Shown one piece after another: positions 1-64,000 of a stretch of DNA of 64,000 nt. Every line of letters starts with the position of its first letter. Position 1 is the first letter of the stretch. A program made the position numbers and the translations under genes. Where the stretch lies: NCBI RefSeq assembly GCF_002113885.1, contig NW_018408864.1, positions 1,095,718-1,159,717 of the forward strand. The letters run 5' to 3'. Below the pieces are notes generated by a model. That model was not told the origin of the DNA and did no database searches. It saw nothing but the letters and a program-made list of their open reading frames with translations. The DNA comes from Mizuhopecten yessoensis (Eukaryota).

Positions 1-370
1 CCGTATATCATATTCAAAGTTAAAGCTTGCTCCAATGTTCGTCTTGGTTTAAAGGAAGACGAATCTGTTGATGGCAAGTTGTGGGAGATAGCATTTGATG
101 TCGAACGAAATGACGAAAAGGAAATTCAGATTCGAAGGTTTATGGACGGAGTTCGAAAAGATAGCAAGATAATCACTGTACTTGACTGTAACAGTTTTCA
201 GAGGTTTTTGGTGAGCTGGCGGAACAACCATATACAAGTGTTCCACGAGAACTCGGGTGAATGGGTATCTATCATAGATTGGGTTGATGATAAAGGAGGA
301 AGGGATGTCGCCTATATCGGAGTGTATGGCGATGAAGCTGACTGGATTTTCTATGACGACTATGAAATAG
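1..370 (+). CDS. Exon encoding a farnesoic acid O-methyltransferase-like (Methyltransf_FA) domain, open from base 1
   Basis: Frame 1: [17 protein letters not shown]...LWEIAF...IRR...[21 protein letters not shown]...IIDWVDD...VAYIGV...DWIF matches the FKVKAC / EI / L.C..F..FW.SW / W.D / Y.G / W.F pattern as I recall it for the family. Donor G|GTAAGG at 371. Confidence 0.7.
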
Positions 371-3300
371 GTAAGGTATCCAATGTTGATTATACTGAGT
401 CAAGAATACTTCGATTATTTTCTATTTATTCAGTTTTTGCTCATTTAAATTGTGTCGGCTTCTTTGCCATTTTCGTGTATTTTGTAGGAATAGACATACC
501 AGCTGGTGGCAGTACGTCTGAAACAATGGCGGGACTCAATGACTTGGAAGGGAACTTATCAGAATTAGAAATCGAGGAGAACAGGGCTAACATTGCCATT
601 TATGCTCTAAAATTCCTTTTGGACAAGTAAGCAATCATCCCATTTGATTATTACATAACAGAAGCGGCCTTGTCGTGTGTAATGAAATACTGACATAAAT
701 CATTAGATAATTATACGCTGTGATTTCATATAGCTACGCTATCAGTGCAATGTTTCAAAGAGTCTTTCAAAGAAAACTTAAGATTAAATTGTCTGTTTTT
801 CCTTTCTTAAGTTCCAACCTTGTAACCTGATAAATAAGTTTCATGGAATACATAATATCGAATATTAAATATTGTATTGTACTCATTTTCCACTGGCCTG
901 GTGTCACTTTCGGTGGTTTGGTGTCATTTCCGGTTATGTGGGAATTCACGCTGTCTCTTCTGTGTTGGCTTCTCAGTTTCATTTTTCTTTTCACCAAACT
1001 GTTTTCTAACAATGTTGACGTTGCATTTATTTAGCTATTAATTGTCATTACGATGATGTTACGCGTAAAGTAACAATATAATTCCCTGTTACTCAATATT
1101 TCTAAATGCTTTTTCAATCCGAAATACTGTTCTTTGCCAGGACTTAAATATTCGTGCTATTGTTGTACGGACTTTCAACATATCACCTGACCCAGGTCAC
1201 CGATTTATGATCATTGACTAGATTTTTTCAAACCCCTAAGCGGCGCGAAGCGCCTCTGGGTTTGATCTGTAAACACTTTCTCCACGTCCGGTGGTTCCCA
1301 ATGCGGAAAAGCCTTCTGGTAAATTGTGGCCGAAAATATATTAGTAAACCCCTAAAATATCTGTACTTATCATATTTTACCAGTGATATATCAGTCATTT
1401 TCCGTTTGATAAAATCTGTTATCTTCACTTCAGTCAAGATATACGAAATGTTATATCTTCACAGATAAAGATATCATTCACATTATTGTCCAATCAGAAA
1501 GGTAATTACTCTTCATTTGTAAAGATTTTTAGTTTCAAGTTCACATGAAGCGACGGCGAAATAAGTGGCTGTTTTGTTCTACTTTTGCTTACATAACTAC
1601 ATGATTGATATCAATTTTGTTTGAAAAATCTTACCAAATAATAGCAGCAACGGCAAACATTGCATTTAGAACCCCTTTTCAAATGGCGCTCTGCATTGTT
1701 GTCAAGCGTGACGTCATTAAAACCTGACGTCAAACATTACACTTCAAATTCCCGCACTTTTCTGATGTAGCAACATTTGCTTCGCGTTCCTCTAAAAATT
1801 GTATTAAAAAGAAAATTTAATGATTTTCCCGTTGAACACTAGATATGTATTTCACATGTTTAAAACAAATATGTAGTTACAATCGGAAAACTAGCGTTAT
1901 GGCGGAGTGTGTTTTCGTTGAAGACTAGAGAGGTAACAACTTCCTCGACAAGTATCCTCAACCAGATATTAACATTTTATGTAAAATCCAATTTAAAAGG
2001 GGCTATATTTAACACTTTGACCCAGAAGACAGTTGATAATTTATTTAAAAGTGTATTATCAAATAAAATCTTAGTGAAAAAAACGGCAAATATAAATGAT
2101 ATTTTTCGTACATCATCGTTCTGTATCTTCTCTCTGATGAGGTGACATTGTTACCAAAGTGTTGACATTTAAACATGCATTAAAACAAAGTTCCCGCCTT
2201 GGGAAAATGATTGAATGACAATGCAGCATGTGAGGATAATGAGAGTGAAAGGAATATTAGGTACGTTAAAAGTAATGCCATTAATGTTCGAATAATACAT
2301 TCAAGTGTGCAGGGTCTGTCCTTCGTAGTTTTTGGACTGTCCGTAAGTGATTTTTCGTCTAAATATCTGGTGTCCAGCAGCTTTGCTGCATTTTCTTGTT
2401 AATTTGTTTTTGGTTATTTATTTGACCATTCAATTTTAGTGATGAATTTTGGAATGGCACCGTACTTTCAATAAAAAGCTAATTTTCAATATTTCAGGGG
2501 ACCATTCCAATCTCTCGCAGAACTCAAGCAGATCCCAGGGTTTTCAGACGCTTTCAAAACAGGACAAACGAACCATGATTCAAAGGCTTGCAAGGAAGAA
2601 AATATAAAATGCACTAATACAATTAAGAAGTCGCAATTCAGGACCATAGACGGAACGTGTAACAACCTGAATAATCCAGGTTGGGGGTCCACTGGTAGTG
2701 CCCAACGCAGACTTATCGCAGCCGCTTACGAGGATGGTACGTACGAGCGCATACAAATACGGGCACATCTGAGATTATTTTGCTGTGTATTGATTCTATA
2801 ACGCTATATTACGTGTAGCCTCCTGTGAAATCTGAGATCCTACATTTGGAAACAATGATTATTTCAGTTGATCTGCTCCCAAAATTACAACACTTGCGGC
2901 CTCTTTTCTATTTTTTATCTCTTGCCTACTCTTTTATTTTCGATGGTATTACTGTAGGTGGATGTTCGGTTATTCCGACTGTTATGTTACAAAACATTAC
3001 AAAAACATGTGTGTCATTTCAGAAATGAAATTGGAATTGAAAAACTGACTCACTATATAAAAAATAAATAAATAAAAATAAACTCCATTATATTAATTGA
3101 TATAAACTATACATCATCAAGTAATGCTCTTTATTAAACTTGTTTTCCTTCCTTCAATTTTCGTTAAATCTGAAAGTGTCGTTTTCAAACATCTTTTTTT
3201 TGTGCATTAAAATATTGTCTTTTCTCTTTCCTCAGTCGTAGCTATACTGTTTCTGTGTGCTAAGCAGTACCTTTAATTCAGTACTATTTTCTATCCATAC

Positions 3301-6300
3301 CCTGCTTCGACCGAAGTTGAGGGTGAATAGTATCCGAATCGCTCTTGCGCATGTCCTAGCCTACTGATTGTGGTTTCCGGAGTATAAACGTGTATCTCGG
3401 CCACGTTCTCAAGATTGGGCATGAAGCTTTGTATGACGGAGCGTCGAATCCTATTTAACGATAACAATGTCACCTCGAATTCACCTTTGACCTCGACTAC
3501 TAAAACAATGGCTTTTGCAGAATATATCGGCTGCTGTTTCGTGACCTGGCATACAATTCCACATGTAGGGTACATCATGGGGAGGCGGTATGTCGTATCC
3601 TAAAACAAAATTACTGCGACCTTAAGTTGACCTTTGACCTTGAACTAAACTACATTGTGTATTGAAACTAACTTCCAAATTACAGCATAATAAAGATTTG
3701 CACAACATATCTCCTCCTCTGTTTCATGAGTGGCCTTCAAAGCTTTTAGAAAAGCGAGGATCGAGGGGTATCCAGGAAGCCCTAACTTGGAGTTATATCT
3801 AGTTTTGTATTAAATTCATGAATGTTCGTAATGAATTGCTGATTCATTTATAATTTTCGCTCATCAAGTATTAATTGTTTGAATGGGTTGAAGTGATCGA
3901 TACATGTAACAATAGACTTTCAAGTCCAAGACAAGTGTCGATTATTTTATTCAGCTATTTGTAGACTCTACTTATATTTCTTTTGTAGATAACTATGAAA
4001 AACCTGTATTTGAATACATATATTTCCTATTCGTGACCTCGTGTAACAAAATCTAAGTGGAAAACTAGAAAATAATCATTCACAAAGTATACTATATATG
4101 TATGTCTCCTTTCAGGAGTCAATGAACCGAACAATGTTGGTGTGAATAACATCGCACTGCCGAGTCCACGAAAAGTGTCAAATGTTGCAATGAGGGACGA
4201 AACTGATGAGGAGACACCCAACGACCCGACGAGGACAATTATGATGGCCATCTTTGGTCAATTTATTGACCACGACATCACCGAGACACCGCAGTCTAAA
4301 AGTACTATATAATGCTATCTGTGATACGTTGTGTAACAACACTATCTAAAGCTAGCTTCATTGAGGCACTGTCCCCTCCCGTTAGTTCACTGTCCCCTCC
4401 CGTAAGTTCACTGTCCCCTCCAGTTAGTTCACTGTCCCCTCCCGTAAGTTCACTGTCCCCTCCAGTTAGTTCACTGTCCCTTCCCCGTTAGTTTACTGTC
4501 CCCTCCCGTTATTTCCCTGTCCCCTCCCGTTAGTTTACTGTCCCCTCCCGTTAGTTCACTGCCATCTCCCGTTAGTTTACTGTCCCCTCCCGTTATTTCA
4601 CTGTCCCCTCCCGTTAGTTCACTGTCCCCTCCAGTTAGTTCACTGTCCCCTCCAGTTAGTTTACTGTCCCGTCCCGTTAGTTCACTGTCCCCCCCCGTTA
4701 GTTCACTGTCCCCTCCAGTTAGTTCACTGTCCCCTTCAGTTAGTTTACTGTCCCTTCCCGTTAGTGCACTGTCCCCTCCCGTTAGTTCACTGTCCCTTCC
4801 CGTTAGTTTACTGTCCCCTCCAGTTAGTTCACTGTCCCTTCCCGTTAGTTTACTGTCCCTTCCCGTTAGTTTACTGTCCCTTCCCGTTAGTTTACTGTCC
4901 CTTCCCGTTAGTTCACTGCCCCCTCCCGTTAGTTTACTGTCCCTTCCCGGTAGTTTACTGTCCCCTCCCGTTAGTTTACTGTCCCCTCCCGTTAATTTAC
5001 TATCCCTTCCCGTTAGTTCACTGTCCCCTCCCGTTAGTTTACTGTCCCTTCCCGTTAGTTTACTGTCCCCTCCAGTTAGTTCACTGCGATCTCCCGTAAG
5101 TTCACCGTTAATTTACTGTTCCTTTCCGTGAGTTCACTTTCCCCTCCCGTTAGTTCACTATCCCCTCCCGTTAGTTTACTGTCCCTTCCTGTTAGTTTAC
5201 TGTCCCCTCCCGTTAGTTCGCTGTCCCCTCCCGTTAGTTCACTGTCCCCTCCAGTTAGTTCACTGCCATCTCCCGTAAGTTCACCGTTAATTTACTGTTC
5301 CTTTCCGTTAGTTCACTGTCCCCTCCCGTTAGTTCACTGCCGTCTCCCGTAAGTTCACTGTCCTCTCCCGTTAGTTCACTGCCTCCTCCCGTTATTTCAC
5401 TGTCCCCTCCCGTTAGTGCACTGTCCCTTCCCGTTAGTTTACCGTTCCCTTCCCGTGAGTTCACTGTCCCCCCCCCTGTTAGTTCACTGTCCCCTCCCGT
5501 TAGTTCTCTTTCCCCTCCCGTTAGTTCACTGTCCCCTCCCGTTAGTTTACTGCCCCCTCCCGTTAGTTTACTGCCATCTCCCGTTAGTTTACTGTCTCCT
5601 CCCGTTAGTCCACTGTCCCCTCCCGTTAGGTTACTGTCCCCTCCCGTTTGTTTTCTGTCCCCTCCCGTTAGTTCAATGTCCCCTCCCGTTAGTTCCCTGC
5701 CCCCTCCAGTTAGTTCACTGCCGTCTCCCGTAAGTTCACTGCCCCCTCCCGTTTGATTACTGTCCCCTCCCGTTAGAACATTGTCCCTTCCCGTTAGTTC
5801 ACTGTACCCTCCCGTTAGATTACTGTCCCCTCCCGTTAATTCACTGTCCCTTCCCGTTCGTTTACCGTTCCCTTCCCGTTAGTTCACCGTCCCCTCCCGT
5901 TAGTTTACTGACCCCTCCCGTTAGTTCACTGGCCCCTCCCGTTAGGTTACTGTCCCCTCCCGTTTGTTTACTATTCCTTTCCGTTAGTTTACTGTCCCTT
6001 CCCGTTAGTTCTCTGTCCCCTCCCGTTAGGTCACTGCCCTCTCCCGTAAGTTCACTGTCCTCTCCCGTTACTTCACTGCCTCCTCCCGTTATTTCACTGA
6101 CCCCTCCCGTTAGTTTACTGATCCTTCCCGTTAGTTCACTGCCCTCTCCCGTTAGTTCACTGCCCCCCCCCGTTAGTTTACTGTCCCTTAGTGCACTGTC
6201 CCTTCCCGTTAGTTCTCTGTCCCCTCCCGTTAGTTCGCTGTCCCCTCCCGTTAGTTTACTGTCCCGTCCCGTTAGTTCACTGTCCTCTCCCGTTAGTTCA

Positions 6301-9300
6301 CTGCCCCCCCCCGTTAGTTTACTGTCCCTCCCCTTAGTTCACTGTCCCCTCCAGATAGTTAACTGTCCCCTCCCGTTAGAACATTGTCCCTTCCCGTTAG
6401 TTCTCTGTCCTCTCCCGTTATTTCACTGCCCCCTCCCGTTAGTTTACTGCCATCTCCCGTAAGGGCACTGTCCCCTCCCGTTAGCTCCCGTTAGATTACT
6501 GTCCCTCCCCGTTAGTTCACTGCCATCTCCCGTAACTTCACTGTCCTCTCCCGTTACTTCACTGCCTCCTCCCGTTATTTCACTGACCCCTCCCGTTAGT
6601 TTACTGATCCTTCCCGTTAGTTCACTGCCCTCTCCCGTTAGTTCACTTCCTCCTCCCGTTATTTCACTGACCCCTCCCGTTAGTTTACTCCCGTTAGTTT
6701 ACTGTTCCTTTCCGTTAGCTCACTGTCCCCTCCCGTTAGAACATTGTCCCTTCCCGTTAGTTCTCTGTCCCCTCCCGTTAGTTCAATGTCCCCTCCCGTT
6801 AGTTCCCTGCCATCTCCCGTAAGGTCACTGGCCCCTCCCGTTAGTTCTCTGTCCCCTCCCGTTAGGTCACTGTTCCCTCCCGTTAGATCACTGTCCCTTC
6901 CCGTTAGTGCACTGTCCCTTCCCCTTAGTTTACTGTCCCCTCCAGTTGGTTCACTGTCCCCTCCCGTAAGTCCACTGGGCCCTCCCGTTAGTTCACTGGC
7001 ATCTCCCGTTAGTTTACTGTCCCGTCCCGTTAGTTCACTGCCACCTCCCGTAAGGTCACTGTCCCATCCCGTTAGTTCACTGTCCCTTCACGTTAGTTCA
7101 CTGTCCACTCCCGTTAGTTCACTGCCATCTACCGTAAGGTCACTGTCCCCTCCCATTAGCTCACTGTCCCCTCCCGTTAGTCCACTGCCATCTCCCGTAA
7201 GTTCACTGTCCCCTCCCGCTCGTTTACTGTTCCTTTCCGTTAGTTTACTGTCCCCCGTAAGTTCACTGTCCCCTCCCGATAGTTCAATGTCCCCTCCCGT
7301 TAGTTTCCTGTCCCTTCCCGTTATTTCACTGTCCCGTCCCGTTAGTTTACTGTCCCTCCCCGTTAGTTCACTGTCCCTCCCGTTAGTTGACTGTCCCCTC
7401 CCGTTAGTTTACTGACCCCTCCCGTTAGTTTACTGACCCCTCCCGTTAGTTTACTGACCCCTCCCGTTAGTTTACTTTCCCCTCCCGTTAGTTTCCTCTC
7501 CCCTCCCGTTAGTTTTCTGTCCCCTCCCGTTTGTTTTCTGTCCCCTCCCGTTTGTTTACTATTCCTTTCCGTTAGTTTACTTTCCCCTCCCGTTAGTTTA
7601 CTGATCCTTCCCGTTAGTTCACTGTCTCCTCCCGTTAGTCCACTGTCCCCTCCCGTTAGAACATTGTCCCTTCCCGTTAGTTCTCTGTCCCCTCCCGTTA
7701 GGTTACTGTCCCCTCCCGTTTGTTTTCTGTCCCCTCCCGTTTGTTTACTATTCCTTTCCGCTATTTTACTGTCCCCTCCCGTTCGTTCACTGCCATCTCC
7801 CGTAACTTCACTGTCCTCTCCCGTTAGTTCACTGCCCCCCCCCGTTAGTTTACTGTCCCTTAGTGCACTGTCCCTTCCCGTTTGTTTACCGTTCCCTTCC
7901 CGTTAGTTCACCGTCCCCTCCCGTTAGTTCAATGTCCCCTCCCGTTAGTTCCCTGCCATCTCCCGTAAGGTCACTGCCCCCTCCCGTTATTTCACTGTCC
8001 CCTCCCGTTTGGTCACTGTCCCCTCCCCTTAATTTACTGTCCCCTCCCGTTAGCTTACTGTCCCCTCCCGTTAGAACATTGTCCCTTCCCGTTAGTTCTC
8101 TGTCCTCTCCCGTTAGTTCACTGGCCCTTTCCGTTAGTTCACTGTCACTGTCCCCTCCCGTTAGGTTACTGTCCCCTCCCGTTTGATTACTGTCCCCTCC
8201 CGTTAGCTCCCGTTAGATTACTGTCCCTCCCCGTTAGTTCACTGCCATCCCCCGTAAGGTCACTGTCCCATCCCGTTAGTTTACTGTTCCTTTCCGTTAG
8301 TTTACTTTCCCCTCCCGTTAGTTCTCTTTCCCGTCCCGTTAGTTCACTGCCATCTCCCGTAAGGTCACTGGCCCCTCCCGTTAGGTTACTGTCCCTTCCC
8401 GTTAGTTTACCGCTCCCTTCCCGTGAGTTCACTGTCCCCCCCCAGTTCACTGTCCCCTCCCGCTTGATTACTGTCCCTTCCCGCTAGTTCACTGTCCCCT
8501 CCCCCGTTTGTTTACTGTTCCTTTCCGTTAGCTCACTGTCCCCTCCAGTTAGTTTACTGATCCTTTCCGTCAGTTCACTGTCCCCTCCCGTTAGTTCACT
8601 GCCATCTCCCGTAAGGTCACTGTCCCCTCCCGTTAGTTCACTGTCCCCTCCCGTTAGTTCACTGCCATCTCCCGTAAGTTCACTGTCCCCTCCCGTTAGT
8701 TCACTGCCATCCCCCGTAAGGTCACTGTCCCCTCCCGTTAGTTAACTGTCCCCTCCCGTTAGTTTAATGTCCCCTCCCGTTAGTTCACTATCCCCTCCAG
8801 CTAGTTCACTGTCCCCTCCCGTTAGTTCACTGCCATCCCCCGTAAGGTCACTGTCCCCTCCCGTTAGTTTACTGTCCCTTCCCGTTAATTCACTGTCCCC
8901 TCCCGTTAGTTCACTGTCCCTCCCGTTAGTTCACTGGCCCCCCCCGTTAGTTCACTGTCCCCTCCCGTTAGTTAACTGTCCCCTCCCGTTAGTTTAATGT
9001 CCCCTCCCGTTAGTTCACTATCCCCTCCAGTTAGTTCACTGTCCCCTCCCGTTAGTTCACTGCCATCCCCCGTAAGGTCACTGTCCCCTCCCGTTAGTTT
9101 ACTGTCCCTTCCCGTTAATTCACTGTCCCCTCCCGTTAGTTCACTGTCCTCTCCCGTTAGTTTACTGTCTCCTCCCGTTAGGTCACTGTCCCCGCCCGAT
9201 AGGCCACTGTCCCCTTTCGTTAGTTCACTGCCCCCTCTCGTTAGTTCACTGTCCACTCCCGTTAGTTTACTGTCTCCTCCCGTTAGTTCACTCTCCCCTC

Positions 9301-12300
9301 CCGTTAGGTCACTGTCCCCTTTCGTTAGTTCACTGCCCCCTCTCGTTAGTTCACTGTCCACTCCACTGTCCCCTCCCGCTAGTTCACTGTCCCCTCCCGT
9401 TAGTTTACTGATCCTTTCCTTCAGTTCACTGTCCCCTCCCGTTAGTTCACTGCCACCTCCCGTAAGGTCACTGTCCCCTCCCGTTAGTTCACTGTCTCCT
9501 CCCGTTAGTTCACTATCCCCTCCCGTTAGGTTACTGTCCCCTCCCGTTAGTTCACTGTCCCTCCCGTTAGTTCACTGGCCCCCCCCGTTAGTTCACTGTC
9601 CCCTCCCGTTAGATTACTGTACCTTCCCGTTAGTTCACTGTCCCCTCCCGTTAGTTTACTGATCCTTTCCTTCAGTTCACTGTCCCCTCCCGTTAGTTCA
9701 CTGCCATCACCCGTAAGTTCACTGTCCCCTCCCGTTAGTTTACTGTCTCCTCCCGTTAGTTTACTGTCCCCTCCCGTTAGTTCACTGCCCCCTCCCGTTA
9801 GTTCACTGTCCCCTCCCGTTTGATTACTGTCCCCTCCCGTTAGTTTACTGTCCCTCCCATTAGTTCACTGTCCCCTCCCGTTAGTTTACTGTCCATCCCA
9901 TTAGTTCACTGTCCCCTCCCGTTAGTTTACTGTCTCCTCCCGTTAGTTCACTGTCTCCTCCCGTTAGGTCACTGTCCCCTTTCGTTAGTTCACTGCCCCC
10001 TCTCGTTAGTTCACTGTCCACTCCCGTTAGTTTACTGTCTCCTCCCGTTAGTTCACTGTCCCCTCCCGTTAGTTCACTGTCCCTCCCGTTAGTTCCCTGT
10101 CCCCTCCCGTTAGTTCGCTGTCCCCTCCCATTAGTTCCCTGTCCACTCCCGTTAGTTTACTTTCTCCTCCCGTTAGTTCCCTGTCCCCTCCCCTTAGTTC
10201 ACTGTCCCCTTCCGTTAGTTTACTGTCCCTCCCATTAGTTCACTGTCCCCCCCCCTGTTAGTTCACTGTCCCCCCCCCCCCCGTTAGTTTACTGTCGCCT
10301 CCCGTTAGTTCACTATCCCCTCCAGTTAGTTCGTTAGTTCACTGTCCCTCCCGTTAGTTCACTTTCCCCACTCGTTAGTTCACTGCCCCCTCCCGGTAGT
10401 TTACTGTCTCCTCCCGTAAGTTCACTGTCCCTCCCGTTAGTTCACTTTCCCCACTCGATAGTTCACTGCCCCCTCCCGGTAGTTTACTGTCCCCTCCAGT
10501 TAGTTCACTGCCCCCCCCCGTTAGTTTACTGTCCCCTCCCGTTAGTTCACTGTCCCCTCCCATTAGTTCACTGTCCACTCTCGTTAGTTCACTGCCTCCT
10601 CCCGTTAGTTTACTGTCCCCTCCCGTTAGTTCACTGTCTCCTCCCGTTAGTTCACTGTCCCCTCCCGTTAGTTTACTGTCCCCTCCCATTAGTTCACTGT
10701 CCCCTCCCGTTAGTTCACTGTCCCCTTCCGTTAGTTTACTGTCCCCGCCCGTTAGTTTACTGTCCCCTCCCGTTAGTTCACTGTCCCCTTCCGTTAGTTT
10801 ACTGTCCCCGCCCGTTAGTTTACTGTCCCCTCCCGTTAGTTCACTGTCCCCTCCCATTAGTTCACTGTCCACTCCCGTTAGTTCACTGTCCCCTCCCGTT
10901 AGTTTAATGTCCCCTCCCGTTAGTTCACTATCCCCTCCAGTTAGTTCACTGTCCCCTCCCGTTAGGTCACTGTCCCCTTTCGTTAGTTCACTGCCCCCTC
11001 TCGTTAGTTCACTGTCCACTCCCGTTAGTTTACTGTCTCCTCCCGTTAGTTTACTGTCCCCTCCCGTTAGTTCACTGTCTCCTCCCGTTAGTTCACTGTC
11101 CCCTCCCGTTAGTTTACTGTCCCTTCCCGTTAGTTCACTGTCCCTCCCGTTAGTTCACTGTCCCCTCCCGTTAGTTCACTGTCCCTTCCCGTTAGTTCAC
11201 TGTCCCCTTCCGTTAATTACATCATTTTTACTTTAATTCGTACATAAATGTCATTATTTATGAAATAATCAACGTATGTGCGTATATTATGGTGGAATAT
11301 ATATATAACGATGGTGAGAAATATTGGAGAAAATTATTTTAAACAGTTGATTATTTTTCCAACATTTTCGAATCCCGAATTATATATTGCACCTCAATAT
11401 ACAAACAGATGTTGTTTATATCCATTGTAACAATTTAAAGGGAACATGTCTTGTCTACCTCAGTGTCTGTACACCTACCATATGCAAGGTGTCCTAGATA
11501 ATCTTATTATTCAAATAGGCTATTCTTTTGCGCGCGCTAACATTTGTCACGTGATGTCAATATGTCTCCATTTAACAACACGGTGAGCGTTTTTTTTTTA
11601 TCATTTGTGAACATGTGGGTAGTTGTCCTATTTTGTCTATTTATTCTGGATGTATTTGGGAACGATTTTTCATTTTCACAAACGATCAATAATAAACACT
11701 GACGTCATGCGTTATGCCAGATGTTTATTTCAATCAATCATATCCACTAATCAATTGACATCGGTCATCAACACATGAAATCAGCATTTGACAGATTTAC
11801 AAACTCCATTTCAAGTCATCATCGCGGTCAGTTCACCGGATAACTCTGGTCATGAGCTTGAAAGGTGTGAAATAAATCTAGAGGCTAGGCTAAATATATC
11901 ATTTTTGACCGCTACCAAATCTTTATATACACACAAAATTAAATGCGGGTACCATCATTCGATAAATGAAACCAGTCCCACCACTCGTTTGTTTACCGGT
12001 ACATTTAATTGCAGGGGCAGTTTTTGGAAGAGCGTTGGTCTGTTGGAAAATAATACATGTTTGCGCATGGTCTATCGTCCATGGTTATTAACCAATGAAA
12101 AGTGGCTTTAAACATGTGGTAGAGTTCTCGATAACATATCCACTCTTATGTCGTACGACATGTTCTTAACCATGGTGTCGTTATATAACGGTCATGGATG
12201 AATGCTAGGAGTGATGACGTAGTGTTGTATACCTATTCTAATTACAGTTATACGATCGAATGTATGATATGGGGAATGCCGCCTTAGAATCCAATTTTCA

Positions 12301-15300
12301 GGGAATAAACCGGAATGAATATTGTTCAAGCCGTTAACAAAAGTACGGCTATATATATATCTTTGTTTACAATATAAACATATTATGGAGAAAGGAAGTT
12401 TGAACTCAGATTTTGTAGCAGATCTAACAAAGGATATTGCTTAAAAAGGATATTTCCTTTTTACCGGAACCGATAAGTAATATTCGATTTGCTTGTTAAA
12501 GTTTGAATATTCATTTGTAAATCAGAAGAAAACATTTCACATGATAATGCACTAAAATCAGGATTGATAACTGGAGTTAAATGCAGGTAATCAGCAAAAC
12601 ACCTTTCCACAGGAAAATAAAATATACAGTAGCTCACACACCAGTACTAAGCTATAGAGTTGGTGATCTGTGCTGGCCTTTTATATTAAGACAAGCACTG
12701 ATAGAAATGTTTATTGTTTGATGTGTTGGGAAAACACTTAAACATGTTTATGAACTACTTGCAGGTCTTCATGAGTCAATTACTGGCTGTTGCGCAATAA
12801 CAGACGAGCTCATTCGTAATGAAAGGTGTGTTTGTATTGCTGTTACAGTAATATCCAATATAATCTGAATTTTACAATTGTCAAAAAACTCGTGAAAATG
12901 TAAGGTTGACAAGGAACGTGAATTTTATTTTGACTTTATCTAGAAAACAATTCAATGCTATGGTGATTTGGTAAAAATAAAATAAAATATATTATTTTAT
13001 TTTTATCATAAAAAGTAATAAGAAATGTTTACCATTTTATTAATTTTTTTTTTCTTTTCTAAAATCAAATTAAGTGCACACAATATATAAATACGCATTC
13101 AACTGTTCTAACTGTTGATGACTAACATACATGATTTGTTTGTCAGGATACAGTGCAATACTATTGAAATCGACCCAGCTACCGACCCTGACTACTCCCA
13201 CACATGTATGGGCCTGCGGAGATCACTACCTGCAAGGGGAGAACACATTTGTGAAGCAGGTATGTCTATTTGTGATTATTTGTGCTCGTGATATTTTACT
13301 GGAAATCTAGACGATGTTTGAAATAATGGCCAATCATTAGGCATAGCCTAGCGGGCTTCAAGGGATATGTATGTTACCGATGTGTGTTCATACAAGCATG
13401 AAATTGAAACAAAATGATATTCAATCCTTATGTTTGGAACGGAATAAAATTACTGTATTTAACAGTGCATTTTGACGTTACAACAGAAATGACATCATAA
13501 AGTGAATATTGACCCGCTATTAATAGAAACACCGATTCATTATCACAAATCACCAATTTCTTCGTGATTATAACCTAAACAATGATGATTTAGGAATATT
13601 TGGTTATAATCAAAGCTTCTTTTCCAGGCGTCCGGGAGCAGCTGAATGATATCACTTCTTACGTTGACGGTTCACAGATTTATGGTTCTACAGAAGAAGT
13701 AGCAAAGAGTCTACGTACATTTAAGAACGGTTAGATTGCATTATATCTTTCAAACACACGATTGATTGTGAATGCAGGGTTGGTATTGAAATACAAATCT
13801 ATAGTAACGAGGAACTTGAACAACCATATTTTCCTTCTTTTATGAGTTTCATATATATATATATATATATAAACATATGTGTTTTATTTGTCCATGAATT
13901 ATTTAGATTGACATATCTATTCAACTTAATTTGAATTTTATAATTTCATTAACGAAATATCAGGAATAGGATATTTGATAAAAAGGTAAATGTACGACAT
14001 GTGATATCTTCACATTTGGAAATATCCCTTTTAATATTGTCCAACCGTATGTAATTTCTATGCACTGCGTTTTCAGTTTCAAGTTCAGATGAAGAGCTAA
14101 CAGATGTTTTGGTATACCTTTGCATCACACATTATAATATTTACATAACTACATGTACACAATTTATATATATATATATTTTAGAAATCTTAATAGATAA
14201 TACCACCAAACGGCAGAATTGTTTTGAGTGACCCATTCAAAATGGTGCTCTGCTTTGTTGTCAAGCGTAACGCCATGTAACTTGACTATAACTATAAAGC
14301 TGCTGATTCCCGCTCTTTTTAACTGCAGCAGTAAATGCGTCCTGTTACTTAGAAAGTGTTATACTTAGAACATTTAATGGTTTTCTGGTATTCAACTCAA
14401 AACCATTCAATATCAAAATATTGAATAACATCATATCATTGTTTCTTTCATATTAAACTCTATTACAGGCAAACTACTTGTGGCAGACAGTGACTTACTT
14501 CCTAAGAACAGCGATACTGCATGTGTATTGGATGACCCGGATAAGAATCATTGCTTTTTAGCAGGTTTGTATCATATGGGTGTATCACGTTTGTCGTATT
14601 GTGGATATAGCTGAACACATTTCGAGAGATATGTTTTCTCACTAAATCTAAAAAAATATCGAGTGAAAATTTCTTTATATCACGAAAAGTTTCGTTTAAT
14701 GGTTTCCCATTATGAAGCGTGGTGGTCTAAGATAAGGTAAATGAGTATCAATCGTGACGAGGACTGTTTTACAAATCCTTCAAACTGACTCTATGGTCAG
14801 AAATGGTGCAAAATTATTCAATGCCATAATACAGTACCTTTCCAAGATAAATTTGAGCCAAATTAAGCTCTGACTTGTTCGAAGACCTACCTATATATGT
14901 TTGATGACCGACTTGACCATGTTTGATGACCAACCTGACCATGTTTGAAGACCGACCTGAACATGTTTGATGACCGACCGGACCATGTTTGATAACGGAC
15001 CTGACCATGTTTGATCACCGACTTGACCATGTTTGATGACAGACCTGACAATGTTTGATAACCGACCTGACAATGTTTGATAACCGACCTGACCGTGTTT
15101 GATGTCAGACCTCACCATGTTTGATGTCAGGCCTGACCATGTTTGATGCCCGACCTGGCAATGTTTAATGTCAGACCTGACCAAGTTTGATGACCGACCT
15201 GACCGTGTTTGATGACCGACCTGAAAGCTCTGACTTGTTCGAAGACCTACCTATATATATTTGATGACCGACTTGACCATGTTTGATGACAGACCTGACA

Positions 15301-18300
15301 ATGTTTGATAACCGACCTGACCAGGTTTGATAACCCACATGACCATGTTGGCCATGTTTGATGACTGATGTCAGACCTGACCGTGTTTGATGACCGACCT
15401 GACAATTTTTGATGACCAACCTGAACATGTTTGAAGACCGACCGAAATATGTTTGATAACCGACCCGACCATGTTTGATAACCAACATGATCATTTTTGA
15501 TGTCAGACCTGAGCTTGCTTGATGCCCTATGTAGCCATGTTTGAAAAACGACCTGACAATGTTTGATAACCGACCTGGCAATGTTTAATGTATATGTTTG
15601 ATGACCGACCTGAAAGCTCTGACTTGTTCGAAGACCTCCCTATATATGTTTGATGACCGAGTTGACCATGTTTGACGACCAACCTGACCATGTTTGATCA
15701 CCGGCCTGACCATGTTTGATGCCCGACCTGGCAATGTTTAATGTATATGTTTGATGACCGAGTTGACCATGTTTGACGACCAACCTGACCATGTTTGATC
15801 ACCGGCCTGACCATGTTTGATAACCAACATGATCATTTTTGATGTCAGACCTGAACATGTTTGATGTAAAATCTGACCATATTTGATGTCCACCCTGACA
15901 ATGTTTAATGTCCAGGCTGACCATGTTTGAAGACCGACCGAAATATGTTTGATAACCGACCTGGCAATGTTTAATGTCAGACCTGACCAAGTTTGATGAC
16001 CGACCTGACAATTTTTGATGACCAACCTGACCCTGTTTGAAGACCGACCTGAACATGTTTGATAACCGACCTGGCAATGTTTAATGTCAGACCTGACCAA
16101 GTTTGATGACCGACCTGACCACGTTTGATGTCAGACCTGAACATGTTTGATGACCGAGCTGACCATGTTTGATGTAAAATCTGACCATGTTTGATGACAG
16201 ACCTGACAATGTTTGATGTCAGACCTCACCATGTTTGATGACCGACTTGTCCATGTTTGATGACCGAACTAACCATGTTTGATGTCCGACCTGGCAATGT
16301 TTAATGTCAGACCTGACCAAGTTTGATGACCGACCTGACCACGTTTGATGTCAGACCTGAACATGTTTGATGTAAAATCAAACCATGTTTGATGTCCGAC
16401 CTGGCAATGTTTAATGTCCTTGCTGATCATGTTTGATAACCGACATTACCATGTTGGCCATGTTTGATGACCGACCGGACCATGTTTGATAACAGACCTG
16501 ACAATGTTTGATAACCGACCTGAACATGTTTGATAACAGACCCGACCATGTTTGATAACCAACATGATCATTTTTGATGTCAGACCTGAACATGTTTGAT
16601 GTAAAATCTGACCATGTTTGATGTCCGACCTGGCAATGTTTAATGTCAGACCTGACCAAGTTTGATGACCGACCTGAAAGCTCTGACTTGTTCGAAGACC
16701 TCCCTATATATGTTTGATGACCGACCGGACCATGTTTGATAACAGACCCGACCATGTTTGATAACCAACATGATCATTTTTGATGTCAGACCTGAGCTTG
16801 CTTGATGCCCTATGTAGCCATGTTTGAAAAACGACCTGACAATGTTTGATAACCGACCCGCCCATGTTTGATGTCAGACTTGACCATGTTTGATAACCAA
16901 CATGATCATTTTTGATGTCAGACCTGAACATGTTTGATGTAAAATCAAACCATGTTTGATGTCCGACCTGGCAATGTTTAATGTCAGACCTGACCAAGTT
17001 TGATGACCGACCTGACAATTTTTGATGACCAACCTGAACATGTTTGAAGACCGACCGAAATATGTTTGATAACCGACCTGGCAATGTTTAATGTATATGT
17101 TTGATGACCGACCTGACCATGCTTGATGTCAGACCTGACTATGTTTGATGACCGACTTGATCATGTTTGATGACCAACCTGACCCTGTTTGAAGACCGAC
17201 CTGACCATGTGTGATAACCGACATGACCATGTTGGCCATGTTTGATGACGAACCATGTTTGATAACCGACCTGGCAATGTTTAATGTCAGACCTGACCAA
17301 GTTTGATGACCGACCTGACAATGTTTGATAACCGACCTAACCATGTATGATCAACGACCTGACCATGTTTGGTAACCGACATGACCATGCTTGAAGACCG
17401 ACCTCACCATGTTTGATGACCGACATGACAATGTTTGATGACCGACATGACAATGTTTGATGACCGACATGATCATGTTTGATGTTAGACCTGTCCATGT
17501 TTGATAACCGACCTAACCATGTATGATCAACGACCTGACCATGTTTGATATACAGTACCTTTCCAAGATAAATTTGAGCCAAATTAAGCTCTGACTTGTT
17601 CGAAGACCTCCCTATATATGTTTGATGACCGACCTGACCACGTTTGATGTCAGACCTGGATAACCGACCTGACCAGGTTTGATAACCCACATGACCATGT
17701 TGGCCATGTTTGATGACCGACCGGACCATGTTTGATAACGGACCTGACCATGTTTGAGAACCGACATGATCATGTATGATGTTAGACCTGACCATGTTTG
17801 GTAACCGACATGACCATGCTTGAAGACCGACCTCACCATGTTTGATGTCAGATCTGACCATTTTTGATGACCGATCTGACCATGTTTGATGTCAGTCCTG
17901 ACCATGTTTGATCACCGGCCTGACCATGTTTGATAACCTACATGATCATGTTTGATGTCAGACTTGACCATGTTTGATGTCAAATCTAACCATGTTTGAT
18001 GCCCGACCTGGCAATGTTTAATGTATATGTTTGATGACCGAGTTGACCATGTTTGACGACCAACCTGACCATGTTTGATATACAGTACCTTTCCAAGATA
18101 AATTTGAGCCAAATTAAGCTCTGACTTGTTCGAAGACCTCCCTATATATGTTTGATGACCGACTTGATCATGTTTGATGACCAACCTGAACATGTTTGAA
18201 GACCGACCGAAATATGTTTGATAACCGACCTGGCAATGTTTAATGTCCTTGCTGATCATGTTTGATAACCGACATTACCATGTTGGCCATGTTTGATGAC

Positions 18301-21300
18301 CGAACTAACCATGTTTGATGTCCGACCTGGTCATGTTTCATAACCGTCCCGACCATGTTTGATGTCCGACCTGACCATGGTAGATGTCCGACCTGGCCAT
18401 GTTTGATAACCGACATTACCATGTTGGCCATGTTTGATGACTGATGTCAGACCTGACCGTGTTTGATGTCAGACCTGAACATGTTTGATGTAAAATCTGA
18501 CCATATTTGATGTCCACCCTGACAATGTTTAATGTCCAGGCTGACCATGTTTGAAGACCGCCCTGACCATGTTTGATGCCCGACCTGGCAATGTTTGATG
18601 TCGGCCTTACCATGTTTGAAGACCGCCCTGACCATGTTTGATGACAGACCTGACAATGTTTGATGACCGACATGACCATGTTTGAAGACCGTCCTGACCA
18701 TTTTTGATAACCGACATGACAATGTTTGATGACCGACCTGACCACGTTTGATGTCAGACCTGACTATGTTTGATCACCGACCTGAACATGTTTGATAACC
18801 GACCTGGCAATGTTTAATGTCAGACCTGACCAAGTTTGATGACCGACCTGACAATTTTTGATGACCAACCTGACCATGTTTGATATACAGTACCTTTCCA
18901 AGATAAATTTGAGCCAAATTAAGCTCTGACTTGTTCGAAGACCTACCTATATATGTTTGATGACCGACCGGACCATGTTTGATAACGGACCTGACCATGT
19001 TTGAAGACCGTCCTGACCATGTTTGATCACCGACTTGACCATGTTTGATGACAGACCTGACCATGTTTGGTAACCGACATGACCATGTTTGAAGACCGTC
19101 CTGACCATGTTTGATCACCGACTTGACCATGTTTGATGACAGACCTGACAATGTTTGATGACCGACCTAACCATGTTTGATGTCCGACCTGGTCATGTTT
19201 GATAACCGACCCGACCATGTTTGATGTCAGACCTGACCATGTTTGATGACCGACCTGACCATGTTTGATGTCAGACCTGACCATGTTTGATGACCGACCT
19301 GACCATGTTTGATGTCAGACCTGATCATGTCGATCTGACCATGTTTGATAACCGACCTGACAATGTTTGATGACCGACCTGACCATGTTTGATGTCGGAC
19401 CTGACCATGTTTGATGTCAGACCTGACCATGTTTGATCACAGACCTGACCATGTTTGTTGTCAGACCTGACCATGTTTAGTGTCCGACTTGACCATGTTT
19501 GATGTCCGACCTGGCCATGTTTGATGACCGACCTGACCATGTTTGATAACCGACCTGACCATGTTTGATGTAAAATCTAACCATGTTTGATGTCCGACCT
19601 GGCAATGTTTAATGTCCTTGCTGATCATGTTTGATAACCGACCTGACCATGTTTGATGACCGACCTAACCATGTTTGATGACCGACCTGACCATGTTTGA
19701 TAACCGACCTGGCCATGTTTGATGACCGACCTGACCATGTTTGATAACCGACCTGGCCATGTTTGATGACCGACCTAACCATGTTTGATGACCGACCTGA
19801 CCATGTTTGATGTCAGATCTGACCAGGTTTTTGAGGACCGACCTGACCATGTTTGATGTCGGACCTGACCATGTTTGATGTCAGACCTGACCATGTTTGA
19901 TTTCCGACCTGACCATGTTTGATAACCGACATGACCATGTTTGAAGACCGACGGAAATATGTTTGATAACCGACCTGATCATGTTTGATGTCTACCCTAA
20001 CCATGTTTGACGACCAACCTGACCTTGCTTGATGTCCTATGTAGCCATGTTTGAAAAACGACCTGACAATGTTTGAAAAAAGACCTGACCATGTTTGATG
20101 TAAAATCTAACCATGTTTGATGTCCGACCTGGCAATGTTTAATGTCCTTGCTGATCATGTTTGATAACCGACCTGACCATGTTTGATGTAAAATCTAACC
20201 ATGTTTGATGTCCGACCTGGCAATGTTTAATGTCCTTGCTGATCACGTTTGATAACCGACCTAACCATGTATGATCACCGACCTGACCATGTTTGATGTA
20301 AAATCTAACCATGTTTGATAACTGATCTGACCATTGTAATGTCCGACCTAACCATGTTTGATGTCCGACCTGGTCATGTTTGATAACCGACCCGACCATG
20401 TTTGATGTCAGACCTGACCATGTTTGATCACCGACCTGACCATGTTTGATGTCAGATCTGACCATGTTTTTGATGACCGACCTGACCATGTTTGATGTCG
20501 GACCTGACCATGTTTGATGTCAGACCTGCCCATGTTTGATCACAGACCTGACCATGTTTGTTGTCAGACCTGACCATGTTTAGTGTCCGACTTGACCATG
20601 TTTGATGTCCGACCTGGCAATGTTTGATGACCGACCTGACCATGTTTGATGTCGGACCTGACCATGTTTGATGTCAGACCTGCCCATGTTTGATCACAGA
20701 CCTGACCATGTTTGTTGTCAGACCTGACCTTGTTTAGTGTCCGACTTGACCATGGTTGATGTCCGACCTGGCCATGTTTGATGACGAACCATGTTTGATA
20801 ACCGACCTGACCATGTTTGATGTAAAATCTAACCATGTTTGATGTCCGACCTGGCAATGTTTAATGTCCTTGCTGATCATGTTTGATAACCGACCTGACC
20901 ATGTTTGATGACCGACCTAACCATGTTTGATGACCGACCTGACCATGTTTGATGTCAGACCTGATCATGTTTGATAACCGATCTGACCATGTTTGATAAC
21001 CGACCTGACAATGTTTGATGACCGACCTGGCCATGTTTGATGTCAGACCTGACCATGTTTGATGTCCGACCTGGCCATGTTTGATGACGAACCATGTTTG
21101 ATAACCGACCTGACCATGTTTGATGACCGACCTAACCATGTTTGATGTCAGACCTGACCATGTTTGATCACAGCCCTGACCATGTTTGTTGTCAGACCTG
21201 ACCATGTTTAGTGACCGACTTGACCATGTTTGATGTCCGACCTGGCCATGTTTGATGACCGACCTAACCATGTTTGATGACCGACCTGACCATGTTTGAT

Positions 21301-24300
21301 GTCAGATCTGACCATGTTTGATGACCGACCTGACCATGTTTGATGTCAGATCTGACCAGGTTTTTGAGGACCGACCTGACCATGTTTGATGTCGGACCTG
21401 ACCACGTTTGATGTCAGACCTGACCATGTTTGATCACAGCCCTGACCATGTTTGTTGTCAGACCTGACCATGTTTAGTGTCCGTCTTGACCATGTTTGAT
21501 GTCCGACCTGGCCATGTTTGATGACCGACCTAACCATGTTTGATGACCGACCTGACCATGTTTGATGTCAGACCTGACCATGTTTGATTTCCGACCTGAC
21601 CATGTTTGATAACCGACATGACCATGTTTGAAGACCGACTGAAATATGTTTGATAACCGACCTGATCATGTTTGATGTCAAACCTGACCATGGGTGATCA
21701 CAGACCTGACCATGTCTGTTGTCAGACCTGACCATGGTTAGGGTCCGGCTTGACCATGTTTGATGTCCGACCTGACAATGTTTAGTGTCCCACCTGACCA
21801 TGTTTGATGTACGACCTGACCATGTTTGATGAACGACCTGATCATGTTTGATGTCTACCCTAACCATGTTTGACGACCAACCTGACCTTGCTTGCTGTCC
21901 TATGTAGCCATGTTTGAAAAACGCCCTGACAATGTTTGAAAAAAGACCTGACCATGTTTGATGACCGTCCTATCCATGTTTGATGACTGACATGACCATG
22001 TTTGATGTCAGATCTGACCATGTTTTTGATGACCGACCTGACCTTGTTTGCTCCCAGACCTGACCATGTTTGATGTCTATCCTAACCATGTTTGACGACC
22101 AACCTGACCTTGCTTGATGTCCTATGAAGCCATGTTTGAAAAACGACCTGACAATGTTTGAAAATAGACCTGACCATGTTTGATGTAAGGCCTGACCATG
22201 TTTGATGTAAAATCTAACCATGTTTGATGTCCGACCTGACAATGTTTAGTGTCCCACCTGACCATGTTTGATGTAAGGCCTGACCATGTTTGATGTAAGA
22301 CCTGACCATGTTTGATCACAGACCTGACCATGTTTGGTGTCAGACCTGACCATGTTTAGTGTCCGCCCTGACCATGTTTGATAACTGATCTGACCATTGT
22401 AATGTCCGACCTAACCATGTTTGAAGACCGACTGAAATATGTTTGATAACCGACCTGGCCATGTTTGATGACCGACCTTAACATGTTTGATGTCAGACCT
22501 AACCATGTTTGATCACCGACATGACCATGTTTGATAACCGGCCTGGCCATGTTTGATGTCAGACCTGGCCATGTTTGATGACCCACATGACCATGTTTGA
22601 TGACCGACCTGACGATGTTTGATGTCAGACCTGACAATGTTTAGTGTCCCACCTGACCATGTTTGATGTAAGGCCTGACCATGTTTGATGTCCGACCTGG
22701 CAATGTTTAATGTCCTTGCTGATCATGTTTGATAACCATGTGATCACTTGAAGTATCCAGCTAGTAGTCCTGACCATGTTTGATCACAGACCTGACCATG
22801 TCTGTTGTCAGACCTGACCATGTTTAGTGTCCGCCCTGACCATGTTTGATGACGGACCTGACCATGTTTGATTTACGACCTGACAATGTTTGATGTCAGA
22901 CCTGATCATGTTTGATGTCAAACCTGACCATGTTTGATTACCGCCCTGACCATGTTTGATGACGGACCTGACCATGTTTGATGGCCGACCTGACCATGTT
23001 TGATATCAGACCTGACAATGTTTGATGACCGACCTGACGATGTTTGATGTCAGACCTGACAATGTTTAGTGTCCCACCTGACCATGTTTGATGTCCGACC
23101 TGGCCATGTTTGATTTCCGACCTGTCCATGTTTGATAACCGACAGGACCATGTTTGAAGACCGACGGAAATATGTTTGATAACCGACCTGACAATGTTTG
23201 ATGTCAAACCTGACCATGTTTGATCACAGACCTGACCATGTTTGTTGTCAGACCTGACCATGTTTAGTGTCCGACCTGACCATGTTTGATGTCCGACCTG
23301 GCCATGTTTGATAACCGACCTGACCATGTTTGATAACCGACCTGACCATGTTTGATGACCGACCTGACCATGTTTGATGTCAGATCTGACCATGTTTGAT
23401 GACCGACCTGACCATGTTTGATGTCAGACCTGACCATGTTTGATTTCCGACCTGACCATGTTTGATAACCGACATGACCATGTTTGAAGACCGACTGAAA
23501 TATGTTTGATAACCGACCTGATCATGTTTGATGTCTACCCTAACCATGTTTGACGACCAACCTGAGCTTGCTTGATGTCCTATGTAGCCATGTTTGATAA
23601 ACGACCTGACAATGTTTGAAAAAAGACCTGACCATGTTTGATGTAAAATCTAACCATGTTTGATGTCCGACCTGGCAATGTTTAATGTCCTTGCTGATCA
23701 TGTTTGATAACCGACCTAACCATGTATGATCACCGACCTGACCATGTTTGATGTAAAATCTAACCATGTTTGATAACTGATCTGACCATTGTAATGTCCG
23801 ACCTAACCATGTTTGATGTCCGACCTGGTCATGTTTGATAACCGACCCGACCATGTTTGATGTCAGACCTGACCATGTTTGATGACCGACCTGACCATGT
23901 TTGATGTCAGACCTGACCATGTTTGATGACCGACCTATCCATGTTTGATGACCGACATGACCATGTTTGATGACCGACCTGACCATGTTTGATTACCGAC
24001 CTGGCCATGTTTGATGACCGACATGACCATGTTTGATGACCGACCTGACCATGTTTGATAACCGACCTGGCCATGTTTGATGACCGACCTAACCATGTTT
24101 GATGACCGACCTGACCATGTTTGATAACCGACCTGACCATGTTTGGTGTCCGACCTGAACATGTTTGATAACCGACCTGACAATGTTTGATGTCAAACCT
24201 GATCATGTTTGATAACCATGTGATCACTTGAAGTATCCAGCTAGTATCTGCTTGGAAAATGCACTGAGATTGTTTCGAGGTAGAAAAGTAATTAAAGAAT

Positions 24301-27300
24301 GGAGGAATAATAAAATGATGTCTCCCTTGCTTCTAGAGACTCAATAAGCCTTTAATCACAGTGTACCTGGAGATGATATAACCAAAAGCCTTTCAATAGT
24401 TATTGAGTTATTTTGTGTATTTGAACTTTTCGTTCTCATAACGCTGACGGTAGTAACAAGGTTAGATAACATAAGTAAATAATCATTTTAAGTACATATA
24501 ATTTTGTTTATCTCACAATTTCAAACATGTTAATGTAATTCATTATTACGACAAGAATGTATATCAATCTAATTTGAGCCGATTTTAAACAACGGGAAAG
24601 AAATGAAATTTTGAGACTGAGCAGGGAATATAAAATCTTATTATTGAAGATTAAATAAAGGAGTTGATTGGAAAAGTATTGTCAACTTTGTGACGTAATG
24701 TTGTTTTAACGTATTTCAGGTGACGTCAGAGTGAACGAGAATCCTCAGCTCATGGCTTTACATACGGCATTTGTACGCTACCACAACGCCCTGTGTGATA
24801 GGCTAGTATTTCAGGGACTTTCAATAGATGAAGACATATACCAAATAGCTAGGAAAATTATTGGGGCAATTCTGCAGAATACCCTCTACGGACAATGGCT
24901 ACCTAGCGTCATCGGCGCAGATTTGATGGATAAAGAAGGATTAACAGTTGGATCTACGTTCAACTATAACGACACAATCGACGCAACTATCTTGAACGCT
25001 TTCGCTGGGGCAGCCTTTAGGTAAACACTCTTACATCTCAGAATAACTTTGTGTTGGCATGGAACTTTCGCATCATTGTCTGCTATTTACTCAGTCGGGT
25101 AGCGCAGTGGATAGCGCACTCGTCCGTCACCAAGACGGCCTCGAATCGACACCCAAATCTGACATGAGAAATGTGTCATCTCCAGCCCGATCATGTGATG
25201 TGAACACGGAAATTCCGGTTTCCTCCCATATTAAAGACGCCCTGTCCATTTCATTCTGGGGGACAAAAGTGACCAACATTAACTCGAACACAAACTTGTT
25301 TTATACTTTGAGAATAGGCCAGTCGTTTTTTAAACTTTGCAATATGTTTAACAGGAATGTTGTCCGAGTATGAAGTAAAACTGAAAACACTGAATACATG
25401 CAAACTTATCCTACACTATCAAACGTTATTAAACTGTAAGCCATGTTCCCCTATCTAACACTAGTTATCCTGATAAAGCTGTAAGCCGTGTTACCCTATC
25501 CCACACTAGCTATCCTGATAAAGCTGTTAGCCGTGTTACCCTATCCCACACTAGTTATCCTGATAAAGCTGTTAGCCGTGTTACCCTATCCCACACTAGT
25601 TATCCTGATAAAGCTGTAAGCCGTGTTACCCTATCCCACACTAGTTATCCTGATAAAGCTGTAAGCCGTGTTACCCTATCCCACACTAGTTATCCTGATA
25701 AAGCTGTAAGCCGTGTTACCCTATCCCACACTAGTTATCCTGATAAAGCTGTAAGCCGTGTTACCCTATCCCACACTAGTTATCCTGATAAAGCTGTAAG
25801 CCGTGTTACCCTATCCCACACTAGTTATCCTGATAAAGCTGTAAGCCGTGTTACCCTATCCCACACTAGTTATCCTGATAAAGCTGTAAGCCGTGTTACC
25901 CTATCCCACACTAGTTATCCTGATAAAGCTGTAAGCCGTGTTACCCTATCCCACACTAGTTATCCTGATAAAGCTGTAAGCCGTGTTACCCTATCCCACA
26001 CTAGTTATCCTGATAAAGCTGTAAGCCGTGTTACCCTATCCCACACTAGTTATCCTGATAAAGCTGTAAGCCGTGTTACCCTATCCCACACTAGTTATCC
26101 TGATAAAGCTGTAAGCCGTGTTACCCTATCCCACACTAGTTATCCTGATAAAGCTGTAAGCCGTGTTACCCTATCCCACACTAGTTATCCTGATAAAGCT
26201 GTAAGCCGTGTTACCCTATCCCACACTAGTTATCCTGATAAAGCTGTAAGCCGTGTTACCCTATCCCACACTAGTTATCCTGATAAAGCTGTAAGCCGTG
26301 TTACCCTATCCCACACTAGTTATCCTGATAAAGCTGTAAGCCGTGTTACCCTATCCCACACTAGTTATCCTGATAAAGCTGTAAGCCGTGTTACCCTATC
26401 CCACACTAGTTATCCTGATAAAGCTGTAAGCCGTGTTACCCTATCCCACACTAGTTATCCTGATAAAGCTGTAAGCCGTGTTACCCTATCCCACACTAGT
26501 TATCCTGATAAAGCTGTAAGCCGTGTTACCCTATCCCACACTAGTTATCCTGATAAAGCTGTAAGCCGTGTTACCCTATCCCACACTAGTTATCCTGATA
26601 AAGCTGTAAGCCGTGTTACCCTATCCCACACTAGTTATCCTGATAAAGCTGTAAGCCGTGTTACCCTATCCCACACTAGTTATCCTGATAAAGCTGTAAG
26701 CCGTGTTACCCTATCCCACACTAGTTATCCTGATAAAGCTGTAAGCCGTGTTACCCTATCCCACACTAGTTATCCTGATAAAGCTGTAAGCCGTGTTACC
26801 CTATCCCACACTAGTTATCCTGATAAAGCTGTAAGCCGTGTTACCCTATCCCACACTAGTTATCCTGATAAAGCTGTAAGCCGTGTTACCCTATCCCACA
26901 CTAGTTATCCTGATAAAGCTGTAAGCCGTGTTACCCTATCCCACACTAGTTATCCTGATAAAGCTGTAAGCCGTGTTACCCTATCCCACACTAGTTATCC
27001 TGATAAAGCTGTAAGCCGTGTTACCCTATCCCACACTAGTTATCCTGATAAAGCTGTAAGCCGTGTTACCCTATCCCACACTAGTTATCCTGATAAAGCT
27101 GTAAGCCGTGTTACCCTATCCCACACTAGTTATCCTGATAAAGCTGTAAGCCGTGTTACCCTATCCCACACTAGTTATCCTGATAAAGCTGTAAGCCGTG
27201 TTACCCTATCCCACACTAGTTATCCTGATAAAGCTGTAAGCCGTGTTACCCTATCCCACACTAGTTATCCTGATAAAGCTGTAAGCCGTGTTACCCTATC

Positions 27301-30300
27301 CCACACTAGTTATCCTGATAAAGCTGTAAGCCGTGTTACCCTATCCCACACTAGTTATCCTGATAAAGCTGTAAGCCGTGTTACCCTATCCCACACTAGT
27401 TATTCAGATTAAACTGTAAGCCATGTTCCCCTAATTTGCACTCGTTATTCTAATGAAGATGTAAGCCATGTTCCCCTATCCTACACTAGTTATCATGAAT
27501 TGACAGTAAGCCATGTTACCTTATCCTACACTAGTTATTCAGATTAAACTGTAAAGCCATGTTTCCCTATTCTACACTAGTTATCATTATTTGACTGTAA
27601 GCCATGCTACCTTATCCTACACTAGTTATTCAGATTAAACAGTAAGCCATGTTTCCCTATCCTTAACCAGTTATACTAATGAAACTTTAAGTCATGGAAC
27701 CTATCCTGTACTAGTTATCGTGATTGAACTGTAAGCATGAGCTAAATGATTTGATTAAACTGTCAGACAGCACAATGAAAAGGCCGTTGTTTAAAATCTG
27801 ATTATCCCCCACTTTCACCGAAACGGGGGACATTAATTTAGGTTTGTCCGTCTGTCCGTCTGTCAGTCTGTCTGTCTGTCTGTCTGTCACGCTTCGTTTC
27901 CGTGCAATAACTGCAACAAATGTTAACCTATTTTCTTATAACTTAGTAACAGGGTTAAATGCCTTAAGTGCTCAACCAAGTTTGATGACCAGTTTCAGCG
28001 GACTTTATTTGGCAGAGTTATGGCCCCTTGAATAACGAAAAACGTCATTATATACCTACATGTTCAATACAAAATTTCTTTGAGTTTCAAGCTAATCATT
28101 ATGTCTCAACAGCACGATACTCACATGTTTACACCTAACCTCAATAATGTTTACGTACAATATGTCCTGCAATCGGGGGATATAAATTCCACGAACCTGC
28201 TTGTTATCACATACGATACCTATTATCCCCAAGGTTTTTTTATCATCTTGTGATTAACGTTGCACACCGTCTCACTTGGGGTTCACGTCGTGCACAAAGC
28301 ACATTGCGAAACTTTGTCCGATCCAACAACTACATTTAGAAATATTTCCAACTTTAAGCTATTCGTGGAATGCTTGGAAACTAACCATCGATTTCATTCT
28401 GAACGCTATCTTATATTGTTGTACCGTCACCATTGAGGTATCAAATTAGTTTATATTGATATCTTATATTTATGTTATATCATAACTTATATCTATGTTA
28501 TATCATAACTTATATTCATGTTACATTTATAACTTACAGATACGGTCATACATTGGTCCATGGAACAATAACAACGGTTGATGACAATTTCGGGAGAAAA
28601 AATGAAGTACCTCTTAAAGACTCCTTTTTCAATACAAGTCTTGCTTTCAATAGTATTGCTGATATCGCGAGGACCATGTCCCTTTACCAGTGCAAAGTAT
28701 CTGATGCGTAAGTTTTACTGTCTCATTAAGAATGTGTGTTACTGTTGTTAAATTGTGTAAAAAATAGAGAATCTTACATGAGTTTCCATAACACATTGGA
28801 TTTATTGAATTAGTTCAATACTTTTATGTGATACGAGCCTTTAGTAATATCAAATTATTGCACGAAAAATAAATCAAATATGACAACGACACAGATGTAA
28901 GACTTATTATCACATAACATTCATGATTTGAAAAATAACTTTAAGCACAATTATGTGTTATCAGCTGACTCTTAAAACGTGTAAACCAAAGCACTCCGAT
29001 CATAGTATTGTCGTTCCGAATATGTTCCAATCGCAGCACCTTAATGTTTTATTACATGTATGTAATACAATATTGTTAACATGGCCATATGGTATAGTTA
29101 AATGGGTCAGTAATGTGATAAACATATTTGTTGTTATGTTAATTCGAACGAGCTCCAGCCAACTACTGTCTTGAGTGGTTTTTTCCTGTATTCTCAAACA
29201 CAAAGCGCATTATGTGAACATGTGCTACAGAAAATAGATGAAAAGAAATGGATACCTGTATCAATCCTTCAAAATGCATCAGATACAAGAGAATGACTGT
29301 AAACCTCGAACGGATTACTTTTCGAGTTAATGGAGACTCAACATTCGAATTATAATCAGTTGGAATCAACCGAGTGTTCAAGTTATCACAAGAAAACAAA
29401 TGACATGCTCGTATCATAATAGGCAAAAGTCCGAGTTCAATTTAATCGTTTGTTTTATTTACTATATTCTCTCTCTCCCCCTGAAAAAGGTTTTTGGTAG
29501 ACGATTTGAAAACACATCTTTTTGAAACGGCAACCTCCCATGGCATGGACCTCACTGCGTTAAACATACAAAGGGGTCGGGATCACGGACTTCCTGGCTA
29601 TATTGCGTTCCGTGACTGGATTGGGTTGTCAGTGCCAAAGGACTTCAGTGAGCTATCGGATCACACGCTTGAAGCTCAAGCCAAACTAGCATCTGCGTAT
29701 GCGTAAGTATATTTGATTTTCTTTCGAGTGAAGTCGCTGGCGGGTGACGACGCTCGGGATCAGTGTTTTCAAACGGTTTACCTGTGTTTCGAGGTTTAAC
29801 CTCTAAATGATGACACTCAAATTACTTTGCACGACAAATGGGATTTGGGTGCACGGCGATATTCAAACCCCGAGAATATGTACTGAATACGAAACCGCGA
29901 AATATTGACCCCGCGAATATAAAGCGCTACAAAGTACATTATTTCGTATAATTATTTAACTTTAAACCCTTTTTACAATATTTAGTTAACTTTTCAAGCT
30001 AATAACAAGTGATGTTCCTGCAAGATATTTGGGGGAAGGGAGTTATTCTAACAGTGTATAGACAACATGATTTTAAATTTTCGGAGCAATCCGCTCCTTT
30101 ATCGAGTCACAGAAACACACACAAAACAATTACATTACACAAAAAATAACATTAGAATTATAAAAGGATATAGGAAATAGTAAGCTACCTGTATCTGCCT
30201 CTGTTGAACAAAAGGCTCTTTCAAAACCTGCAACAAAACATTGTGCAAACTGTGTCCATACACACACTCCACGGATACATTTCAATGTAAAATGAATGGC

Positions 30301-33300
30301 AAAGTATATTACATATTACAAAACTGACAAGCATATCAGTTAATGTAGTATACCTTATTTCCTGCAAATAAAAGGTGATATACAATATGGGGGTGAACTC
30401 AACAAACAGCGCTGCTCCATTTAGCATAGCAAACCAGATTTCCTTGTGTCAAGGCACTTTAAGCTGTCTAACCACAGTTGGACATGGTTGCCATAGATCA
30501 TTGTCCAATCTGAAATTAATCGAGATGGCGCTCGAGGGAATGGTACTGGTTTACCAACCTACAAACCCGCCCCCTCTAGGTATCAACGAATGTTAAGCAC
30601 TTATTCTCCGTGTGTTTCCCTTTCCGATGGGTATTTGACAACCTGATTCACTAATTTTGGTCTGCTGACTCACACGATAGCTGTTACTTGCCAGTGTACG
30701 AGATTGACAGAATCTGTCAGATTTCGTGTACGAAATATCTGCATCTCGGTGTGTAATTTTGTCATTTACTTGTAATACTTCTTTTTCTCCCCCTCACTAA
30801 ATTTTGATAATATATCGTTCGCAAAATCATATATTCATTATAAATTTACCTAACAAAAAGATGTTTCGGGAGTTTTCATCGAAAATGTTAACCACTTTTA
30901 CGGACCTTCTCACAACATCATTCTTATGACCCAACGCTGTTATGCAAGCTCAAATGAACACAAATCAGATTATAACCGGAAAACTGGGCAGTCCACGTAA
31001 AAACAACACTTACATGTAAGTAGCGACAACATATTGATGTGTACACAGGAGGTGATTAATTGATTACCGTTTACTCCTACAAAAGTACAATATGATTTTC
31101 TTTCGAGTTAAGTCACTAGCGGATGACGACGGCTGGGATTAGTGTATTCAAATGGTTTACCTTTATTTCGAGGTTTACTCCTTAAATGATGACACTCAAA
31201 CTACTTGCACGACACATGGGATTTGGGTGCACCGCGAAATTTAACTCCTGAGAATATGTACTGAATGCGAAACCGCGAAATATTGATCCCGCGAATTTAA
31301 AACGCCATACAGTAATTGTTTTGTGTGTTTCTGTGTCTCAATAAAGGAGTGGATTGCTCCAAAATTTTGAAATTATTTTCTCTACACTGTTATAATTAAT
31401 TCCCTGCCCCATATACCAATTTTAAGTTATTCGTACCCTACAATCCTATGTTTGCAAGGATCCAGCGTTATTTGGTAAGTTACCATAGATATTACTTCTT
31501 TGACCCGTTTATAAAAAATGTGTAAGTAAACAGTGTAGAATATCACTTATTTATTTTGTAATCTCATAGAGATGACGTACACTGTTCATTGTTTGCAGTG
31601 ATGTTAGAGACATTGACTTATTCCCTGGTGCCATGTTGGAAACGAACGTTGATGGTGCTCATATTGGTCCAACGTTTTCCGCTATATTGGCAGAACAGTT
31701 TAAACGTCTGAAGTTTGGGGATCGTTTCTATTTTGAAACCACCGGAGATCAAGGATTTCTTCCAGGTATATATTTTGATATCAGTATTTCTGACCTTCAA
31801 ATCCCCTTTACTTTACTTTTTTTAAGTTTACTTTAATACCGATAACTACAAAATTGTGACATTGTAAAGGCTATGTAGCTTTTATTGTGTTATTTTATTT
31901 TTTATACAGTTACGTTTGACAAAACAAATGTAATACAAGAAACATTACTTTTCATGTATAATGATTTTTTCTTTTCATTCAAATTACAAAAGACGTTAAT
32001 TCAGGAGATGAAGTAGGTTTCCCATCCCCAATTATTTGTACTATTACGCTATTTCCATCTCCTTTGTGTAATTTGATACGAACTTCCCATATTAAATTTT
32101 ATCTCTGACAATTTCAGCTCAACTTGATAACATTAAGAAGGTGAGCTTTGCCAAGATCATGTGTGAAGCGTTCGGCCTAGAAGTTATCCAGGACAACGTG
32201 TTCAGCCTTCCTAAGTAAGTACTGACTGAATACAAACAACGTGTTCAGCCTTCCTAAGTAAGTACTGAGTGAATACAAACAACGTGTTCAGCCTTCCTAA
32301 GTAAGTACTGAGTGAATACAAACAACGTGTTCAGCCTTCCTAAGTAAGTACTGAGTGAATACAAACAACGTGTTCAGCCTTCCTAAGTAAGTACTGAGTG
32401 AATACAAACAACGTGTTCAGCCTTCCTAAGTAAGTACTGAGTGAATACAAACAACGTGTTCAGCCTTCCTAAGTAAGTACTGAGTGAATACAAACAACGT
32501 GTTCAGCCTTCCTAAGTAAGTACTGAGTGAATACAAACAACGTGTTCAGCCTTCCTAAGTAAGTACTGAGTGAATACAAACAACGTGTTCAGCCTTCCTA
32601 AGTAAGTACTGAGTGAATACAAACAACGTGTTCAGCCTTCCTAAGTAAGTACTGAGTGAATACAAACAACGTGTTCAGCCTTCCTAAGTAAGTACTGAGT
32701 GAATACAAACAACGTGTTCAGCCTTCCTAAGTAAGTACTGAGTGAATACAAACAACGTGTTCAGCCTTCCTAAGTAAGTACTGAGTGAATACAAACAACG
32801 TGTTCAGCCTTCCTAAGTAAGTACTGAGTGAATACAAACAACGTGTTCAGCCTTCCTAAGTAAGTACTGAGTGAATACAAACAACGTGTTCAGCCTTCCT
32901 AAGTAAGTACTGAGTGAATACAAACAACGTGTTCAGCCTTCCTAAGTAAGTACTGAGTGAATACAAACAACGTGTTCAGCCTTCCTAAGTAAGTACTGAG
33001 TGAATACAAACAACGTGTTCAGCCTTCCTAAGTAAGTACTGAGTGAATACAAACAACGTGTTCAGCCTTCCTAAGTAAGTACTGAGTGAATACAAACAAC
33101 GTGTTCAGCCTTCCTAAGTAAGTACTGAGTGAATACAAACAACGTGTTCAGCCTTCCTAAGTAAGTACTGAGTGAATACAAACAACGTGTTCAGCCTTCC
33201 TAAGTAAGTACTGAGTGAATACAAACAACGTGTTCAGCCTTCCTAAGTAAGTACTGAGTGAATACAAACAACGTGTTCAGCCTTCCTAAGTAAGTACTGA

Positions 33301-35712
33301 GTGAATACAAACAACGTGTTCAGCCTTCCTAAGTAAGTACTGAGTGAATACAAACAACGTGTTCAGCCTTCCTAAGTAAGTACTGAGTGAATACAAACAA
33401 CGTGTTCAGCCTTCCTAAGTAAGTACTGAGTGAATACAAACAACGTGTTCAGCCTTCCTAAGTAAGTACTGAGTGAATACAAACAACGTGTTCAGCCTTC
33501 CTAAGTAAGTACTGAGTGAATACAAACAACGTGTTCAGCCTTCCTAAGTAAGTACTGAGTGAATACAAACAACGTGTTCAGCCTTCCTAAGTAAGTACTG
33601 AGTGAATACAAACAACGTGTTCAGCCTTCCTAAGTAAGTACTGAGTGAATACAAACAACGTGTTCAGCCTTCCTAAGTAAGTACTGAGTGAATACAAACA
33701 ACGTGTTCAGCCTTCCTAAGTAAGTACTGAGTGAATACAAACAACGTGTTCAGCCTTCCTAAGTAAGTACTGAGTGAATACAAACAACGTGTTCAGCCTT
33801 CCTAAGTAAGTACTGAGTGAATACAAACAACGTGTTCAGCCTTCCTAAGTAAGTACTGAGTGAATACAAACAACGTGTTCAGCCTTCCTAAGTAAGTACT
33901 GAGTGAATACAAACAACGTGTTCAGCCTTCCTAAGTAAGTACTGAGTGAATACAAACAACGTGTTCAGCCTTCCTAAGTAAGTACTGAGTGAATACAAAC
34001 AACGTGTTCAGCCTTCCTAAGTAAGTACTGAGTGAATACAAACAACGTGTTCAGCCTTCCTAAGTAAGTACTGAGTGAATACAAACAACGTGTTCAGCCT
34101 TCCTAAGTAAGTACTGAGTGAATACAAACAACGTGTTCAGCCTTCCTAAGTAAGTACTGACTGAATACAAACAACGTGTTCAGCCTTCCTAAGTAAGTAC
34201 TGACTGAATACAAACAACGTGTTCAGCCTTCCTAAGTAAGTACTGAGTTAATACAAACAACGTGTTCAGCCTTCCTAAGTAAGTACTGGGTGACTACAAT
34301 TGTATTCAGGTTCCACTGCTCTAGTCAGAGCTTCCGTTTAAGAGTATTAAATATCTTGTGTTCCGTTGTGAAGTCTTCATACTCAAATGGGGACAATATT
34401 AATCCGTCTTTTCTGTAAGATTTTTCTGTCAGTTTTAACAGTTGTATACCTTTGTTATAGACCATTGTCTTGTCGTAACTTTAGATGAAGCGATATTTAA
34501 TTAACCGGAAATATGTATTTGGTACACTTTTCCGCCCATTTTTCCCTTTTTAGTAGTTTTCATTCAACGGGAACATGAAACGTTTGATATTGTTTCACTT
34601 TAAATATAAAATAGTTTTGCTTTTTACGTTCCTAAGGTAGTTAAGATTTTTGATATAACTTTCTGTGAGAAACAGTAACTAAAAGGGGTAATTCCTTCTT
34701 ATGGTCATAATAAGGCCGTGTATTGAACTGGGTCTAAATACATTTTTTTAGTTATGATTGACTAACGTATTTTTATTATGTTTATCTACGATATAGCCTT
34801 TTCGACAATCGAGCTACTTACTATGAACAGGTGGAAAAGTGATACAAAGCAATATTCATATAGTGCTACGATACTATCATATTTAAATTATTAATGTGTT
34901 TTTTTACTACAGAAAAATATGTGTCAGTTATATATACTGTTACGTATTTATGATAATAAAGTTGAATGGAAAATCTGCAATTTAGATACGTTAGGTTTAT
35001 AATGATATTCATCAATAACGCTGAATAAGCAATAAAAGACATCAGGAATCGTGTTTATTTAAATTCAAACAAAGAAACATTACTAAGTGTGTGAAATGTA
35101 CATAATGTGTCTAAATATTGCAACCATTGTTGTATAAAGAATATTTTGCCAACTGCAATGCCCCATTGAAAAAGCATTGACCATTTTGGCCATTTTTGGG
35201 TTCAAAAGTCATGAAAATTCAAACCTTCAAATAAATGTTTCTTTCTTTTATTTTTCATTAAAGAGACAGGGAATTGAATTTCACCCGAAGATTTTGAATT
35301 TTGATATATTTGGCGTCCATAAAAGCCAACCCATATAAAACCCTTCTATTAATATAAACACAGAAGTTGTTTATTGAATGTCATTTTCACCATATTACGT
35401 TCAATGTCACTATAGACAGTCATACATGTTATCTAATTATAAACAAGTAATGCATGTTTACATGTTGTCTGTAATGTCAGTATCAGGTTAGCATATATGT
35501 AATTAAATTAAAAACGAGTATGAAAGGTTTAATATTGCTTTCATAGTCATTATTATATAAGCGTAAATGTTATCTACTTAAAACCTAGTTATAAATTTGG
35601 TACAGGGTAGAAGACTTAACATGTTTGTTTACATATCTGTTACAGGGTAGAAGACTTGAAGAGATGTGATTCGTATACGGACATTGATGTCAGTCTATTC
35701 AAAGATATATAG
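1..35712 (+). CDS. Animal heme peroxidase (peroxinectin/chorion-peroxidase/peroxidasin-like catalytic domain) with N-terminal Methyltransf_FA-like domain; spliced, 5'-truncated by the window
   Basis: Exons 1-370, 488-626, 2498-2736, 4116-4301, 12765-12825, 13147-13259, 13628-13729, 14469-14564, 24720-25020, 28540-28707, 29490-29702, 31599-31765, 32118-32214, 35646-35712. All junctions are GT-AG and phase-compatible; total 2319 nt = 772 aa + TAG. Motifs: [76 protein letters not shown]. Confidence 0.93.
488..626 (+). CDS. Linker exon (GIDIPAGG...ALKFLLDK)
   Basis: Acceptor tttgtag|488 and donor AA|GTAAGC at 627; phase 1 in and phase 2 out match both neighbouring exons. Confidence 0.65.
1460..1840. 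repeat. Dispersed repeat with a diverged homolog at ~14030-14390
   Basis: Shared collinear blocks AGTTTCAAGTTCA.ATGAAG, TTACATAACTACATG, TTCAAATGG.GCTCTGC.TTGTTGTCAAGCGT, ATTCCCGC.CTTTT. Confidence 0.75.
2498..2736 (+). CDS. Peroxidase exon: pro-region end and [16 protein letters not shown]...AYEDG
   Basis: atttcag| acceptor, G|GTACGT donor, conserved N-terminal peroxidase motif. Confidence 0.92.
3288..3790 (+). mobile_element. Probable degenerate HINE-like element
   Basis: ATACCCT...AGGGT 5' inverted repeat, TTGACCTTTGACCTTG core motifs, AGGGGTAT near the 3' end. Confidence 0.45.
4116..4301 (+). CDS. Peroxidase exon with distal Gln/Asp/His (FGQFIDHDI)
   Basis: ctttcag| acceptor; LPSPRKVSN...[13 protein letters not shown]. 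The donor A|GTACTA is weak but is forced by an in-frame stop just downstream. Confidence 0.92.
4367..11217. repeat. ~6.9 kb minisatellite, 21-bp unit CCCGTTAGTTCACTGTCCCCT (~325 variant copies)
   Basis: Directly visible; produces the spurious PPVSSLS / LTGGDSE ORFs. Confidence 0.98.
12765..12825 (+). CDS. Peroxidase small exon ([21 protein letters not shown])
   Basis: ttgcag| acceptor, AG|GTGTGT donor; supplies the expected CC motif and bridges phase 1 to phase 2. Confidence 0.8.
13147..13259 (+). CDS. Peroxidase exon (C..IEI...DP....CM...RS)
   Basis: tgtcag| acceptor, G|GTATGT donor; conserved C-x2-I-x-I...DP...CM-x3-RS segment. Confidence 0.9.
13628..13729 (+). CDS. Peroxidase exon with Ca2+-binding loop ([19 protein letters not shown])
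   Basis: ttccag| acceptor, G|GTTAGA donor; hallmark motif. Confidence 0.95.
14469..14564 (+). CDS. Peroxidase exon (GKLL...LLP...C...CFLAG)
   Basis: ttacag| acceptor, G|GTTTGT donor. Confidence 0.92.
14829..24246. repeat. ~9.4 kb minisatellite, 22-bp unit GACCGACCTGACCATGTTTGAT, with variants and embedded flank copies
   Basis: Directly visible; produces the spurious [14 protein letters not shown] ORFs. Confidence 0.98.
24720..25020 (+). CDS. Peroxidase exon with distal Arg/Glu (GDVRVNE...HT.F.R.HN...AAFR)
   Basis: tttcag| acceptor, AG|GTAAAC donor; corresponds to ORF 24731-25024. Confidence 0.96.
25093..25330 (+). mobile_element. Degenerate tRNA-derived V-SINE-like element
   Basis: GGTAGCGCAGTGGATAGCGCACTCG head and TCCGGTTTCCTCCCA V-domain-like motif. 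Confidence 0.65.
25405..27735. repeat. 45-bp tandem array CCACACTAGTTATCCTGATAAAGCTGTAAGCCGTGTTACCCTATC; ~40 identical core copies, degenerate edges
   Basis: The line pattern repeats every 180 nt (4 x 45). Confidence 0.98.
27802..28205 (+). mobile_element. Helentron-associated (HINE/DINE-1-like) non-autonomous element
   Basis: 5' TTATCCCCC with nearby GGGGGACAT inverted repeat, (GTCT)n microsatellite, 3' GGGGGATATA subterminal repeat, CTTGTT end. Confidence 0.75.
28540..28707 (+). CDS. Peroxidase exon with proximal His (RYGH)
   Basis: ttacag| acceptor, GC|GTAAGT donor. Confidence 0.93.
29490..29702 (+). CDS. Peroxidase exon ([18 protein letters not shown])
   Basis: Pyrimidine tract plus aag| acceptor, GC|GTAAGT donor; hallmark motif. 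Confidence 0.95.
29714..29936. repeat. ~220-bp segment duplicated at 31093-31314 (DNA-transposon-like end ...TACAGTA)
   Basis: Collinear direct copies starting TGATTTTCTTTCGAGT and sharing AAATGATGACACTCAAA and CGAAACCGCGAAATATTGA. Confidence 0.85.
30030..31410 (+). mobile_element. Degenerate Penelope-like retroelement fragment (Cys-rich linker plus GIY-YIG endonuclease) between ~100-bp inverted repeats
   Basis: 30211-30596, with stops and frameshifts: [17 protein letters not shown]...[15 protein letters not shown]...[12 protein letters not shown]...[20 protein letters not shown]. 30030-30133 is the approximate reverse complement of 31312-31410. Confidence 0.8.
31599..31765 (+). CDS. Peroxidase exon (DIDLFPG...GPTF...QF.RLK.GDRFYFE)
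   Basis: ttgcag| acceptor, G|GTATAT donor. Confidence 0.95.
32118..32214 (+). CDS. Peroxidase penultimate exon ([15 protein letters not shown]...IQDNVF)
   Basis: tttcag| acceptor, AA|GTAAGT donor. Confidence 0.92.
32193..34299. repeat. 43-bp tandem array (49 copies) made of exon end plus splice donor
   Basis: Unit ACAACGTGTTCAGCCTTCCTAA|GTAAGTACTGAGTGAATACAA; donors at 32215+43n up to 34279. Confidence 0.98.
35646..35712 (+). CDS. Peroxidase terminal exon ([21 protein letters not shown])
   Basis: gttacag| acceptor in phase 2; typical C-x5-ID.S.[WF]K C-terminus; TAG at 35710-35712. Confidence 0.85.
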
Positions 35713-50700: not shown

Positions 50701-53661
50701 ATGTCTCTGTATCGCAGACTGTATGTTATGTATGTGTCTGTCTTGCAGACTGCATATTTTGTATGTCGATGACTCACGGATTGTATCATCTGTAAGTCTG
50801 TTTCTCGCGAATCGTATCATCTGTGTGTCGGTGCCTCACAGATTGTATCATCTGCATGTCGGTGCCTCACAGATTGTATCAGTTGTATGTTGGTGTCACG
50901 CATATTGTATCATCTGTATGTTGGTGTCACGCAGATTGTATCATCTGTATGTTGGTGTCACGCAGATTGTATCAGCTGTATGTTGGTGTCACGCATATTG
51001 TATCATCTGTATGTTGGTGTTATGCAGATTGTATCATCTGTATGTCGGTGCCTCACAGATTGTATCATCTGTGTGTCGGTGCCTCACAGATTGTATCATC
51101 TGTATGTCGGTGCCTCACAGATTGTATCAGCTGTATGTTGGTGTCACGCATATTGTATCATCTGTATGTTGGTGTCAGGCAGATTGTATCATCTGTGTGT
51201 CTGTGTCTCGCAGATTGTATCATCTGTGTGTCGGTGCCTCGCAGATTGTATCATCTGTATATTGGTGTCACGCAGATTGTATCAGCTGTATGTTGGTGTC
51301 ACGCATATTTTACGGTCTGTATATTGGTGTCACGCAGATTGTATCATCTGTGTGTCTGTGTCTCGCAGATTGTATCATCTGTATGTCTGTGTCTCACAAA
51401 TGGTATGTTTTGTGTGTCTGTGTCTCGCAGATTGTATCATCTGTGTGTCTGTGTCTCGCAGATTGTATCATCTGTATGTTGGTGTCACGCAGATTGTCTC
51501 AGCTGTATGTTGGTGTCACGCATATTGTATCATCTGTATGTCGGTGTCAATGTGTTATTGTTTCACGATTACATAACCAGAGTTTCTTAAATACTAGAAA
51601 GTAATCAATTATGGACTAGTTGAAGTTTGATGGACAAGCTGAAATTTGTTTTTAATTTCCTAAAAAATATATTTTTCTGTCTCCTTTAATTAATGTCCGT
51701 TCACCCTCCTTTTACTTGCTTTCTGTCCTTAGGTTTTGTCCCGTGTAATAACGCGTCACTGCCCGGATATTGTTACGAAGGATGGCACTGCTGTGATAAC
51801 GGCTGGTGCTGCTCAGACGATTTCATGTGCGGAGACAACAGGTGTATCTACCTCAAGTAGGTATCTTCAAATACAGTGTCTCTCCAAGTTACAGAATATC
51901 TCCATAATCCCAAACATTACGTTAACATTATAACTACCTCAAATCTACAAACTGAGCGTCACTCCCAGTAACAGAATATCTCCATAATTCCAAATATTGT
52001 TGTTATCATTATAACTAACTCACGTAGGTATCTACAAAAAGAGTGTCTCTCCTAGTAACAGAATATCTCCATAATTCCAAATATTGTTGTTATCATTATA
52101 ACTAACTCACGTACGTATCTACAAACAGTGTGTCTCTCCAAGTAACAGAATATCTCCATAATTCCATACATTACTGTTATCATTCTAACCAACTCAAGTA
52201 GGTATCTATAAAAAAAGTGTCTCTCCAAGTAACAGAATATCTCCATAATTCCATACATTACTGTTATCATTCTAACCAACTCGAGTAGGTATCTACAAAC
52301 AGAGTGTCACTCAAAGTAACAGAATATCCCCATAATTCCATACATTACTGTTATCATTATATTATGGTTAACGTCCCCAAACGCAGATTAGTTCGCTTGC
52401 AGTTTGCTTTGATTACATAGCGTCAGTTTCAATCTGCGAAATGTGCTTGACCGCTTTTGAAGGTTACAAATATTAAACTTGGTTTTAATAACTTTCATGT
52501 TAAATGTGGCAGATGTAGGATCAGTTTGCCAGCAACAATAGATAACATGTAAGCAATGCAGGTCATTTGAGCATCTTTTGTGTGTATGTGTGTGGTAACG
52601 TCATGTCCTATTTGACCTTGTGTGCTGATGTGGTGCATTTCGTGCATGTGTGTTGACGTTGTTGTATATCTGTCTTGGTGTATTGATGCAGTGGTTTATT
52701 TGTATTTGTGTGTTGACCTTGTGGTACATTTTTGTAATAATGTATATCTTTCAAATGTATTCCATAGGGGTCTGTATGTACCTGTTGGTATTGTTGTGGT
52801 GTCCCTCTGTGGCGGACTATTCATCTGCCTGCATCAGATGCGTAAGTATCCATACACATGTCTGGGTGACCTATCAACAAACGTCCCGGATCCTTTTGTT
52901 TTGTAGTAAATGCAGCTCCTTGAAACATTATTTTGTACCTATCCTTGGTTGATACTCGTTGCTTCTTGTTATCTCATGTTGAAACTTGTTATTTCTTAGT
53001 TTGACATGAAAGTCGACGTTTTTAATTATTCTCATCAGTCGTTATTTGTTGTATCCACCTCATTTCTATCACGAGGACGACTAACACTTGAATCTGACGT
53101 AGTGTTAGGGGTGAGACTGACTGACGTAGTGTTAGGGGTGAGACTGACTGACGTAGTGTTAAGGGTGCGACTGACTGGCGTAGTGTTAGTGGTGAGACTG
53201 ACTGACGTAGTGTTAGCGGTGAGACTGACTGACGTAGTGTTAGGGGTGCGACTGACTGGCGTAGTGTTAGGGGTGAGACTGACTGACGTAGTGTTAAGGG
53301 TGAGACTGACTGGCGTAGTGTTAGCGGTGAGACTGACTGACGTAGTGTTAGCGGTGGGACTGAATACCCTTACTATCCTTTAAACAAAGTCATATTTTCC
53401 TTTGCTCATATTTATCCTTCTTGTTTTTATCGATTTCGAATTCGAATTACGGTTTTGTTAGCATTTCAATATCATCTTGTTATACTATATCACATATATA
53501 AGCTTGGTAATCCTCGATACCAATCGCAAACGGCAGTAATTATTAATAACGTAAATCATTTCATCGTGTTTTTCTGATGTTGTGTTTTAGGTAAAAAGAA
53601 AAAGTTCGGGCTGACTGAGAGATTACATAACGAATCAAAACAAAAAAATGCAGGACCCTGA
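47700..53661 (+). CDS. 107-aa Cys-rich type I membrane protein (Shisa/CYYR1/WBP1-like architecture), 4 coding exons
   Basis: Exons 47700-47754, 51733-51856, 52768-52841, 53591-53661 (324 nt; phases 1, 2, 1): MTLSWAICLCLSCLPHVLC|FVPCNNASLPGYCYEGWHCCDNGWCCSDDFMCGDNRCIYLK|GLYVPVGIVVVSLCGGLFICLHQMR|KKKKFGLTERLHNESKQKNAGP*. This gives a signal peptide, an 8-Cys ectodomain, a TM helix and a basic stop-transfer segment. Confidence 0.78.
47878..51548. repeat. 31-bp minisatellite GATTGTAGCACCTGTATGTCGATGTCTCACT, shifting to a GATTGTATCATCTGTATG... variant, interrupted by a SINE
   Basis: Visible; produces the Cys/Val-rich spurious ORFs at 49660-51604. Confidence 0.96.
49996..50347 (-). mobile_element. 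Full-length tRNA-derived SINE with CORE-like middle and LINE2-type tail
   Basis: Minus strand: GGCACGGTAGTCCAGTGGTAGG (A box)...GGGTTCGGGTC (B box)...TTGAGCAAGATACTTTAC...CTGTAAATGAGTAC...ACCGCTTT/AAAGCGGT stem plus (ATT)n tail. Confidence 0.85.
51733..51856 (+). CDS. Cys-rich ectodomain exon
   Basis: Long pyrimidine tract plus ccttag|; C..C..CC..CC..C..C pattern; AA|GTAGGT donor. Confidence 0.82.
51850..52360. repeat. 87-bp tandem array (~6 copies) starting at an exon donor
   Basis: GTAGGTATCT or GTACGTATCT recurs at 51857, 52024, 52111, 52198 and 52285. Confidence 0.9.
52768..52841 (+). CDS. Transmembrane exon
   Basis: tccatag| acceptor; GLYVPVGIVVVSLCGGLFICL; C|GTAAGT donor. Confidence 0.78.
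53095..53362. repeat. 27-bp tandem array (~10 copies) GACGTAGTGTTAGGGGTGAGACTGACT
   Basis: Visible; produces the DVVLGVRLT repeat ORF. Confidence 0.95.
53591..53661 (+). CDS. Cytoplasmic-tail terminal exon
   Basis: gttttag| acceptor in phase 1 gives RKKKK immediately after the TM helix; TGA at 53659-53661. Confidence 0.65.
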
Positions 53662-56600
53662 AGATATTAACAATGATCGGTGCTCCAAGAAACACGCTAA
53701 TGATTGAATCATTGTGTTCTTCTGAATGGTCGAGTGACTTAATCATTTAAATAATTTCATATCATCATGTTTTTAATGGTAACCAAAGTGTAATTTAGAA
53801 CCGTTGCCTTCAGCTGTGAAATTTATCGTTGCATGACAAGACGTAATATACCACGTTACTGTCAATGTTACCACAATACACAATGTTACAGTGTGACCTA
53901 TCTGATCGCAATTTTGTTTTCGTCGCTTTTTTACCAAGTGGTAGTTTCCAATCAGCGTTGTGTCGCGCAGCTGAGGTGACAGGGCATATATCTCTGTGAG
54001 AGAAAACAAACACACCACATGGACTACAGAGGTTTCCCTGTGTGATTATAAAGACAAGTGTATAATTAACACCTGCCTATTAAATTATGTTGCTCCCTAC
54101 CCCGGACGTTATGCAGACATATCCATAATTATTACATGCCTATTAATATTGGTTTTTACGTATCAACGTTTATAATAAAGTGACGGTGTTATGTTGACAT
54201 TCGTTAAATGTATAGTTTACATTCGTAAGCTGGTTGTCGTTAGGTAGGGTTTGGACTTGTTTGCTGATAAGTCGAAATACTGGTATATATATCGTAATCA
54301 TATGCTTTTAAATCGAACGATTGTAAGGTTTGGACTTGTGTGTTGATCAGTCCTGATTCTGACCCTTGTGTTAATAATTCCCTTTGTATGTTTTTGACTC
54401 GTATGACCAGATGAGTTGTTGAGTTGTTGTATACTTTTGAATCGTACGTTGATCAGAGTGAGGCAGCAACTAGCGTTGTTTTATATGTAATATTTATGTG
54501 AATGTTTCAGCCCGTGATTTTGAATTTTATTACCTGTAAATATTACTATATATTTGTACGAAGGTTGGATTTTAAAGATGGACTGTATTGTATACGCATA
54601 CCATTACCTTGTTTATACAATGAGCATATCGCTATGGCAAGTCAAACATAATCTTTTTAATAAATAATTACTAAACAAACAAAAGCTTGTCGATAGACTG
54701 TTACTTATTATTACCGAATAAGTGGAGCGAACAGAAAACCCTCGTTTCATCAACGAAACGTATATGTCGCAGTTTAACCTGTAATAAAGACCAGGATACG
54801 TTAATATTATGGCTTTGTTTTAATTTATAATTTTGGAATCATATTCCCTTTCCCATCATACCTGTAGAGCTTTTCATATCCTTTAAGCGTGTGAGATGGC
54901 CGTTCAGCATCATACAACACACAGATTAATTATGACGTCACAATGACCGGTTTGGTTTCGTGGAACAAATGTGTCTAACATAATAAGCTTTCTGTTAAAG
55001 TTGTTTATTTTAAAAGTGCATATACCTGGACCATTACCGAACACCTTCCTCGACTTTTCGAAGGCCGGCAAAATCCGAAAGCATAACAAAGACACACGAA
55101 GACGCGTGCTCATGTCACAGACAACCATCTCTAACCAAGGGGAAACATCAACATTTCATTCTAACAACATCGATTTCGTCGCCTTGTAAAAACGCAGGCC
55201 CGCTTCCGAATCTTCCGCATAGAAAGAAACACTGGTGATGAAATAATAGAACACTCTACGTGTTATTTCATATCAGCGTGCAAACATCGACCAAACATGT
55301 TCGTTGTCTTTTCAGTTCGCCATTTCCTAGGGCTTTTATTGTAAACTGGTGCACGTGTTACACGAGAAGTCAAGTTCGATAGCTGGATATCTATCGTGGA
55401 AATAAATACGGAACAAAATCACACGTGTGGTCAAATAATTTATTTTTACTCGGATTTCCTTTCCTTAGCAAGGCCTTAATTATTTTTTGAGCAATTAACA
55501 TTCATTGTGGTCGTCTCATTTGGCTCTAATGGGGGGCTGTCAGTCCCCGAGGTTGGCGGAACCCGGTAGCTGGAATTCGTTGTGCCACGGTTTACATGAA
55601 GTACTAGCTAAATAATAAAGTATCTATTGCTGTTAAGAGTTGCAGATTTGTAACTTCATGAATTTTATAGGCACTTTTCCTCTTTCATTGTTTTCTACAT
55701 ATATTTCGGAACATTACGACATGGATTGTTAATCGTTTAACCTTAGTTCCACTGATGAGTCTAGAACGGACAATATGCATATGTCTACAAAGTATGAAAT
55801 AACTAATTCTGAAAGTGAAACCAGTGAATAAGCCCTTTTTGTAATATGAAAGTGTATAAGAAATTGACTTGGTTCAGAATGAAGAGCTAAAGTTAGATTA
55901 AACATATTTTCTTTTAGACCATCAACAAAACGGGATGATGGGACAATTTCATTTGCATATATTAACCCTTATTATTTGTATAGTTAACAATGATTGGAGA
56001 TATTTGGCGATCGTATCATTAAGTGTTGCTGTTCATTCCGTTACCGTGGTGATAAAACTTGACAATGTGGAGCTTTAGAGTATATGTATACCAATACCCG
56101 ACAATGGAGGAAATAGGAAAGTGCATTGTGTCGTGATATCCCGTATACACCATTTGTAAGCTTAACAAAAGACACAGAAACAACCGTCATCAAACTAGCC
56201 GTAAAAAGGTACCCAGTACTATCAATGAAACAGGCTACCACACCAAACATCTCCCATTCAATAAGATAACACATGGCAAACTATTACATGTTAACTTACA
56301 GGTAAACGTCTCAAACGGAACATTCCGATTTGTCGTTCATATACAGGTTAAAGTTCGCAAGTCTAACAAAGTTTAATTAGGAACAACATCTATAACCAAT
56401 ATCAAATATTTAATGTGTAGATAATCAAATCAAATTGTATCTTTATGCAAATTTAAGTTTTACTTTTGGCTTGACTTGACCAAACTGGTTAATTTTTCCG
56501 ATCATCTTAATATTGACAAACACTTTGTAAACAGCACGCTTCGTAACAGAATCAACTTGGACTATCTGACTTGTTTACTAACACCTTGTCAACTCTCTGT

Positions 56601-57732
56601 AAGGTCAACAAACCAACTTGGTGGATTAGCAACATCGTGTAAGATCGAGATACTTTCCATTGTTTGACAGGAAATAACACAACGGCACATTTGCATACTT
56701 GAAGTAATTCTGTTAATGACATGCATGCTAAAGATAATGTAATAAAAGGTGGCATAAGTATGTGTGGATGTATAATAACCCCCAAATGAAAGGTGAACAC
56801 ACACATGCATATGACTATGAAAATATGAAAATAATACACCTAACGAAGCCAACCTTATGTACAAGGAACAATTGTTCGTAAAACTTGTCTTACGTCTCTT
56901 CCAAATATGATCAAGTATCATTATCTCATACATATTACTTAAACTTGTATATAAAATAGAGACTTTGCCACACACTTCTCTATTTACCACCGTTATATCT
57001 TTGGACTTAATTTGTTTAAAATGTAAGATATGATTAAGTATCATTATTTCGCCGTACCTACCGTACTCTGTAACTTTAAATTCACAATTCTGTTCCCGCT
57101 GCAGTATTACTATATTAAGTTAACTATGCTCCCTATCAAATATAGCTTTAATTGTATATATCAACATGTCACCCTTCTTCAGCTTAGTAAACTCTGACTG
57201 CGTATAAATTAACGTATACGCAGTGAAAAAAAGGCTCGGCGGATATATACTTATTTCAAATATGGCGCCGTTTACGCTTTAGCGAGATAACAGTCCAATG
57301 ACATCCAATGCTTGGATCATTCACCATCTAGATACATAGAACAGTTATGGATCCATTATGTATAATAATACAATAAAAGGATGCTGACAAACTTCTTTTC
57401 CCATGAATGTACATTAAAATTTCTTACGTAAACAATGGCGGCTTCGTTCTGAAACATTTGACCGCGTCCCTTCATGAGCAGTGTGTCAATGCTTGTACAT
57501 GACGACCGTTGTAAATGAAGAGAAATATTCGAAGGGCTTCACATTAATTTAAAATTTAAAAGCTAAGAAAGGAAAAAAATAATGTCGTTCTCTGTGTTTT
57601 TTTCTAAATTTACTCATACATCGATGTAGATTCACTGGAACTATATTATCCTAGCAACCACGGCTACTGTAGTTATAGCTTCAGCTGTTTGTTTTAAGTA
57701 TAGAAACATTTAAAAAAAATTGAATGTAAATA

Positions 57733-57890
57733 TAAAGATTGACCTTCATTTTAACGGCCTATACGGTAGTATGAACGCAATTGGCAACGAACATATTCTT
57801 TATGAAGCACTTACGCGCACCATAGAATAAGTTTGTTGCCAACTGCGTTCATACTACCGTATACGCCGTCAAAATTAAGGTCAACTCTTA
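57733..57890. mobile_element. Palindromic MITE-like foldback (~67-bp arms)
   Basis: TTGACCTTCATTTTAACGGCCTATACGGTAGTATGAACGCAATTGGCAAC pairs with GTTGCCAACTGCGTTCATACTACCGTATACGCCGTCAAAATTAAGGTCAA; TA at both ends. Confidence 0.8.
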
Positions 57891-58169
57891 AAAATATGTA
57901 CTGTACAAACGTGGTCACTGAAGTGTATGATTCAATATATAAAATGCATCGGTAACTGCAATCCATACTGTGTGTATTAATCTTTCAGGTTTTTGTCCAT
58001 GATGATGTTTTTATATATGTACGGTATAGCATTTTGTTTCCTAAGTTATTAGCATTTTATGAGATTCCTAAGGTTAATGAAATTCAAGCCATACAAGAAT
58101 GCCTTTCTCACATTTTACTAGCATATAATGATAAATCGTATACGGAAAACAAAATCACGGCAAAAAATG

Positions 58170-58960
58170 AAAACAATGAGAAAATATCACTGTATATAAT
58201 GATAAGGTCGTAACATGTTATGAGAAAATATCACTGTATATAATGACAAAGTCGTATCATGTCATGAGAAAATATCACTGTATATAATGATAAATTCGTA
58301 TAATGTCATGAGAAAATATCACTGTATATAATGATAAAGTCGTATCATGTCACGAGAAAATATCACTGTATATAATGATAAAGTCGTATCATGTTATGAG
58401 AAAATATCACTGTATATAATGATAAAGTCGTATCATGTCATGAGAAAATATCACTGTATATAATGACAAAGTCGTATCATGTCATGAGAAAATATCACGG
58501 GCATAACATGACAAAATCGTATAATTTAATGAGAAAATATCACTGTATATAATAACACTATCATATAATTTAATGAAAAAAATCATGGTACATAATGACC
58601 AAGTCATATCAATTGTTCGGAAATATATCGATATGTAATGACAAAATCGTTACATTTAATGAGAAGATATCACGGAATATAATGATAAAATCATATTATG
58701 TAATTGTAAAGTATCACGGCATAAAATGACAAAATCGTATCATTTAATGAGAAAATGTCACGGTATATATTGACAAAATCGTAAAAAAATGGGAAAATAT
58801 CACGGTACATAATGACAAAATCGTATCAATTGATCGGAAAATATATCGATATATATTGACCAAATCATATAAAAAAAATGGGGAAAATGTCACGATATAT
58901 AATGAAAAATTAATATCATTTAATTGAAAATTATCATAGCATATAATGACAAAATATGAT
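58170..58960. repeat. 44-bp tandem array ATGAGAAAATATCACTGTATATAATGATAAAGTCGTATCATGTC, degenerating rightwards
   Basis: Visible. Confidence 0.9.
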
Positions 58961-60139
58961 AATATGATGTTTTTTTATATAGTACTATCACATCACTTTA
59001 TCTTTAATGTTTATCGTATAAGAACAGAATCCTTTCATTTACGTATACTTTAAAAGTTTTTTAAATTTTATTCCGCAGCGCCTAATTTACGTGCTAAAGC
59101 GGGAAATTTCGCAAGATTTTTTAAAGTCTTTCCGCAAATTTCAGGTCTAATGTCATGCACATATTGCTACGGTAGGAATCTGGTGAATTTTTGCTTATCA
59201 TGCATTATACCCCTATTATCGTAAATATCATGACAATTCGAACATCACGAAACAGTATTCTTTGATCATGAAAGCATACCATATCACTATGAAGACACAT
59301 CATTATAATGTTTCAATAAAGACAATTTGGACAAACAATTATCTTTACATTTAATTTAACAATACTTCGAGCCACTAAGCTACACGCGTCTCTATTTACC
59401 GCCGGTGTATTGTTGGACGTAGTTTGATAAAAAGATAAGATAAGATGTAAGATAAAAGACAAACATAATTTACATGAAACACGAACAAGGCTTAATGAAA
59501 AGCTATCGATGCGTAAAATGTTATTGATTTCACGAAGGTTATAGTCTAAACAAATTTCTTCCCTGAGTTACATTTTGTTTGTGTTTAGTATTCGTTTATT
59601 ATAAAAACTCACCAAGTGACTTCATTTGCTATCCGTAAATATCGTCATTAAGAAACTATAACAGAAATACGAGGAGGTTTATTGTGTAGTCTTTTCTGTT
59701 AAAGTTAAAGTTCTGTTAATCACATCCTTACAGTAGGACCCTGGATGTTTAATTGGGCAAATGTAACAAACGTCTGTGTACACGTAGAAAGTGGACCTAT
59801 TTTGTCGAGTGTTGGGTTAGTTCAAAACTGAATGAAGGTAAGTAAGTAGCAACGTGATCAAATGTTAACATTTTTTTCACGGTTCATTTTAAGATTATGC
59901 AGTTCGGAATATGTTGCATGAATTAGTTTTTGTATTTTTTAAAAACAATGAAAATATTAATGTATTATAAATTTTGCCTTATGTGAACATAGAACTGGGA
60001 AATATAGGAACAAATCTAATAAAACAAGGGTGACAGCAAAATAGAACAGAGTGATATATCTAAAGTAGAACTTGAGTGATATAGCCAAAAAATATGACAA
60101 TGGTTAAATAGCAAAATTAAATCCCAGGATTAAATCAAA

Positions 60140-60925
60140 ATGCTTCAAGTAAAATATGGTTGATATCCATCTCTTAGTTCCAGAGGAGAAGTCGCTTAAA
60201 GCAATATAGCCAAATCGATCCTTTTTGGCCCGCCTCTCAGCCCCCTCAGTCCCACCATTTGTACAATTTTGAATCCCCATTATCTAGGGTTGCTTCCAGT
60301 CAAATATGGTTGATGTCTATCTTTTAGTTGTAGAGAAGAAGGCGCTTAGAGCAATATAGCAAAATAACCCATTTTTGGCCCCGCCCCTCAGCCGACATGG
60401 GGGTGAGCCCCACCATTTGTGCAATTTTGAATCCCCATTACCTAGGGATGCTTCCAGTCAAATAAGGTTGATGTCCATCTTTTAGTTGTAGAGAAGAAGG
60501 CGCTTAGAGCAATATAGTCAAATTGATCCCTTTTGGCCCCGCCTCTCAGTCCACTTGAGGGTCAGCCACACCATTTGTACAATTTTCAATCCCCACTACC
60601 TAGGGATGCTTCCAGTCAAATATGGTTGATGTCCATCTTTTAGTTGTAGGGAAGAATGCGCTTAGAGTAATATAGCAAAATAACCCTTTTTGGCCCCGCC
60701 CCTAAGCAGACTTGAGGGTCAGCCCCACCATTTGTACAATTTTCAATCCCCACTACCTAGGGATGCTTCCAGTAAAATATGGTTGATATTCATTGCACAG
60801 TTCTACAGAAGAAGTTGTTTATAGCAATATAGCCAAATTGTCCCCTTTTGGCCCCGCCCCTCAGCCCCATGGGGTCGAGCCTCACTATTTGTACAATTTT
60901 TAATTTCCACTACCTAGGGATGCAG
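60140..60925. repeat. ~150-158-bp satellite-like units (5 copies), probably the core of a non-autonomous Helitron/Helentron-type element
   Basis: AAATATGGTTGAT...TTTTGGCCCCGCC...CTAGGGATGCTTCCAG recurs at about 60151, 60301, 60459, 60617 and 60774. The element affiliation is inference. Confidence 0.85.
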
Positions 60926-60936
60926 TACAATTATTG

Positions 60937-61246
60937 CTAGGGTAATGTAGTAAAAGTGTAACTAGGTAACGTAGTGAAATTATAACTAGAGCAATGTAGT
61001 GAAATTATAGCTAGGGTGATGTTGTGAAATTATAGCTAGAGTGATGTAGTAAATGAATAACTAGGGCGATGTTGTGAAATTATAGCCAGGGTAATGAAAT
61101 AAAAGTATAACTAGGGCGATGTAGTGAAATTACAGCTAGGGTGATATCGTAAAGGTATAACTAGTGCGATGTAGTGAAATTATAGCTAGGGTGATATCGT
61201 TAAAGTATAACTAGGGTGATATCGTGAAATTATATCAAGGGTAATT
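60937..61246. repeat. 25-bp tandem array CTAGGGTGATGTAGTGAAATTATAG (~12 copies)
   Basis: Visible. Confidence 0.9.
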
Positions 61247-61284
61247 ATGAGAAGTTCTTTTTCCACAACCAATACAATTTTCTA

Positions 61285-61336
61285 TGTGACGTTTCGATGA
61301 CTAGTACGATATGTACACTGTCACCTTCATCAGACA
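61285..61336 (-). ncRNA. Second minimal hammerhead-like motif on the opposite strand
   Basis: TGT-CTGATGA-A-GGTGAC-(18 nt)-GTCATC-GAAA-CG-TC-ACA; the stem II change keeps pairing as G-U. Confidence 0.55.
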
Positions 61337-61425
61337 AATGACCAATGAAGCGTATGCACACAAAGGTGTTACATGTGTTCGAGTTGTCCATAAAATCTTT
61401 GTGTGCATACGCTTCATTGGTCATT

Positions 61426-61477
61426 TGTCTGATGAAGATGACAGTGTGCATATTGTACTAGTCATCGAAACGTCACA
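61426..61477 (+). ncRNA. Minimal type I hammerhead ribozyme-like motif (Penelope type)
   Basis: TGT-CTGATGA-A-GATGAC-(18 nt)-GTCATC-GAAA-CG-TC-ACA. Confidence 0.55.
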
Positions 61478-62001
61478 TAGAAAATTTTATTGTATATCAG
61501 CCGTTCATACACGAGTCTATACCGCAATTATTTTAGATGACGATCTTGACAATATCTTATGCCCCATATCACAACGTCAACAAAATACGTTCTGTTTTAA
61601 ATTGTGACTTTTGTTGAGGAAAAAATCACCGAAACGCGAAAACGACTGAGACGAAGTCGCGTTCAGCTTTTTTAAGATCTTAATTGTTAAAAAAATATAA
61701 TAGTAATATGAAATTATGATGTTTGTATTATTAACCATGAAGGAACGTAGGACATTGTCAGGAGTAAGATAAGGCCGAACAACTATGACGTCACAGTTAA
61801 AGTTAAGTCATAATAGAATATGTATCTGTTCCTTTAAATGGGTGTATTCACGAGTCATCATCACAAATAACGGACCTCCATATGATCATTATCCAACTAA
61901 TTTAAATAAAATCAGCAAATGTAATCAAATTTCATAACACATGTTTTCTTGTTGTTTATTTATGTGATATATAAATCTAAATGCATCTTGTATCCTCAGT
62001 C

Positions 62002-62496
62002 ATGGCATCTAAATCCTTCATCCATTACCTTAGACGATACCGCTCCAGAAACGCGAGAATGTGGATTTTAATAGCGACGGCTGTAGGATCTTTTTTTCTT
62101 TTATTTCAACATCGTTACTCCGGAATCGTCCTAGTCGAACTAAGACCAACATCCTTCAATCGGACGTGGTGGGACGCGAAGTCCTATCCGGTACGTACGA
62201 CGGCATTGGTCCTATCCGGTACGTACGACGGCATTGGTCCTATCCGGTACGTAGGACGGCATTGGTCGGCTGTACACACTGAAACTCAACGATTTTAACA
62301 TTTTTATTGAAAACATTTTGTGGGGTATCAGATGACATCCATGTCAAATCCTCATTACCGGTACTCTTGCGTGTCAAACTTATATTAACCCCAGGAATCG
62401 TCACGAATATTAAAAATAGTTCTTACATGTACCTCGTTATATTATTTCCATTTTTGATATAATGTATCCATTACCAATTTTTTTGAGATGCAGTTG

Positions 62497-62532
<36 letters not shown>

Positions 62533-63910
62533 GTTCATCTATACATAAGGGTTATAGTAGTGTTTGACAGTGCGGAGACAGCGAGTCCTGCATTCATGTG
62601 AGAACACGTATAGCCAGAGTTTCCTCTGGCACTAACACCAGTGGGGCCTGTTGGTTTATGCGGAACAACCGGTTTGACCGTTTATAGATGTAAGAATTTT
62701 GAGTATAGTCTTGGCGAACCTGCAAATGTGTATGCAGGCCTTGCAAGGCTTTATCAAGGCTCGCCTGAAAGCAGCATCAGATTACTAGGTCCGACCTTAT
62801 TTAATAAACAAACAACAGTGGTCCGACCGGTTTGACCGTTTAAACGAAAACGGCCCAGACTTAAGACATTTTGACATATAGATGGCTGGTACACCAGCCG
62901 TCTTTATTTCAAAATGTCTAAGTCTGGTGTCAGGGCCAGAGGAAACTCGGGCTATGCTAGGTACAACAGTGACGTTGTTAATTATTTGTGTTATATTGCT
63001 TTCCGTTCACAGAAGGAATCTGCTTTTTCCCTGTGCTCTTCTGTTATCCCCACGAGACATAATGTAAGTTTGACCGGGAGCCTGAAGAAGACGATGGAGA
63101 TTGGTGACGGACCACCACCAGTCAGGGACAAGCTTTGTAGTATGTCATTCGAGGACCTGGAAATGTACTACCACACGTACGTACTGTTAAGGGGAGATAA
63201 TGCAAATTAATTAGACAACATAGACTGTCAGACTATCTATGAAACTAGATATTAGATCCTGGAATACCTAGCTATTCTTCATCACGATTGCAATATTTTT
63301 AAATCATGGAATTGCATAAATAAAATTACTATTGAACCAATCATAAATGCATAACATAATAATAATATTCATTTCTAAAATAGCAAATGAGGATTATTGA
63401 TGGTATGTTTCAGTATGTAGGAGTTTGGTCAAAGGGATTTACAAATATCCTCCTAAAAAGAGAGACAGCACCTAATCGTTACTAAACGAGGTCCGATTTG
63501 AAATTCCGATCACTGCTATGATATTCGTCATATCTAAAATGACGAAACGCCTGTATGTCGCAGTTGATTCATTTTTGACATACTGCATCAAATATCAAAT
63601 TGTACATACACAAGTCTATGTCAAACGTTCATCTGAAATGAAGTTCAGTCGTCATCGACGGGGCACCTCTCTTCTTTAACTGAGTAAGAATTTTGGAATG
63701 TTATTTGTAAATTTTAGACAAAATGTTACTTTTCTCAGCCGATGAACAATTATTTAGGTAATATACTTGTTGACTTCACAGGTACTTAAGTACGATCCAG
63801 CGACCCTGTAAACGGTCTGTGCGAATGGGACACACTATGGACGGCGGATGGGACGTGTGTGGTGAAGAATTTAAATATATACGGAACGAATGTCTTGTTT
63901 ACTCTTTTGG
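62002..63910 (+). CDS. METTL24: METTL24-like (Methyltransf_22/FkbM-related) type II membrane methyltransferase, 3'-truncated by the window
   Basis: Exons 62002-62190 (basic N-tail plus signal anchor MWILIATAVGSFFLLF), 63013-63176 and 63782-63910 (YLSTIQRPCKRSVRMGHTMDGGWDVCGEE...CLVYSFG); phases 0, 2, 2 are consistent. The symbol denotes family, not proven orthology. Start could be ATG 61981 instead. Confidence 0.82.
62181..62266. repeat. 28-bp x3 tandem repeat spanning the METTL24-like exon donor
   Basis: GTCCTATCCG|GTACGTACGACGGCATTG x3. Confidence 0.92.
62499..62529. repeat. (TG)n microsatellite
   Basis: Visible. Confidence 0.95.
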
Positions 63911-64000
63911 GTAAGTACCAGCGACGAGTCCTCGAAGGACGAAGCAGCTGTATGATGCAATGTGGTTCCGTTTTTGGCGTGCTGTATCTATTACAGAGTT

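What the first reader, a model, noticed from the sequence alone, without database searches (positions are those of the whole stretch)
61276..61486. Palindrome carrying a minimal hammerhead ribozyme motif on each strand, ~0.5 kb upstream of the METTL24-like start
Seen: both arms contain CUGAUGA-A-[6-bp stem II]-GAAA-CG-UC flanked by UGU/ACA, and the single stem II difference between arms preserves pairing (A-U versus G-U). Established: Penelope-like elements carry minimal type I hammerheads with a tiny palindromic stem III that works best as a dimer, and often have inverted terminal repeats. Inference: a solo inverted Penelope terminus. The predicted cut is after 61474 on the + strand. A read-through transcript would instead fold into a 90-bp hairpin that masks the ribozyme and could be a Dicer or ADAR substrate.
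Basis: partly seen in the sequence, partly recalled or inferred. Interest (0 to 1): 0.7.

Follow-up and report, generated by a model that had tools for sequence, protein, structure and literature searches.

The report
Back-to-back Penelope stump in an intron
This mirror-image stretch is a short stump of a very common Penelope-type jumping gene, two copies of its end joined back to back inside an intron of a likely methyltransferase gene, and its two predicted self-cutting RNA motifs are likely silent passengers, so the finding is ordinary.

Summary
Observation confirmed, with corrections. The insert is 61244-61492 (249 bp): two opposite, 5'-truncated ends (pLTRs) of a Penelope/Poseidon-type retrotransposon, each with a minimal hammerhead (predicted cuts after 61474 on +, 61288 on -). 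The family has at least 824 motif copies (control 2). Longer copies carry RT, then a GIY-YIG endonuclease, and a 34-36-nt tail; 50 of 98 tail-bearing copies have an adjacent inverted piece, so this palindrome is the short end of a published insertion form.

Corrections: it is not upstream of the gene. Six RNA reads splice 59837 to 62000, which puts it in a 5'-UTR intron. The A-U/G-U difference is a private change, not covariation. Either read-through strand is predicted to mask the ribozyme. No editing or locus-specific RNA was seen, at thin depth.

Family data favour both arms being copied from one source, primed at both DNA nicks (arms agree at 83 of 99 subfamily sites; 59% when shuffled). 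Truncation ends show no peak at the predicted cut (4 vs 4.6 expected), though very short fold-backs ending just 3' of it are enriched (5 of 36 vs 1.0). The scan has noted this architecture in at least 45 genomes.

The parts
61244..61492 (.). Whole insertion, 249 bp: head-to-head pair of 5'-truncated Penelope pLTR ends
   Evidence: Family match begins at 61244 and ends at 61492 across genomic copies
61244..61397 (-). Left arm, 154 nt, pLTR positions -153 to 0 (0 = the family's usual tail-less end); no tail
   Evidence: 96-98% identical to single copies; projection on a natural copy
61397..61492 (+). Right arm, 96 nt, pLTR positions -121 to -26; lacks the last 26 nt and the tail; shares one base (61397) with the left arm
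   Evidence: junction read
61426..61477 (+). Minimal type I hammerhead motif, predicted cut after 61474
   Evidence: features match the min-HHR description of PMC4209133
61285..61336 (-). Minimal type I hammerhead motif, predicted cut after 61288 (family-majority stem II)
61366..61396 (-). Single-copy pLTR sequence (-152 to -122) that forms the hairpin loop region
   Evidence: matches family sequence upstream of the hammerhead
61231..61243 (+). Left copy of a probable target-site duplication (first 7 nt exact, 9 of 13 alike); end of a 25-bp tandem array
61493..61505 (+). Right copy of the probable target-site duplication, abutting the right arm
59838..61999 (+). GT-AG intron in the 5' UTR of the host gene; holds the insertion
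   Evidence: 6 RNA reads join an exon ending 59837 to 62000
62000..62190 (+). First coding exon (ATG 62002) of the host gene, likely METTL24-like; approximate 3' end
   Evidence: RNA reads cover it and 3 splice on to about 63013; two later exons hit Methyltransf_22 weakly, E 0.0055 and 0.016, below Pfam's cut-off

Best explanation
This is one dead insertion of a Penelope/Poseidon-type retrotransposon in a host intron, made of two short copies of the element's end joined head to head, likely built when the element's enzyme primed reverse transcription at both nicked DNA strands and both copies stopped early; its two predicted hammerheads are inherited parts of that end and are likely inactive here. 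Shown: family identity, RT-endonuclease ORF in longer copies, tail, target-site duplications in relatives, intronic position. Inferred: two priming events on one RNA or on RNAs of one source locus, joined at a 1-nt overlap. In this copy one arm began at the usual site (0) and the other at an unusual site (-26), leaving no tail. The ribozyme's job, if any, belongs to the RNA of full-length tandem elements, where two motifs lie on one strand. Here the two motifs lie on opposite strands and each is transcribed after its own antisense copy, so it is predicted to be masked.
For: Repeat family with 2074 first-look candidates and 824 exact core motifs against 2 controls. Upstream ORF pieces hit RVT_1 (best E 2e-6) and GIY-YIG (E 6e-4), both under Pfam's curated cut-offs, and have 188 relatives at E<=1e-30, the best about 63% identical, many of 700-850 aa, from amphioxus, clam, brittle star and fish. 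L097 is a full-size though broken copy: inverted 34-nt end, pLTR with hammerhead, tail running into the ORF start, RT, endonuclease, second pLTR and tail. Tail junction in 282 copies, control 0. Of 98 tail-selected copies that aligned (100 examined), 50 have an adjacent inverted piece and 36 of the 50 end within -3 to +9 of the pLTR end; 17 of 36 tight pairs keep a whole hammerhead in both arms. Flanking duplications of 6-20 nt in 34 of 59 head-to-head pairs, 23 of them 10 nt or more. Arms agree at 83 of 99 subfamily-site comparisons against 59% shuffled (p 0.0005) and share 19 of 302 rare variants against 1.1%. Either arm can reach further 5' (tail arm 13, tail-less arm 21, ties 2 of 36), which a one-way fold-back does not predict. 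In vitro a Poseidon protein cuts and extends both strands from two start sites that bound the tail (PMC11167929). Masking.
Against: This copy is atypical: no tail on either arm, the right arm ends at -26, and the duplication is exact for only 7 nt, so later deletion cannot be excluded. Arm agreement could also come from gene conversion between inverted arms. Sites -32/-31 disagree between arms as often as at random (48 of 82 vs 0.53, p 0.12), which one template does not explain. No intact ORF was found in the copies read. Hammerhead cores are not significantly better kept than the rest of the pLTR (27 of 936 vs 408 of 10045 changes, p 0.08). Cleavage was not tested, and RNA depth at the locus was thin (31 reads laid).
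Confidence: 0.86

Rival explanations
1. Same element, but the palindrome arose by self-priming (fold-back) of one cDNA or antisense RNA, as proposed by Arkhipova et al. 2013, with nuclease trimming setting the second end.
For: Explains arm agreement and 1-15-nt overlaps at many junctions. The shortest symmetric fold-backs are centred on an AAAATTTT-like palindrome. Proposed in PMC3846280 (passages).
Against: Both polarities of arm length occur (13 vs 21 of 36). A cDNA begun at site 0 cannot supply the tail by folding back. This window's junction has only 1 nt of overlap.
Confidence: 0.2
2. The palindrome is a non-autonomous fold-back element (MITE-like or a self-amplifying mini-retrozyme) that spreads as a unit.
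For: Many 200-330-bp palindromes exist; L108 and L161 share one junction on different contigs.
Against: Junctions and arm lengths differ from copy to copy, total length 106-970 nt in 36 tight pairs and up to 3.3 kb with ORF sequence inside. Ends are asymmetric (tail on one side), and duplications vary in length.
Confidence: 0.04
3. The intronic hairpin has been taken up by the host as a dsRNA (siRNA, ADAR, or splicing) regulator of the methyltransferase-like gene.
For: It lies in a transcribed intron. The right junction is on one unbranched contig in 5 of 5 DNA runs laid (2 of 5 with 31 or more letters on both sides) and no empty allele was seen. Penelope inverted repeats give siRNAs in transgenic flies (PMC3681739, passages).
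Against: No reads on intron 61500-61967 in the raw RNA run; reads on the arm carry family alleles and family flanks, so they come from other copies; no RNA-only A>G site. About 3% divergence from the family majority is what a fairly young neutral copy would show.
Confidence: 0.07
4. The + strand hammerhead cuts the host pre-mRNA after 61474.
For: Core boxes intact; a constrained hammerhead fold is possible in the isolated motif (-11.7 kcal/mol).
Against: No stem III without a same-strand partner; the isolated motif prefers an inactive fold (-17.6) and stem II has probability 0.0 in the full hairpin; single min-HHRs showed no cleavage in vitro (PMC4209133); no pile-up of read ends (thin).
Confidence: 0.03

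Closest known systems
EN+ Penelope-like elements with a head-to-head inverted pLTR, optional 30-40-bp tail and TSD (Pen2a_Av and others, PMC3846280; general scheme in PMC8557442 Fig. 2 legend; passages read)
   Same: Inverted 5'-truncated pLTR, tail at one end in relatives, variable TSD, pLTR/tail running into the ORF start, head-to-head polarity.
   Different: This copy has no ORF sequence and no tail on either arm; the right arm ends 26 nt early.
Minimal hammerheads (min-HHR) of metazoan PLEs (PMC4209133; parts 1-2 of 4 read)
   Same: Core boxes, extra nucleotide between 9 and 10.1, G10.1-C11.1, long helix II, short helix I, palindromic 15.2-16.2. The paper already reports dual min-HHRs 100-700 bp apart on opposite strands, read as truncated PLEs.
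   Different: Helix I is 3 bp (5 with one U-U mismatch) against 4-5 bp described for Schistosoma; activity untested here.
Poseidon of Anolis carolinensis, PAc (PMC11167929; parts 1-2 of 4 read)
   Same: RT then GIY-YIG, hammerhead in the pLTR, two end points bounding the tail.
   Different: In PAc the ORF starts at stem II; here the likely ORF start lies in the tail, about 70 nt after the predicted cut.
Non-LTR retrozymes (10.64898/2026.07.22.740005; part 1 of 5 read)
   Same: Non-coding, type I hammerhead, pLTR-related.
   Different: Retrozymes are head-to-tail tandem units; this is a head-to-head pair.

Membership tests
EN+ Penelope-like element (family of this insert) | Single ORF with RT followed by C-terminal GIY-YIG endonuclease | tested here: met
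   ORF pieces in order in L097 and other copies; RVT_1 E 2e-6 and GIY-YIG E 6e-4, below curated cut-offs; DKG motif and about 63% identity to 750-830-aa relatives. No uninterrupted ORF found.
EN+ Penelope-like element (family of this insert) | Direct pLTRs flanking the ORF | tested here: met
   L097: two same-strand pLTRs about 2.17 kb apart
EN+ Penelope-like element (family of this insert) | Optional 30-40-bp tail at one end | tested here: met
   34-36 nt; 282 copies, control 0; absent from this particular copy
EN+ Penelope-like element (family of this insert) | Inverted 5'-truncated copy adjacent to the insert; variable TSD | tested here: met
   50 of 98 tail-selected copies; duplications in 34 of 59 pairs; in this copy 7 nt exact, 9 of 13
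Penelope/Poseidon clade | CCHH motif in the endonuclease; no CX2-5CxxC linker between RT and endonuclease | tested here: met
   Cys-x2-Cys between the GIY and YIG equivalents in L036 and in 4 of 5 relatives (x3 in the fifth), second Cys changed in L038; later His residues kept; no Cys-rich linker (criteria)
Penelope/Poseidon clade | RT phylogeny with named reference elements | not tested
   No named PLE reference proteins were fetched; clade rests on motifs
min-HHR of metazoan PLEs | Core boxes, extra base at 9/10.1, G10.1-C11.1, palindromic stem III remnant | tested here: met
   824 vs 2 genomic matches
min-HHR of metazoan PLEs | Covariation or selection on stems and core | tested here: inconclusive
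   Core 2.9% vs rest 4.1% changed, p 0.08; none of 9 subfamily-variable sites falls in the core or stems; copies too alike for covariation
min-HHR of metazoan PLEs | Self-cleavage as a dimer or with element protein | not testable with these tools
   Needs an in vitro assay
Rfam hammerhead families | Match to a curated covariance model | tested here: not met
   No hammerhead hit at E up to 10; the motif has no stem III
Non-LTR retrozyme | Head-to-tail tandem units each with a hammerhead | tested here: not met
   Two motifs on opposite strands; no tandem copy in 58000-64000
MITE / fold-back DNA transposon | Fixed length, symmetric terminal repeats, fixed TSD | tested here: not met
   Lengths 106-970 nt, asymmetric ends, TSD 6-20 nt

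The most novel reading that the evidence does not exclude
The shortest palindromes of this family, whose two arms both stop within about 12 nt 3' of the predicted cut, are double run-off copies of a ribozyme-cut RNA. The genome would then hold a fossil record that a minimal Penelope hammerhead cleaves in the germ line and that one RNA is copied from both DNA nicks.
Probability: 0.25. Interest if true: 0.55.

Novelty: new member of a known kind. Interest (0 to 1): 0.2.

Why it matters
This copy matters little: it is one of hundreds, and the opposite-strand pair of minimal hammerheads and the inverted pLTR are both in print. The family is a usable data set for two open points in Penelope biology. 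One is how the inverted arm is made; the data here lean to two priming events on one source. The other is whether minimal hammerheads cut in vivo: PMC4209133 and PMC11167929 report low or protein-dependent activity, and the latter found no RNA ends at the cut. The evidence here on that second point is mixed.

Tried and rejected
Rfam: only microRNA-precursor models hit the long hairpin, all below gathering score; no hammerhead model hit. Treated as hairpin artefacts.

Promoter or upstream-element reading: dropped once spliced reads placed the insert in an intron.

A-U/G-U as covariation: rejected (G in 74 of 74 tail-selected copies; a pair-breaking T also occurs, whose counts include duplicate loci).

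RNA editing: A>G at 61438 and T>C at 61417 are in the DNA runs as well. An A>C at 61482 in 3 RNA reads is also a minor DNA allele.

Pile-up of 5' truncations at the predicted cut: not found (4 vs 4.6 expected in -47..-39, 138 ends). Wider windows chosen after seeing the data were enriched: -48..-31, 16 vs 7.1; -110..-85, 23 vs 10.4; -258..-249, 7 vs 2.5.

Purifying selection on the core among dead copies: not significant (p 0.08).

Intact autonomous ORF: none in the 16 loci scanned for long ORFs or the 10.

RNA-guessed contigs X11 (61712-62043) and X13 (61918-62027) enter the intron but stop short of the insert and may be DNA; not used.

Reads were laid on the right arm and downstream only, so the left junction was not examined.

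A search for Penelope plus twin priming gave 3 papers whose titles and abstracts concern telomerase RNA, human elements and L1 (listing only). Supplements of the papers were not read and may hold mollusc min-HHR examples.

Full report
Observation. The inverted repeat is real: arms 61270-61371 and 61391-61492, 102 nt, 94% complementary, folding at -162.5 kcal/mol with 0 of 200 shuffles as stable. Each arm carries the motif described. On + the core runs from C3 at 61429 to C17 at 61474, on - from 61333 to 61288. It has the extra base after A9, a G-C closing pair, a 6-bp basal stem II with a further 4-5-bp stem above it, the self-complementary ACGU in place of stem III, and a 3-bp stem I. These match the minimal hammerhead of metazoan Penelope-like elements in PMC4209133, which also reports dual motifs 100-700 bp apart on opposite strands (parts 1-2 of 4 read). 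Rfam gave no hammerhead hit. The core pattern has 824 matches in the genome against 2 for the reversed control.

What it belongs to. A search of the genome with the palindrome gave 2074 candidates, 40 scored. Homology stops sharply at window 61244 and 61492. In single copies the sequence upstream of the arm is the end of an ORF. Pieces of it hit RVT_1 (best E 2e-6) and GIY-YIG (E 6e-4), both below Pfam's curated cut-offs. The RT piece has 188 relatives at E<=1e-30, the best about 63% identical, in amphioxus, clam, brittle star and fish. The endonuclease has the Cys pair and His residues of the CCHH motif and no Cys-rich linker, which by the criteria in PMC8557442 (passages) points to Penelope/Poseidon; no tree was built. 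L097 is a full-size, broken copy: a 34-nt inverted end, a pLTR of about 257 nt with the hammerhead, a tail that runs into the likely ORF start, RT, endonuclease, then a second pLTR with tail. The pLTR-tail junction occurs 282 times, control 0. I found no uninterrupted ORF.

How such palindromes sit in the family. I took the 100 listed of the 282 tail-bearing copies, chosen without regard to the hammerhead; 98 aligned. Fifty have an inverted piece next to their 5' end, and 36 of those 50 end at the tail-less pLTR end; the script missed at least two short ones (L054, L159). Among 59 head-to-head pairs in the first 136 loci, 34 have a flanking duplication of 6-20 nt, 23 of them 10 nt or more; the short ones may include chance. 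Lengths run from about 100 bp to 3.3 kb. Of 36 tight pairs (after dropping 2 duplicated loci, gaps over 30 nt and inverted pieces ending before -40), 17 keep a whole hammerhead in both arms. This is the structure drawn for EN+ elements in PMC3846280 and PMC8557442 (passages). The window's insert is therefore an ordinary short member. Its left arm covers pLTR -153..0 and its right arm -121..-26, sharing one base at 61397. Its quirks are no tail, an early right end, and a duplication exact for 7 nt (61231-37 and 61493-99), 9 of 13 over the usual length. The duplication abuts the short end, which suggests that end was set at insertion (inference).

Mechanism. In 47 pairs (40 tail-selected, one of them a duplicate locus, plus 7) the arms agree at 83 of 99 comparisons at seven subfamily sites against 59% shuffled (p 0.0005), and share 19 of 302 rare variants against 1.1%. 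With the two sites at -32/-31 included the figure is 131 of 181 against 56%; those two alone are not concordant (48 of 82, p 0.12). So both arms mostly come from one source, unless gene conversion made them alike. The tail arm reaches further 5' in 13 pairs, the tail-less arm in 21, with 2 ties; a single one-way fold-back would give one polarity. A purified Poseidon protein cuts and extends both target strands from two start sites that bound the tail (PMC11167929, parts 1-2 of 4). The simplest reading, inferred and not shown, is two priming events at the staggered nicks, each cDNA stopping early, joined with little or no overlap (29 of 39 junctions within 6 nt of flush). Self-priming, proposed in PMC3846280, remains a rival. 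This two-nick reading and the cut-site test were prompted by earlier scan notes.

Does the ribozyme act? At this locus, probably not. In a head-to-head pair each motif is transcribed after its own antisense copy; stem II has probability 0.0 in the + transcript, and even the isolated motif prefers an inactive fold, -17.6 against -11.7 kcal/mol. There is no same-strand partner for the dimer. The A at 61438 is private (G in 74 of 74). Cores are not significantly better kept than the rest (p 0.08), though none of the 9 subfamily-variable sites is in the core or stems. For the family in vivo the record is mixed. There is no excess of 5' ends at the predicted cut (4 vs 4.6 of 138 ends). Seven ends fall at -258..-249 (2.5 expected), which may mark the RNA start and uncut templates. 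Five of 36 pairs have both arms ending at -48..-31 (1.0 expected, p 0.0002, window chosen after the fact). That class could be run-off from cut RNA, stalling at the folded motif, or fold-back at a local AAAATTTT palindrome; I cannot separate these.

Host context. In one raw RNA run (about 19% read, 31 reads laid), 6 reads join 62000 to sequence that maps exactly at 59806-59835, before a GT at 59838. The insert thus lies in a 2162-nt 5'-UTR intron, 507 nt before the acceptor. Two later exons hit Methyltransf_22 weakly; the link of that family to METTL24 is recalled. No read lay on 61500-61967. Reads on the arm carry family alleles and family flanks on both strands, so the family is transcribed but this copy was not seen. 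No RNA-only A>G change appeared. Five of five DNA runs have one contig across the right junction (2 with 31 or more letters on both sides; one run may be the assembled sample) and no empty allele. A dsRNA role is not excluded, since Penelope inverted repeats yield siRNAs in flies (PMC3681739, passages), but nothing here supports it.

Verdict. It is a new member of a known kind, noted by this scan in at least 45 genomes and once as a hammerhead-bearing Penelope remnant in this genome. Interest 0.2.

Noticed in passing
family pLTR positions -32/-31 (window 61275-61276 and 61486-61487): Hypervariable dinucleotide (TG, GT, TT, CT) that differs between the two arms of one insertion as often as between random arms, unlike other subfamily sites; the GT form repeats a 10-mer in the tail. 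Unexplained.
   Followed up: partly
L048, L054, L058, L150, L159, L177, L179: Class of 100-125-bp fold-backs whose arms both stop just 3' of the predicted hammerhead cut.
   Followed up: partly
L067, L071, L072, L143, L173, L191, L202: 5' ends cluster at pLTR -250 to -257, a possible transcription start.
   Followed up: partly
L108 (C29) and L161 (C1896); L047 (C1008) and L059 (C3367): Copies on different contigs share the same junction or flanks: duplicated segments, haplotigs or re-mobilised units.
   Followed up: no
L122:1501-1543: A different sequence with the same minimal hammerhead core and another stem II, so likely a second family.
   Followed up: no
family tail, antisense strand (e.g. 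L028:1655-1690): Reads like a splice acceptor followed 4 nt later by a strong donor (GTAAGT); could affect host introns when antisense.
   Followed up: no
window 60140-60925: Five copies of a 158-bp tandem repeat in the same intron.
   Followed up: no
window 60920-61243 and 58130-58980: 25-bp and 44-bp tandem arrays; the insertion sits at the very end of the 25-bp array.
   Followed up: no
window 62610-62955: Small element with 32-nt inverted ends and an inner 27-nt palindrome, in the next intron; part of it also matches L019, so a dispersed MITE-like repeat.
   Followed up: no
window 62181-62267: Three 28-bp tandem copies that begin inside the first coding exon and duplicate its splice-donor region.
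   Followed up: no
window 4000-12000: GC-rich block (46-54%) with strong GC and AT skew (to -0.5), probably a long tandem or repetitive coding stretch.
   Followed up: no
L098:5086-6138: 351-aa ORF that looks like the RNase H end of a LINE-type element (by eye) next to a family copy.
   Followed up: no
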